From: an uncultured Chloroflexia bacterium
Lineage (GTDB): Bacteria > Chloroflexota > Anaerolineae > B4-G1 > SLSP01
Length of the DNA: 64,000 nt
Assembly: GCA_963751345.1 (NCBI GenBank)
Contig: CAVVUS010000019.1
Location: 1 to 64,000 of the forward strand
Direction: 5' to 3'
The position numbers were made by a program, and so were the translations under genes. Shown here one piece after another: positions 1 to 64,000 of this stretch (within the stretch, counting starts at the first letter, position 1; the number at the start of each line of letters is the position of its first letter). The notes under the pieces were generated by a model, which had not been told where the DNA came from, did not search any database, and was given only the letters and a program-made list of their open reading frames with translations.

Positions 1-12
1 AACGTTTCTCCC

Positions 13-58
13 AGTATAGACAACGCCCGTTCCGAGAACGTTACGAACAGCGTTACGA
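13..58 (-). promoter_or_regulatory. Candidate SARP/OmpR-type direct-repeat operator plus -10 element of a divergent promoter
   Basis: CGTTCCGA (28), CGTTACGA (39), CGTTACGA (51) repeat at 11-12 bp spacing. On the minus strand they end 9 nt upstream of TATACT (18-13). Confidence 0.5.
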
Positions 59-72
59 GATTTTTCCCCTGA

Positions 73-100
73 TTGACGCCTTTCTGTTTGCCACTACAAT
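73..100 (+). promoter_or_regulatory. Sigma70-like promoter of the BTAD regulator
   Basis: TTGACG-N16-TACAAT, followed by a GGAGG RBS and ATG at 120. Confidence 0.55.
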
Positions 101-119
101 GGATGCGTGGAGGGTCTCA

Positions 120-3100
120 ATGTCCAACCTGAGGCTATTTCTACTCGGCCAGCCGCGTTTTGAACGCGATGGCCAGCCACTCACATTCGACACGCGCAAG
201 AACGTCGCTCTCGTTGCTTACCTGGCGTTGACGGGAGGACGCTATTCCCGTGAGACGCTGATCACCTTGCTGTGGCCCGAGCTTGAGCCGCGTCGCGCAC
301 GTGCGGTGTTACGGCGCAATCTCTCGGTGCTCGGAAAAGCGCTTGGCGGCGAGTGGCTCGTTGTGGACGGCGACGAGATCGGCACAGATCCCGGCGCCGA
401 TTTTTGGCTGGACGTGGATCGGTTTCGTCACCTCTTGTCAACTTGCGGGATGCACGGTCACTCGGATGCCCAGGTTTGCTCCCAATGCCTGGACGCCCTG
501 GCTGAGGCGGTCGAGCTATACCGGGGAGACCTGATGGAGAGCACCGGCCTGCGCGATAGCGCCGCCTTTGACGAGTGGCAGTTCTTTCAGACAGAGAGCT
601 TGCGGGAGGCATTCGCCGTCGCGCTGGAAAAGCTGGTACACGGTCATAGCGCACGCGGCGAGTTTGAGCCTGCTATACGCTACGCCCGGCGCCGGCTGGC
701 CCTGGACCTATTGCACGAACCGGCTCATCGGCACCTGATGCAGCTCTATGCCCGGTCAGGACAGCACGCCGCTGCCTTGCGACAGTACCAGGAGTGCGTT
801 AGCCTCCTCGATCAGGAATTGAGCGCCGCCCCTGACCAGGAAACGACCGACTTGTACGTCCGGATCAAGAACTTTCCGACCCTGATTCCCAGGCATAACC
901 TGCCGAGCCAATCCACACCCTTTATCGGCCGGGAGCCGCTGCTGAACGAGATCAAAGCGCAGATCGCCGCTTCAGATTGCCGGCTGTTAACGCTCTTTGG
1001 ACCGGGCGGCAGTGGCAAGACACGTTTGGCCGTTGAGGCGGCAAGGCAGACTCTGGCCGATGCTCAGCTTGGCCGTTTCCCGGATGGCGTCTTCTTTGTC
1101 CCACTCGCACCGCTCCGGTCGGCAGAGGCCGTCGTACCTACCATAGCCCAGGCGCTTGATCTGCCTCTGCACACTGCCAATCTCCGCCGACAACTGCTTG
1201 ACTACTTGCATCACAAGCATCTGCTGCTCATTCTCGACAATGTCGAACACCTGCTGGGATCAGACGGAATCGTGGAATTGGTCGTCGATATGCTTGACAA
1301 GGCACAGGGCGTACGTATCCTGACGACCTCGCGATTCAGGCTCAACGTGCAGAGTGAATACCTCATTCCCGTTGGTGGGATGGACTACCCCGAGTTGCCG
1401 GCGCCTGCACGGGCAAGCACAGAACATACTTCATCTAGCGCCGGGCCGATCGCCGCCGGGCACAGTGCCGTCGCGCTTTTTTGAATGCCGCTCGCCGTAT
1501 CCAGCCGGGCTACGAACCCACGAACGACGATCTGGCAAGTATCATCCGCATCTGCCAACAGGTGGAAGGGATGCCGTTGGGCATTTTGTTGGCCGCATCG
1601 TGGATTCAGACGATGTCGCTTGCCGAGATCGCCGACCAGATCATAGCCCAGGCATCCGGGCACAGTCTCGGCTTTTTGGAAACCGAGTCGCGCGACGTGC
1701 CGGAGCGCCATCGCAGTATGCGCGCCGTTCTGGATCACTCGTGGGCATTGCTCACCGCGCGCGAGCGCGAGGCGATGCAAGGACTATCCGTGTTTCGGGG
1801 TAGCTTTGCTCGTGAAGCAGCACAGCCGGTCGCCGGGACCACGCTTCCTGAATTGCGTGCGTTGATCAACAAGTCACTGCTCCACTTCCAGCCTTCGGGA
1901 CGATATCACATCCATGAACTGGTGCGGCAATATGTGATCGACAGACTGGCGCAATCTCCTGCAGTTTCAGAGACGATAGGGGATCGTCACTGCGCCTGGT
2001 ATATGACTGCCTTGCAGCGGTGGGCGCTGGACATAAGAGGCTCCCGGCAGCAGGACGGGCTGGCTGACATCGATGCTGAGATCGAGAATGCGCGTGCCGC
2101 TTGGGATTGGGCCGTAGATCACGCCATGATCCCCTCACTGGTCCTGGCACTTGAGGGTCTGTGTTCCTACTATCAGTTGCGCGGACGTCTTGAGGAGGGA
2201 AAAACAGCTTGCCGGTCCGTGGTCGAAAAACTGCAAGACGCTATCGGTGCCGGAGAAGGTGCACCACTCACACATCTCAAAGCTCTATCCGAAGAGATAC
2301 AGCGGCTGCTGGCAAAGGCATTGACCTGGCAAGGTGCTTTTCACCCGGTTGATGGGTTATGCCAGCCTTGCTGAGCCGATTCTGGAGCGGAGTATCGCTC
2401 TCCTGGATGCGCTGGAATCCACCGGCCACGATGTACGGGCAGCACGGGCATTTGCTCTGCTGGAGATGGGATGGCAGATGCTTGACCTGGATCGCGCCCG
2501 CGCCCGGCACTGCTTTGAACAGAGCCTCGATCTGTATCAGGTGCTCGACGATCGCTGGGGTATGGCAGATGCGCTGTATGCGCTGGGATGGCTCATTGAC
2601 GGGCTGGGCAGACTATGATGGGGCGAGACGAGTGCTGGACGAGAGCCTGGCCATACGACAGGCTGTGGGCGACCGGCAAGGTGCGGCCAACTCGCTCGCA
2701 CAGCTTGGGCTGATTGCCCTGCGCGTGGGACAACTCGAGCAAGGCGACAACCTGCTCCGGCAGAGTATCACTCTGCTGCGGGAAATGGGCGAGCGTGTCG
2801 GCCTGCCCTGGAGACTGCACTTGTTGGGGTTCGCTGCGTTCCTCCGGGGTCGGTTCGAGCAAGGGATCGCCATACAAGAGGAGTGTCTCGCTATCGCCTC
2901 CGACCTGGCGCTTGGGCACGATCAGGGGATGGCACTGCATGCGTTGGGGACCTACCACGCTATGTTGGGCCGGTACGAGCAGGCACGTGCGTATGCCACC
3001 ACTGGACTGGCACACGCACGCGCGTTGGTCGATCCGTACGTGATCGGAGCCACGTGCCTTGCGCTGGGCCTCATTTCACTGGCGCAAGAGGATTACGTCA

Positions 3101-3543
3101 ATGCTCAAGAGTGGTTCGAGCAAAGCCTTGCCGCGTATCACGAGATGGGGCAGCAAGATGCGCAGAGCTGGTCACTCGCATTCCTGGGATATGCGGCATT
3201 AGGGATGAATGACCTGACACGATCTCGGCGCTATCTCTATCAGGCGCTGCAAATGGGCGTCGAAGCAGATGCGTTCCTGTCGATTGTGGTCGCCCTGTCA
3301 GGAATCACACTACTCCTGGCCCGCCTTGACGATGTGGACCGTGCTGTGGAACTGTGGGCACTGCTGTCACGTTATCCATTGGTCGCTAATGCACTGTGGT
3401 TTCAGAGTGTAGTCGGCCGGCCCATTGCCGCTGCTGCCGCGCCGCTGCCGCCAGAGACGGTTGCCGCAGCGAAAGAACGAGCCTTGCTCCGCGACCTGAG
3501 TAATACTGCCACAGAGATGCTGACGCAGCTAGGCACGCCATAG
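120..3543 (+). CDS. AfsR/SARP-family transcriptional regulator (wHTH-BTAD, NB-ARC-like ATPase, TPR); frameshifted
   Basis: N-terminal LRLFLLG/ALVAYLA/LYRG/EPAHRHLM BTAD signature, Walker A GPGGSGKT, Walker B LLILDNVEH, GMPLGI, C-terminal TPR helices. Spread over ORFs 99-1484, 1481-2374, 2334-2618, 2359-3543. Confidence 0.9.
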
Positions 3544-3555
3544 TCAGAGGTTCCC

Positions 3556-3635
3556 AAGTGCCAGGCACTCGCGCCTCGGACGGCGTAGCGCCTCGGACGG
3601 CGTAGCGCCGCAGAAGGCGGGAAGTGCCAGGCACT
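3556..3635. repeat. Two AAGTGCCAGGCACT palindromes flanking a 17-bp tandem duplication
   Basis: AAGTGCCAGGCACT at 3556-3569 and 3622-3635; GCGCCTCGGACGGCGTA twice at 3571-3604; lies between convergent genes. Confidence 0.75.
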
Positions 3636-3647
3636 GCGGAATGAAAC

Positions 3648-5016
3648 TCAATACCCCAGCTGTTTCTGCACCTCGGCGATGGACTCCTCGATGATGTCCA
3701 TCGCGCGCTCGGCGACGTCGTCAGGCATCACCAGCGGAGGGCTCATCCGCAGGATGTGGCCTGCAGGGATCCAGGCGAGGCCCTTGCGGAAGGCGGTCTG
3801 GTAGACGAGCTTCCCGGCCTCGTCGAACGGCTCCTTGGTGGCCTTGTCCTTGACCAGCTCCACGCCCATCAGGCAGCCCTTGACCCGGGTGTCGCCTACG
3901 ATGGCGTACCTGGTCGACCAGTCGGCCATCCGCCGGGCGAAAAGCGCCTCCAGGTCGCGAACGTGCTCGAGGATGCCCTCCTCCTCCACGACCTCGATGC
4001 TCGCCAGCGCCGCGGCGCAGGCCATCGGGTTTCCGCCGTAACTGGTGGAGGCGCTGATCTTGTCGACGGCGTCGGCGTAGGGCTCGCGCACCACCATCGC
4101 GGTGACCGGGAAGCCGTTGCCTAACCCCTTGCCCAGCGTCACCACGTCGGGCACCACATCCCAATGCTCGGTGCAGAGGTAGGTACCCGTGCGCCCCATG
4201 CCGGTGAGCACTTCGTCGGCGAAGAGCAGGATGCCGCGCGCGTCGAGGAAGGCGCGCAGCTTGGGGAAGAAGTCGTCGGGCGGCATGATGGTGCCGCCCC
4301 AGCCCTGGATCGGCTCCAGGACGAAGGCCGCGATCCGGCCCGTGGTGCTCTCGCGGATGAAGGTGTCGTAGAAGTCGAGATAGCGCTCGGTGTCGAGCGA
4401 GCCGTCGGCGCGCGTCCACCAGGGCCGGTAGGTGTCGGGCCGCGGGACCATGTAGAAGCCCGGCGCACGGGTGGGGCCGTAGAAGGGGTTCATCCGGGCG
4501 AGGCTGACGGCGTGTCCCGTCTTGCCGTGGAAGTCCATGAAGCAACTGATGAACTCGTGCTTGCCCGTCGCCGCCCGGCAGGTGCGCAAGCCCGCCTCGA
4601 CGGCGGTCGTGCCGCTGTCGTAGAGCTGCACGCCGGCAAGGTCGCCCGGCAGGACGTCGATCAGGCGCTCCAGCAGCTGCACCTTGATCCGCGTGGTGAA
4701 ATCGTGCGCGTTCATGAGGGTGTGGGCGTAGGTGGCGACCGCCTCGGCGACCTTGGGGTGGCAGTGGCCCAGGTTCGTCACGTAGATGCCGCTGGAGAAG
4801 TCGATGTAGCGGTTGCCGTCGGCATCGGTGAGCGTGCAGCCCTTACCGCTCTCGAAGGCGACCGGGAAGAGCCGCACCTGCCCGGAAAGCCCCTTGATGA
4901 ACTTGCTCGCCCGGGCGTGGAGCGCGTTGCTTTCCGGGCCGGGCAGCGTGTCGGTGCCGATGTAGGGAACACTGTGTCAGATCGACTGCGTACTTCGTGG
5001 GGTCATAGTGGCTCAT
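3648..5016 (-). CDS. Class-III PLP-dependent aminotransferase (GABA/ornithine aminotransferase-like); frameshift near the N-terminus
   Basis: GNRYIDF, FHG, EPIQG, FADEVLTGMGRTG, PDVVTLGKGLGNG (PLP Lys), SYGGNP. Likely start MSHYDPTK at 5016. Confidence 0.9.
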
Positions 5017-5045
5017 GGTTCTCGTTCTTTCACTTGCTGTGCCTC

Positions 5046-6478
5046 TCACTGTGCGAAGGTTTCCGCAGCCTGCGCAGAGTGAGCGAAGAAGCGAGCTCTG
5101 CTCTTCGCATCCGTGATCGTGCGCCATTCTCTATTCTTGGAATTCTCCGAAATCTTCGCAAGTTTGGACATGCTCTCCATCATCTCGACCGCCTTCGTGA
5201 CGAGGATGTCTCCTGCCTCCGGAAGGAAGAGGCTGATCCCCGCCTCGTAGCCTGCGGCGTCAGGGCGTGACGATGTAGCCCTGCAGGTCGCCGTTGGCCA
5301 GGCTGATGACAAAGGCGCGGCGCGGCGCGCGGGCCTTGATGGCCAGCCCGTACTCGACGAAGAGCTCGCCGGGCAGGCCCACGAGGCAGGTGTCGCCCAC
5401 ACGGAAGACCTGGACCTCGGCGGGCGTGTAGCGGTCGACCAGCGCGGCGATTTCGCCCTGTGCCTGGGCGCGGGCCAGGGTCACGCGCTCCTCGGCGCCA
5501 AAGACCGCGACCTCAGCCGTGCGCAGGGGGCCGTGGGGCGCGCCGGCGTGGCGGAGGCTGGTCGTAGATCTCGCGAGCCTCATGCAGCATCGCCTCAGCC
5601 TCTGCGACTGAGCGGGAAGGTGCGAGCCGGCAGCGTGACGAAGTCCTGGGCGGCTGCGATCGGGAGATCCGTGGTGTAGTCGTCATCTCGGAGCGCTTCG
5701 ACCGCAGAGAGCACCGCCTGCCCCGAGCATCGTACCCAGCCGGTCGGCCTCGGCGAAGGTCTGCCCCGTCACGAAGTAGCGCGGGCTCTGGTTTCCGCTG
5801 GGTCCGGTGTGGTAGATCGTGGTGAGGTCCGGGAAGCGCTCGGCCAGGAAGGCGCGCGCGGCGCCCGGAAAGTCGGCGGTGATGGCGGTCGAGTCCTCGT
5901 GGAGCACGGTGGGGTGCATGCTGTAGACCAGGTCGAGTGCGACAAGGCTGCCCCTGTTCCGCGTCGCGCACGGCGAGGATGCCCACCTCGGGATCGCTCG
6001 GGCCGTCCTTGGCGTGGCGGTTGCCGCCTACGCCGCGGGCCTCCGCTGTGGTGATCGCAATGCGGGCCGGGCGGGCATTCGCCTGTGCCTCGGCGGCAGC
6101 ATCGCGGATGCCCTGACAGACCCGGGCAAGGTACTCCGTATCGATCGGCGGCACCACGGGGTCGTCACGAAAAGCCAGGACCTCAGCCGTGACCGGGGCC
6201 GAGTGCGTGTGCGTCGCGCTGATGAGGATGTGGTCCTCGGGCACGCCGGTGGCGGCGGTGACCTCACGGCGGAAGTCGCGGGCCGTGTCGGGTGAGAACA
6301 TCAGCACATCCACCGAAATCAGCAGCACGGCCTGCGAGCCGTCGTGGAGGTAGAGGGCCGACGCCGTCAGGCGGTCGTGGACCATCGTGGCCATCCTCGG
6401 CACGTGGGGATAGCCGTAGAGGAACATGGGCTCCCGCGGCGTAATATCGTGATTGGCAGCACCGGCGATCAATGGCAT
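5046..6478 (-). CDS. Neutral/alkaline ceramidase-like amidohydrolase; frameshifted, 3' end uncertain
   Basis: DITP, GY, HDRL, ATHTHSAP, DPEV, HPT, ADFPG, GNQSP, LPGELF motifs over ORFs 5513-6478, 5683-5919, 5260-5583, 5046-5402. Confidence 0.8.
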
Positions 6479-6525
6479 CGTGCCCTCCTATCCTGGCTTC
6501 TCCCCCGGCTGGGGATCTCCATCTG

Positions 6526-6636
6526 TGGACCGCGGGCGTCTCGCCCGCTCGGGGGCACACGAGGGCAACCGCGACGTGGCACCAGCCGTCTGCGCACTGC
6601 TCCGGTCGCCAGAGCGGGCGAGACGCCCGCGGTCCA
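6526..6636. repeat. REPIN/MITE-like element with 25-bp perfect terminal inverted repeats
   Basis: TGGACCGCGGGCGTCTCGCCCGCTC (6526-6550) and its reverse complement (6612-6636). Each arm is itself a hairpin. A homologue is at 9811-9957. Confidence 0.85.
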
Positions 6637-6682
6637 ACCCTGCCGACCAACCGGGAACCTCGACTTCATAGCCATAGGCATT

Positions 6683-6716
6683 CCCCCTCCCCGGCCCTCC
6701 CCCACGGGGGAGGGAG
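6683..6716. repeat. C-rich/G-rich palindromic repeat
   Basis: CCCCCTCCCCGGCCCTCCCCCACGGGGGAGGGAG contains a CCCTCCCCC/GGGGGAGGG hairpin; intergenic. Confidence 0.55.
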
Positions 6717-6723
6717 TCTAGAA

Positions 6724-8112
6724 TCACGTGTTGAGCCTCACGGGCTGCAGTCCCGGCACGAAGCGGCAGGCCTCCACGAGGGCGGCGGCATAGTGTCCGT
6801 AGGCCATTGCCAGGTGATGCGGGAAAGGGCCTTCGATGAGCGTCCGCTCCCAGTGGGGCCAGTTGTCGACCGCCATCCACACGTAGTTATTCTGCGTCGG
6901 CGGTCCGTCGGTGGAGTGCCCCTCGCCAACCGCCAGCCGGTAGTCCCCGACCTCGCCGTCGAACCGCGCCACGGTGATGGGCCCATCCTTCAGGCGAAAG
7001 TGGGTCATGCCCGACAGCGGGCTCGGCAGGATCCAGTGATGCCCGATCTTCACCTCGGCGTCAGGATGGCGCAGCGAGAGCGGGGCGCCTGCGTGCCAGA
7101 GCATCGCGGCGTTGTCGTCGGTGGGGTGGCGTACCGTGAACTCGGCGAGCCAGACCGGGTCGTGCCCGAAGGTGGCGCGCCTGAGCAGCGCGCCCGTAAT
7201 GGCGCCGTGGACGTCCGATTCGAGCGCGAAGGCATGGCGCTCGGCGACCTCGCCCTCGGCGAAGATGCAGTAGGCGCCCATCGCGTCGACCACCGACATA
7301 AAGGTCTGAAAGGCGATGGCCTCCAGTCCGTTGTCCTCGGCAAGCGCCAGGATCTGGTCGCGGACCGCCAGCACATTGATCAGCGCAGGATCAGCCAGCC
7401 CCTCGATCTCGAAGGCCTGCCGCATTTCAGCGACCTCGTGCTCGTAGCGGGCGCGATCGGCAAGCGCGCGCTGTTTTGCGGCCTGGATGAACTCGACCAT
7501 ATCGAAGGGCTGCACCTCGACGTTGAAGCGCTGCAGGAGCTCGCTCTCGTTGACGATGGTCGACCAGAAGAAGTCGATCCGTTGGCCGATCAGGCCGACG
7601 CGTAACCCGCTGCGCAGGGCATCGGCGACGTTGGCAGCGCGGAGGAAGGTGTCGACGCCGGCCTCGAAAGCCGGGTCGTCGACGCGGCAGTTCTCGATAT
7701 AGCTGAAGGGGACCCGGAGCTTGGTCAGCACCCGGCTGGAGGCGAAGAGCCCGCAAAGCGTGTCGCGGAGTCGCGTCCCGTCGGGCAAGGGGGCCTCGTC
7801 GCGCGGCCCCCAGAGCAGGACCGGCACGTCGAGCTTCTTGGCGATCATGCCGACCGCGCCCTCGGTGCCGAAGTTACAGTGGGGCATGAAGAGCGCCTTG
7901 ACCCCGGCCCGGCGAAAGTGGGCGACGGCTGCATCCACGTGGGCCTGGTCCTTGACGAGCCCGTCCTCCAGCACGCCTTCGAGGTCGACGAAGGGGACAT
8001 CCCAGGCCCGTAGCTTCTCCTGGATGGCGCGTTTCTGGCGGACGGCGTCCTCGTTGGAGAAGACGAACTTGCCGATGGGGCAAAGGCCGAGCAGCGGCGG
8101 ACTATGGGTCAT
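6724..8112 (-). CDS. L-fucose/L-arabinose isomerase family protein
   Basis: Intact 462-aa ORF with NFGTE, LLWGPRD, RDTLCG, ESDVHG, WHAG and PFPHH motifs. Confidence 0.85.
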   Translation of the reverse strand: MTHSPPLLGLCPIGKFVFSNEDAVRQKRAIQEKLRAWDVPFVDLEGVLEDGLVKDQAHVDAAVAHFRRAGVKALFMPHCNFGTEGAVGMIAKKLDVPVLLWGPRDEAPLPDGTRLRDTLCGLFASSRVLTKLRVPFSYIENCRVDDPAFEAGVDTFLRAANVADALRSGLRVGLIGQRIDFFWSTIVNESELLQRFNVEVQPFDMVEFIQAAKQRALADRARYEHEVAEMRQAFEIEGLADPALINVLAVRDQILALAEDNGLEAIAFQTFMSVVDAMGAYCIFAEGEVAERHAFALESDVHGAITGALLRRATFGHDPVWLAEFTVRHPTDDNAAMLWHAGAPLSLRHPDAEVKIGHHWILPSPLSGMTHFRLKDGPITVARFDGEVGDYRLAVGEGHSTDGPPTQNNYVWMAVDNWPHWERTLIEGPFPHHLAMAYGHYAAALVEACRFVPGLQPVRLNT

Positions 8113-8153
8113 CCTATCCCTCCAACGTACACTGGTGTGACGATTGATCGAGG

Positions 8154-8225
8154 CTGCGGATCGCAGATCCGCAGGGAACCGAAGACTCCCACCACCGTGT
8201 TCCGGACGGATCTATGATCCGTCCG
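8154..8225. repeat. Dispersed doublet of the GTTC-footed REP family found next to the RAYT
   Basis: CTGCGGATC-GCA-GATCCGCAG-G-GAAC, 19 nt, then GTTC-CGGACGGATC-TAT-GATCCGTCCG. Same architecture as the units at 22923-24101. Confidence 0.85.
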
Positions 8226-8274
8226 GCGGCTGCATACGCCCGCTGATGACTCCCGGATCCGCAAGACGCCCCGC

Positions 8275-9744
8275 CTATCGGTTCTGGCTCCAACTCTCGT
8301 ACAGCGCCTGGTAGTATTTTACCCCCGCCGGCCGTCGGACGATAGATGGGCCGATCGTGCGCTGCTGCTTCGGCGAGGAGGGGCCGGGCGAAGTGGGGGG
8401 CGTCTGCCGTCGCCAACGCCGCAGCGCCGGTGCGGGCGTCGCCGGTGCCGCGGCGGACGGGGCAGCCGAGGATGTCGGCCAGCCGTTGGAGCCAGAAGCT
8501 GCTGCGGCTCCCGCCGCCGATGGCCGTGATGAGGGCGGGGCGACGGCGTGACCTCGAGGTCCTCGAAGATGAGCCGGCGCAGTGAGAAGCCAATGCCCTC
8601 CAGGACGGCGAGGGCCCGACGCGAGGGGCCGGTGGGGCCGATCCAGGCGCCGGGGGTGGCCATTCTGGCGGGATAGAAACACCCCGCATCGGCGCAGGTG
8701 GGGGGTCTCCCGGTCGCCGCGGCCTGCTGCCGCGACCTCGACTGAAGGCCTCGACACCGGCGCCGGGCATCAGGTGGGCGCGTGCCCAATCCAGCGCCAG
8801 GCAGCCGTGGTTGCGCACGCCCAGCTCGTAGTAGCCGCCGCCGGGGTAGGGGCCCCAGCACCCGAGATGGCTGTAGGGGCCCGGCTGCGCTTCCGGCGTA
8901 GCGATAGGCCACGAGGGCCGTGCCGAGCGTGACCACCCAATCACCCTCGCCGCAGCCATTGCCGAAGGCGCCCGCGGTCTGGTCGTTGCCCGCCAGCACG
9001 ATCTCCAGGTCCTCACGGAGAGGTGAGCTCAGGGCAAATCCGTGACGTGCCTGCAATGGCGTGCCCATCGGCGCGATGCCGGGGAGCTGGGCTGCGGAGA
9101 GACCGCAAGGATCAAGCGCCTCGCGCCACCACGTCCCTTGTTGCAGGCTGTAGAGCCCGCTCATCGCGGCGAGGTTGGCATCGGTGACGGCCAGACCTGC
9201 CAGCCGTGAGAGGATGTAGGAGGGCAGGAGGGTCAGGTGCGCCGCCCCGGCGAGCGTGTCGGGGACATCGTGGCGCATCCACAGCACTTTGGTCAGGGCC
9301 ATCTCCGCCATCCCGCTGGAGAAGCTACAATGGCTGTGGAAGTCGCGGCCCAAGGACACGGCGATCTCACCGGCGTAGGGCGCCCCGCGGGTGTCGAGCC
9401 AGCTCACGAACGGTGTGAGCGGCTGACCGTCGGCATCGAGCAGGGCGAAGGTCTGTGCCTGGCTGGCTATGGCGATGCGATCGACCTCGCCCGGCTCGAT
9501 GCTCCCGGCGGCGCACGTCTCGCGGATCAGGCGGACGGTGGCCTGCCAGATGGTCCTCGACGTCCAGTTCGACGTGCGAGATCCCGGCGGGCGTCGTCTC
9601 GTTGACGGCGTAGACCACCGGCACGCTGCCCTCGGCGATGCAGCCACGGTCGGCGTGGAAAAGCGCGGCCTTGAGGTTGGTCGAGCCGAGATCCAGCGCG
9701 AGGAGATACGTGACGCTGCGCGATGAGAGATCACCGGAGACCAC
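8275..9744 (-). CDS. FGGY-family carbohydrate kinase (xylulokinase-like); frameshifted
   Basis: LALDLGSTNLKAA, WLDTRG, AGNDQTAG, TLGT, AVLEGI and GGGSRSSFWLQRLAD across several frames. Confidence 0.85.
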
Positions 9745-9810
9745 GTGCCCCCCACCTTTTCTCTTCTGCGATAGCGTTGCGCGCCACGGGCACGGTCTCA
9801 GCCGCTCCGC

Positions 9811-9957
9811 TGGACCGCGGGCGTCTCGCCCGCAAGCACACGGGCACAGCTACGACGGGGCAGCAACTACCTGCGCACTGTTCCTCGTCGCCAGAGCGGG
9901 CGAGATGCCCGCGGTCCGCATGGCGTCACTGCCCATGGGCGAGACGCCCGCGGTCCA
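9811..9957. repeat. Second copy of the TGGACCGCGGGCGTCTCGCCCGC element, with a duplicated right arm
   Basis: Left arm 9811-9833; inverted arms 9894-9917 and 9937-9957. The spacer is recognisably homologous to that at 6551-6611. Confidence 0.85.
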
Positions 9958-9978
9958 GTATCGTCGGACTCTGATCGA

Positions 9979-11342
9979 TCACGCGGCACTCTCTTGAGGT
10001 GTCCCGATCGTTATCAACGCGACGGCGTGGGCGTCGAGGCGGGCGGTGAGCGCGGCGGTGGGTCCGCCGATGTATCCACGCTCCACGACCTCAAGGTCGC
10101 TCGCCGCGTCCACGATGGCCGCATGGTAGCTCAACCGCGCGGCGGGCAGGCCAGTGATCTGCACCTCGACCGGGCCCTCTGTCCCCGCGAAGTTGCTGAT
10201 CGAGGATCGCCATGCGGCCCGTCGCGGGATCGGCGGCGGCGAGACACCGCAGCGCCGCGTCGCCGTCGACGCCGGCGCTCACCCGCGCGGGATAGTCCAG
10301 CAGGCTTCGGAAGGCCTTCATCGCGTAGAAGGTCTTCTGCGGCACCCCGTAGGTAGTCGAAGAGTCCACAGAAGAGGGCCATGGGCTGCCCATCGTAGTA
10401 GGTCGCGACGTCCACCGGCGCATCCTGGAGCCGGATGAGCGTGTCCGCCACGAAGCCGGCGCCGACCTCGTTCTTCTGCTGCTCGAAGGCCTCGCGCCGG
10501 GCGCGCTCCTTGCCCGGTCCCCAGATGTCCCAGTTGGCCGGGCCGTAGTTCCACTCGTTGAGGTGGCTCTCCACATCGGCATACCCGTGACGCGCCATCG
10601 TCTGGTGGACGTCCCACGCGTGCGCCTCGATGACGGCGGGATCCGTCGTGTATTTGTGCCACGAGACGAAGTCGAGCGGGCATGCGTGCGCCCTGCAGTA
10701 GGCCAGGAAACGATCGAGGAAGGTGGCCTGGGGGTGGGGCGGCTCGTACCGCGCGGTCGCGGGCCCGCCGACCTTGATGGCGGGGTTGTGCGCCTTGAGC
10801 AGCGTCGACGTCACCCGGTAGAGCTCGAAATACTGCTCGTCGGTGCCCGACCACATGTGGTCGCCGATGTCGGCCTCGTTCCAGACCTCCCAATACGCGA
10901 CGCGGTCATGGGTGCCGCCGGCCCAGCCCTCGTTGTAGTGCCTGACGATCCCAAGGCAGATCCGCGCCCATTGGTCGAAGTCGACGGGTGGGTCGGTGTA
11001 GATCTTGCGCTCGGTGTGCTCGATGCTGACGCCGAGGCGGTAGATGATCTTCGCGCCGGTCTCGACGATCTTCTGGAGATAGTCGTCCGTCTGGCCGAAG
11101 TCGTAACTCGCCGGGTCGTCCGGGTCGGCGCTGAAGTCCGGGAAGACCTGTGGGATGTCGACCTCGCGTGGGTGGGGCCAGTTGGGGTCGTGGAGCCGAA
11201 CGTAGGGCACGGCAAGGTCACGATAGAGGTGCGACACGTCGACCAGCGTCCCATAGCCCACCGGCCCGTTGTTGACGCCCTGCAACGGCTTGATCCTCCC
11301 CGTGGTCTGACCCAGGTTCACACGAATCACGCGATCACCCAT
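9979..11342 (-). CDS. Glycoside hydrolase, GH39-like (beta-xylosidase/iduronidase clan); frameshifted
   Basis: VRLHD, YWEVWNEAD (acid/base), KVGGPA, LDFVSWHKY, HLNEWN (nucleophile). Confidence 0.85.
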
Positions 11343-11374
11343 CTTGGCCTCCCTTCTCCTGAGCTATGTCCCGC

Positions 11375-11869
11375 CTATTCCTTCGGCGCGTAGTTCCCCC
11401 CGATAGGGATCTCGGTGTCCACGAAGTAGTTGTCGTCGATGATGGAGGGTTTGGAGACCTCCAGGAGCAGCGCCGGACCCTTCCCTGTGAAGCTATGGAC
11501 CGATCCGGGCGCGACCGGCAGGACGTCGCCGGGGCCCATCTCGAAGACACGGTCGCCGAAGTGCATCGTCACCGTGCCTTTGACGATGAAGAAGGTCTCG
11601 TGCTTGTCGTGATGGCTATGAGCAGGGCAGGTCTGCCCATCGAAGACAAAGAGGTACTTGCCGCAGTACCCCGCGTCTACGTCGTTCGCGATCCAGTATT
11701 CGATCAGGCCGACCTCGCCGAAGCGCCCAAGGCCGAAGTCGAGCACCAGCGGTGCTACCGGCGGCATCTTCATCTCCCAGGCCGCCAGTTGGGCGCGGCA
11801 GGCCTTCAGGATGGGCGCCTGCTGCGCCTCCGCGATGCTGATCGATAGGCCCTTGTCCAGTTCGTCCAT
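11375..11869 (-). CDS. D-lyxose/D-mannose isomerase family cupin
   Basis: YCGKYLFVFDGQTCPAHSH..KHETF and H-x-F...EVS...DNYF match the cupin D-lyxose ketol-isomerase pattern. Confidence 0.85.
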   Translation of the reverse strand: MDELDKGLSISIAEAQQAPILKACRAQLAAWEMKMPPVAPLVLDFGLGRFGEVGLIEYWIANDVDAGYCGKYLFVFDGQTCPAHSHHDKHETFFIVKGTVTMHFGDRVFEMGPGDVLPVAPGSVHSFTGKGPALLLEVSKPSIIDDNYFVDTEIPIGGNYAPKE

Positions 11870-11889
11870 ATGTCCTCTCCCTTCTGTGC

Positions 11890-11919
11890 CCTTCGCAAGG
11901 TTTCCGCACCTTGCGAAGG
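11890..11919. repeat. CCTTCGCAAGG/CCTTGCGAAGG palindromic repeat family member
   Basis: CCTTCGCAAGGT-TTCCGC-ACCTTGCGAAGG, a 12-bp inverted repeat. Confidence 0.75.
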
Positions 11920-11963
11920 ATGGTGCTGCTCGGGGCGGCTGACGGCGGCTGGTCGGTGAAGCT

Positions 11964-12058
11964 GGTTCGTGGTAGCCGATTCATCGGTGATGCCGCCGCC
12001 CAGTCTGCCGGGCGCGCCTACTGAGGCAGCGGAACGACTGAAGTCGTTACTACGAACC
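11964..12058. repeat. REP doublet with a GTAG-type foot
   Basis: Left GGTTCGTGGTAGCCGATTCATCGG; right arm reads GGTTCGTAGTAACGACTTCAGTCGTT on the minus strand. Confidence 0.7.
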
Positions 12059-12063
12059 CCAGA

Positions 12064-14148
12064 TTACAGCCGCTCCGGGTCGTTCTTGTGAACGTCCACC
12101 ACGGGCGCGACCGGGTCGAGCTCCGGCAGCCGCGCCTTGGCCTTCCGCGCGCCCTCGACCATGGGGTCGTAGACGTCGCCGAGGCCGAGGTCCTCCAGCT
12201 TCTCGCGTGTGGGCCAGCCCGTGGCGACGTCCCAGCCGCGGAGGCGCAGGTACTCGTCCATCACGGGATCGAACTGCGCGCGGTCGAGCGCCATCCGCTC
12301 GTTGGTCTCCGGGTTGAGCCAGTTCTCGTCGTACTCGAAGGCGGGCAGGGCGCGCTCGTCCATCTTGCGGTCACGCCCAAAGTGGCGAATGGTGATGGCA
12401 CGCTCCAGGTTCAGCACGCGCTCGGCGGCCTTCGAGAACTCGGCGGCGTCCCAGTCAACGCCGGTGCCTGCGGCAAAGAGGTGCGCCTCGGTCTCCGGGC
12501 CGTCGATGTCACCCACCTTGAGGAAGTGGTCCTCGGTATCGGTGCTGTAGATGAGTGGGAAGACTTGGTCGTCGGTCGAGAGGCAGTCCTTGATCACCGA
12601 GCGCAGCCCGTGCCAGGCCGCGGGGATCGCCTTGCCCTCGTAGCCGCTCAGCGGATCCAGCGTATCGGCACGCCCGTAGACGCGTTCGCCGATCGCGCGC
12701 ATATGGTCCCAGGTGATCGGGTTGTCGCCCCGGCCCGCGAAGCCCCAGGGCCCACGGTGCATCACGCTCTGGATGTACCCGTGGGTGCTGCTGGCGGGGT
12801 CGCGGGTGTCCATCGCCCAGTGGATCGCGCTGACGATCCAGAAGGGGTAGACGATGTAGTTGGTGAAGCAGGCGTGTCCGTCCCAGTGTCCGGCATAGCC
12901 CCAGGCATTGTAGTAGCGGCGCATGATCTCGACGCCGAGGTCGAGCTGGGTGGCTGCGCGCCAGCCCCCTTCGGCGAGCGCGTCGCCGATGCCCCGGCGA
13001 TCGGCGATCGCATCCAGCAGGGCGACCCAGAAGTCGGGCGAGTTCCAGTCCATCGGCTGACCGTCGAGCTCGGAGATCAGGCCCTGGGCCTGACTCGCGC
13101 GAAGCCAGGGCGCCATCCCCACGAGGATGTCCCAGTGGTTCAGCCCGAGCCGGTTGCTGTGCATGTTGAGCTCGAATCCCCCATCCACGCCCACGTCCCA
13201 TCCGTAGACCCCGCTGCGCCCGCCGCCAAAGAGCCCGCTCACGCACCCGATCACGCCGGACCATTTCTGGTTGAAGTGGCGGCCCTGCATGTCGCGGATC
13301 TCAACGCGACAGGGGGTCACACAGTACTGGGTGCAGGGGACCATGCGCGCATGACCGCCACCGCGGGCCGCCAGTTGTTGGTTGGTCCTTTCCAGGTACC
13401 GGCGCATGTCGCGCATAGTCGCCACGGCCTTGATCACGTCACCGAAGATGGTCTTGAGGCGGTCGGGGTGGGCCACCGGCACGTCGTCGGTGCCAATGAC
13501 CGTGATCGCCTTGAGCTTCTTGCTGCCCATCACGGCGCCAAAGCCGCCCTGCCCGGCCACCGACGTGCTGCCGGTGTGGATCGTCGCGATGCGGGAGAGG
13601 TTCTCGCCCGCGACGCCAATCGTCAGGGTCTTGGCGCCCTTGCCGTCCTCGGCCTCGATCATCTCCTGGACGACGAGCGCATCCCGGCCCCACAGGTCAT
13701 CGGCAGGGAGCAGGCTGACCCGGTCGCCGTGGATCAGCAGCCGCACCGGCGTGTCGCCGGCGCCGGTGATAACCACCGCGTCATAGCCGGCGCGCTTCAG
13801 CTCGTGGCCCCAGCTTGCGCCGATGTTGGCGCGGGTGAACCAGGTGTAGGGCGAGCCCTGCGGGCCGAAGGTGCAGATGGAGGTGCGCCCGGAGTAGGGC
13901 GATCGCGTGCCGGTCAATGCGCCCGGCACGAGCATCAGCGGGTTCCGGGGATCGAAGCAGTCGACGGGTTCGGGATACTCATCCCATAGGATCTTGGCAG
14001 CGATGCCGCGGGCCCCGATATAGTCGGGGATCGCGGGTTGGGCCGGTTCGGCCCAGATACGGCCATCCGACAGATCGACGCGCAACACGCGGTTGCGCCA
14101 CGCGGAGGTGGGTGCAAAGCGCTGCAGGGTGACGGTCTTGCTGATCAC
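12064..14148 (-). CDS. Aldehyde:ferredoxin oxidoreductase family (W/Mo-bis-pterin, YdhV-like)
   Basis: Intact 694-aa ORF with LRVDLS, IGARG, LKRAGYDA, IGVAGEN, GAVMGSKKLKA, LAEG and RGWD..TGWPTREKL. Confidence 0.9.
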   Translation of the reverse strand: MISKTVTLQRFAPTSAWRNRVLRVDLSDGRIWAEPAQPAIPDYIGARGIAAKILWDEYPEPVDCFDPRNPLMLVPGALTGTRSPYSGRTSICTFGPQGSPYTWFTRANIGASWGHELKRAGYDAVVITGAGDTPVRLLIHGDRVSLLPADDLWGRDALVVQEMIEAEDGKGAKTLTIGVAGENLSRIATIHTGSTSVAGQGGFGAVMGSKKLKAITVIGTDDVPVAHPDRLKTIFGDVIKAVATMRDMRRYLERTNQQLAARGGGHARMVPCTQYCVTPCRVEIRDMQGRHFNQKWSGVIGCVSGLFGGGRSGVYGWDVGVDGGFELNMHSNRLGLNHWDILVGMAPWLRASQAQGLISELDGQPMDWNSPDFWVALLDAIADRRGIGDALAEGGWRAATQLDLGVEIMRRYYNAWGYAGHWDGHACFTNYIVYPFWIVSAIHWAMDTRDPASSTHGYIQSVMHRGPWGFAGRGDNPITWDHMRAIGERVYGRADTLDPLSGYEGKAIPAAWHGLRSVIKDCLSTDDQVFPLIYSTDTEDHFLKVGDIDGPETEAHLFAAGTGVDWDAAEFSKAAERVLNLERAITIRHFGRDRKMDERALPAFEYDENWLNPETNERMALDRAQFDPVMDEYLRLRGWDVATGWPTREKLEDLGLGDVYDPMVEGARKAKARLPELDPVAPVVDVHKNDPERL

Positions 14149-14183
14149 GACGTGGGTTCTCCTTGGGTTGCACGTGAGCGGAA

Positions 14184-14216
14184 ACCTTGCGAAGGTTTCC
14201 GAAACCTTCGCAAGGT
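14184..14216. repeat. Perfect 15-bp inverted repeat with self-palindromic arms
   Basis: ACCTTGCGAAGGTTT-CCG-AAACCTTCGCAAGGT. Confidence 0.85.
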
Positions 14217-14226
14217 GGGTTTGAGC

Positions 14227-14781
14227 CTACTCCCGCATGCTCTGTTCCATATAGTACTCGGGCTCGGCCGGGAAGTCTGCCACGCGAGGACGCATCTGCT
14301 CGCGGACGATGTGGAACCCCATCTTCTGATAGAGCGCGACGGCGCGGGGATTGGCGATCTGCACCGTCAGGCTCATGATGCCTGGGCCGATCTCGCGCCC
14401 GATCTCGAGCAGCCGCGCCATCAGCGCGCGGCCCAGGCCCGCGCCGCGATAGGCCGCCCGCACGCAGATGCCGAAGACGCTCTCACGGCTATCGTCATCC
14501 TTCCACTGGTACCAGTTGTATCCCACGATCCGGCCGGTATCCTCATCCTCTGCGACCACGCAGACAAAGGTGGGAGAGGAGGCCCACCTGGTCCGCCAGG
14601 CAGCATCTTGCCGGGTGAGCCGCGGCGGGCAGTAGAAGCGCCAGGTGGCGCGGTCCATCGAGTCGTAGAAGTCGCCCAGGGCCTCGGCATCGTCGAGCGA
14701 CAGAAGACGCAGGACGACCTCGCGGCCATCCTTGAGCGGTGCGGTCAAGGGTGCGTAACGGGGCTGATCCTCAGGACGCAT
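14227..14781 (-). CDS. GNAT family N-acetyltransferase
   Basis: YRGAGLGRALM acetyl-CoA motif and NPRAVALYQKMGF. Confidence 0.9.
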   Translation of the reverse strand: MRPEDQPRYAPLTAPLKDGREVVLRLLSLDDAEALGDFYDSMDRATWRFYCPPRLTRQDAAWRTRWASSPTFVCVVAEDEDTGRIVGYNWYQWKDDDSRESVFGICVRAAYRGAGLGRALMARLLEIGREIGPGIMSLTVQIANPRAVALYQKMGFHIVREQMRPRVADFPAEPEYYMEQSMRE

Positions 14782-14793
14782 GTCGGTCTCCTA

Positions 14794-16544
14794 TCATGTG
14801 GGCTCCAGGTCCCGGCCGGGTTTGATGATGCGATAGAGCGCCTTCCTGGAAGGAGGGGTGACGGCGAGAAGGCCGTCCTCGGCGTGGTAGTGCTCGGCGA
14901 GTTCGTCGAAACAGCGCTCCAGCAGCTCGGTCGACCGGCCGCCGCTGCGCTGCATCTCGGCATCGATGGCCGCCCGGAGCCATAGCAGGCGCCAGCGCCA
15001 CGTCTGCCGGACGCGAGGGGGAAGGGCTCGCTCGACCTGCGCCACCACGGCCGCGACGAGGAGCGCGTTGGGCCGGTCCACCCAGCGATAGAGTGGCTTC
15101 GCCAGGAGGTCGTCGGGCGAGCGCACATCGTCGGCCTTGATCTGCTTGCGCACGTCGTCGTGGAGGCCGGTGATCGAGCCCGGCCTCCATCAGCCGCACG
15201 ACGTCGACCACGTCGCCGGCGACCTCGGGAGAGAAGGCGTAGGCGGCGTACTCTCTGACGATGTCGTCGGCACGCACGATCCGGATCCCAGCCAAGCTGG
15301 AGTGTCAGCACCTTGTTGAGATCCTCGAAGATGCCCTCGGAGTAGGGGAATCCGCCCGCCAGCAGTGCACCGTGCCGGCGCTCGTAGGCCTCCCAGGTCG
15401 ACGGCCTCGGGTTCACGCCGTAGCCGCCCCAGGGGAAGTTGCCCTCCATGCTGATCTCGGGGAAGCTCACCACGGGCAGGCTGCCCGGCACCCCGTGTTG
15501 ACGCAAGTAAGGCGGGAACTCGCCGCCATAGTCACCCGCGAGCAGCAGGTCCACCCAGGGCGGGGCGCCGTCCGCGAACGCGCGCGACAGCCCCTCCCAT
15601 TCTCCGGTCGTGAAGTGGTCGAAGTACCACGTCGAGAGCACCACCTGGGCCTCGGGGATCACCTCGCGGACCAGGCCTGCCACCGGCTCGGCGGTCCTCA
15701 GGAAGCCGTTGGCGCCCCAGGGAGCGCAACGGCTGCAGGTGCAGCCGCCCTGATCGTAGGGCCAGATCCATGCGTAGGCGATGTCGAGGTCGGCAAAGGC
15801 CTCCAACATCTCGCGCCGGGTCTCCAGGATCACGTCCAGGCCGCCGGGCTTGCTTGGGCAGATCTCGCGGTGATAGTGCCCGCCGGGCGGGCTGGTGTAG
15901 CCATCGTGTCCGGCGGTCCAATCGGCACGCAGCGCCTCCGGGCTGTTCGCGTAGCCCTCGTTGGCGAGCATCGTCAGCCCGCCGCGGATGCCGACGGCGC
16001 CGGCCGCCTGGAGGATGCGGCGCAACCGGTCGATCATGCGCTGTGCTGCGGGGTCCTCGATACCGGCGTATTGGTGCATATCGAACCAGACGCTCAGCGC
16101 GTTGCACCCCCAGAGTGCCAGCTCCTCGACGTAGCGCTCGATCTCAGCGACCGGTGCGGCCTCGTAGAAGTTGCCGAAGTGCGTCGCGAAGTACATCCCG
16201 CGAATGGGCTTGGCCGGTGCGGAAGTACCCCGCCAGTCCCCGAGCTCGATCGTGCCGTCGCCGAAGCGGGATGACCGCAGGAGCTTCCCGAGCCCGTAGA
16301 GCAGCCCGCGTGGGTCGCCGCCTACGACCTCGACGGTGCCGGCGCCGGTCGAGGTGATGCGATAGCTTTCCGGGGCCAAGCCCGGCACCACGGCGACTCG
16401 GACCTGGGCTTCGCCGTCCGCCGGCTCGCCGACGCGCGGCGTGATCCCCGTGCGAGCCTCGACCTCGCGGCCGAAGAGCGCGAGGGCTTTGCCGACCAGG
16501 TCGGACGACTCACCGGTGATGCTGAGACGAATGGATTGGGCCAC
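14794..16544 (-). CDS. Uncharacterised glycoside-hydrolase-like protein with a GH20/GH67-type N-terminal zincin-like domain; frameshifted
   Basis: PESYRI...GGDPRGLLYGLGKLL, RGMYFATHF, WPYDQGGCTC and PYSEGIFED. Confidence 0.6.
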
Positions 16545-16700
16545 TCGCCGTTCTCCTTTGCGGTTGGGGGAAGCCCTCGGGGATGTAATATCGGTATGAT
16601 CTTGTCGTGGGCAAGTGTACCGCCATCACCTGGCGTGTAAAGAGGAAGCGCAGGGCGTACACATCTGACGTGGTATGCCGTAGAAAGGCGGCGCATCAGA

Positions 16701-16725
16701 AGACGGGGCGCCGCCCCGTCTCTAC
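16701..16725 (-). repeat. Single GTAG-footed REP
   Basis: Minus strand reads GTAG-AGACGGGGC-GGC-GCCCCGTCT. Confidence 0.65.
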
Positions 16726-16893
16726 CGGAGAAGAGGTCATCGCCGAGGTGGCGTGCAGTGCGCAGCGCCTACTGTAGCCAGAGAGGCGTACGCCCTGGGG
16801 GTGCTGCGGTCCAGGTGAAGCATTTTGCCGCAGGAGCGACAAGCCGGCCACGTGCGTGGCCGGCTTGGGTTCCGACTTGCTGCCGGCAGGGGG

Positions 16894-18022
16894 CTAGGCG
16901 TCCTCTGCCCCTTCTGCTTCCTCCGCCTCCTCCGCCTCCGGCTTGGCGGCGGGAAGGGCGTCCGGCTCGACTTCCGGCACCTCCATGGCGGTGAGCTCAC
17001 GATAGGTGAGGGTCCACGTGGTCGACTGGAAGACCTGGCGGAGCCCGCCGACGAACGTGAGGGGTACGATCATCACCACCAGGAAGGCCAGGATGGCCAA
17101 CACGGCTGCGACAATCCACGCGGCGGCGACCGGGGCGAACAGCCCCACGATCCCGCGCACCACGAACAGGACTGCGCCGCCTGCGAGGCCTCCGGCGATC
17201 AGCACCACGACGACGATCGGGATGATCACGACGAAGAAGGCGATGTTGACGCCGAGCATGATCAGCCACATCAGGCCGACATCCTTAAGGTGCGCGCGGA
17301 CCACGTCGTAGCCGCGCCGGATGGACATCAAAGACCCCCAAGTCCTCCAGGGCACATGCCCGCCGTGCAAAGCGCAGGAGCAGCTTGACCGCGATCGCCA
17401 CGACGATCAGGATGAGGATCCCCAGAAAGATCAGGCCGATCGACACCACGGTGGCGAAGATCCCGACGACCGCGTTGCGAGAGGCCCAGAACAGCAGTGG
17501 CGCGAACGCCAACAGGAAGATCAGGGTGAAGGCGACGATGAGGGGTAGGACGACGACCAGATCGATCAGGAAGATCCTCCAGGCGGAGCGTGACCAGCCA
17601 AGGCGGAAGCCCTGTCCCACGGTAACGCGCTCCCCCGTCTCCTCGAGCTTGTCGACCATCCGCATCAGCGCCACCCGGGAGACCAGCCGGGCGATCACGC
17701 CGATGACGACGAGCAGAAGAATCAGGCACGAGAGAGCGATCGCTCCTGCGATGGCCCACTGGGCGAGGCGGGTTGTGCCGACGGAGCTGAAGAACCGGCC
17801 CGCTGCACTTATCAGGTTCTGGATCTCGCCTTGGACGTCCTGCGGCAGGTTGCCGAAAGGCGTGCCCTGCGCGCTGCCGCCGTTCCCGCTGAAGCGCAGG
17901 CCGCTGTTGCCGCCACCGTTGCCGCTCGATGTGGTGAGAGCGAGGATGATCCCAAAGATCCATAGGGCCTTGTAACTCCACAGAATCTGCCACGCACGTT
18001 TCAATACCTTCATATGATCCAT
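16894..18022 (-). CDS. Multi-pass membrane protein downstream of the ECF sigma/anti-sigma pair; frameshifted near 17320
   Basis: MDHMKVLKRAWQILW..LWIFG, Gly/Asn-rich loop, several TM helices, C-terminal WTLTYREL. Confidence 0.75.
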
Positions 18023-18169
18023 TGATTCACGACTCCTTTTGTACCTACGTTCTGCGGCCTGCGTTGGCCCGCACGATGTAACGCGTAACTAGTGACGATT
18101 GACCAGAAACGACTCCAAAGGCAGCTCCGACTCCCTACTCCCTGCTTCATACTCCATACTACGTGCTCC

Positions 18170-18814
18170 TTACTCCGACTGTTCTGCCAATTGACCGCTG
18201 AAGCCCGATCGTTGCCTCGCCTGCCGCAGCGCGAGCCAGCTCCAGAGGGCCAAGCCGACGAACACCGTGAACAAGAAGCTTGCGAAGCTGAAGCCGGTAA
18301 TAAGGCGCTGCGCACCCAGGATGCCGAGCACCGGTTCGCCGATGGCGTTGAGGCCAAGGCCGGATAACGCCCCGAGGATGTCCGATGCGATGCCGGACTG
18401 CGGCGCCGCAGGCACCAAAGACGCGAGCGGTACCTTCCCCACGCCCAGCGCACTCAGCACCAGCAGCCCGATCGTCAGGACCGACGCTGCCTGGAAGAAG
18501 AGATAGACTGCGACGAGCACGACGGGCGCCGCCCGCCACCCGATGGCGATGGTGCGCTGCACCGGTGAGGGCCTGGGCCGCCGCACGAGCCGCAGCCCCA
18601 CCTGCGCCGCGAACCGGTCGTCGGAGGCCCGCGTCGGGGCGGGAGGGGCCTCCTGCAGCAGTGACGACAGCGCCTCGATTGCACGCAGCTCTGCACGGCA
18701 GGAGGCACACCCCTCAAGGTGCGCCGCGGCCCGCGCGCTGTCGCGCGCGCTCAACTCGCCGTCGTGGTAGGCCTGCAGCCAGCCGCTCGTGGTGATCCTG
18801 TCGTGATCCATCAT
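18170..18814 (-). CDS. zf-HC2 anti-sigma factor, membrane anchored
   Basis: YHDGEL...HLEGCASC (HxxxCxxC), two TM segments; overlaps the sigma factor stop codon. Confidence 0.9.
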   Translation of the reverse strand: MMDHDRITTSGWLQAYHDGELSARDSARAAAHLEGCASCRAELRAIEALSSLLQEAPPAPTRASDDRFAAQVGLRLVRRPRPSPVQRTIAIGWRAAPVVLVAVYLFFQAASVLTIGLLVLSALGVGKVPLASLVPAAPQSGIASDILGALSGLGLNAIGEPVLGILGAQRLITGFSFASFLFTVFVGLALWSWLALRQARQRSGFSGQLAEQSE

Positions 18815-19392
18815 GTTGCCTCCACTAAGCTCGCCAGGCGGTCGCGCAGCTGACGCCGCGCGTAGGCCAGGCGTGACATCACGGTCCCAATCGGGATCTC
18901 CAGAGTCTCGGCGATATCCCGGTATGATAGTCCCTCGTACTCCCTGAGGATCAGCGCGCTGCGGCTGGCCTCCGGCAGCGCCAGGACGGCCTGTCGAACC
19001 ACCTCGACACGCTCGGCCAGCTCGGCTCGCCGCTCGGGGCCCCGCCGGTCATCGGGCAGGGCTAAGTCGTCGATGTTGACGGTTGGCCTGCGACGCCGGA
19101 GCTCGCTCACCGCGCAGTTCGTCGCGATGCGGTAGAGCCAGTTGCGGAAGCTCGCGCCGGGCGAGTCCGACCGCGGTCGAAAGCTGTTAAGGTGCTCCCA
19201 CGCCCGGACGAACGTGTCCTGTGCGGCGTCCTCTGCCAGGGCTGCGTCCCCACACATCCGGTAGACGACGTTCACGACCCCCGGGCGATACGTCCTAACC
19301 AGGTTGCCAAACGCCAGACGGTCCCCGGCTTGCGCCTGGGTGATCGCCTCGTCTTCGCGTAGGGATGATGTCTCCGACGTACTCAGGACCAT
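18811..19392 (-). CDS. ECF-subfamily RNA polymerase sigma-70 factor
   Basis: AEDAAQDTFVRAW, FRNWLYRIATN, GLSYRDIAETLEIPIGTVMSRL. Confidence 0.95.
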   Translation of the reverse strand: MVLSTSETSSLREDEAITQAQAGDRLAFGNLVRTYRPGVVNVVYRMCGDAALAEDAAQDTFVRAWEHLNSFRPRSDSPGASFRNWLYRIATNCAVSELRRRRPTVNIDDLALPDDRRGPERRAELAERVEVVRQAVLALPEASRSALILREYEGLSYRDIAETLEIPIGTVMSRLAYARRQLRDRLASLVEAT

Positions 19393-19422
19393 GTGCCTTT
19401 CGGTTCGGTGTGCTTCTACCTA

Positions 19423-19451
19423 TACAACGAGGAAGGGTGCAGGTTTATTCG
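19423..19451 (-). promoter_or_regulatory. Candidate autoregulatory ECF promoter
   Basis: Minus strand CGAAT-N18-GTTG about 30 nt upstream of the sigma start; resembles the GGAAT-N18-GTT SigR/SigH-type consensus. Confidence 0.4.
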
Positions 19452-19463
19452 GTGGAATGTGTT

Positions 19464-19521
19464 CCAATCTTCGCAAGCATCCCCCGGCGGGCCGGAGGTT
19501 GGGCATGCTTGCGAAGATTGG
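19464..19521. repeat. CTTCGCAAG-family inverted repeat
   Basis: CCAATCTTCGCAAGCAT ... ATGCTTGCGAAGATTGG, 17-bp perfect arms. Confidence 0.75.
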
Positions 19522-19553
19522 CTGCGTGAGCCCTGCGAGGGCTTGCAGATGTC

Positions 19554-20126
19554 CTACGGTACGCGGGGCTTAGCGAGGATCTCGCGGATCTCCAGGTCGT
19601 GGAAGGTGCGGGGATAGGCGGGCTTGCAGACGATGGCGGTGTCCGCACCGCTGCTCGTCCCCGCTACGCCGATGACCTCGCTCGTGATGTCGAGATACCC
19701 CGCGTCGGCCGCCATCAGGATGCACTCGACGGCGACCTTCATGCCCTGAGAGAAGCGGTAGAGCGTCTCGCGGACGATCTCCTCCGGGACGCGCCCGCCG
19801 CTCTTCTCGGTGAATGCCGAGCCGACGCCATCGCCCAGGGCGTGGATGCCGGTGTGGACGAGGACGCCGATCTCGACGAGATTGGCCTTCTCCGACGGCG
19901 TCATCGGCCAACCCAAGCTCGCGAAGCCGTGGCACAGCGTGACGGCGATGACCTGGATGCCCAGCGGCGCCAGAAGCGCGTGTGCTTTCTGGGCCGTTTT
20001 GCCGTGCGACGAGGCGACGACGACTTGCTGGATGCCGAGCTGCACGGCCCGGTCCTTCACGATCGCCAGCGTAGCGTCGGTGTTGCCTTCGCCGGCCTGC
20101 TCGAACAGAAGCGTACGTAGTTCCAT
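19554..20126 (-). CDS. Pyruvate kinase C-terminal alpha/beta domain-like protein (MTH1675/COG1751 type)
   Basis: GEGNTDATL, VVVASSHGKTA, FSQGMKVAVECILMAADAG, GADTA, EIREILAKP; AGGAGG RBS. Confidence 0.85.
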   Translation of the reverse strand: MELRTLLFEQAGEGNTDATLAIVKDRAVQLGIQQVVVASSHGKTAQKAHALLAPLGIQVIAVTLCHGFASLGWPMTPSEKANLVEIGVLVHTGIHALGDGVGSAFTEKSGGRVPEEIVRETLYRFSQGMKVAVECILMAADAGYLDITSEVIGVAGTSSGADTAIVCKPAYPRTFHDLEIREILAKPRVP

Positions 20127-20342
20127 TGGGGCCTCCTGACGAAGTATTCGGTGACGGTTGCTCATTGTCAGTCAACAACCTATGCCTTACTCTAGGCCGA
20201 ACGTGGCCGCACGCAAGTGGGCGGGCGCCAGGGGCCGGGAGAGAACCGGAATACAGTGGCGCCCATGCGCCCAAGGATTGACATCCACCCGGCGCGCGAT
20301 ATCGTATCAAGCCGTGATGCCAACTTCCGGAGAGAGGTGTCG

Positions 20343-20810
20343 ATGACGAAGGATGAGCAGACAGAGGCATGGCGTGCGTTGGCCGCCCGCGCCAGAGCGT
20401 ATATGGACGAGGGCTACCATTGTTCTGAGTCGGTCCTGATGGCTGTGGGACCCTATGTCACGGCAGATTGGTGCCCGGCGTGCGCCCGCCTGGCGACGCC
20501 ATTTGGTGGCGGGGTGGGGGGCACCCGCGACGACATCTGCGGCGCGGTCACTGGCGGCGTGATGGCCATCGGGTCGGGCTTCGGGCGGACTGCAGTGGTC
20601 GACGACGCGAAGGCGTACGGCCTGGCTGCCGCCTTTCGCAGACGCTTCCTGGAGGCGTTCGGCACGACGCGGTGCGGCACGATCCGCGAGACGGTCATTG
20701 ACGTCGAGGGTGGGCCGGGCACCTGCGCGCCGTTGGTCGAGCGAACGGTGACGCTGCTTCTGGATGTGCTGGCGGAGGAGGGGGGACTAGGCGTAAGAAG
20801 CAGGGAGTGA
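20343..20810 (+). CDS. C-GCAxxG-C-C family putative redox-active protein
   Basis: GYHCSESVL, FGGGVG, ICGAVTGG, TTRC, TC; TTGACA-N16-TATCGT upstream at 20278-20305. Confidence 0.85.
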   Translation: MTKDEQTEAWRALAARARAYMDEGYHCSESVLMAVGPYVTADWCPACARLATPFGGGVGGTRDDICGAVTGGVMAIGSGFGRTAVVDDAKAYGLAAAFRRRFLEAFGTTRCGTIRETVIDVEGGPGTCAPLVERTVTLLLDVLAEEGGLGVRSRE

Positions 20811-20880
20811 GGCGTGGGGAACGGCGACGCATTGTGAAGACGGTCGCCCTCACTCCCTGCCGGTTGGCAAGCGCTTGTCT

Positions 20881-22126
20881 CTACCTCCCCACGGCGGCCT
20901 CAAACACCTCCGCGCCGTCATCCGTGCGCAGAGCGTAACGGTCGAGACAGGCGGGGATGAAGACCGAATCGCCGGTTCGGAGCTCTTCCTGACCATCGTG
21001 CCACGCCAGGTCGACCTAGCCCTTTCACCACCAATAGGATCGCGGGGCCGCCGGCATCCTCCATGACACGCTCGGTGTCGGCGGGGAGCGACCAGCGACG
21101 CATCTCGAACTCCGCCGCGGGCGTCTCGTAGACCGTGCACGCGTCGTCGACCCGATCGCCGGTCAGCACTTCGGGCGTGCGAGGTGTCGCGTCGACGATG
21201 CGCAGCAGCGTCTCGGCATCTCTGAACTTGGGCGTGAGGCCGACGCGGACAACATTGTCCGAGTTTGCCATGCACTCGATGATATTGCCCTTCAGGTAGG
21301 CGTGGGGCACGCCTGCCTGCGTGTAGAGCGCTTCGCCCGGTGCCAGGTGGGCGATGTTGAACAGGAAGAGGGCGAACAGGCCGACATCATCGTTGCCGTA
21401 CTTCCGGCGGAGTTCCAGGAAACGTCTCTCGGCCTCGCCCGGCTCTTCTTTCTGTTAGCCAGCCGTGCGGCGAGCGCGTCGACGGCGTGTCGATATGCTC
21501 GGGGTTCGCTGCGGCGTTCAGGATGAGCGCCGCGAGGACCGCCCGGACCCGCGCGGTCTGCTCCTCTGTGGACAGGTCTCCTGCCCCGGCGATCCGGCCT
21601 ACGACCTCGTCTCCCACGAAGTCCGCGATCTCAGGAGAGCGATCCAGCGTCGTCGCAAGATCGGCAAAAGGCTTGAACCCGATCAGCGCCGTCAATCCGT
21701 CGAGGGCAATGGCGATCTCGGGCTTGTGGTTGTCGTCAGGGTAATGTGCCGGGTCCTTCGCGTGGAGCGACTCCGCCTGGCGCTTCGTGGGGTGGGCCTG
21801 GATGGAGAGGGACTCGCCCGCCGACAGCACCTTGAAGAGGAAGGGTAGCCCGCCAAAGCGATCAAAGACCGCCTGTCCCAGCATAGCGATGGGATGCGCG
21901 GCAATCCACGCGTCCAGCGCTACACTGGTGCCGTCGGGCAGCTCGATCTGCGAGGGAGCCTTGGGGTGCGCCCCAAGCCACAGCTCGGCGTAGGAACGCC
22001 CGGTTCGGGGATCATACCGAGCAAGTGGGGAATGAACGCGTCGGCATCGCGCGTGCCCCACGCGTAGGTCTGTATCTGGTTGTGCATCCGGTACGGGCGC
22101 GGTGTCACGTCGGCGGTATCGGTCAT
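20881..22126 (-). CDS. manA: Mannose-6-phosphate isomerase, class I; frameshifted
   Basis: QTYAWG, YAELWLGAHP, LPFLFKVL, LSIQAHP, DDNHKPE, PHAYLKG, MANSDNVVRVGLTPK. Confidence 0.92.
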
Positions 22127-22197
22127 TGGCTGCTCCTTTGGCGATGTGTGTTCCGACCTATTGTAGCACAGTGGCGCGCAGGGTTCCCGGCATCATT

Positions 22198-22761
22198 CTA
22201 CGCCAGCAGTTCCCTCACGTCATCCAGTGGGATCATCGCGCGCCTTTCCGCGAGGTAGAAGCCTGCGCTCGACCATGGATATGTGTCCGCGCTGTCTGCC
22301 AACTGCCATTTCGGCTGTAGCGGATTGTTGTGAATGTAGGTGAGTTTCTGCATCAGGAACTCCGGCGTAAAGACGTTCTGGGCTTCATACTCATCTTCCC
22401 AGACGGCGTGCTGCTGCTTGGCAGGACGCTTGACGGCGGCTGCGCAGCGTTCCAGCGCTTGTGAGTTTCCCTCGGCTTCGAACTGCCGGAGGATCAGGTT
22501 TGAGGTTGCTTTCTTGTAGTCCCTGACGATGTCAGTTGGCGATATGTCGTTCAGAGGTTGGAGGATACAGTGGAGGTGATTGGGCATGATGACGAAGGCG
22601 TAGAGGCGGTAGCGGCCAAGCAACCGCCCGATGTGGAGGCTGTCCACCAGGATTCGCCTGGTGACGTCTCTGCGAAACAGGAGCTGCCCCTGGATGGCGC
22701 GTGTCGTGATGAAATAGAGGTGACCGGGGTTGACGTGAACTCGCCATTTGGCTGAGGGCAT
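22198..22761 (-). mobile_element. REP-associated tyrosine transposase (RAYT/TnpA-REP; IS200-like Y1 HUH nuclease)
   Basis: Intact 187-aa ORF after an AGGAG RBS. YFITT, AFVIMPNHLH (HUH), QKLTYIHNNP (catalytic Tyr), YPWSSA; adjacent hairpin array. Confidence 0.92.
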
Positions 22762-22829
22762 ATCGCATCTCCTGTAGAGATTGTGGAAGTCCATTGTAGG
22801 CGCGAAGCCGCTCGTGGCCAGCGGCGGTT

Positions 22830-24101
22830 GTTCCCAGCGGATGGGGGAAACGTATGGCTTGCAGCTCGACGAGCGTGCATATGCGACGTGTCTGCTGCGC
22901 TTCGGTGGGTGGCGCCTTGTCGCGGGCGGATCACAGATCCGCCCGGAACGGGCCGTCTGGCCGCCGCCGCGCTGGTTCCCCGCGGATCTGTGATCCGCGG
23001 GCGGATGCGGGTAACGGTGGCTTGCAGCTTGACGAGCGTGGGATATGCGACGTGTCTGCTGCGCTGCGGCGTGTGGCGCCTTGTCGCGGGCGGATCACAG
23101 ATCCGCCCGGAACGGGCCGTCTGGCCGCCGCCGCCGTTTGTTCCCCGCGGATCTGTGATCCGCGGGCGGATGCGGGTAACGGTGGCTTGCAGCTTGACGA
23201 GCGTGGGTATGCGACGTATCTCCTGCGCTGCGGCGGGTGGCGCCTTGTCGCGGGCGGATCACAGATCCGCCCGGAACGGGCCGTCTGGCCGCCGCCGCCG
23301 CTGGTTCCCCGCGGATCTGTGATCCGCGGGCGGATGCGGGTAACGGTGGCTTGCAGCTTGACGAGCGTGGGTATGCGACGTGTCTGCTGCGCTGCGGCGT
23401 GTGGCGCCTTGTCGCGGGCGGATCACAGATCCGCCCGGAACGGGCCGTCTGGCCGCCGCCGCCGCTTGTTCCCCGCGGATCTGTGATCCGCGGGCGGATG
23501 CGGGTAACGGTGGCTTGCAGCTTGACGAGCGTGGGTATGCGACGTGTCTGCTGCCCTGCGGTGGGTGGCGCCTTGTCGCGGGCGGATCACAGATCCGCCC
23601 GGAACGGGCCGTCTGGCCGCCGCCGCCGCTGGTTCCCCGCGGATCATGATCCGCGGGCGGATGCGGGTAACGGTGGCTTGCGGCTCGACGAGCGTGGGTA
23701 TGCGACGTATCTCCTTCGCTGCGGTGGGTGGCGCCTTGTCGCGGGCGGATCACAGATCCGCCCGGAACGGGCGGCTCGGGGCCGGCGCCGTCGCTGGTTC
23801 CCCGCGGATCTATGATCCGCGGGCGGATGCGGGTAACGGTGGCTTGCGGGTTGACGAGCGTGGGATATGCGACGTGTCTGCTGCGCTGCGGTGGGTGGCG
23901 CCTTGTCGCGGGCGGATCACAGATCCGCCCGGAACGGGCTGTCTGGGCCGCCGCCGCCGCTGGTTCCCCGCGGATCTATGATCCGCGGGCGGATGCGGGT
24001 AACGGTGACTGGCGGGTCGACGAGCGGGGATATGCGACGTGTCTGCTGCGCTGCGGCGGTGTGGCGTCTTGTCGCGGGCGGATCACAGATCCGCCCGGAA
24101 C
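22830..24101. repeat. Tandem array of eight ~164-bp units carrying inverted REP-like hairpins (BIME/REPIN-like)
   Basis: Hairpin A CGGGCGGATC-ACA-GATCCGCCCG-GAAC starts at 22923, 23087, 23251, 23415, 23579, 23742, 23909, 24075. Hairpin B GTTC-CCCGCGGATC-T(G/A)T-GATCCGCGGG follows the first seven (2-nt loop in unit 5). Confidence 0.97.
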
Positions 24102-24194
24102 AGATTGGCCGGGGGCTGGATCGGCACGGAACGGGCCGGCTGGGCGTCAATCCGCTCGGTATGCAGGGGCTGCAAATCGGCTATACTTGGGTGT

Positions 24195-24208
24195 AGAACA
24201 TACGTTCG
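24195..24208. promoter_or_regulatory. LexA-type SOS box (GAAC-N4-GTTC) next to a TATACT -10-like element
   Basis: AGAACATACGTTCG at 24195-24208; TATACT at 24182-24187. Confidence 0.65.
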
Positions 24209-24251
24209 GAACGACTTGAGACTGCACGGGTACGGGAGGGGGACGAAGAAG

Positions 24252-24497
24252 ATGGGAACTCTGTCTGGCCTGAACAGGCTCTGGATGCGGGCACACGCGG
24301 TCTATACCGTGGCGTTGCTGGCTATGAACCGGAATCGGTTGCCGCAGGGGTTTGACGCGTGGCTCCTGGCGCGGGCGACGATCGTGCGTCCTCCCGTTCG
24401 CCGCTTCTGGATCGTCGATACAGGGCATAGTCGAGGACCGCGCGCTGCTCTTCTACAGGCATCTCGCTTACGATCCCCAATAGTTCTCGGAGGGTGA
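24252..24497 (+). CDS. Possible small hypothetical protein (81 aa), antisense to the 3' part of the XRE-like gene
   Basis: ATG at 24252 after GGGAGG, downstream of the -10/LexA box. No recognisable domain. Confidence 0.3.
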   Translation: MGTLSGLNRLWMRAHAVYTVALLAMNRNRLPQGFDAWLLARATIVRPPVRRFWIVDTGHSRGPRAALLQASRLRSPIVLGG

Positions 24498-24763
24498 GAT
24501 TCGACGGCTCGCGGTCAGCCTCCGCCGCACGCTCCGGCACGACTATCGGAGTCGCGCGCAACTGCTTCGACCTCCTCAAACGTCAGGCCGAAGGCGGCGG
24601 CAATCGCCCGGATGACCGTGTCGGTGGGGGGCATGCCGCTCCGCTGCCGCCCGCTGATCGTATCGTTGCCGACGTCGCCGGCGCGCTCCACTTTCCGCAC
24701 CGAGCGAAAGCCCCGCCGGGCCATCTCCGCCTCGAACCACTGCCAGAACTGTCGAGCTGCCAT
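24322..24763 (-). CDS. XRE/Cro-CI-like helix-turn-helix regulator; frameshift near 24560
   Basis: GGAGG RBS; MAARQFWQWFEAEMARRGFRSVRKVERAGDVGNDTIS...PTDTVIRAIAAAFG HTH pattern; helical tail LRELLGIVSEMPVEEQRAVLDYALY in the next frame. Confidence 0.7.
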
Positions 24764-24837
24764 GTGATCTGTCCTCCGGGATGTCGAGATTCCCGACAGT
24801 AGGATACACGGGAAGCGACGCGAGACAAGGCTACCCC

Positions 24838-24926
24838 TGACGAGTGACGATTGACGAGGTGATCGGAACATTTGTGTCCGAAGCCGGCCACTTCGTGTCA
24901 ATCGTCACCGGTCACTCGTCACTCGT
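24838..24926. repeat. Inverted pair of heptamer tandem tracts (STRR-like)
   Basis: TGACGAG-TGACGAT-TGACGAG (24838-24858) faces GTGTCAA-TCGTCAC-CGGTCAC-TCGTCAC (24895-24922). Confidence 0.65.
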
Positions 24927-24931
24927 TTTCC

Positions 24932-25708
24932 TCAGAACACCCACGGGATCAGGATTTTGCGCTCCGGCGGATAGTCGGGGAAGGTCGCGTGGTACCAGCG
25001 GTGGTTGGCCACTGCGCGGGGCATCAGATTGGCAAAGGTGAAGAGGGCGAAGGCCCAGCCGGCTGCTGTGCCGCAGAGGATGGCCCACCCGATCCACTCG
25101 ACGATCTCACCCAGATAGTTGGGGCTGGACACGAAGCGAAAGAGCCCCCGCCTGGGGATGCCATAGCGGGCGCCGTTGCCGTTCTCGCGCAGGTCGCGGC
25201 GCAGGCCGCGGATGATCGCGTCCGACCAGATGTTGACCGCGAGCCCGCCGGCAAAGAGCAGCACGCCCACGATGGTGTGCACATTGAGCAGCGTCGCAGG
25301 TGCTCCCGTGGGCCGGGCCACGAAGAGCGCATACCCGTTGACGTAGCCGTTCATCAGGTTGAAGCTCAGCGCGAGGAGCGCCACCACGAGCGGGAAGCTT
25401 CTGCGAGAGCCGCGGAGCAGAGAAGGATAGATCAGGGTGCGGTAGACATAGTGGACCAGCCACACCGTCAGGAAGAACCAGCTTACGCTGCCGGCTGCCG
25501 CCGAATGGTGCGTGATGTACATCACGGGCATCACCATCAGCGCCGGGAGCTCCATCACCAGCCACGCGGTCCGGGAGTGCAGGACCGGCCCCCAATTTCC
25601 CTGGTGGTGGCGCCCATAGGGCGCGGTCACGAACAGAAGCACCGGCAGGACGATGCAGGCGAAGGCGAACTCGCTCACGAGCAGGTAGGTGTAGAGGGTG
25701 TCGGGCAT
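24932..25708 (-). CDS. 3-oxo-5-alpha-steroid 4-dehydrogenase (steroid 5-alpha-reductase) family membrane protein
   Basis: TAPYGRH, AWLVMELPA, HYVYR, SDAIIRGLR, YGIPRRGLF, PNYLGEIVEW, RAVANHRWY, LIPWVF. Confidence 0.92.
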   Translation of the reverse strand: MPDTLYTYLLVSEFAFACIVLPVLLFVTAPYGRHHQGNWGPVLHSRTAWLVMELPALMVMPVMYITHHSAAAGSVSWFFLTVWLVHYVYRTLIYPSLLRGSRRSFPLVVALLALSFNLMNGYVNGYALFVARPTGAPATLLNVHTIVGVLLFAGGLAVNIWSDAIIRGLRRDLRENGNGARYGIPRRGLFRFVSSPNYLGEIVEWIGWAILCGTAAGWAFALFTFANLMPRAVANHRWYHATFPDYPPERKILIPWVF

Positions 25709-25954
25709 TCACGCGATCATAGCACAAGCGCCCAAATGCGAAACAGCCGCAGGCGGCGGTTGCAGCCGCACTCCGATCAGGTATAGTGAGGGCGCTTGGA
25801 TATCTGTTGGGCGTAGGATGTGAAACGTCTCGACGGTATCATTCGCGAGAACGATAGTGGTGAGCTAGCGATATGGCGGATCGGCGGCGGCAGGCGGAAT
25901 CGTCCACCAGATTTGTGGCGCTCCGGTCTTTCGTTGCCCTGAGGAGGCGTAACC

Positions 25955-26538
25955 ATGAAACGCGCGATCTTCTACATTTCAGCAGCAACCGATCTCGGAC
26001 GAGGAACGAGAGCTACTGGGCCGGGCGGTGGTCGAGGTGCCGGTGGATCTGGGTTGGCGCGTGGTGCAGTCGCCTGCCGGCAACGGCCCTGTGGATCTGG
26101 ATGCCGTTGCGTCGGCGGGGGTTCACGTCCTGCTGATGGGCGCCGACATCCGTGCCCCGATCGGGCTCGAATGGCAGGTCGCGTGGCAGGCAGGACGATA
26201 TCCCATCGTCTATCTGAAGGATGGCATTCTCCGCACGCCCGCGGGGCAGGACTTCGTGAAGCTGGTGGCGGGCGTGCAGCGTTGGGAGCACTACGCGGAC
26301 GCCGCCGACCTGCAGCGCAAGGTGCTTCGTCGCCTCGCAGATCACGTCTTTGACCAGGCCGTGGCCTACGCACTCACGCCGGACGAGATCGCGGCACTCG
26401 TGGCCTGGCGCGACAAGCTGGCGACCGCGGTCCGAGGACGCGGACGAGGAAAAGGGCCGCGGTGCCGGCGACAGCAGCGTGCTGTTGTCGCGCCAACGGC
26501 TGGAGCCCCGCGGCGGCGTGGAGATTGGGAAGCGTTAG
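25955..26538 (+). CDS. Hypothetical protein with a DUF4062-like N-terminus; frameshifted
   Basis: GAGGAGG RBS; FYISAATDL..ERELL start continuing into ORFs 26028 and 26350-26538. Confidence 0.5.
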
Positions 26539-26597
26539 CACGTTGGAACGTTGGCGCGTTTGCACGTTCGGTCAGTCTGACGTGGGAGGCTCCAGAC

Positions 26598-27514
26598 GTG
26601 GAAACGTGGCAGCGCGATAGCGTGCCGCCCCCTTCCAAGGACGGCTTCTGGCGATACGCCGGAGGCATCCTGACCATACTTTTCTTCTGGCTGATCCTGG
26701 GATCGGCGCCGATCCTCGCGGCGTTCGCCTGGGCGGCGCTTGACGGGAACCCGGCGACGACGATCGATCCGGCCACGGGGATGCTGCTCGGCGTGGATCC
26801 CATCCTGGGCGGGTACTTGTTGCCCAACCTGACCTTTCCCATCTTTCTCCTGGGTATCTTTCCTCGCCGTGCGGGTCTTCCACGGCCGCGGGCTGCGCAC
26901 GCTGGTCACGCCGCGCCCCATCAGTTCATTGGCACCGCGTCTGGACCGGGTTTTGGCTCTGGTTGCTGTTGGCGGCGCTCGCGACCGGGTTGGAGATCGC
27001 GCTCTATCCGGCCGCCTTCTCGTGGCAGGGCGTGGGGGTGGGGCGCTACCTCGTGTTTGTCGTCCTGGCCCTGATCTTCACACCCTTGCAGACGTCGACA
27101 GAGGAGCTCTTCTTCCGCGGCTATTTGCTTCAGGCCACGAGAAGGGTGATCAGGGCGCGCTGGGCACTCATCATCGTCAACGGCGCGCTCTTCGCCGCGC
27201 CGCACTTCGCTAACCCCGAAGTCAGTCGGGGTCCGGCGCTCCTGATGGCCTACTACTTTCTCCTGGGCGCGCTCTTCGTGTGGATTACGCTGCGCGACGG
27301 GACGACGGAACTGGCGTTGGGCGCGCACGCCGCGAATAACCTCTTCGTGGCGCTGCTGATCAACTTCCAGGGCTCAGCGCTGCAGACGCCCGCGCTGGTG
27401 ATGTCGACGCGCTTCGATCCCGCGTTCAACCTGGCCACGTTTGCCGTTTCTGCGGTGATCTTCGTTGTGGTGGCGTTCTGGGGTAGGGGCCGGGGTCGCA
27501 CTCGGGCGACGTAG
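26598..27514 (+). CDS. CPBP (CAAX/Abi) intramembrane glutamic endopeptidase; frameshifted
   Basis: EELFFRGYL, FAAPH and HAANN motifs; multiple TM helices. Confidence 0.9.
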
Positions 27515-27684
27515 GGCGGCTTGGCCCGCCGCGGGGACACAGCGCCGCCCTTGCGAAGGCGGCGCGAGTCTGCTCTAGGCTTGAGCATTTGCGCAAGGTT
27601 TCGTGTGGCTCTGATTCTCAGGCCATGGTATCATAGTGTCTGAGAGGCCCGGTGTGCCGATTTCACGTGGCGGAGGGATGGCGA

Positions 27685-28680
27685 GTGGGACACAGGTGGA
27701 TGGGTGTGGTGCTTTCGGTGATGCTCTTGTTCATGGCGGCGTGTACCGTCGACGGGCGACCCGGTCAGCGGGCCGGCGACGTCGCCGTTGCCGACGCCCT
27801 AGTCCTTCATCGCTCCCCGATCCTCTGGCGACCCCCGAACCCCAGCCGCAGCCCGGCGAGGATGCGCTGTGGGCCGCCGTCAGCAGTTGGGTTTATCAGT
27901 TGTCGGGCTACAAGGATGACCGGCTCGACGAGATCGCGGGGTCGGCCTTCGACCTGGCGGTCATCGACCTCGCGCGCGACGGCAGTACCGATTTCTTCAC
28001 CCGGTCCGAGGTCGGGGCCGTTCAGGCGACGGGCAAGGTCGTCCTGGCCTACTTCGAGATCGGCGCGATCGAAGACTTACCGCCCCGAGTGGCCCGACGT
28101 CCCGTCTGACCTCAAGCTCGGCGCGGTCGCAGGCTGGCCTGACGAGCAGTACGTGGCCTACTGGGACGAGCGCTGGTGGCCCGTCGTCCAGGGGCGGATC
28201 GATCAGGCATTGGCCGCAGGTTTCGATGGTGCCTACCTGGACATGGTCGTGACCTACGAGGAGATCCCTGCCGGCGCGGCGGGGACGAACCGGGAGGACC
28301 TGGCGCGGCGGATGGTCGCCCTGCTGGCCAGAATCTCAACCTATGCCAAGTCCCGCGATCCGGACTTCAAGATCGTGCCCCAGAACGCACCGGAGCTCTA
28401 CGTCTATCCATCGTATCTCGACGCCATCGATGGCCTCGGGATGGAGGAACTCTGGTTCATGGCGACCGACCAGCGCTGCAGCGAGTCCTGGTGCGCAGAG
28501 AACCTGCAGGCCGCGAAAGCCGTAGGTGACGCGGGTAAGCTCGTGCTGACCGTCGATTACGCCACCCGCCCGGAGAACATCGCGCTCGCCTACCAGGCCT
28601 CTCGCGCAGCGGGATTCGTGCCGTACGTAACCGTCGTTGACCTCGATGTGATGCGCGTCAACGCCGGCTGGGATCCGTAG
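27685..28680 (+). CDS. Endo-alpha-1,4-polygalactosaminidase-like lipoprotein (GH114/TM1410 type); frameshifted
   Basis: Lipobox MAAC, WVYQL, DLAVID, AYFEIGAIE, GFDGAYLD, IVPQNA, LTVDY. Confidence 0.85.
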   Translation: MGHRWMGVVLSVMLLFMAACTVDGRPGQRAGDVAVADALVLHRSPILWRPPNPSRSPARMRCGPPSAVGFISCRATRMTGSTRSRGRPSTWRSSTSRATAVPISSPGPRSGPFRRRARSSWPTSRSARSKTYRPEWPDVPSDLKLGAVAGWPDEQYVAYWDERWWPVVQGRIDQALAAGFDGAYLDMVVTYEEIPAGAAGTNREDLARRMVALLARISTYAKSRDPDFKIVPQNAPELYVYPSYLDAIDGLGMEELWFMATDQRCSESWCAENLQAAKAVGDAGKLVLTVDYATRPENIALAYQASRAAGFVPYVTVVDLDVMRVNAGWDP

Positions 28681-28796
28681 GCAAGGGAGCTGGATGGTCT
28701 GTGCCGTTCCCGGCCCTTGGCGCCGGTACCGCCGTACGGGCGAGTCGACGCCCGCGTTCTGACATCCCGGCATCTCATCCCACGTCGCAGAGTAAT

Positions 28797-28825
28797 TTGA
28801 CAAACCCCCTCGACTATGCTATTCT
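28797..28825 (+). promoter_or_regulatory. Sigma70-type promoter of the subtilase gene
   Basis: TTGACA-N17-TATTCT with a TGn extended -10. Confidence 0.7.
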
Positions 28826-28977
28826 CAAGATGATTCGCGGTACTTCCATCGTACGGCATTGCAGATAGCATCGCTCCCGCGCTGACGACAAGACGTACGT
28901 GATCCGCGTGTGGCCATCCCCCTTCGGGTCGACCGGGTCCCAGCCCTTGATGAGAAGTCATCGAGAGGAGGTTGACG

Positions 28978-30878
28978 ATGCAGGACAGAACCGATCGGTC
29001 AAAGTATTCCCTCGCGCTGATTATCCTGTTGTTGGTGAGCTTGATTGCGGGCCCTGTGGCAGGGGCGGCACCGGAGCGGGTGAAGGTGCTGATCTTGTAT
29101 GCCGGCAGGCCAGGGGCCGCGGAGGAGTCACTCGTACGCCGGATGGACGGCCAAGTGCGCTACCGCTACCGCCTCGTTGATGCATCGCCGCGACCCTACC
29201 CGAGACGGCGATCGTCCACCTGCAGGCCGCGCCCGGCGTGGTCCGCGTCGAGCCCGACCTGCCAATGCACGCGATGGACATTGAGCTCGATAACGCGTGG
29301 GGCGTCTCACGGCCATTGGCGCCGGCACGGTCCAGGCCGGCGGCAACGGTGGCAACGGTGTAAGCATTGCCATCATCGATTCCGGAATTAACTACAACCA
29401 CCCCGACTTGGACGGCGCAATTACGTCGAGAATTCTGGGTACGACTTTGTCGATGACGGACGGCATGACCCGATGGACGTCTACGGGCACGGAACGCACG
29501 TGGCCGGGCACGGCGTGCGCTGATGGACAATGACAACGGTCTCGAGGACGGTCCCTTTGGCGTCGTGGGTGTCGCGCCTGCGTGCAGCCTCTACGCCCTC
29601 AAGGTCCTCGACGATGCGGGGTGGGGAGTGTCGAGCAATTTGATCGGGGCGCTGGAGTGGGCCGTAGAGCACGGCATCCAGGTCGCCAACCTGAGCCTGG
29701 GCTGGGACCAGAACCCTGGCTCGATCGTCGAGGAGGCCTTCAACAAAGCCTATGACGCGGGCATCGTGATCGTCGCGGCGGCGTGCAACAACGGCAACCG
29801 AGCCGGAAAGGGCGAGACCGTCTGCTGGCCCGGCAAGTTCGGCTCTGTGATTGCCGTGGCCGCGACGGACGGCGATGATCGGCGGGCCACCTTTTCGAGC
29901 ACGGGTGTGGAGGTAGAGCTCGCCGCGCCCGGCGTCTCCGTCTTCTCGACCTGGAACGACTCGACCGGCTACTACGCGCCCGACCCTGTCTGCCACCTGG
30001 AAAACGGGGTGGAGGCTTGTTACAAGGAGGGATCAGGGACGTCGATGGCCTCGCCCCACGTGGCCGGCGTGGCAGCGTTGATAATCAAGGCCGGTATCGA
30101 GGACACTAACGGCGACGGCAGGGTCAACGACGAGGTGCGTTCGGTCCTCATAGCAACCGCCCATGACCTCGGCGCTTCAGGGTGGGATCCACTCTATGGC
30201 TACGGGCTGGTGAACGCGGTCGCCGCGGTCGCGGCAGTCTCCCCGCCGGTTCCGGTCACCGATATTGCGGTTGAGGGGATAGAGGCGCCGGACTTCGTGA
30301 CCCGGGGTGGCGTTGCTAATGTTCTAGTGACGGTGACGAACACCGGCAACCAGGACGTGAGCGCGAGTTTCGCGGTGACACTCACCGATACTTCCGATGG
30401 CGCGGTGATCGGCACCGGTAGTGTCGAGGGTGGCCTTGCTTCCGGCGCGTCCGCGGCGCTGACCTATGCCTGGGATACGGCGACCGCTTCTGTGGGCCAA
30501 CACGTGTTGGTGGCCAGCCACGATCTCGTTGATGACAACGCGGTCAACAATGCCGCCTCGGCACTCGTCACCGTGACGGATCTTCCGCAAGAGACCCTCA
30601 CCATCACCGGCATCGACCCCCACCAGGTGTATGGAGGCACGACCACAGGCGTGACCATTACCGGCTCCGGCTTTCAGCAGGGCGCCGTCGTGACGTTTGA
30701 GGGAGGCCGTGGCGTTGCGCCGGTCGCGTCGAACGTGGCGGTGAGTTCTGACGGCACATCCATGACGGTGGACGTGACGACCAACCGTACGCCCAAGGTG
30801 GTGACGTGGGACGTGCGTGTTACCAACCCCGGCGGTGCTTCGGTCGTTCTGGCAGGGGGTCTTGTGGTCTCCCCGTAG
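28978..30878 (+). CDS. Secreted S8 subtilisin-like protease with propeptide, CARDB and IPT/TIG-like domains; frameshifted
   Basis: Signal peptide; IAIIDSG (Asp), HGTHVAG (His), [11 protein letters not shown] (Ser); [14 protein letters not shown]; ITGSGF...VTNPGG TIG. Confidence 0.93.
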
Positions 30879-30900
30879 CTGAGCGCACCCGGACCCGGCT

Positions 30901-30940
30901 AGGCGAAGATGGCCCGGATAGGCCTGGGCCATCTTCGCCT
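30901..30940. terminator. Hairpin between convergent genes (likely bidirectional terminator)
   Basis: AGGCGAAGATGGCCC ... GGGCCATCTTCGCCT, 15-bp perfect stem; no long U-tract. Confidence 0.6.
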
Positions 30941-30964
30941 GTGTAGCGAAGACTCGGTACGACT

Positions 30965-31345
30965 CTACAGCTGTACGAAGCGCTCCACGGGAATGACGAA
31001 GACGTTGGCGCCGCCGGTGCGGACGACGACGAGCTCGCTCTCCGGGTGCCACGGAAACTCGGCCTCTGCGTCGTAAGGGATGTAGCGCGTGCTGGCTGGG
31101 CACGTGGCCCGCACGATGGCGAAGAAGGTTGGCAGACGTCTCTGTGGCAGGCCGACGACCATCGTGACCATGCCTTCGTGCAACAGTCCGCCACTGGCAT
31201 CGACCACGGTAGCGCCGAATCCCTGCGCGTTGAGCGTCTCCGTGAGGAGCTTGGATTGCCAACGATAGACGATGACCACGGCAACACGGTCGGTGATCGG
31301 GGTTGACTTTGAGACCCGTATGGGTTCAGCGACTTTTTCGACCAC
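30965..31345 (-). CDS. PII-like cyclic-di-AMP receptor family protein (DarA/PstA-like, divergent)
   Basis: GFGAT..ASGGLLHEG, and C-terminal TGGANVFVIPVERF resembling GGATVFV..VE.F. Confidence 0.75.
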   Translation of the reverse strand: MVEKVAEPIRVSKSTPITDRVAVVIVYRWQSKLLTETLNAQGFGATVVDASGGLLHEGMVTMVVGLPQRRLPTFFAIVRATCPASTRYIPYDAEAEFPWHPESELVVVRTGGANVFVIPVERFVQL

Positions 31346-31399
31346 GAGAGTTTCCCCCTCTTGTGTTGGATCGAACGACGCCCCAGTGACTGCGAAACG

Positions 31400-31413
31400 T
31401 TTGGTATACCAAA
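31400..31413. promoter_or_regulatory. Palindromic GntR-type operator candidate
   Basis: TTTGGTATACCAAA, a perfect 14-bp palindrome in the divergent intergenic region upstream of a GntR gene. Confidence 0.6.
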
Positions 31414-31548
31414 TACCCCCGGATTATACGGGCACGTGTGGCGGCGTCAAGCGGCATATATACCTGTGTCTGTCAATGTAGGTTGCTATTGTGCAGTCCT
31501 GCCGTACAATATGGCAATCGAACATAAAGATACGCAAGGGGCAACCAA

Positions 31549-33040
31549 ATGGCAACGATAGACCGGAACTCAGCGATTCCGCTATACTACCAACTCAAAC
31601 TTTTCCTCAAACGACAGATCGAGAGCGGAGAACTGGCTCCCGGTGATCAGCTACCGACAGAAGCCGAGCTCTGCGATCGCTTCAGCATCAGCCGCGCGCC
31701 GGTTCGTCAGGCGATGGCGGAGTTGGCCAGAGATGGCCTGATCTATCGCCGCGCCGGCGCAGGTTCTTTCGTCGCCCCTGCTGCGGCCGCGGCCCTGATG
31801 GAGCGCACGACCCTGCGCGTGCAGGCGCATTACGACGTCCGCTGGCTATCCTCCCTTGAACAGGCGGTCGGCGCTGTGGAATGAGCGGCATCCACAGCAC
31901 GAGGTCGAGGTCGACATTCGGATGAGCTCGCGGAACGAGTTCCACCAGGTGCTGCAGCGCTCGACCATCCGTGGGGAGGCACCCTGATCTGGCGGCAATG
32001 GATTACGTGTGGCTCAATCACTACGCTAGCGAGGGCTACATAACCTCGCTCAACGAGCTGGATGCGCGCTGGGTGGGCGATACGGCGCAGGATCTGGAGC
32101 CGCCGGTGCTGCGCAACAATTCGGTCGACGGGCGCCTGTACGGGATCCCCGTGCAGGCTGATATTCCGGCATGTGGTATCGCAAGGATTGGTTCGATCGG
32201 GAGCAGATCGCCCCGCCCGAGACGTGGGAGCAGTGGCTCGCGGCGCTCGATCACTTCGCCGAGCCGGCGGTGATGGAGCGCTATCATCACCACTATTCGT
32301 TGGTGATGCCTGTGACGGCCACAACGGGCGAGACGACGGTCAACTTGCTCTACCCCTTTATCTGGATGGTAGGGGGCGAGGTGGTGGACGCGCAGGGCAA
32401 CCTGGCGCTGGATACAAGCCGGGAAGTGATCAGCGGCGCCCTGCGCTTCCTGCAGACTATCACGCTCGACCGCCGCGCGTATTTGCCAAAGGATGTCTTC
32501 CGCAGCCGCTGGTGGCACCTGGCGCGCTATTTTGCGCAGGGCGAGGTGCCGATGGCCCTGGGCGGCAGCTACGAGTGGCCTCGCATCCGCGAGGAGTCGG
32601 CCTGGGAGGATGAGTATGACGCGGGGGCCCACCTGGGCTTCATGTTGCTGCCGCGGCCATCAAGTGACATTCCCCCGGTTGGCTCGCTCGGCGGCACGAG
32701 CTGGGTGATCTTCCAGCAATCGGAGGAGCAGGAGCTCTGCCTCGAGCTGCTCAAGCTGGTCGGCACACGCGATGCCTCGCGGTCCTTCTGTGAGGAGAAC
32801 CTCCAGGTCTCGCCCTACGTCTCGGTGAACCAGCACTTCCTGAGACCGGCGCATCCCTGGCTCTCGCAGATCGCGCCGCTGCTGATGAACGTCCGCAACC
32901 GTCCCATGCACCGCAACTACATCCGGATCTCCGACTTCCTCCAGGACATGTTTGAGCACGTCCTGTGGGATGGCGCCGATCCCGACGTCGAGATCCGCAA
33001 GACCGCGCAGGCGCTTTCGGTGGTGATGGCGGAGACGTAA
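31549..33040 (+). CDS. GntR-family regulator fused to a family-1 sugar solute-binding domain; frameshifted
   Basis: PLYYQL...LPTEAELC..SRAPVRQA wHTH, then GEAPDL, GRLYGIP, MWYRKDWF and LGGTSW SBP motifs; no signal peptide. Confidence 0.8.
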
Positions 33041-33062
33041 GTCGTCACGCATCGCGGGCACC

Positions 33063-33098
33063 AAGATTGGACCAATCTTCCGAGATTGGTCCAATCTT
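33063..33098. repeat. Nested palindrome between convergent genes
   Basis: AAGATTGGACCAATCT-TCCG-AGATTGGTCCAATCTT; each arm is itself a hairpin. Confidence 0.75.
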
Positions 33099-33128
33099 TT
33101 TCAAAGAGCCGTCCCCTCCGGTCACCCG

Positions 33129-34220
33129 TCAATCGCCACCCGCCATCTGCACCTCGTCCCACGCGATCCCCAGCCCCGGCGCGTCCGAGAGATAGATGTA
33201 GCCGTCCTCGCGGAAATCGACCGGCTGCATCACGGGGTCGTTGTGCGAGGTCGGGATAGGCCTCGGTGATCAGGCCGTTCTCGACGGCGGCGACGCAGGT
33301 GGCGCCGATGTTGGGGTTGCCGTGCGGCGCCATCTTCAGGTGGTAGGCGCTGGCGATGGCGGCGATCTTGAGCCACTCGCTGATACCGCCGCAGAGGTTC
33401 GGGTCGAGCTGGATGATGTCGGCGGCCTGGGCCTCGATCAGGTCGCGCGCGCCCCAGCGCGTGAACTCATTCTCGCCGCTCGCGATCGGGATGTCCAGCG
33501 CAGCCACGAGCTGCGCCCCACCGCGAAGGTCGTCCGCGGGAACGGGTTCCTCGAACCAATAGGGATCGTAGCGCTCCACCAGGCGTGCAAAACGCAGGGC
33601 CGTTGGCGCATCCCAGCCGTTGTTGGCGTCGATCATCAGCTCGACGTCGGGCCCGATAGCGTCGCGGACGGCGCGCACCCGCTCGGCGTCCTGCCGGAGC
33701 GTGACGCCCGGCCAACCGACCTTCATCTTCACCGCACGGAAGCCGGCCTTCGCGTAACCTTCAAGCTCCGCTGCCAATTCCTTGAGGCCTTTGCCTTCGG
33801 CGTAGTAGCCGCCCGCGGCATAGGCCTTCACGCGGGACTGCACCCCGCCGGCCAGCTTCCAGACGGGCTGGCCCAGGGCTTTGCCGACGAGATCCCAGAG
33901 CGCGTTGTCCACGGCGCTCATCGCCGCGATGTATTCGCCCTTGGCCACGGGTTTGCGGGTGCCGCCCATGTAAAGCTTGTCCCACAGATATCCGACCCTC
34001 AGCGGGTCCTCGCCCAGCAGCTTCTGCTTCATCGGCCCGAGCAGCGTCGCGCGGTGGGCTGCCGAGGTGGAGCAGGGGGCCATCCCTACGATGCCCTCGT
34101 CGGTCGTGATCTCGATCCTGCCCGGCGCCCCTGTGCGTCGTCTTGATGATCGAGTTCCAGAAGGGGGTCTCCAGCGGCCCCAGATCGACAGCGGTGACGG
34201 TGACAGTCGGTGATTTTCAT
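33129..34220 (-). CDS. Mandelate racemase/muconate lactonizing enzyme family (enolase superfamily acid-sugar dehydratase); frameshifted
   Basis: SAVDNALWDLVGK, KMK, MIDAN, WFEEP, ASGEN, MAPH, PGLG. Confidence 0.92.
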
Positions 34221-34263
34221 CGTGACTCCTTTCAGCGTTGGAACGTTCGCAACGTGCAAACGC

Positions 34264-35805
34264 TCAAACGTCTGTTTCCGCTAGCGTTCGTGCCACGGCG
34301 GCCTGCCATTCGGCATAGCGCGCCTCGCGCTCGCCGGCGCCGGTGCGCGGCTCGAAGCGGTCGCGGGGCGGGACCAGGCCGGCGATCTCGCGCTCGTCGG
34401 CCCACAGGCCGGTTGATAGGCCCGCAAGGAAAGCCGCGCCAAGCGGGGAGATCTCGGAGGAGCGGCTGCGCTCCACCGGACAGCCGAGGATGTCGGCCTG
34501 GAGCTGCATCAGCAGGTCGTTCCGGCTGGCGCCGCCGTCGGCGAGCAGCGTTGGCGTTGCTCCGGCCCTCACGTCCATCCCGGCCTCCGCTCGCATGATA
34601 TCGAAGACGTCGCGGACCTGGAAAGCGATGGCATCCAGCGCAGCGCGCGCCAGATGGGCCGGGCCGGTGCCGAGCGTCAACCCCGTCACAGTGCCCCGTG
34701 CTGTGGGCGCCCAGTGCGGCGCACCGAGCCCCACCAGCGCGGGCACAAAGACGACCCCGCCCGCGTCCTCGACTGTGTGTGCCAGGGCTTCCACGGCAGG
34801 CCCCGGCTCATGAAGCCCCAATAGCTCGCCAACCCATTGGACGGCGCCACCGGTGGTAGTGATGTTACCCTCAAGCGCGTAGGTCACGCGTATGGGTTCG
34901 GTTCCTTGTGACGCGTGACCGGATTGGGCCCAGGCCACCGTGGTCGAGAGGCCGTGGGCGGAGGGAACGGCGGTCGGGGTGGGGGTCATCAGCGATGTGC
35001 CGGTGCCGTAGGTGGCTTTGACGCTGCCGGGCCGGAATCCACCCAGGCCGTAGAGCGAGGCGTGGGAGTCGCCGATCATGCCGGCGATAGGGATACCGCT
35101 CGGCAGCAGGCCGCCGCCGGGCAGCGCCACGGGGACGGTCGCGCCGAAGAGCGCGCCTGAGGGCCGGAGCGTGGGCAGCGCCGCTCGGGGGACGCCAAAG
35201 AGCGCCAGTAGTTCGTCGTCCCAGTCCAGCGTCTGAAGGTTGAGCAGTTGCGTGCGCGAGGCGTTGGTCAGATCGGTGGCATGGACTGCACCGCCGGTGA
35301 GGTGCCAGAGCAGCCACGCATCCACGTTGCCGAGACAGAGTTCGCCGGCCTCAGCCCGAGCTTGGCCGCGGGCGGTCTGGCCCAGGAGCCAGCGGAACTT
35401 GCTCGCCGAGAACATGGGATCGACCTGCAGCCCGGTTCGTGCCTGGATCAGAGACTCCAGGCCCTGGGCTTTCAGTGTCTCGCAGAAGTCGACCGTCCGG
35501 CGGCACTGCCAGACAATCGCCGGTCCCAGCGGCAGGCCGCTCGCCCGATCCCAGATCAGGGCAGTCTCGCGTTGGTTGGAGATCGCGATCGCGCTTGGCG
35601 GGTCGGACCGGCCCGCGAGGCATTGCGCGACGGCGTCAAGGGTGCACCGCCAGATTTCGTCCGGATCCTGTTCGACCCATCCGGGCCGGGGGTAATGCAC
35701 GCCGGTGGGCACCGACCCGCGGGCAACGATGGCGCCCGACGCGTCGATCAGCAGTGCCTTGGTGTTGGTCGTGCCCTGGTCGATGGCCAGGATCGATTCA
35801 GACAT
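34264..35805 (-). CDS. Glycerol-kinase-like FGGY kinase (candidate apulose kinase, AplK-like)
   Basis: AIDQGTT, SNQRET, WQCRRT, NASRT, GDSHA, KATYGTG, YALEG, ADGGAS. The WQC and GDSH variants differ from typical GlpK WQD and GDQQ. Confidence 0.85.
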   Translation of the reverse strand: MSESILAIDQGTTNTKALLIDASGAIVARGSVPTGVHYPRPGWVEQDPDEIWRCTLDAVAQCLAGRSDPPSAIAISNQRETALIWDRASGLPLGPAIVWQCRRTVDFCETLKAQGLESLIQARTGLQVDPMFSASKFRWLLGQTARGQARAEAGELCLGNVDAWLLWHLTGGAVHATDLTNASRTQLLNLQTLDWDDELLALFGVPRAALPTLRPSGALFGATVPVALPGGGLLPSGIPIAGMIGDSHASLYGLGGFRPGSVKATYGTGTSLMTPTPTAVPSAHGLSTTVAWAQSGHASQGTEPIRVTYALEGNITTTGGAVQWVGELLGLHEPGPAVEALAHTVEDAGGVVFVPALVGLGAPHWAPTARGTVTGLTLGTGPAHLARAALDAIAFQVRDVFDIMRAEAGMDVRAGATPTLLADGGASRNDLLMQLQADILGCPVERSRSSEISPLGAAFLAGLSTGLWADEREIAGLVPPRDRFEPRTGAGEREARYAEWQAAVARTLAETDV

Positions 35806-35870
35806 CGCGCCTCCTGCGATGTAGCTTTCCACCTTCCGGGCGCCCAACCCGGTAGGTACCGGTAGGTGAC

Positions 35871-36836
35871 CTAGCCCCGGAGCAACTCCATAGCTGCCCC
35901 AGCAATCCCCTCGGGCGTGAGGCCGAAGTGCTCGAACAGAAACTCGGCCGAACCCGTGGGCGCGAAGACGCCCGGGACGCCCAGGATGCGCACCGGGACG
36001 GGGCGCGTCTGCACTACGATCTCCGCGACCGCGCTGCCCAGCCCGCCGTAGACCGTGTGCTCCTCGGCCGTGACGATCGCGCCGGTCTCCTCTGCCGCCG
36101 CGACAATGGCGGCGCGGTCGATGGGACGGATCGAGGCCATGTTGAGCACGCGTGCCCGGATGTGGTGTCCGGCGAGCAGATCCGCTGCCGCAAGCGCACG
36201 CCATACCAGCGTGCCGCATGCGATGAGCGTGACATCCTCGCCGTCACGCAGGCGGGACGCAGTGCCGATCCGGAAGGTGTAGTCAGCCTCGTGGACGGCA
36301 GGGACGGGCATCCGGCTGATGCGCAGATAAATCGGGCCAAAGGTCGCAGCGGCCGCGACCGCGGCCTGCGCCGTCTCCTCCGGGTCGGCCGGCACGATCA
36401 CGGTCATGTTGGCGATCGCCCGGAGCCACGCGATGTCCTCGATGCTATGGTGGGTCGCACCCAGTGCGCCATAGGCCAGACCGGGGCTGACGGCGTAGAG
36501 CTTGACGTTGGTACCGGTATAGGCGAGGTCGTTCTTGATCTGCTCCAGCGCCCGGGCGGTGAGGAACGACCCGGCGCCTGCCACGAAGGGAATCTTGCCG
36601 CCGATGGCCATTCCGGCGGCCATGCCGACCATCGCCTGCTCCGCGATACCGACGTTGAAGAGGCGATCTGGGAACCGCTCGGCGAAATGAACCAGTTTGG
36701 CCGAGCTCACCGAGTCGTTGCAGAGCACAGCGATCGCCGGGTTCTGCTCTGCCAGGCGTTCGAGTGCCGCAACAAAGGCGTCACGACAGTCGTGGCGATC
36801 CGCTCCGAAGCTCTCGCGGAGGCGCTTGTCTGCCAC
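35871..36836 (-). CDS. Transketolase C-terminal subunit (AptB-like)
   Basis: DCRDAF, CNDSVSS, NVGIAEQ, GATHHSIED, EEHTVYGGLGSAVAE. Confidence 0.9.
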   Translation of the reverse strand: MADKRLRESFGADRHDCRDAFVAALERLAEQNPAIAVLCNDSVSSAKLVHFAERFPDRLFNVGIAEQAMVGMAAGMAIGGKIPFVAGAGSFLTARALEQIKNDLAYTGTNVKLYAVSPGLAYGALGATHHSIEDIAWLRAIANMTVIVPADPEETAQAAVAAAATFGPIYLRISRMPVPAVHEADYTFRIGTASRLRDGEDVTLIACGTLVWRALAAADLLAGHHIRARVLNMASIRPIDRAAIVAAAEETGAIVTAEEHTVYGGLGSAVAEIVVQTRPVPVRILGVPGVFAPTGSAEFLFEHFGLTPEGIAGAAMELLRG

Positions 36837-36848
36837 GCTCGCCCTTCC

Positions 36849-37517
36849 TCACTCGCCCCGTGCCAACCGTTGGCGTCTGAGCGCCAACTCGTGGGGGTCG
36901 GCGCAGAGCATACGCTGTGAGAGCCAGAAGATCGGCATGATGAGCACCGGCATCTGTAGGACCGGGGTCAGCCCCACATTGAGCAGCGGGATAACCGGCA
37001 TGTTGTCATTGTAGGCCCACATTCCCGTCGCTACCGCGCCAATCTCAACGCCAACCTGCACGGCGGTCGCCAGCACCAGCACGAAGGCCACATACCGCCA
37101 CGGCGGGGGCCACGGCCAGTCCCACTCACCCTTGCGGGCAAGGGTCAGGGCGAAGAAGAGGCCGAGCGCGACGACGCCGTCGGCGGTGGCGGCGCCAAAG
37201 AGCATCCGGACGAGGGCCGGATAGAGGTTTCCCGACTCGGTGAAGTGCATGAAGTAGACAGAGTGCCAGAGCTCCCATGCCAGATTGAGCAGCATGCTGT
37301 AGAAGAAGGCCCACCCCGTGAATCGATAGAAACTGGTCAGTTCGTCGAACCGCACCACCATCACACAACCGAGATAGAGTGCGAAGATGCCGATGAGCGA
37401 CCACAGGGCCATACGAGCAGGGGGCTCCAAGAGGGCGCCGGTCGCCAACGCGGCGACGAGCAGTCCCGTGGTGAGCCACGTAGGCCCGTGGCGGAGGCGC
37501 CTTGCCAGCCGCTTCAC
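36849..37517 (-). CDS. Uncharacterised multi-pass membrane protein between the two transketolase subunit genes
   Basis: GTG start 4 nt after the upstream stop; about 6 hydrophobic helices; WELWH and WAY..MP.IP..VGLTPVLQ. Confidence 0.7.
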   Translation of the reverse strand: MKRLARRLRHGPTWLTTGLLVAALATGALLEPPARMALWSLIGIFALYLGCVMVVRFDELTSFYRFTGWAFFYSMLLNLAWELWHSVYFMHFTESGNLYPALVRMLFGAATADGVVALGLFFALTLARKGEWDWPWPPPWRYVAFVLVLATAVQVGVEIGAVATGMWAYNDNMPVIPLLNVGLTPVLQMPVLIMPIFWLSQRMLCADPHELALRRQRLARGE

Positions 37518-37521
37518 GTCC

Positions 37522-38406
<885 letters not shown>

Positions 38407-38412
38407 CCTGGC

Positions 38413-39760
38413 CTACGTGCCTGCCTTCACCAGCGCCACCCAATATCCCTCTTCCGTGGGGGTGCGCAGGCGAAGGGTCCGGCCATCCATCTCGACCGAG
38501 ACTTCCGTAGGATCGGTCGCCCAGCGGCTCGCGCGGATCTCGAGCCACTGCAGGGTGAGGGCGCGATCGGCAGCCGCAGCAATGTCGAGCAGCACGTCGC
38601 CGCCGTCGGGGAAGAAGACCGCGTAGGCGACGCCCGGCTGCGCCGTACAGTAGGCCTCGTTGGGGCTGCGATGGGAGACCAGGTCGGTGTGCGGTTCGCA
38701 CGCGAAGATATCCAGCTCCGCGAGAAGCATTCGCATCGATCTCAGGTGCGCCTGGGCGATCGGGTTGAGCCCGAGCCCCGACGGAGGGCGGTGGAAGCGC
38801 GACGAGGCGAGCCCGCCGAAGATGTTGCGCCAGAAGCGTTCCTGGGCGTCGCGCGTCGTGCCGTAGTAGCCGGTGTTTGCACCGTAGATCTTGACGCTGT
38901 TCATCGGCCGGACGTGGCCGGAGGCGAGGATGCGGTCGCGGATCTCCTGCGGCTTGGCCCAGTGCTCGTATCCCACCTGGTGGTTGTTCTGCGAGATGTC
39001 GATGAAGGCGTAGGTCTCGGGATGGTCGAGCGTGTTGGCGTGCTCCGGCCCGAGCAGGTCGTGGTCGTCCCACATCTCGGTGGTGGGCGCGATCAGGCCC
39101 ATGCGGTCCGCTCGCTCGGTGATGGTTCGCGACCAGTAGGCGCCCCACTCGGGCGACTCGTTGGTCTCGTTGTCCATGCAGTAGAGCACGTTGCCGTAGG
39201 GCAGCGAGATCGAGAGCAGCGTGTCGACCTGCTGCTGTTGGTAGGGCAACACCACGGCGTTGTTCTCCAAAGCAGGGAACGGTGCGGAAGAAGGCGCTCT
39301 CGCGCCGGCCCGGATGCGTGTGGATCTCGGGTTTGAGCCCCGACGCCTCTGCCGTGTAGTTGACGTTGTTGACGGGGTTGTAGGGGTTGCTGAGCCAGGG
39401 CGTGCGCGCGAAGTCGAAGCGGTCCCACAGCTCGATCTGGAGGATGATGTCCCGCTCCGCCGTGAGGTCGAGGAAACGCCTGAAGCGTGCCCAATACTCG
39501 ACTCCCGGCTTCTCGAGATCGTAGAGCCCCGTACGATCGTCCCGCTCGAAGGGCCAGACATCTCCCTCGTCGCGGCTCGACATCGTGCAGCGCACGTAGT
39601 TGCCGCCCACGGCGGCCAATAGGTTCAGATGCTCCACGATGTCGGGGATCTGGAAGAGGTTGTCCTCGCGGCTCCCGCCCAGCAGGACAACGGGCTTGCC
39701 CCTGTACTGCCAGTAGAACGGATTACGGCCATAGGGCTGGATACGGTCATCGGATTCCAT
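38413..39760 (-). CDS. Putative glycoside hydrolase (clan GH-A-like catalytic region plus C-terminal collagen-binding-like beta domain); frameshift near 39275
   Basis: YWQYRGKPVVLLG, GGNYVRCTM, ILQIELWD, NVLYCMDNE (NE motif); C-terminal AYC...YAVFFPDGG...LQWL. Confidence 0.6.
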
Positions 39761-40414
39761 GGTTGGTCCTCCCTCGTCATCAAGGCCACGGCGTCGGATT
39801 CACATCGGAGCACGTTCGGCCTACGAGGGCGATTATAGGTTGGCTGCTGTGCGCGTCAATGTTGAGGTATAGCAGCATCGCCGCGCTGCACCCATCGGGC
39901 AAGACCGCAGCGCGGCGACCGCATGAAGCCGGTGTGGGACGAGCCTACGCCCTGCGCCGCTCCGTCCGGACCGACCGTAGAGGAGGTGCCGACCGGTAAC
40001 CGTATGTCTCTAGCCTAAGTGTCCGCCTCTATCTCGGCTTCCCACGATTCAGACACGCGCAGTTCATGCGCCCGACACGGCTGGCCTCTCGCATTCAGGT
40101 AGGGTGACGGCAGAGAACGAGTCAGGACGGCGCAGAGGAGCTAAGCGATGAGCGGGCTGTACGAGAATACGATGTACGCGAAGGAGACGGACGATCGCGC
40201 GCTCGCCAACACGAGCCGCGGGAAGCCGGTACGGCATTGGGGCGCGCGAAGTGTACGGCGTCGCGGCACGCTTGCTGCGGCAGCGTGCGCAGTCGCAGGT
40301 CTGGTGACCGCCGCTCGCCGCACCGCTTCCGCGTGCCACTTGGCTGCGACGGTCCTGACACCTCACGCACTGTCGATGACGAGCCGCATCTCCCTGCGGT
40401 ACGGCGTATGCTCA

Positions 40415-41218
40415 TCACTGAGTCAGGAAACTCACGACCTCATCCACGAAGCCCTCGGGGTCGAGGTCCATCGCGATATGCTGCTGGCCCTCGAGAACGA
40501 CGATATGGCTATTTGGCAAGGCTGCGTCGACCGTCTCGGTCTGCCGTCGCACGTGTGCCGGACTGTCACCACCCAGCAGAAGCAGCGTTGGAACCTGCAT
40601 CGAGGCGAACCGCCCGGCGTCGAAGCCATAGGTGCGATCGGCCGAGATCTCGCGCACGAGCGTCGGCGCGAGCTGGATCCGCCGTTGCCACATCGGCAGC
40701 TTACGATAGGCGGACAGCTCGTATTCGGGCATCTGCACGACCTCGCGGAACATCACCTCCAGTGTTGCTTCATACTTGCCCTGGTTGACGAGTGACGTCA
40801 TACGATCCAGGATCTCCCTGGGCACAGTCGGTTCGCCCACGGGAATCGGCGGCTCGTAGAGCACGAGACGGGCGATGACGTTGGTCAGCAGGCTCGCCTC
40901 CAGGCTGCAGAGTGCACCGTACGAATGAGCGAGCACGTTGACAGGCGCCGGCAGGGCGTCGACGACTGCGGCGATGTCCTCAGCCTCGCGCGCCGTAGCG
41001 TAGTCCGGCGCATCGCCGCTCTCCCCACGCCCGCGACGGTCCATCGCGGCTATGGTGAAATGCGACTCCAGCAGCGGCAGGACGGTGTCCCACCGCTGGT
41101 GGTCGGCGGTTGTGCCGTGGACCAGGAGCAGCGACGGTCCCGAGCCCGACACCCAATAGCCGATGGTCGTGCCATCGGTTGATACAACGTGTTCCGTATG
41201 GGAACTCCGGCTGTCCAT
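40415..41218 (-). CDS. Alpha/beta hydrolase fold protein
   Basis: LLLVHG, DRRGRGES, AHSYG nucleophile elbow, LYEPP, GQQH; AAGGAGG RBS. Confidence 0.92.
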   Translation of the reverse strand: MDSRSSHTEHVVSTDGTTIGYWVSGSGPSLLLVHGTTADHQRWDTVLPLLESHFTIAAMDRRGRGESGDAPDYATAREAEDIAAVVDALPAPVNVLAHSYGALCSLEASLLTNVIARLVLYEPPIPVGEPTVPREILDRMTSLVNQGKYEATLEVMFREVVQMPEYELSAYRKLPMWQRRIQLAPTLVREISADRTYGFDAGRFASMQVPTLLLLGGDSPAHVRRQTETVDAALPNSHIVVLEGQQHIAMDLDPEGFVDEVVSFLTQ

Positions 41219-41293
41219 CCCGCCCTCCTTGTCTTCTGTTCTCAGCGGCCACACGTTCTCCAGGAATCCCACCCGGAGCCCAACTCTCTCCAT

Positions 41294-41321
41294 ATTATAG
41301 ACAAGTGTATGCTTTATTCAA
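41294..41321 (-). promoter_or_regulatory. Sigma70-type promoter of the hydrolase gene
   Basis: Minus strand TTGAAT-N16-TATAAT. Confidence 0.6.
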
Positions 41322-41471
41322 GCACTTGCGTCACTCGGGTGAACACAGAAGGAGGTCTCGGGAACAGACGTGCTTGCCTCAGCCGCTACGCTTGGGGGGT
41401 ACCGGGTCCGGCGGCTTCAGACTCTGCGAGGAGTGGTTGCCCTGAAAGCAGGACGGATGGGTCTCTCAGAC

Positions 41472-42674
41472 CTAGGTCTGTGTATCATTGTCCAGCCCCA
41501 TCCTCTCTGTCGCGTGGGGGGAATTCCGTCGCTGCACCCGATAGTAGGCCAATCCCTCGATCAGCGCCTCGATGTTCCTCCACGGCACGCCAGGTGTGAT
41601 CGAGCTCGACGCGCCGAGAACCAGGCCCGTCCGCGGACCTTGCTCGACCAGCCAACGCAGTTCGCGCCGCACGTCGTCCGGGGTGCCATAGGGGAGTGTG
41701 CGGGTGACCGAGACCCCGGCGAAGATGATGAGCGGGTCGCCGCCGGCGGTACGCATCCGACAGATTTTCGCGTAGTCCATCCCATGCTCGTACTGGAAGC
41801 CCTGGAAACCGTGCAGCCCCACCTCCAGCAGCCGCGGCACCATCGCCATCAAGTTGCCGTCACAGTGCCAGATCAGGCGGATGCCGGCGTCCAGTACGGG
41901 CGCCAGGCAGCGGGCGAAATGAGGGAACCAGAGCCGATCGAGCGTCTCGGGCCGGACGAGCAGGCCACGCCCGTCGGCCATATCGTGGTCGAGACGGATC
42001 AGGGGAGGGAGCGCCCCCTCCCGGAAGGCTTGCGCCGCGGCCCGGTTGTTGCACAGGGCAAGGTCGGCCTGGAGCGCGAAGTGGCGCTCGATGACGTCGG
42101 GATAGAGGGCGTAGGCCGAGAAGTAGGCCTCATACCCGTAGGTCCCATAGGAGAGCGAGGGAAAGGCCACGACCCCGTAGGGCACCTTGAGGATGGTCGG
42201 GCCAAGGAGATCCTGCACGTCTCGTTCATCGGCCACGATCTCGGTAGCCCGGCGGCGGACTGCATCCTCGTCATAGGCAGCGATAGCGGCCTTGAGCCTG
42301 GGGAACTCGACCTCTTCGAGATGCGCTGCGACTGCCTCGGGCCCGTCGATCGCAATTCCGTCGCAGACGATGGATGCTGCGCCGCTCGTGGGCCGGTCTC
42401 GCACCTCGGAGTCGACGTCGTAGCCGAGGTTGCCCATCGTCAGCGGATTGCGGGGAATCCATTGGTCGACCAGGCAGACGCCCGCGGCCTGCTGCATCCG
42501 TGTGTAGATGCCTTTGGGATCCTGACGGTAGGCGCCCGGAGGCGCGCCTGCGACTCGCTCGATGTGGGCGTGCTCCATCAGGAAGAGCTGCCACGTCGGG
42601 ATGCCGCGGGTGGGTCGCTGCAGGATGGCGTCGAGCGCAAGCTGTGCAGTCCGGGTCAAGACGGCGGCAGTCAT
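41472..42674 (-). CDS. Uroporphyrinogen decarboxylase / MtaA-CmuA methyltransferase superfamily protein
   Basis: DHDMA, WHCDGN (HxxG metal site), GFQ.E.GMD, TLPYGTPDDVR. Confidence 0.8.
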   Translation of the reverse strand: MTAAVLTRTAQLALDAILQRPTRGIPTWQLFLMEHAHIERVAGAPPGAYRQDPKGIYTRMQQAAGVCLVDQWIPRNPLTMGNLGYDVDSEVRDRPTSGAASIVCDGIAIDGPEAVAAHLEEVEFPRLKAAIAAYDEDAVRRRATEIVADERDVQDLLGPTILKVPYGVVAFPSLSYGTYGYEAYFSAYALYPDVIERHFALQADLALCNNRAAAQAFREGALPPLIRLDHDMADGRGLLVRPETLDRLWFPHFARCLAPVLDAGIRLIWHCDGNLMAMVPRLLEVGLHGFQGFQYEHGMDYAKICRMRTAGGDPLIIFAGVSVTRTLPYGTPDDVRRELRWLVEQGPRTGLVLGASSSITPGVPWRNIEALIEGLAYYRVQRRNSPHATERMGLDNDTQT

Positions 42675-43004
42675 GGGGGTGCTCCTCTCCGTGCCGGTGA
42701 TCTCGCCAGCATACCACCGATCGTGCCACGGCGCGATTGGCCCCCAACTACGGCCAACGCAACCCGCCCTGATTACCAACTGAGAACGCCCCGCAGCGTC
42801 CATACTGTGGCACTATGATGGTAGGCGTGGAATGTGGGTGCAGAGACAGGGCACCGCCCCATTTTCCGGCATCCGCGGCGTAATAGTTCTGTAATATCTC
42901 GATAAGGGCCTCTTAATCTCAACGCTCCATACTGTGTATAGTGCGCGCGGAACTTCCGCGCGTCGCCCCATCGGGTCGTACTTAGCGTGCAGTCAAGGGA
43001 GGGT

Positions 43005-46000
43005 ATGATGCTCAGGAGAGCCAGTCCGTGGATGCTGATCGTGACGCTGTTGTCGCTGGCGGTGCTGTTGGCAGCGCCGGCACCCGTTGCCGCGGCGACG
43101 CCGGTCGCCGGCGGGGACGTCTCGGGGACCTGGACGGCAGCGGGATCTCCGTATCTTATCAATGGGCACATCACCGTGCCCACCGGACAGACATTGACGA
43201 TCGAACCAGGCGTCCAGGTCGTCTTTGGGGACGGAGGATATGGGTTCACGATCAATGGGACGTTGTTGGCTGAGGGTACCGCAGCTGCTCCGATCGTCTT
43301 CACGACGACGGATACGTCGCCGGGATGGCTGGGGATCCGGTTTGTGAATGCCTCGGACGCCAGCAGTTTGAGCTACGCAATCGTCGAGAAGGGCCACGCC
43401 TCTGTCGCCAGCCCGGGGAATATCGGCGGCGGGATCTACATCGAGGGATGTTCGCCCACGATCAGCCACTCGACCATTCGCGACAACTATGCCACGTATG
43501 CCGGAGGTGGGATCGCCCTGACCAACTCCAACGCGATCCTGCGCGATAACCAGATCCTGGACAACCACGCGGGGATTCAGGCGTCGGCCTATGGCGGCGG
43601 GATCTACATGGTCAAATCGAACCCTGAGCTGACGCGGAACGTCATCCGCGGCAACTACTCAGCGTGGCGGGGAGTTTCTCGACGCCCTACGGCGAGGGGG
43701 GGCGATTTTCGCCCGCAGCTCGAGCCCCGTGCTGACGGACAATGTCATCGCGGACAACATGGTCAACGCCTCAGCCAACAGCTACGCCCGCGGCGGTGGG
43801 ATCTACTTCTACTACGGGAGCCCGGTGCTGGTGAACAACACTCTGGCGAACAACGGCGTGACCACGGGCGGAGGTGTCTACTCGTACTGGGAAGGTGGGG
43901 GTCTCTACCTCTACTGGTCACAGGTGACGTTGGTCAACGACATCCTGTCGGGCAACGTCGCCAACAGCGGGGCGCAGATCTACATCGAGGGCCAGACCCA
44001 GCTCACCGTGGCCCACACCGACCTGGATGGCGGGACGGCTGGTGTGGTCAACAGTGACGGCGCGCCGATCGTGCAATTGGGCGGCAACCTCAATGCCGAC
44101 CCGCGCTTCGTCGATGCAGCAGGCGGCGATTACAGCTTGCAGTCCAACTCGCAGGTCATCGACGCCGGAATAGCGCATCTCGAGTACAACGGCACGGTCT
44201 ACGTGGATCTGTCGCCGGATCAGTACAATGGCAGCGCGCCGGACATGGGCGCGTCGAGTTCGGTACGCCGCGGCCAACCAGCCGCCCGTGGCGGTGGCCA
44301 CGGCGACGCCGGACTGTGGCAGCGCGCCGCTCACGGTCCAGTTCGGGTCCGATGGGTCGAGTGATCCCGACGGCACAATTGTGAGCTATTCGTGGGACTT
44401 CGGCGATGGCGGGACGTCGACCGAGGCCAATCCCGCTGCATACATATGCCAGTGTGGGCTCTATAGCGCCACGCTGACGGTCACCGACGATGACGGCGCC
44501 GTTCACACCGACACCATCCCCGTGACCGTTGTGGACGGGACGACGGTCCTGGAGGGGAACGTATCGGGCACCTGGACCGCGGCGGGATCGCCGTACCGCG
44601 TCGATGGCGACATCGTGGTGCCCTCGGGCCAGACGCTCACGATCGAGGCAGGGACGACCGTGCTCTTCGAGAGTTGGTGGAAGCTGACCGTCAACGGCAC
44701 ATTGTTGGTGGAGGGGACACAAGCTGATCCCGTACTTTTCACGGCACCCGACACCACGTCGGGATGGCTAGGCATTCGCTTCGTCAACGCGTCGGACAGC
44801 AGTCATCTCAGCTACGCGATCGTGGAGAAGGGCCACGCTTCGGGCGCGTCCCCGGAGAACACCGGCGGCGGGATCTACATCGAGGGATCGTCCCCACGAT
44901 CGATCACTCAACGGTTCGCGACAACTACGCTACCTATGCGGGCGGCGGCGTCTACCTGACCAACTCAAATGCCGTCCTGCGCGACAACCTGATCGAGAAC
45001 AACCGGGCGGGGATGGGCGGGTCGTCCTACGGTGGCGGCATCTACATGATCAACTCAAGCCCTGAGCTGACACGGAACGTGATCCGTGGCAACTCAACCA
45101 ACGTGGCGGGGACGTACACGACGCCCTATGGTGAGGGGGGCGGGCTCTTCACCCGTAGCTCGAGTCCGGTGCTGACGGGTAACGTGATCGTAGAGAACAT
45201 GGTCAACGCCTCGGCCAACAGTTACGCCCGCGGCGGGGCTGCGTTCTTCTACTACGGGAGCCCGGTGTTGGTGAACAACACGATCGCCAACAACGGGGTG
45301 GAGCTGGGCGGCGGGGTCTACTCATACTGGGAGGGCGGGGGGCTCTACCTCTACTATTCGCAGGTAACGCTGGTCAACGATATCGTGTGGGGCAACGCCG
45401 CCAACAACGGCACCCAGGTCTTCATCGAGGGAACGACTCAGCTCACGGTTGCTTACACTGACGTGGACAGCAGCGCCACGGGTGTGGTCAACAGCGATGG
45501 CGCGCCTATCGTGCAGCTGGGCGGTATGCTCAATGCCGATCCGCGCTTCGTCGATTCGGCGAATGGCGACTACAACCTGCAGGCGAACTCACCGGCTGTC
45601 GACGCCGGCACGGCATATCTCGAGTACAACGGCACGGTCTACGTGAACCTGACGCCCGATCAATACAACGGAAATGCCCCGGATATGGGCGCGTTGGAGT
45701 CAGGTTTCACGGGGACGACGAACCAGCCACCTACGGCGGTGGCATCGGCGAGCCCACAGACCGGCACCGCACCGCTGAGCGTTCAGTTCAGCTCCGCCGG
45801 ATCGAGTGATCCCGACGGCACCATCGCGACCTTCGCGTGGGACTTTGATGACGGGAGCACGGCCTCGGAGGCCAACCCGACGCACACGTACGGCGCAGCC
45901 GGGAGCTATCAGGCGATTCTCACCGTGACGGACGATGGCGGGGCGGCCGCCACCGCGGCGGTGGACATCACGGTGAGCCCGGCCTCGCAGCCCGAGATCC

Positions 46001-46305
46001 ACGTGCAGGCCCAGACCGTTGCGCGGCTCACGAGTGGCAATCGTGCCCGTGGTACGGATACCATCCTGATCGTGGATCAGTCAGGCCAGCCGGTAAACCG
46101 GGTGAGTGTCACCGTCTCCTATGCTGGGCCCAACAGTGGGCAGTTGAGCGGTAGGACCAGCTCCGACGGCCTGGTCACCCTGAGGACGCCGTGGCAACGC
46201 CGGCCGAGCGGCACGTGGTGCTTCACTGTGACGAGTGTTACCAAGGGAGGATACGCGTACAATCCGGCGGCTAACGTCGTGACGATGCAGTGTGAGACGC
46301 CCTGA
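43005..46305 (+). CDS. Secreted protein with two tandem (right-handed beta-helix + PKD) modules; frameshifted
   Basis: Signal peptide; VSGTWTAAGSPY and GGGIY repeats; DPRFVD; NQPPxA...SDPDG.I..F/YxWDF.DG PKD twice. Confidence 0.85.
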
Positions 46306-46321
46306 ACCTGGGCGCCGGGCG

Positions 46322-46358
46322 GGGGACATGCCGAGGATCTCGATCCCCGGCATGCCCC
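46322..46358 (+). terminator. GC-rich hairpin after the beta-helix/PKD gene
   Basis: GGGGACATGCCGAGGATC-TC-GATCCCCGGCATGCCCC, imperfect stem. Confidence 0.4.
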
Positions 46359-46469
46359 GTTGCCGTGATTTCCGGCCTTGGGCCTATCGCATTCGAACGC
46401 GGTATCTGAGTCGCAGTGCCGCGGTGTAATACCGGATCCTGACACATCATCTCGAAAAGAGGTCGGACG

Positions 46470-46832
46470 ATGGCGAACAATCCTATCAACCTGGGTATAC
46501 GGTTTCTTCTAGAGCTGGTCGCATGGGGCGCCCTTGGGTATTGGGGCTGGGTCCGTCACGCCGGCGCGTGGCGTTTCCTGTTGGCGATCGGCCTGCCGCT
46601 CGCAGCAATGGTGCTTTGGGGCGTCTTCCGTGTACCAAACGACGGCGGTCCCCCGGTCGTCGCGGTACCTGGCGTGGCACGGCTGGCGCTAGAGGCGGTC
46701 GTCTTCGGGGCTGCGGTAGTACTGCTTGTCGATGCCGGTCAGCGTCCCTTGGGTATCGCGCTGGCCATCATCCTTGTGGCGCACTACGCCGTCTCCTACG
46801 ACCGCGTTGCCCGGCTGCTCACGGTGGGCTGA
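46470..46832 (+). CDS. YrdB family (DUF2568) membrane protein
   Basis: NLGIRFLLEL, GYWGW, WGVF, RLALE. Confidence 0.85.
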   Translation: MANNPINLGIRFLLELVAWGALGYWGWVRHAGAWRFLLAIGLPLAAMVLWGVFRVPNDGGPPVVAVPGVARLALEAVVFGAAVVLLVDAGQRPLGIALAIILVAHYAVSYDRVARLLTVG

Positions 46833-46961
46833 CACGCTTCTGCCTGCACCGGGGTCTGAGGTCGGACGGGAGCCGAAAACGGCAATGAGGAGCGAGCGCT
46901 TGCGCTTCATCGCCCTCTCTCCCCTTTCGTGTTTTCGCCCCGAGAGCAAAGCAGAGGGCCG

Positions 46962-47858
46962 TTACCGGCGCCGTTCCTCCAGCTCCTCGACGGTGCGGGG
47001 CCAGTCGTCCTTGAGCAGCCGCGAGAGCGCCCTGTCGGCCAGCAGCCGTCCCTCGGTCTGGCAGGTCGGGCAGTAGTTAGTCTCGTTGGCTGCGTAGCGG
47101 ATGCGTTGCACCGGCGTCCCGCAGACGGGACATGGCTTGCCGTAGCGGCCGTGGACGGCCATGTCGTCGCGGAAGGCAGTGATCTTGGTGGGGAGGCCGT
47201 CGCCGACCTCGGCACGCAGGGCCTCCGTGAACTCGTTGAGGATGGCGCGGGTGGCGTCGAGGAGCCGCGCGACCTGTTCGTCCGAGATGCTCCGGCTGAG
47301 CAGGAAGGGCGACAGCCTCGCCCGGTGCAGAATCTCGTCGGAGTATGCGTTGCCGATGCCGCTCAGGATCGTCGGGTCGGTGAGCGTGCGTTTGAGGGTG
47401 TGGTTCTCGAACCGGATGGCTGCGGCGAAGGCCTCCGGCGTGGCCTCCATCACCTCCAGCCCGCCGCGCTCGAAGGCGGCCAACCCCTCGCGTCCCCGGA
47501 CCACGTGGAGCGACGCGCGTTTCTGCGACGACGCCTCGGTGAGAAGGAGCGTCCCATTGTCAAAGTCGAAAGCCGCCAGCCCGCGTTTTTTCGGAATCGC
47601 CTTGCCCAGATCTTGCCAGGCAAGGCGTCCGCTGACCATCAGGTGGAGAACGAGGTAGATCTCATCCTCGAAGTCGAAGACGATTCGTTTCCCGAAGCGC
47701 TCGAGGTCGACCAGGCGCCGCCCCTCGACATCGCCGACGGGTGGCACAGCGGTGCGTAGCAAGAAGGGGTGGGCGATGCGGACGTGATCCAGCCGCCGCC
47801 CGCCAACGACCGCGCGCAGTCGCTCGATGTAGACGACGACGTCCGGGTACTCCGGCAT
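46962..47858 (-). CDS. Fpg/Nei family DNA glycosylase/AP lyase
   Basis: N-terminal PEYPD, GKR, HLM..G, H2TH SGIGNAYSDEIL, zinc finger CPVC...YCPTCQ. Confidence 0.93.
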   Translation of the reverse strand: MPEYPDVVVYIERLRAVVGGRRLDHVRIAHPFLLRTAVPPVGDVEGRRLVDLERFGKRIVFDFEDEIYLVLHLMVSGRLAWQDLGKAIPKKRGLAAFDFDNGTLLLTEASSQKRASLHVVRGREGLAAFERGGLEVMEATPEAFAAAIRFENHTLKRTLTDPTILSGIGNAYSDEILHRARLSPFLLSRSISDEQVARLLDATRAILNEFTEALRAEVGDGLPTKITAFRDDMAVHGRYGKPCPVCGTPVQRIRYAANETNYCPTCQTEGRLLADRALSRLLKDDWPRTVEELEERRR

Positions 47859-47864
47859 AGCCCC

Positions 47865-49622
47865 TCAGGCCGCCTGTGGTATATCCTTCTGTTGATCCGA
47901 GCGCCAATGACAGTTCTTGTATTTCTTCCCGCTGCCGCACCAGCAGGGATCGTTTCGGCCGGGCTGCGGTTGAGTCCGGCCCCCGCCGGGCCAAACGGCA
48001 GCCGCCCGTGGGGTGAGCTCGACGACGTCACCAAGCGGCCTATCCTCATCCTCATCGTCCCAGTCGTATTCATCATCCCAGTCATCGTCGTCCGCGCGCT
48101 CGGCGAACATCGCTCCGACCTGTGCGATGGCATCCTCTGTTGTCATCGGCGTGAACATCATGCTAAAGGCTGCTTCGGCATCGTCCTTGGAGCGGCTCAG
48201 AAGAATGTCCGCGATCTTCGCCAGGGCGCTCCGAGATACATGAGGCTCCCGGCCGGCCGACGCACGTGATAGCTCCTCGATGACGGCCCTGCGCCCGAGG
48301 CGGTGCGCGACGAGGGTGAGCGCGCTTCCGAGGTGTGTCTCCGGCCCTGCAGCATCACTGTCCATCCACCGGAAGAGCGGAACGAGTGCCCTGCGGCCAC
48401 CCACGCGACCTGCCATAGCGAGAAGTTCGTCGAACTCCCAGCCGGCTTCGAGCACTTGCGCCACCGCCTCTTCCGCGCGGGGGTCGCCGAGATCGATCAA
48501 CGCCCACATCGGCCCGATGAGATAGCCGGTTTCTACTGTCATAAGCGCGCTCTGGAAATAGGTCCAGATGCGGTCACTACCCTCACGTGCATCGAGCTGT
48601 CCCAGGACCACGCACGCCAGAGCTTTCCCATAGTCATCGAGCCTGTCAAAGACCTCCAGCAGCGCGGGCACAGCGGGCGGCCCGAGCCGCTGGAGCGCGC
48701 CTGCAAGACGCTCCTGGATCCACGCGCGATCCCTGAAAACAGCTGTGCCGGGCTCGACAAGCCTCTCGGCGATCAAAGCAGCGCTGTCCGGGCCGAAGGC
48801 AGTGATATGCTGCAGCCACTCCGCAACCAGCAATGGGTCACCCACCGGAACGAGATCCAGCAGGTCTGCTGCGGATCCGGCAGTTCGAATGCGGTTGGCC
48901 AGTTTCTCATGGTCAGGCCCGAGGGGCAGTATCTCCGTGGGAATGGCTCCGAGCATGATGTCGATCGTGCTGGGGGAGAGCATCTCCCAGCGGGCCGCCG
49001 TGAGGGGGTGGAAGGTAGGCCCGGCGGGAACGAGCGCGTCCATCATGTCCAGAAGCGCCTCCGTGGTCAGATCCGGGTCGAATGCCGCGGGATCGAAGTC
49101 CTCGCCCGCCCACTCAACCCACGTTCCGTGATCGGGGTTGGCTTTGTCCGCTATGGCCTGCAGAAAGTCCGTGTATCCCCAGATCCCGCCAACATCCTCG
49201 GGTGGGCACGCCCGTCTTCCTGTGACGCAGATCGGATAGTCTTCCTCAGGGTCTGCGGGCAAGATCTTCTCCAGCTTGAGGACGTGGCGCCACGAGTCGC
49301 CGAAGTCATATTCGTACTCCAGTTTGTCGCCTACCCTCTCCAGGACGTCGCTGAGCGCGAACTCCCGCTCGTCGAGCGTGCCCATGCCCCAGTCATCCTG
49401 TGAGACATCGCCGAGCTCCCCGTCGTCGGTGGTGAACATATGGAGATGGTAGTCCTCCCATCCCATCGCCACCTGGATGATATGATGGACGATATCCAGC
49501 GTAAGGTCGGACGGCAGGAGCAGCCGTCGCCAGATCGGGGGATGCGCGTCCCTCAGATCCAGGCGAATCTGATAGATGGGCGCTTCCACGACGTCATCCT
49601 GAGTTTCTCTTTGATCGGTCAT
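47865..49622 (-). CDS. Plasmid pRiA4b ORF-3-like domain protein with helical repeats and a C-terminal SEC-C motif
   Basis: PPIWRR, GWEDYHLHMF, YEYDFGDSWRH, CPPEDVGG; GRNDPCWCGSGKKYKNCH. Confidence 0.88.
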   Translation of the reverse strand: MTDQRETQDDVVEAPIYQIRLDLRDAHPPIWRRLLLPSDLTLDIVHHIIQVAMGWEDYHLHMFTTDDGELGDVSQDDWGMGTLDEREFALSDVLERVGDKLEYEYDFGDSWRHVLKLEKILPADPEEDYPICVTGRRACPPEDVGGIWGYTDFLQAIADKANPDHGTWVEWAGEDFDPAAFDPDLTTEALLDMMDALVPAGPTFHPLTAARWEMLSPSTIDIMLGAIPTEILPLGPDHEKLANRIRTAGSAADLLDLVPVGDPLLVAEWLQHITAFGPDSAALIAERLVEPGTAVFRDRAWIQERLAGALQRLGPPAVPALLEVFDRLDDYGKALACVVLGQLDAREGSDRIWTYFQSALMTVETGYLIGPMWALIDLGDPRAEEAVAQVLEAGWEFDELLAMAGRVGGRRALVPLFRWMDSDAAGPETHLGSALTLVAHRLGRRAVIEELSRASAGREPHVSRSALAKIADILLSRSKDDAEAAFSMMFTPMTTEDAIAQVGAMFAERADDDDWDDEYDWDDEDEDRPLGDVVELTPRAAAVWPGGGRTQPQPGRNDPCWCGSGKKYKNCHWRSDQQKDIPQAA

Positions 49623-49743
49623 GGCATACGCCTCCTCGGTCGTCTGGTTACCATCTGAATTCTAGTGGCACGCGGTCCGAGGTCAAGGGCAGGTATCGCC
49701 CCGCCTGGTTGACGGTGCCGATGAAGCGCATCGGAAGGGGGCG

Positions 49744-51954
49744 TCAGGCCACGGCCCGGCGGATGGCGAAAAGGGTGACGGCTGCCGTGAGCAACAGCCC
49801 GAGATAGAAGAGGACGTCGTGGGCGGCGACAATAGCGGGCGGCGTCGCGGCCTGTGGCGACTGGCCGACCTTGACCTGCGAGAGGTCTACCTGATCCAGG
49901 ATCGAGGCCGCGAGCGCCGGGCTGTAGCTAGCGGTCTTCTTGAAGATCAGGCAGTTAGGGTGATCATAGACGCTGAACGACTCCTCGGCCTTGGGCAGCG
50001 GCACGTCGATCAGTTTGCCCTGGGTCGACGTCTCCGGTGCCATCAACCGAAACGGCGTCTCCTGGTCGGGGAAGGCGAAGGGGCCGATCGTCGGGTAGGA
50101 AGTGAACTCTCCGACCAACTCAAAGCCTAACTCGCCCGCAAAGAGGGAGCGATAGTACTCGATCGTCAGGGGGTAGCGCTCCGGGAGCCGTGGGATCGAC
50201 GCGTAGAGCCGGTTGCTGGCCAGGAAGATGTAGTCGGTCTCATCGAGCCAGGCAAGCAACTCATCGCGCTTCTCGGGCGTGTCCTCGTCGTAGAGCGCCA
50301 TCGTGATGCCGATGTAGCCGTCGGTGACGCCGCCGCGGGCGTCGACGCGTAGAGGCAGCCCCCAGTCCCAGTGCTCGTTAGCGACGACGCTGTCGACGGG
50401 TACGTTGGCATAGATCCAGCGCGAGGCGGCGATGCGCGTATTGGGGCGGAGATAGACGGTGAAGAAGCCGGCGCCCCACGCAGCGGTACCTCCGACCACT
50501 AGGAATACGGCGGCCCATGCCATCACCCGCGCGGATTGCCCGCGCGGCGATCCGCTTGTCTGCCGGCCGGCCGTTTCGCCGCTTCGGCGCCTCACGAGCC
50601 GCACCAGGGCATAGCTCGCCATCAGGATCAGCAGGGGATAGATAGGCAGGAAGTAGCGCAGTGCCTTCACCCACCGCGTGGCGTAGAAGACGAAGTAGGC
50701 GGTGGTCCAGGGCCATAGCACGAGGTGTTCCAGCCTGCCGCGGGCCAGCTCCACACCCATCAGTGCCCAACCCACCCACGCGGCCAAGCCCAGCGGCAAC
50801 CCCATCCCCCAGAACACGATGTTGACCCACGGGAAAACGACCGGCAGGCGGTCGGTCCACTGCCGGCCCGAGGGGTAGTCGAGCAGACCGCTCTGCTCCT
50901 CGCCAATCTGCTTCAGACGCGCGAACCACTCCGGGCTCGGGCGCACGCCGAAGAATCCCGGCCCCTCGAAGGCGTAGGGCTGCGCCACGCGGAAGGCGAC
51001 GAAGGCAAGCAGACCTGACAGCAGGACCGGCAGGGCGATGGCCAGGATAGCGGCCCACGCCCTCCGCCAGATGCCGCCCGCGCCACCTTCCGGCTGTCCG
51101 TCTCCTTCGGCGGGCGGCCCAGCCGCCGCCGTGTGACGCAGGACCCACGCCGCAGCACCGAGCGCGACAAGCCCTGCGGCGACCGCTGCACTGATCTTGG
51201 ATGCCGTCGCGAGCCCCGTCGACAGTCCAGCGAGGCCCAGGTCGATCCAGGGAGGGTGTCTGGCCTGTGCGGCACGCACCGCGAGATACGCGGTCAGCGT
51301 GGTGAAGAGCGTGGCAGCACTATCGACGGTGAAGAAGTGCGCTTGCTGGATCATCAGCACGGTGACGGACGCGAGGGCCATGGCAATGAGCCCCGCGGTC
51401 TCACCGTAGAGCCGCCGTCCCAGGAGGTAGATCAGCAGGACCGTGCCCAGGTCGGCCAGTGCGGAGAGATGGCGGCCCAGGAAGGCGCTGTAGGTCCACG
51501 TGAAGATGCCGGCAGGGCAGGGCACGTCCACCGGTCGCCCCACGCTTCGGAGGAACAGCGTCGCCAGCCTCGCGTTCAGCGCCCAGGGTGCCGCCTCGGG
51601 TCCGGCAGGCTGGGCACACCCCTGTTCCAGCCACTCGGCCAGCGCCCGCGTGGCGAAGAGGGGCAGGGTTCCGTAGCTGTAGACCTGGCCGTTATTCAGC
51701 GGGTTGAGGGGCGAAGTGTGGGTATCAAAGTAGCTGCTGAGGCTATCGGGCAGGTGAATCGCCCCGGTGACAGTGCGCATGTGACCTTCATCGGGATGGA
51801 TCCACTGCGCCATATCCCAGTTGAGGCCGGTGAAGCGCAGCAGCCCGGCGACGACCAGGACCGCACCCACGAGGCTCCATCGGAGGATGGCTCCCCATAC
51901 GATGTCGGGCGCGCGACTATCGCGGGTCGGTGTGTCGTCGAAAAGGTCGGTCAC
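49744..51954 (-). CDS. GT-C membrane glycosyltransferase (GT39/PMT/ArnT-like)
   Basis: LRFTGLNWD...HPDE, YGTLPL, QQAHFFTVD, RYFLPIYP, EHWD, ESFSVYDHP; many TM helices. Confidence 0.85.
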   Translation of the reverse strand: MTDLFDDTPTRDSRAPDIVWGAILRWSLVGAVLVVAGLLRFTGLNWDMAQWIHPDEGHMRTVTGAIHLPDSLSSYFDTHTSPLNPLNNGQVYSYGTLPLFATRALAEWLEQGCAQPAGPEAAPWALNARLATLFLRSVGRPVDVPCPAGIFTWTYSAFLGRHLSALADLGTVLLIYLLGRRLYGETAGLIAMALASVTVLMIQQAHFFTVDSAATLFTTLTAYLAVRAAQARHPPWIDLGLAGLSTGLATASKISAAVAAGLVALGAAAWVLRHTAAAGPPAEGDGQPEGGAGGIWRRAWAAILAIALPVLLSGLLAFVAFRVAQPYAFEGPGFFGVRPSPEWFARLKQIGEEQSGLLDYPSGRQWTDRLPVVFPWVNIVFWGMGLPLGLAAWVGWALMGVELARGRLEHLVLWPWTTAYFVFYATRWVKALRYFLPIYPLLILMASYALVRLVRRRSGETAGRQTSGSPRGQSARVMAWAAVFLVVGGTAAWGAGFFTVYLRPNTRIAASRWIYANVPVDSVVANEHWDWGLPLRVDARGGVTDGYIGITMALYDEDTPEKRDELLAWLDETDYIFLASNRLYASIPRLPERYPLTIEYYRSLFAGELGFELVGEFTSYPTIGPFAFPDQETPFRLMAPETSTQGKLIDVPLPKAEESFSVYDHPNCLIFKKTASYSPALAASILDQVDLSQVKVGQSPQAATPPAIVAAHDVLFYLGLLLTAAVTLFAIRRAVA

Positions 51955-52094
51955 GAAGTGCAGTCTCGGTCCATTTCGGCGTATTATCCGGTTTCACGCC
52001 TCCGAGTCAAGGCACGACGGGAATAAAGCGATTCTCTGTCCGGGCCAACCGCGGCCAGGTTTGTAGACGAACCACGCCTGTGCCGCGGTTGGGC

Positions 52095-54233
52095 TCAGGG
52101 AGCAGGGATGCTGAGCTCCGCGGTGTAGCCGGCCGCATCGCGTGCAGCGATGCGGATGACGTAGTCCCCCGTCGCTGGTATCTCGCCCGTCCACGTGAGG
52201 GCGCCGGATCCCGGGGCAAGAAGCGGCGTGCCATCGGGCGACGCCACGATGCTCAGGCCGATGGCCCCTGCGGGGGCGGTGACCTGGAGATTCGCGCTCT
52301 GTCCCTCCATCGCGCGGAAGACGAAGTGTTGCACCTGGCCTGCGGCCAGGTCTCCCGCCCACTGCGCCTGGGCGGCGCCCGGCGCGAACGTGATCCGCTC
52401 CGGGCTGGCCGGGCCGAGCGCGTAACCGCCCGAGGTCGCGGGCGCGCCGTAGAGGTCGTGAGCGCAGTTGATGGAGAGGGTGACGTCACGGTTCTCCGGC
52501 GCCACGTCACACGAGGCGATGGGTTGATCGTCGGGGCAGAGTCCCGGCGGTGGCGACCAGCCTACCTCGACCAGGCAGAGGCCGCCGCCCCGGATGAAGC
52601 CCGTGGCTTCCCCCGTCGGCCCGCCTGCCTGGTAAGCGATGCTCTCCTGCCAGCCCTGGTCGCTGAAGTAGGCCCGCAGGAGATTGGCGGTCGCGGCGAT
52701 GTCCGGGAAGTCCGTGCCATTCCCTTCGGCCCGGACCTGGCATCCCGTGCCGCTGCCACCACTGACATAGTCGTTGAAGCTCACGGTCGACGTCACCACC
52801 GGCGTGCCCAGCAGGGGCGCGACGTCGCGCGCGAGGCCGTCGCACGCCAGAGGCGCGAACTGCTGAGGCCCACGGACGACTGTCTTGAGGGGCACCCATC
52901 CGAGCTCGGTCGCGTAAGGCCCGTTCTCGCCCATGGCCACGACCGCCCGTTGTGCACTCCACAGAGGCGACGATGCATCCCCTGCCGACAGCCCCGACTG
53001 CGGCATGCCGAGGAGCCCGACCAGTTGCCCGCTCTCGGCAGTGCAGAGGTAGTTGATCCGTTCGCCGTTGACGCCACCCGTCGCGCCGGTCGCCACGCCG
53101 CACCGGGCGCCGTCTGCCAGCTCGACCAGCCAGGGGCTACCATTCGCTGTGAGCGCGGCCTCGCTCAACGGCAGCGGCTCCGTGAGCTGGAGCGGGAAGC
53201 CCGGATCGCCGGTCAGCGGGTCGGGCGTGCAGACGAGGAGGTCGGATTCACCCGGAATCTCAAAGCACGGATCGGCAATCGAGTTGCCCACGGTACATCG
53301 CCAGGCGTGCGGGTCCGTCACCGCGAGGGCCCCGCTGAAACACGAGCCCCGCTGAACCGGGCCGATGGGCCGTGTGGGCGCGTAGTCGATGACGTTTGTG
53401 GCGGCGAACCCGGCCTGCACCGCACCGTCCAACGGCGAATCGTAGATGCGGGCCTCACTCAGAGGTACGGTCTGCTGCGACGCGATCGCCCATCCGTCGC
53501 CTTGGGGCACGACGTGGGCGAGCGTGGCCGTCCATACGTCGCCGGTGGCGGGGCTGCCGAGCAGGACGTCGCGTCCACCGCCGGCAGCCTCGCTGCCGCA
53601 GTTGTAGGTGGCAGGTTGGCTCTCGATGGTGATCTCGGGCGTCAGGTCGCGCAGGCAGGTCAAGTGGCGTGACGTCGCCGGTGCCGGACAGAACCGGGAT
53701 GACGACATACCACGGTGTGCCGGTGGCTTGCTTGGCCGCCGTCGGTTGCGCCGGCAGGGGCTCGGGCGATAGCAGCACGAAGGCATCGCCCGTCGGGTCG
53801 CAGACGAGCGTGCCGTCCGGCTGCTGAAGGCAGGGGTCCGCGCCGTCCGTGCCGTCGTCGCGGGGAGTATATGAGCGACACTTCCAGGCCGACAGGCTCG
53901 GCACGACGTCTGAGCTGCCGAGGCAAACGCCCTGATGCCCGGGTAGGTTGGTGGCGCTGCCAGCGCCGTCTCGACGACTACGTTCGTTACGGTCACCTGG
54001 GCTGTAGCGAGCACAGGGGCAGCGGCGCTCCCCCCGGGCGTCGCCGTCGGGATCGAGGTGGACTTGGGCGACGGCGCTGCAGGCGTCTCAGTGGGTACCA
54101 GCGTGGGGCGAAGCGTCTGGGTTGGACCGGCGGAGGGCCCGTTCCGGCACCCGAAGAGCAGCGTGAGTGCCAGGGCGAGCGCCGCCAGGGCACCCGAAGC
54201 CGGTTGTCCGATCTGCCTACCTATCTTGCGCAT
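52095..54233 (-). CDS. Large Cys-rich lipoprotein with a Pro/Thr linker; frameshifted
   Basis: Lipobox LLFGC; WRC..GNSIADPC and a related WKC...ADPC motif; C-terminal ERITF..GA...YVIR beta domain. Confidence 0.65.
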   Translation of the reverse strand: MRKIGRQIGQPASGALAALALALTLLFGCRNGPSAGPTQTLRPTLVPTETPAAPSPKSTSIPTATPGGSAAAPVLATAQVTVTNVVVETALAAPPTYPGIRAFASAAQTSCRACRPGSVAHILPATTARTARTPAFSSRTARSSATRRAMPSCCYRPSPCRRNRRRPSKPPAHRGMSSSRFCPAPATSRHLTCLRDLTPEITIESQPATYNCGSEAAGGGRDVLLGSPATGDVWTATLAHVVPQGDGWAIASQQTVPLSEARIYDSPLDGAVQAGFAATNVIDYAPTRPIGPVQRGSCFSGALAVTDPHAWRCTVGNSIADPCFEIPGESDLLVCTPDPLTGDPGFPLQLTEPLPLSEAALTANGSPWLVELADGARCGVATGATGGVNGERINYLCTAESGQLVGLLGMPQSGLSAGDASSPLWSAQRAVVAMGENGPYATELGWVPLKTVVRGPQQFAPLACDGLARDVAPLLGTPVVTSTVSFNDYVSGGSGTGCQVRAEGNGTDFPDIAATANLLRAYFSDQGWQESIAYQAGGPTGEATGFIRGGGLCLVEVGWSPPPGLCPDDQPIASCDVAPENRDVTLSINCAHDLYGAPATSGGYALGPASPERITFAPGAAQAQWAGDLAAGQVQHFVFRAMEGQSANLQVTAPAGAIGLSIVASPDGTPLLAPGSGALTWTGEIPATGDYVIRIAARDAAGYTAELSIPAP

Positions 54234-54318
54234 GTCCTCCGTCCTCTCAGTATAGCCGAAGGGGCTGCGGAGACGCGACACGCAGCCCCTGGGTGGGTCA
54301 CTCGTTACTCGTCACCCG

Positions 54319-54867
54319 TCACTGTGCGGGAGCGCTTACCTTATACCATATCTCCGAGATGTAACCCTGCGCATCCGGATGGTAGACCTGTTGGACGATC
54401 TCGGGCGCACCGTCGGTACAGCGCCATTCGTAGACCGTCTCGCGACCGGTGACAACCGCCGGGATGAAGTCGACACTGGGGTTCTGGATGCAGTAATCGA
54501 TCTCCGCCTGGGTCGGTGTCTGGTCGGTGTTCGCCTTAGCGTCGCACGGCAGGTTTGCGCCGACGAAGCAGGCGTAGACGCTGCCGTCCATACAGCGCCA
54601 GGACATCCCGTTCTCCAGCACGTTCAGGGGCGTGTCGGGCGCGTTGAGCGCCACTTGCAGTCCCTGGGCTACAGACTCGGGGGCCTTGGGGCCGGTGTAG
54701 TCGCCGCCGGGCGTATCGACGGTGCCCACCGCCGTGCAGTAAGTGAAGGGATCGCTGTAGGTTGTCGCGGTCGGCGTCACCGCCGGAGTCGCGGTGGCTC
54801 CGCAGGCCGCGATGATCGCGGTCGCGAGCGCCAGCACAAGGATCACAGCCATACGTCTTGGTTTCAT
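54319..54867 (-). CDS. Small Cys-rich lipoprotein
   Basis: AGGAGG RBS; MKPRR...IAAC lipobox; DPFTYC, WRCMDG, GANLPC, WRC. Confidence 0.8.
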   Translation of the reverse strand: MKPRRMAVILVLALATAIIAACGATATPAVTPTATTYSDPFTYCTAVGTVDTPGGDYTGPKAPESVAQGLQVALNAPDTPLNVLENGMSWRCMDGSVYACFVGANLPCDAKANTDQTPTQAEIDYCIQNPSVDFIPAVVTGRETVYEWRCTDGAPEIVQQVYHPDAQGYISEIWYKVSAPAQ

Positions 54868-55144
54868 CGTAGATGTCCTCCTGATTGTAGTTACCGGCTG
54901 CGGGCGCGGTTGCTCCCGTAGAGCGGCAGCGTATCGGCATGGCTTCTCACGCCACACGTCCATCATACACGCACGGTGGCCACGCCGCATCAGGGCGATG
55001 TGGTATTTCCCTCTACCACAATTCAGGTATGGCCTCATAGCCGGGATGCTGTACCATGTGCAGGGCATCTGGTTCAGCTTCGGCGAGGGGCCATAGCGTC
55101 GCGGACGGTTGTGCGCATACTGTGGTCGCGCAAGGGGAGAGACG

Positions 55145-55813
55145 ATGGGAACGATCACGGTGTTGTTGGCAGAGGATCACACGATCGTGCGTGAGGGGAC
55201 CCACCAACTGCTGGCCGATGTTGAGGGTATTTCCGTCGTCGGTGAGGCATCGGATGGCGCCGAGGCGGTGCAGATGGCCTCCCGGCTGCTGCCGGACGTC
55301 GTTGTGATGGACGTGCATATGCCCCGGATGGACGGCATCGCGGCAACGAAGCAGCTCAAGGCGGAGCACCCGAAGATGCGCGTGTTGATCCTCTCCGCCT
55401 ACGAAGATGACCACTACGTCTTCCCACTGCTGGAGGCCGGGGCGGACGGCTACCTGCTCAAGACGGCCGGCGGGGATGACTTGGTGCAGGCCCTCCGCAC
55501 CGTCGTCCGTGGTGAGACGGTGCTGGATCCGCTGGTGGCAGACAGGGTGGTCCGCCACCTGACGCAGGATTCGCCGTCGTCCCGCAAGCTTGACGGGCTT
55601 GTAGATGCCCTCACTGAGCGTGAGCTCGAGGTCCTGCAGGAAGTCGCCAGGGGCAAGACCAATAGAGAGGTTGCAGAAGCTCTCTGCATCAGCCCTTCTA
55701 CCGTTCAGGTGCACCTGCGCAATGTCTTCGATAAGCTCGGCGTGGGCAGCCGCACGGAAGCCGTGACCTGTGCCTTGCGTCAGGGCTGGATTCGGTTGGA
55801 TGATGATCTCTAA
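55145..55813 (+). CDS. NarL/LuxR-family response regulator
   Basis: LAEDH, VMDVHMP (phospho-Asp), GYLLK, LTERELEVL...TVQVHL. Confidence 0.95.
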   Translation: MGTITVLLAEDHTIVREGTHQLLADVEGISVVGEASDGAEAVQMASRLLPDVVVMDVHMPRMDGIAATKQLKAEHPKMRVLILSAYEDDHYVFPLLEAGADGYLLKTAGGDDLVQALRTVVRGETVLDPLVADRVVRHLTQDSPSSRKLDGLVDALTERELEVLQEVARGKTNREVAEALCISPSTVQVHLRNVFDKLGVGSRTEAVTCALRQGWIRLDDDL

Positions 55814-55876
55814 ACCCCGCTACTCAGGAACCGGGTTCGCTGAGTGGTAGGCGCCAGTGGAACCATCCGGAGGCCT

Positions 55877-57745
55877 ATGTCCCGGCTCAGCACTCGTACA
55901 CGCATCATGGCCGCGACGTTTGCACCGCTCCTGCTCTTCGTCCTCCTTGGGGTGGGGGCGGTGGTCTACGTCATCCCCGGCATCATCCAGGGCTTGGTCC
56001 TGCAGCGCCAGACGGCGCTCGCCGAGGTGGCTGCGGCGGGCGTTGCCGGTGAGATGCAGGGCCATCTGCGGCTCCTCCTGAGTACCGCCGACGACGTTGG
56101 CGCCATCGTGGGGGTGTCACCAGCCGAGGACGCTGCGGCGATACAGCAGTTGCTGGCGCGGCGGGCGATGCTCCTGGAGGTCTTCACCGGCGGCATGGCC
56201 TACGTCGATCTCGACGGCACGCTCGTGGCAACCGGCCCCGGCGCCAGAGGCCAGGTGGGAGAGAGTTTCGGCCACGCCGACTACCTCGAACGCGTCTTCG
56301 CCAGCCGGACGCCCACCTTCTCTTCGGTGATAGACAGCGTGCCAGGTGGCAGCGGGAGCATGATGGTGGCCGTGCCGGTGCGTGGTGGCGGCCAGGTCAC
56401 CGGCGCGCTGGTGGGCGAGTTCGATCTGCAGCGCAACACCTGGGCGAGCAATCTGAACCTGTTGCGCACGCCCCAAGGCGGCACGGTGAGCCTCATCGAT
56501 GCTGCGAGCACCGTGATCTACGATCTCGATCCCAAGCAGATCGGGCGCACAGTCCAGCAGGATTCCCCGCAGCTCTGGCAGATGGTCCTCGCAGGGGAAC
56601 CGGACAGCCGCCTCTTCGACATCGGGCAGCTCCCTCGCGAGGTTATCGCGTATGCGCCCGTGCCCGGCATCGCCTGGGGTCTGATCCTCAGGGAGTCATG
56701 GGATGCGATTATGGCGCAGACGCGCCTCTCTTTCTGGGCGATCGGCGGACTGTGGCTGGTGGGGCTCCTGGTTGCGGCTCTGGTGCTCTCGCTGAGCGTC
56801 CGTCGGGCCCTGCTGCCCCTCGATGCGGTCATCACCGAGGCCCGGAACGTCGCTGAGGGTGGCACATTCAACCCGTTGCCCGAAGCGGGTCCGCCTGACA
56901 TCAGGGCGCTGGTCGCGGCGCTGAACCGGATGGTGGCGCAACTCAACTCGCAGCAGGCCACGCTACGCGACTACGCTCGCCGCGTCCTACAGGGCCAGGA
57001 GGCGGAGCGCAAGCGGATCTCGCGCGACCTGCACGACGAGACCGTCCAGTCGCTGGTCGGCCTCTGCCAGCGGCTGGAGCTCGTAGATCGCGCACTGGCG
57101 AAGTGCGACGCCGCTGCCCATGAAGGCGATGCCCGGGAGGGCGAGGCGGGGGCGGCCGATCCGCCGATGGCTGCTGATCTCGACACCGAACTCCAGGAGG
57201 CCCTTGAGCTTGCCGGAAAGCGGCTCGAGCAGGTCAAGGCGCTGGCCGATGACACGCTCACGGACGTGCGCCGTATGAGTTACAACCTTCGACCCTTTAT
57301 GCTGGAGGATCTCGGCCTCGCGGCCGCGCTTCAGGGCCTGGCCCGCGATCTTGGCGCCCGCTTCCCCGACGCGCATGTGAGTTGTGAGATTGTCGGCGCG
57401 GTGCGCCGGCTGCCGCCGGATGTGGAGCTAACGATCTTCCGGATCGTGCAGGAAGCGCTGAGCAATGTGCGCAAACACGCCGCAGCCGTCGGGGCGACGC
57501 ACGTGAGCGTTGCGCTCATCTACGAGGACCGTGGGATCCTGGCGCTGGTCGAGGACAATGGGCCGGGCGCGATGCTCCCTTCGACCGACGAGCTGGTCCG
57601 GATGGGGCATCTGGGCATTGCGGGGATGGTGGAGCGGGCGCGGCTGTTCGGCGGGTCGCTGGACATCGTCACCGCGCCGGGCGAGGGGACCGAGGTGCGG
57701 CTGTGGCTGCCGGACGGATTTGTTCATCTGGCATACGCCAGCTAG
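55877..57745 (+). CDS. Sensor histidine kinase (Cache, HAMP, HisKA_3, HATPase)
   Basis: Two TM helices; ERKRISRDLHD H-box, QEALSNVRKHA N-box, DNG, GHLG. Confidence 0.93.
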   Translation: MSRLSTRTRIMAATFAPLLLFVLLGVGAVVYVIPGIIQGLVLQRQTALAEVAAAGVAGEMQGHLRLLLSTADDVGAIVGVSPAEDAAAIQQLLARRAMLLEVFTGGMAYVDLDGTLVATGPGARGQVGESFGHADYLERVFASRTPTFSSVIDSVPGGSGSMMVAVPVRGGGQVTGALVGEFDLQRNTWASNLNLLRTPQGGTVSLIDAASTVIYDLDPKQIGRTVQQDSPQLWQMVLAGEPDSRLFDIGQLPREVIAYAPVPGIAWGLILRESWDAIMAQTRLSFWAIGGLWLVGLLVAALVLSLSVRRALLPLDAVITEARNVAEGGTFNPLPEAGPPDIRALVAALNRMVAQLNSQQATLRDYARRVLQGQEAERKRISRDLHDETVQSLVGLCQRLELVDRALAKCDAAAHEGDAREGEAGAADPPMAADLDTELQEALELAGKRLEQVKALADDTLTDVRRMSYNLRPFMLEDLGLAAALQGLARDLGARFPDAHVSCEIVGAVRRLPPDVELTIFRIVQEALSNVRKHAAAVGATHVSVALIYEDRGILALVEDNGPGAMLPSTDELVRMGHLGIAGMVERARLFGGSLDIVTAPGEGTEVRLWLPDGFVHLAYAS

Positions 57746-57786
57746 AATGGAGGAGACGGACTGCCCGTGAGATCGGGAGGGTGACG

Positions 57787-59899
57787 ATGCCAGAGCCAAC
57801 GCAGGTGGAGAACGGCGTCCTATGGGCGAGGTTTGATGGCCGGTCGGGAGTCTGGCTGGGCCTGGGATATGTAGGCTCGGAGGAGTCGGTGATTCGGGCG
57901 GGAGAGCCCCCGTTCGAGCTGATCGTGGATGGAGAGCCCTTCTTCGGCGCGCGCCGCCGCGTGGCGGAGCGCCGATCCTATTCATGGGATCGCGGCGCCG
58001 TGCTCATCTTCGAGCGTGACGGCCTCCAGATTACCCACACCATAGAGGTGGACCCCGTGCGACCGGCGCTGCGACAGCAGGTCAGCGTCCGATGCCTGGA
58101 AGGGCGAGACCCACGACTGCTCACGCACGTGGTCTACCGCCTCCCCGGTCTCGCACCCGGCGACCCCGCGGATTGTCTCTACCAAGCGCCCGGTCAGATC
58201 GTGCCCGTCGATACACCCTACGGTGACGTCGTGGCCCGCTGTGCACGCGAGGGCTGCCTTGAGCTTCAGCCGTCGCCCTGTCACACGTCCGGCGTGGTGG
58301 CGATCGAGAACGCCCGGCTTCGGCGAGTGGCCTCGGCGTGGCTGATTTCGGATGAAGCGGTGGCTTTTCCACGGGTGGTGGGCGACTGCGAGCGGTTGAC
58401 GGTGGAGCATCGCCATCACATCGCCGCTTGGCTGCGCCCGGGCACCGAGGTCGTGTCGAGGGGGCACGGTGTGTTGCTGACGAAGGGTTCCTTGGAGAAG
58501 CACCTGGCAGGGTTCCGTGACGTGGCGTACGAGCTTTACGCCGCAGGCGGCCCGCGGCTGGCCTCGGCGACGGACGTGCCTGCGTGGTTCAGGGACGCGA
58601 GGGTCTTCCAGATTGCGCCTTATCCCCTGTCGGATTGGACGCCGCGGCTGTCCGAGATCCGCGAGATGGGCTTCAACGTCGTCTACCTCTGCCCCGTACA
58701 ATCCACGCCCGACGTCGGCTGGTACGATATTCTGGACCATTTTACGATCAGCAGCCGGGTTGGGACGGAGGAGGAGCTCAAGCGCTTTGTGACCGATGCG
58801 CACGCGCTTGGGCTGCGCGTGATCCTCGACTACCTGCCGCAAGGTGTGAGCGTGGAGAGCCCCTTTGTCGATGCCCACCCCGAGTGGCTGGTACGCGATG
58901 CGCTTGGGCGCACGGCCGGGTCGCACGGGTGGGGGCCACGCGCGGGCGCGCCGGTCCGCCCGAAGGCCGCCGAGACGCTCAGCCTCGACTGGGGCGATCC
59001 CGGCTACCGGCGTTTTGCCGTTGACTGGGCGCTATGGTATGTCCGCGGCTTCGATATTGACGGCTTCCGGTGCGACGCGATGCACTGGAAGGAGCCGAAC
59101 CTCTCGCCGGACAATCCCCGCCCTGCCTGGGCCACGATCTATGGCGGTATCCGCATCCTTGAGGAGCTACGCCCCGAGCTCCGCGCGCTCAAGCCTGATG
59201 CGGCGCTGCTGAGCGAAGTGTGGGGGCCAATCTTCCAGCCGGTGACCGATGGATCGTACGAGAACGGGTGGATCCTACAGGCCTTGAACGCGAGCTGGCT
59301 GGGCCCGGACGGCGCGCCGCGGATGACGGCCCGCCAGTACCAGCGTTACCTGGAGGTCACCTGCGCTGCCAGGCCAGAGGGCTACCTTCGGGCGAGCTTT
59401 ACCGCCAACCACGATATGCAGCCTCTGGGGCGTGCTGCCCGTGATCATCCGCTGGGTGCGGCTGTCAGTTTTGTCCACGCGTTCTCAGGGCGACATCCCT
59501 TTCGTGATGTGGTTGGAGCCCGAGGGCCGTGAGGGCTTCTTCACCGGGCTGATGCGCGAGCGGGCGGCGCTGTCGGGCTTTGCTCCCGACTTCGGCGCGG
59601 CGAAGAGTGACGCACCCGATCTCTTCCTGACCCTCTGGCGGGCGCCAGGCCGGGCGCCGATCCTGGCGGCGGCGAGTCTCTCGCGGCGTCCGCTAGAGGC
59701 CGGCGTGTCGATGGATGTGTCATTGGCCAACCCGCGTGTCCGGTACGGGTCCGAGGGCGTCGCCGTGGCAGCCGACGCGGCAGGCATCCGCGTGAGCCTG
59801 CCGTCGGGCGGTTACGCGTTGATCGAGGGACCAGGTTGGTCTAGGTGCCGATTCATCGGTTCCGGGAAGACGGGGATTCATTGCCAGGAGGATCTATGA
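57787..59899 (+). CDS. GH13 alpha-amylase-family protein with a long N-terminal extension; frameshift near 59488
   Basis: MGFNVVYLCP, GLRVILD, DGFRCDA (nucleophile), LSEVW, NHD. Confidence 0.85.
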
Positions 59900-61068
59900 A
59901 TCATCGAGAGCGAGCATTGGCAGCACTGCGTCACGAGACGACCGACAGGGTGCCGTTCGAGCTCGGGTCGACGCGAAACACGGGTGTTCTTCAGGCACCG
60001 TACGAGGCGCTGGTGGCTCATCTGGGACTCGGCGACGGGCACGGTGAGAGGCCAAGCCTCGATGCCAGCAGACCTTCAGGCCACGGCATCGGCAAGGTGC
60101 TCGGCCTTGCGACACCCAACGAGGCCGTGTTGCGGCGGTTGGGCGTCGACTTCCGGGGCGTCTTCCTGGGAAAGGCGGACGTCTCTGCGGAGGCACTGCT
60201 CCCCGACGCCCCCGACGGCTCCGCGATGCACCGCGATGAGTTCGGCGTGATCCGACGCTGCCCGCCGGGTGGGCATTACTTCGACGTCGTGCGTTCGCCG
60301 CTCGCCGGCGACATCACGGCTGCCGAGATCGCTCGCTACCCTTGGCCCGATCCGACCGATCCGGGCGTCACCCGCGGGCTGCGGGAGAGGGCCCTCCACC
60401 TGCGCGAGACCCAGGACTGCGCGGTTGTGCTTCACCTGTCCGATATCTTCGTGCACACGACTCAGTATCTTCGCGGCTTCGAACCCTGGTATATCGATCT
60501 GGCGCTGTCACCCGATCTGGCAGGCACGCTGATGGATGCGGTGTTGGAGATCCGAATGGAGGTCGCGCGGCGGGCGCTGGAGGCTGTGGGCGATCTGGTC
60601 GACGTGGTGAGTACGGCTGACGACGTGGCCGACCAACGCGGCCCGCAGATGTCGCTGCGGATGTATCGCAGTCTCATCAAGCCGCGCCATGCGCGCTACC
60701 TGCGCCAGATCCGGGACATGACCGACGCGACGCTCCTCTATCACTCGTGTGGCTCGGTCGTCGACCTGCTGCCGGACTTTGTCGACATGGGCATTCAGGT
60801 GCTCAACCCGGTCCAGGTGACGGCCCGGGGAATGGATCCCGCCGCGCTCAAGGCTCAGTGGGGAGACGAACTGGCCTTCTGCGGCGCGATCGACACGATG
60901 CACGTACTGCCCTTCGGCACGCCCGGAGACGTGCGGGCCGAGGTTCGCCGCCGCATCCGCGAACTCGGCGAGGGTGGCGGCTACGTCGTCGCAGCGGTGC
61001 ACAACATCCAGCCGGATGTGCCACCGGAGAATATCGTGGCGATGAGCGACGAGGCGACGGGTGGATGA
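59896..61068 (+). CDS. Uroporphyrinogen decarboxylase / methyltransferase superfamily protein
   Basis: TDRVP, YPWPDP, LRG, ADD, YHSCG, LNPVQ, GAIDT, HNIQPDVPPEN. Confidence 0.9.
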   Translation: MNHRERALAALRHETTDRVPFELGSTRNTGVLQAPYEALVAHLGLGDGHGERPSLDASRPSGHGIGKVLGLATPNEAVLRRLGVDFRGVFLGKADVSAEALLPDAPDGSAMHRDEFGVIRRCPPGGHYFDVVRSPLAGDITAAEIARYPWPDPTDPGVTRGLRERALHLRETQDCAVVLHLSDIFVHTTQYLRGFEPWYIDLALSPDLAGTLMDAVLEIRMEVARRALEAVGDLVDVVSTADDVADQRGPQMSLRMYRSLIKPRHARYLRQIRDMTDATLLYHSCGSVVDLLPDFVDMGIQVLNPVQVTARGMDPAALKAQWGDELAFCGAIDTMHVLPFGTPGDVRAEVRRRIRELGEGGGYVVAAVHNIQPDVPPENIVAMSDEATGG

Positions 61069-61118
61069 CCGGTGACGATTGACGAGTGATAGGAGACTCT
61101 CCGATCGATCGTCACGCG

Positions 61119-62432
61119 TCAATCATCATTCTTTCCGTCATCGGCCAGTCGCACAACCGCATCCGCCGCCATCCCCAGCTTGAGCACGCCATCCGGGTTC
61201 GGCACGTCGACGTCGACCGCGAAGACGAGGTTGACGCGTTGGGCCTCGGTCTGGACGTTCTCGGGCGTGAACTCCGCCTGCCCTGCGATGCTTGCCACCG
61301 TGCCCGCGAAGACGCGATCGGGGAACGTGTCGACGGTCACGGAGACCGGTTGGCCGGTGTGGATCTGCCCGATCTGGTCCTCGGGCACGTAGATGACCAG
61401 CCTCAGGTCGGTGAGATCGGCGATCGTGAGCAGGGGCGCCCCTGCGGTGGCTGACTCGCCCACCTCGGCATCGCGGGAGGTCACGACGCCGGCTATCGGC
61501 GCCGTGAGCGTGAGGTGCGCGATCTGGACGTCGAGGATGCCCACCGCAGCCTGGGCCTGCGCCACCTGCGCCTGGGCGATGGCGATCTCCTGGTCTGTCG
61601 GCCCGGCATTGAGCTCCTCGGCTTTGGCGGAGGCTGCCGCCACCTGCGCTTCGTCAAGCGCGGCCTCTGCCTCGGCCTGGTGCAGCGCCGCCTCCAACTG
61701 CAGCGGCGACCGGCGGAGGGCGTAAAGCTGCGCGAGCACGGCCTGAGCACCGTCAAGATTGGCCTGGGCCTGGTCGAGCGCCGCCTGGGATGCTGTCAAC
61801 TGCAGGTCCCACGTCCGCTTGACGTCACCGCCCTTGGTCCGCGTAGACGTCGCGCTTGAGCTGTGTGGCTGCCAGTTGCGCTCTTGCCATCTCGACGCCC
61901 TGGGCTGCCAGGTCGCGCTGGGTCCGCGCCTGCGTGATCTGCTGATCGATGGTCTGTGGTGTCGTGATGGCAGTTCGCGCATCGATGACGGCCTGCATCG
62001 CCCCGGCGTACCGCGCCTCGGCCTCGCTCTGTGCGGCCCGGGCCGCCGCGATCTCCTCGGGCCGCGTGCCCTCCTGTACCTGCTGGAGGGCGGCTTCGGC
62101 TGCCACGACGGCTGCCTCGGCCTCCGCGCGCTGCTGCTGAAGCGTGCGTGTCGTCGAGCTGCACTACCACATCGTCCGCCAGGACGTCGTCGCCATTGGC
62201 CACCAAGATGGCGGCAATCCGTCCGTCTGTGTCCGCGGCCACGGTCACTTCCGTGCCCTCAAGGAAACCCGACGCCTGGATGGTGCCGGACGAGCTGGTA
62301 TTGGCCCCGGCGCCGGTCAGTCCCGAGATGGCGGGCAATGCACTGCAGCCTGTCACGACGATCGATACCGCTGCCAGGAGGGTGAACGACAACCGCAACC
62401 CGAGTGCCCTGGTGCTCCATACGCGCTTTCAT
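61119..62432 (-). CDS. HlyD-family efflux adaptor (lipoprotein); frameshifted
   Basis: ASGFLE, coiled coil, APIAGVV, AEFTPENVQT...LVFAV, LKLGMAAD. Confidence 0.88.
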
Positions 62433-62433
62433 C

Positions 62434-63836
62434 TCAGTTCCCCTCCGTGAGGATTGTGGCCTGGGCGTACGTGCCGGGTTTGAGCACGTGGTCGGGATTG
62501 GGAATGCTCACGTCGACGCCGAAGACCAGCGAGACGCGCTCCTGCTGTGTCTGGACGTTGCGCGGTGTGAACTCGGCGTTGCTGGCGATGGCGACAACCC
62601 GACCGTCGAAGACGGTGCCCGGCGCGCTGTCGGCCTGCACCTCCACAGGCTGGCCAATGCTGACGCGCCCCAACTCGTCCTGGCGGACGTAGACGGTCAG
62701 TTTCACGTCATCGAGGTTGCCGAGCGTCAGCACGGTGGTCCCCGGCGCGACCAACTCGCCGGCGTGGCGGGCTGACGTCGAGGACGAGGCCGCCCGACCG
62801 GCGCGGCGACCGTCCCCTGTGCCTTCTGCTGTGCCAGCGTTGCGACGCCCGCCTGCGCCTCCTCGACCTGGGCGGACAGCACGGCAATCTGCGCGTCGGT
62901 GGCGCCGGCCTGCAGTGCTTCCAACTGTGCCCTGGCCTGATCCGCCCCGGCCATCGCCTGCTCGTAGCGGGCCTGCGCCGCATCGACCTGCTGCTGCAGA
63001 TCCTGCGGGTTCGCGCGCATCGCCAGCAGGTCGCGCAGCTCGGCTTTGGCGCCGTCGAGCTGCGCGGTGGCGGTGTTGAGCGCCACCCAGGCCTGCCAAT
63101 AGGCGTTGGGAATCAGGTGGAAATCCAACTGCGTCTCGATGACGGGGCGCGGCGGACGCTGATCCGCCGGGATCTTGCCCCACGCATCGAGCGCGTCCTG
63201 GATCTTCTTCTGTGCGTCGTAGAAGTCGTCGTTGGCAATCGTGGCGGCATCCTTGTTCGCCTCGGCCTGGGCCACGCCGGCCTGGGCCGAGGCGACAGTC
63301 GGCCCGTGCCCTGGCGATGGCGAGGTCGATCTCCTGTGGGTTATCGAGGATCGCCTGGGCGTCCTGCAAGTGCCTGGTAGGCACCCTCCTGTGCGGCCTC
63401 GGCCTGCTGCACGGCGGCTTCTGCCTGCCGGATCTGCTCGGGGCGGGCGCCCGCGGTGGCCTGGGCCAGTTGCGCCTCGGCCATCGTCACCTTCGCCTCG
63501 GCTGCCGCGATGGAAGCGTCCAGCAGGTCGGTGGTGAGGTGGAAGAGCGGCGTCCCGGCTGCGACGTCATCGCCCTTCGCCACTTCAACGGCGGCCAGCC
63601 GCCCGCCGATCGGCGGGCCGAGCTGTACCTCGTCGGCCTCGATAAAGCCCCACGCGACCAGGCCCTGGTCCGTGGGTTGGGCCAGTTTCAGCTCGACCAG
63701 GGTCTGGTGAACCGTCTCCTGGAACCTGCGGCGGCAGGGTGATGCTCGGCCCACGCGATATCCAGATGGCGGCCCCCGCCGCGACAAGGACGACGAGCAA
63801 AGCTGCGATAATGATGAGTCTGGGTCTGATGCGCAT
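62434..63836 (-). CDS. Second HlyD-family efflux adaptor; frameshifted
   Basis: N-terminal TM; GFIEADEV, GARPEQI, AEFTPRNVQT...LVFGV, LKPG. Confidence 0.88.
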
Positions 63837-63863
63837 ATGTGTGACTCGCTCTCTACGTTACGC

Positions 63864-63904
63864 TGTCTGAATCACGGATTCGATGCAAATCTGTGATTCA
63901 GACA
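63864..63904. repeat. 17-bp inverted repeat overlapping the upstream gene's stop codon
   Basis: TGTCTGAATCACGGATT-CGATGCA-AATCTGTGATTCAGACA, one G-T pair. Confidence 0.7.
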
Positions 63905-64000
63905 TCTTCCTGCATCTTCGCAATGAAATACGTCCTCCAGCGACGGGCGGATCGACCTCAACCGACGAGGTCGCGATGCCCGCATCGACCAGGGCTCGGC
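63898..64000 (-). CDS. 3' end of a probable ABC transporter ATP-binding protein (partial)
   Basis: Minus strand encodes IRPSLEDVF, typical of ABC-2 ATPase C-termini; upstream of two HlyD genes. Confidence 0.6.

Follow-up and report, generated by a model that had tools for sequence, protein, structure and literature searches.

A probable REPtron with GTTC-footed REP hairpins in the draft genome of an uncultured Chloroflexia bacterium

From our analysis of a 64,000-nucleotide stretch of DNA (hereafter, the window) from an uncultured Chloroflexia bacterium, the locus formed by a RAYT gene and the repeats beside it is very probably a REPtron, i.e., a single-copy, domesticated RAYT/TnpAREP gene with a BIME-like array of its cognate REPs, whose family is scattered genome-wide. 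The textbook REP tag is GTAG, and the hairpins described here carry GTTC at that position. A preliminary description had proposed a RAYT-REP system with a tag other than GTAG, which our results bear out: GTTC lies 5' of the hairpin in 68 of 73 copies oriented by the loop alone (GAAC is found also on the 3' side in only four), and the foot is clade-specific. The observation itself is confirmed, and RAYT appears to be a fairly ordinary member of an already catalogued branch. The draft genome comprises 49 contigs and has an estimated contamination of 5.6%. The features of the window are as follows.

8153..8179, minus strand, solitary GTTC REP in the same window, outside the array
22198..22761, minus strand, RAYT/TnpAREP-like HUH-Y1 gene, 187 aa (ORF, Y1_Tnp and NF047646 matches, AF2 model, start shared with homologues)
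22793..22820, minus strand, candidate sigma-70-like promoter, TGGCCA-16-TACAAT, lying between array and RAYT gene (match at 9/12 positions, consensus scan alone)
22830..24101, no strand, BIME-like tandem array of 8 units (GTTC-B hairpin, ~87-nt linker, A hairpin-GAAC) with 24-28-nt linkers between units
22830..22842, plus strand, B0 remnant, GTTC foot and first stem bases left after a 19-nt deletion took the hairpin (unit alignment)
22923..22949, minus strand, REP A1, GTTC-CGGGCGGATC-TGT-GATCCGCCCG (core census, pattern, fold)
22975..23001, plus strand, REP B1, GTTC-CCCGCGGATC-TGT-GATCCGCGGG (core census, pattern, fold)
23087..23113, minus strand, REP A2
23140..23166, plus strand, REP B2
23251..23277, minus strand, REP A3
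23304..23330, plus strand, REP B3
23415..23441, minus strand, REP A4
23468..23494, plus strand, REP B4
23579..23605, minus strand, REP A5
23632..23657, plus strand, REP B5, loop cut to 2 nt by a 1-nt deletion
23742..23768, minus strand, REP A6
23797..23823, plus strand, REP B6, loop TAT
23909..23935, minus strand, REP A7
23963..23989, plus strand, REP B7, loop TAT
24075..24101, minus strand, REP A8, its foot being the right edge of the array

An intact Y1 transposase with an array of ~1.27 kb about 70 bp upstream had been reported at the outset, and our analysis agrees: the gene encodes a 187-aa HUH/Y1 protein, and the 1.27-kb array lies upstream at a distance of 69 bp. In the ORF listing, the open frame extends to 22794, which would give 198 aa if used; the start at 22761 is the one common to homologues, and a GGAG lies 7 nt upstream of it. 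The protein matched Pfam Y1_Tnp with 30.2 bits and the NCBIfam model NF047646 (REP_Tyr_transpos) with 81.4 bits, a margin of 1.4 bits over the cut-off of 80. It carries the motifs MPNHLH (HUH) and YIHNNP (catalytic Tyr, in the Y---NP form of class 2) and a WSS tail, and residues N61, H62, H64, Y142, H144, N146, and P147 are invariant in an alignment with 22 homologues. Two extra helices (residues 100-108 and 113-118) precede the strand 121-130 in the AF2 model (pLDDT 81.3), whose best Foldseek match in the PDB is 4er8_A, the E. coli TnpAREP (E 2.1e-7, TM 0.62/0.70), the next-best structures being TnpA of ISDra2 and IS608. In sequence, the protein resembles 4er8 weakly (E 0.32 for the single sequence, 0.0095 for a profile). 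A search of the genome with the RAYT protein returned one match. The neighbours of RAYT are housekeeping-type genes (PMI, steroid dehydrogenase-like), and no tnpB-like gene was seen among the neighbouring genes inspected. Several features of class 2 TnpAY1 proteins are found together here (HUH with Y---NP, a TnpAREP-like fold, low copy number, and both flanking and dispersed REPs); the canonical GT[AG]G foot is absent from the REPs of RAYT.

Tandem Repeats Finder reported a single array at 22837-24101 (period 164, 7.7 copies, 94% matches). The eight A cores, which read GCGGATC-ACA-GATCCGC on the plus strand with the foot GAAC on the 3' side and are thus read on the minus strand, lie at 22926, 23090, 23254, 23418, 23582, 23745, 23912, and 24078. 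Their spacing of 163-167 bp is the period first described, and the eight copies are identical as claimed, none of the 27 alignment columns of foot and hairpin being variable. The seven B cores (plus strand, foot GTTC) lie at 22982, 23147, 23311, 23475, 23639, 23804, and 23970, and two of their 27 foot and hairpin columns vary, both in the loop. The earlier account of seven B hairpins with T(G/A)T loops stands for the number of copies and for six of the loops (TGT in four, TAT in two); the remaining copy has a 2-nt loop owing to a 1-nt deletion (23639-23654). The first unit is missing its B hairpin. Because a ninth foot, of the B type, remains at 22830, both edges of the array are exactly a foot; homology does end at the foot at 24101, as had been stated, and the start is now placed at the hairpin-less foot at 22830. 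The feet and stems are invariant, whereas the linkers vary (22 of the 87 long-linker columns and 11 of the 28 short-linker columns), and the A and B subtypes differ solely in compensated stem pairs. As single-stranded DNA, each array hairpin is predicted to fold into a 10-bp stem with GTTC unpaired (-12.7 kcal/mol, z about -5). The pattern GTTC-N3-GCGGATC-N3-GATCCGC has 15 matches in the window and 0 in each of 100 shuffles of it. REPs are found on one side of the RAYT gene only, whereas the REPtrons of its relatives often have them on both sides. Long ORFs over the array (e.g., 22854-23486, 210 aa) were taken as by-products of the GC-rich repeat. An Rfam scan of 21500-25000 at E <= 1 returned no known RNA family; its only hits were chance matches to families of hairpin type that fell far below threshold (26.9 bits for the best, where the gathering score is 83).

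The genome-wide count of GTTC-hairpin elements that the preliminary description had suggested yielded 76 core sites on 22 contigs of the whole draft genome. The REP is a 10-bp hairpin with an invariant core, GCGGATC-TGT-GATCCGC, and three covarying outer pairs (GC 45 and CG 14 at -1/+17; CG 20, GC 17, and AT 6 at -2/+18), and an A.G mismatch is common in the stems of dispersed copies. The GTTC foot is unpaired and stands directly before the stem, at the position of GTAG in classical REPs; across the copies, the bases of the foot are largely unpaired (18 and 23 of 73). GTTC REPs are arranged as singlets, inverted REPIN-like doublets, and further arrays. There are 13 adjacent pairs placed tail to tail (feet outward) at a spacing of 35-37 bp, seven of which are dispersed doublets and the others part of a second array at C33:74129-74824 (period 112). 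One doublet is predicted to fold as a long hairpin (-40.7 kcal/mol, z -13.6). The organisation of BIMEs and REPINs is accordingly found here, with inverted REP pairs, long-hairpin doublets, and tandemly repeated doublets (in the window and on C33). About 70 hairpins are scattered without the RAYT gene. One cluster of three REPs was found twice with identical flanks, on contigs C19 and C31. The genome has five other NF047646 matches, one over the cut-off and the rest weak or partial, none of which matched RAYT at E <= 0.001. The hairpins beside these other RAYT-family genes are of different kinds, one family being canonical GTAG, and no GTTC REP was found in their flanks.

It had been proposed that the feet beside homologous genes would be a check on the unusual tag, and here the outcome was divided: close relatives have a non-GTAG foot, whereas distant ones have GTAG. 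GCTC-footed hairpins occur in 12 of the 14 loci with homologues of 40-60% identity; within those 14 loci, GCTC adjoins 40 of 78 perfect hairpins and is by far the top tetranucleotide. The count covers these 14 loci; the proteins nearest to RAYT (60-69% identity, P0002 among them) lie on contigs of ~1 kb outside it. Homologues at 25-32% identity are accompanied by GTAG REPs. Because the nearest relatives counted use GCTC and the distant ones GTAG, the non-GTAG foot is real and clade-specific. The relatives of 40-60% identity form one clade, and in a tree of 127 proteins all 11 rows labelled G[CT]TC fall within one 13-row group (SH-aLRT 99), the sister clades of which are Bacteroidota/CPR sequences. 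The G[CT]TC clade shares no more than about 40% identity with the Bacteroidota sequences and is a separate, well-supported branch; where its hosts are named, they are mostly MAGs of Chloroflexota and Poribacteria. At one locus of the Bacteroidota/CPR clades (L110), the REP nearly matches the one that is listed for Runella in subclass 2.6. On the sequences compared, GTTC in the lineage of RAYT is a one-base variant of the usual foot of the clade, GCTC. In the literature searched, we found neither a published GTTC tag nor a RAYT clade of the Chloroflexota/Poribacteria type.

Because of its motifs and its sister Bacteroidota clades, RAYT appears to group with subclass 2.6 (Quentin et al., 2018), which is RAYT group 5 of Bertels et al. 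(2017). The description of subclass 2.6 gives the motifs NH[LIV]H, WQ, YIH[QN]NP, and an SS tail, an insertion of about 21 aa between alphaC and beta4, and flanking 'atypical' hairpins without GT[AG]G that have copies elsewhere in the genome (PMC6006769). The supplementary table of the same source lists the feet GCTC, GCTG, and GCTA for this subclass, with stems topped GGATT-NNN-AATCC; a 5' GT[AG]G marks the canonical REPs of subclasses 2.2, 2.4, 2.5, 2.7, and 2.8 (PMC6006769). RAYT has three of the four motifs (NHLH, YIHNNP, and WSS), a length of about 180 aa, a low copy number, and flanking hairpins without GT[AG]G that are dispersed genome-wide. In its model, extra helices are predicted between alphaC and beta4, a possible counterpart of the insertion. 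It differs in its W motif, which is WE and not WQ, and in that the hosts of its clade are mostly Chloroflexota/Poribacteria MAGs and not Bacteroidetes. The suggestion of a potentially undescribed subfamily is hence not upheld, given the shared motifs, the possible insertion in the model, the Bacteroidota/CPR sisters, and the catalogued atypical feet; the family can thus be regarded as largely catalogued already (PMC6006769). GTTC as a foot was not found in the main text of that source or in the subclass 2.6 rows in part 6 of 7 of its supplementary table. The table holds 45 'GTTC' strings; in two passages of it, the string lies within sequences of subclass 2.4, with feet GTTG and GTAG.

The E. 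coli TnpAREP (4er8; subclass 2.2, group 2) is the top structural match of RAYT and is likewise a single-copy gene beside its own REPs, which carry a tetranucleotide directly 5' of the stem; the BIMEs of E. coli also have two REP subtypes that alternate in orientation, in tandem. The differences are the foot (GTTC against GTAG), the REP stem, which has 10 perfect base pairs and lacks the bulge of E. coli REPs, and a sequence identity of 17% between the proteins. Precedents for a 5' tetranucleotide other than GTAG are class 3 TnpAY1 (foot CnGA) and the CGTC-tagged REPs (Di Nocera et al., 2013), although their tetranucleotides differ from GTTC and class 3 has a Y----Q motif, in contrast to Y---NP in RAYT.

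The array could also be a minisatellite that arose by slippage or unequal recombination of a segment with REPs, in which case the adjacency of RAYT would be uninformative and the GTTC REPs either relics or the substrate of a different enzyme. In line with unequal recombination, the 164-bp unit recurs as a whole, with its linkers, at 94% identity; the C33 array and several direct arrays adjoin no RAYT. A sister species of the same genus (G002; assembly 96% complete, 30 contigs) has 37 matches to the GTTC pattern, among them a REP at one orthologous site and arrays of its own, and no close homologue of RAYT was found in it (best match 25% identity). Searches of the G002 DNA with positions 9000-38000 of the window matched short dispersed repeats only, and no genes in synteny were found, the ~29 kb around RAYT having no gene-level match there. 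The G002 result weighs against the REPtron reading as well: the REPs can persist without the gene, or the gene is absent from the assembly. However, 12 of the 14 close-homologue loci, from unrelated samples, have G[CT]TC-footed hairpins beside the gene, and chance adjacency is therefore no explanation; in addition, the feet and stems are invariant while the linkers vary, a foot stands at both ends of the array, and the other RAYT-family genes of the genome have other flanking hairpins. We consider a minisatellite origin improbable.

Two further readings concern the enzyme. That RAYT is the transposase of an autonomous IS200/IS605-type IS, with the hairpins as its ends, has a negligible probability. 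The likeness is in the shared fold and the HUH/Y1 chemistry with a single Tyr, in ISDra2 and IS608 TnpA as the next-best structures, in a weak NF033573 match, and in single-stranded DNA hairpin recognition with a guide tetranucleotide 5' of the hairpin, which would apply to RAYT by analogy. However, the NF033573 score is 18.1 bits against a cut-off of 55, the Tyr motif YIHNNP is of class 2 (Y---NP) whereas that of IS200 is Y---Q, RAYT is single-copy without a tnpB-like neighbour, and ~70 hairpins are dispersed without the gene. We rejected this reading on the family-model score, the copy number, and the Tyr motif. It is likewise improbable that RAYT now moves nothing, with the REPs and the array maintained because they serve the host (at transcript ends, in mRNA stability, or as sites for DNA-binding proteins) and RAYT having another single-stranded DNA role. 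Such functions would agree with the perfect conservation of stems and feet within a diverging array and with one REP site kept in two species, the window's genome and G002, with flanking DNA about 87-89% identical; moreover, RAYT function is left open in published work (PMC6006769). Against this, RAYT retains intact catalytic residues, which do not vary within the clade, the hairpins lack terminator-like T tracts (a terminator scan of 21800-24600 returned 0 terminator-like sites), and the shared site has been remodelled, since one species has a doublet there and the other a single REP with two feet. Host functions would be compatible with mobilisation.

If the locus is a REPtron, as we favour, its working may be outlined by analogy with E. 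coli TnpAREP and IS200/IS605 TnpA. RAYT would bind the folded REP hairpin on single-stranded DNA, use the 5' tetranucleotide for recognition or as a guide, cut nearby via Tyr142 with a His62/His64 metal site, and then rejoin the strands; cutting and rejoining could thereby spread REPs and REPINs and build arrays beside existing copies. In characterized systems, the 5' tetranucleotide is required for TnpAREP activity and, in one of them, selects the cleavage dinucleotide, and for one group 3 enzyme a rule of cross-complementarity has been shown, GTAG going with CT/CA and GTAC with GA/GT (PMC8266576). The guide model would give RAYT a different single-stranded DNA cleavage specificity, as was first suggested. 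Somewhat doubtfully, the G[CT]TC clade might even form a RAYT lineage apart, with a guide code of its own, in which GCTC changed to GTTC by one base with the scaffold unchanged, a natural reprogramming of the guide. If so, and if the group 3 rule holds, G[CT]TC enzymes would cut at GA and not at CT, and the replacement of C by T at position 2 of the guide would change the secondary cleavage site or broaden it; the subclass 2.6-like branch would thereby gain its first cleavage rule. The table of REP flanks has no conserved position beyond foot and stem, GA included, and the cut site is therefore unreadable from sequence.

To our knowledge, the RAYTs studied biochemically all belong to GTAG systems in groups 2 and 3, and the non-GTAG branch (subclass 2.6/group 5) is known from sequence surveys and has never been assayed. 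The present locus is a compact test case, with an intact 187-aa enzyme, two hairpin subtypes, and a strictly conserved unpaired GTTC foot; further contrasts come from close relatives with a foot one base off (GCTC) and from the canonical GTAG REPs of this genome, which can serve as an internal control. It could reveal whether the 5' tetranucleotide is a programmable guide family-wide. G002, with repeats and without a close RAYT, would be a ready case for the fate of REP populations after RAYT loss. Current views are not overturned by these findings.

Five positions of TnpAREP are named as contacting GTAG, W94, Q95, E100, H101, and R104 (PMC6006769). In RAYT, only the W would be kept and the others would be E122, A127, Q128, and F131, by a weak alignment together with equal W-to-Y spacing. 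A profile of the clade compared with PDB sequences aligned the HUH region alone and gave no better map of these positions. In both enzymes, the W motif and the catalytic Tyr are spaced 21 residues apart.

The open frame of the RAYT is 198 aa long; almost all homologues are 184–187 aa and begin at its second Met, which has GGAG 7 nt upstream, and the gene was therefore placed at 22198–22761 on the minus strand. The 187-aa protein scored 30.2 bits with Pfam Y1_Tnp and 81.4 bits with NCBIfam NF047646 (REP-associated tyrosine transposase), narrowly passing the cut-off of 80, and had one match in its genome. With the IS200 model the score was 18 bits, far below the cut-off of 55. The catalytic residues are intact: across 22 aligned homologues, N61, H62 and H64 of the HUH motif and Y142, H144, N146 and P147 of the Tyr motif do not vary, and neither does the WSS tail. 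In the PDB, the best match of the AlphaFold2 model (pLDDT 81.3) was the complex of E. coli TnpAREP with a REP hairpin, 4er8 (E 2.1e-7, TM 0.62/0.70); ISDra2 and IS608 TnpA came next. The neighbouring genes are of housekeeping type, and no tnpB-like gene was found among them. Immediately downstream, a phosphomannose isomerase gene (window 20918–22126, minus strand) is split over three ORFs in different frames (68, 224 and 130 aa); the orthologue in a genome of the same genus is a single ORF of 434 aa, which suggests either a pseudogene or frameshift errors in the draft assembly.

The preliminary description had presented 22198–24101 as a RAYT beside a GTTC-footed array with a period of 163–167 bp and an edge lying exactly at a foot, and the sequence bears this out. 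Tandem Repeats Finder returned a single array at 22837–24101 (period 164, 7.7 copies, 94% matches), and a search with the core palindrome GCGGATC-N2-4-GATCCGC located eight A-type and seven B-type cores, with an A-to-A spacing of 163–167 bp. On the plus strand, the A-type cores have ACA as their loop and the foot GAAC at the 3' side, so that the A hairpins read on the minus strand; the B-type cores carry GTTC at the 5' side on the plus strand. Foot-to-foot alignment of the units placed the true start at 22830, where a ninth foot, GTTC, has lost its hairpin via a 19-nt deletion. The array thus comprises eight units of GTTC-B hairpin, ~87-nt linker and A hairpin-GAAC, joined by linkers of 24–28 nt, and both of its edges, not one alone, lie at a foot. 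Variable columns numbered 0 of 27 in the A foot and hairpin (eight copies) and 2 of 27, both in the loop, in the B foot and hairpin (seven copies), against 22 of 87 in the long linker and 11 of 28 in the short one. Folded as ssDNA, each element forms a 10-bp stem with GTTC unpaired, and the REP pattern matched 15 times in the window and 0 times in 100 shuffles. The REPs of this locus are on one side of the RAYT gene only. Just beyond its stop codon (window 22150–22192), GTTCCG and GTTCCCGGC occur without a hairpin; these may be relics of REP feet on the gene's other flank, or chance occurrences.

The GTTC REP is dispersed through the subject genome, a 5.40-Mb draft of 49 contigs with 62.8% G+C, in which the window lies on contig C19. 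A genome-wide count found the core at 76 sites on 22 contigs, a number which may include a duplicated or redundant contig of the draft, since one cluster of three GTTC REPs occurs twice with the same flanks (C19:98806–98966 and C31:11199–11359). Among 73 orientable copies with 3-nt loops, oriented from the loop sequence alone, GTTC occupies a constant position 5' to the stem in 68, GAAC is additionally present 3' in just 4, and the foot positions are paired in merely 18 and 23. When the two large arrays were left out, the foot positions were conserved (G 44, T 44, T 45, C 41; n=46), and the flank table shows that conservation ends almost at once beyond the foot. Covariation is seen at the outer stem pairs (GC 45 and CG 14 at one; CG 20, GC 17 and AT 6 at the next), with an A.G mismatch occurring 20 times. 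Copies are arranged as singlets, as tail-to-tail doublets with feet outward (35–37 bp), as direct arrays and as a second alternating array that is not adjacent to any RAYT-family match:

C33:74129–74824, second alternating GTTC REP array, period 112, 13 REPs, doublets at 36 bp spacing.

One of the tail-to-tail doublets folds into a single long hairpin (-40.7 kcal/mol, z -13.6), and the family shows REP, REPIN and BIME anatomy.

Homologue loci were drawn from 40 related genomes, GTDB (one genome per species) and metagenome contigs, and each was scanned for perfect hairpins. Homologues at 40–60% identity were present at 14 loci, including two 'Candidatus Poribacteria' MAGs, a genome of the same order (G037) and eight metagenome contigs. 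In this flank comparison, which the preliminary description had called for, GCTC was by far the commonest tetranucleotide, found within several bases on the 5' side of 40 of the 78 hairpins (GTTC 1, GTAG 2). At least one GCTC hairpin was found in 12 of the 14 loci; the other two are L003, whose gene has an internal stop, and L018, which is cut by a contig end. The stems of the relatives are frequently topped by GGAT(C/T)-loop-(G/A)ATCC, like that of the subject REP, and homologues at 25–32% identity have classical GTAG-GGGC REPs in their flanks. For the tree, 149 proteins were extracted, loci with an internal stop in the match (e.g., L003) having been skipped beforehand; then 3 duplicates were excluded, together with 7 fragments or partial matches and everything outside 150–230 aa. 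On the resulting midpoint-rooted, quick-search tree of 127 rows, all 11 G[CT]TC-labelled rows fall in one 13-row group (SH-aLRT 99), and the foot label requires 3 changes, where shuffling gave a mean of 10.7. Enzyme and foot go together across the clade, and this clade-level evidence supports the earlier view of a RAYT-REP system whose tag differs. GCTC is the foot of the RAYT's two nearest relatives (59–60% identity), so GTTC is a one-base variant in the subject lineage. A wider protein search returned 265 homologues (E <= 1e-5); the best 120 clusters are 47–69% identical, are called RayT or transposase wherever a source gives a name, and have a named organism in five cases (four Chloroflexota-type MAGs and one Gammaproteobacteria MAG). 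The metagenome contigs encoding close homologues (proteins P0002–P0120) are mostly only ~1 kb, which would fit assembly breaks at flanking repeats.

The suggestion of an undescribed subfamily was, however, too strong. In Quentin et al. (2018, PMC6006769), subclass 2.6 (= Bertels group 5) has the motifs NH[LIV]H, WQ, YIH[QN]NP and an SS tail, a 21-aa insertion before beta4, a median length of 179 aa and mostly Bacteroidetes hosts, and is accompanied by 'atypical secondary structures' that lack GT[AG]G and recur in the genome. Its entries in the supplementary table include the feet GCTC (Flavobacterium indicum), GCTG and GCTA, and stems topped by GGATT-NNN-AATCC. The RAYT fits three of the four motifs, with WE in place of WQ; its AlphaFold2 model has extra helices at the insertion site; its sister clades on our tree are Bacteroidota/CPR sequences, and the REP at one sister-clade locus is almost the same as the Runella REP which that table places in subclass 2.6. 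Quentin et al. assign the foot CnGA to class 3, Di Nocera et al. (2013) describe CGTC tags, and Bertels et al. (2017) report 16-mers flanking group 5 genes at a frequency close to that found for insertion sequences. A RAYT branch whose feet are not GTAG is therefore on record already, by sequence only. GTTC and GCTC are absent from the main text of PMC3733652 and PMC6006769, no pairing of RAYT or TnpAREP with either tetranucleotide was found among the literature matches listed, and on REP-associated tyrosine transposases in Chloroflexi a literature search yielded nothing beyond the two surveys. We conclude that the RAYT is a new representative of a known but unassayed branch, the new elements being the host group and the one-base variant foot.

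By analogy with the TnpAREP of E. coli and the TnpA of IS200/IS605, the RAYT would bind the folded hairpin on single-stranded DNA, the unpaired 5' tetranucleotide would serve for recognition and possibly as a guide, and cutting via Tyr142 would be followed by strand rejoining. REP/REPIN units would thereby be copied and added beside existing ones, a process that would account for arrays in which units and outer edges alike terminate at feet. According to PMC8266576, the E. coli system requires the tetranucleotide, and changing it in a group 3 system predictably changes the cut dinucleotide (GTAG, CT/CA; GTAC, GA/GT). If the group 3 rule applies, either foot, GTTC or GCTC, would direct cutting to GA; no conserved GA was found in the flanks of the REP copies. 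Of the five E. coli GTAG-contact positions given in PMC6006769 (W94, Q95, E100, H101, R104), only the Trp is retained, the equivalents of the others in a weak alignment being E122, A127, Q128 and F131; the W-to-Tyr spacing is 21 residues in both proteins. The locus is well suited to tests of the guide model.

Some observations run counter to a pairing of the RAYT with the GTTC REP, among them the one-sided position of the REPs at the locus. The GTTC pattern matched 73 times in the subject genome, 37 times in the same-genus genome G002 and 1–5 times in each of five others; the remaining 34 genomes had none, and a reversed-pattern control gave 0 in all. No close homologue of the RAYT was found in G002, where the best match in the family shares 25% identity with it and lacks repeated hairpins in its vicinity, and the ~29 kb around the RAYT have no gene-level match there. 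At one site the left junction is common to both species, with a doublet here and a single double-foot REP in G002. It follows that the REP family is older than the species split; it can also persist without the RAYT gene, unless that gene is missing from the G002 draft (96% complete). Another locus of G002, L090 (C15:783718–786900), holds three GTAG-GGGCAACC hairpins and two separate RAYT family-model matches (model positions 7–68 and 70–131). It may represent REPs inserted in a RAYT gene, a situation reported for subclass 2.4.

Elsewhere in the subject genome, the family model gave five more matches at four places, one over the cut-off and the others weak or partial. Their flanks lack the GTTC REP and carry different hairpins, indicating that several RAYT/REP pairs run in parallel, each with its own foot. 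Two of these hairpin families lie at the following places:

Window 9804–9920, GGACC-GCGGGCG-N3-CGCCCGC family.
C23:278898–279227, GGACC-GCGGGCG-N3-CGCCCGC family.
C19:120789–120956 (outside the window), GTAG-AGACGGGGC-N3-GCCCCGTCT family, around a partial RAYT-family match.

The GGACC family (26 footed matches on 11 contigs; 60 core strand matches, ~30 sites) flanks the RAYT-family gene of C23, which scores 93.6 bits with NF047646, and the GTAG family, a canonical REP, has 22 footed matches on 14 contigs (48 core strand matches, ~24 sites). Two further kinds of palindromic repeat, each of ~34 nt (window 14184–14217 and 33065–33098), have many near-identical copies in G002 and several in the subject genome.
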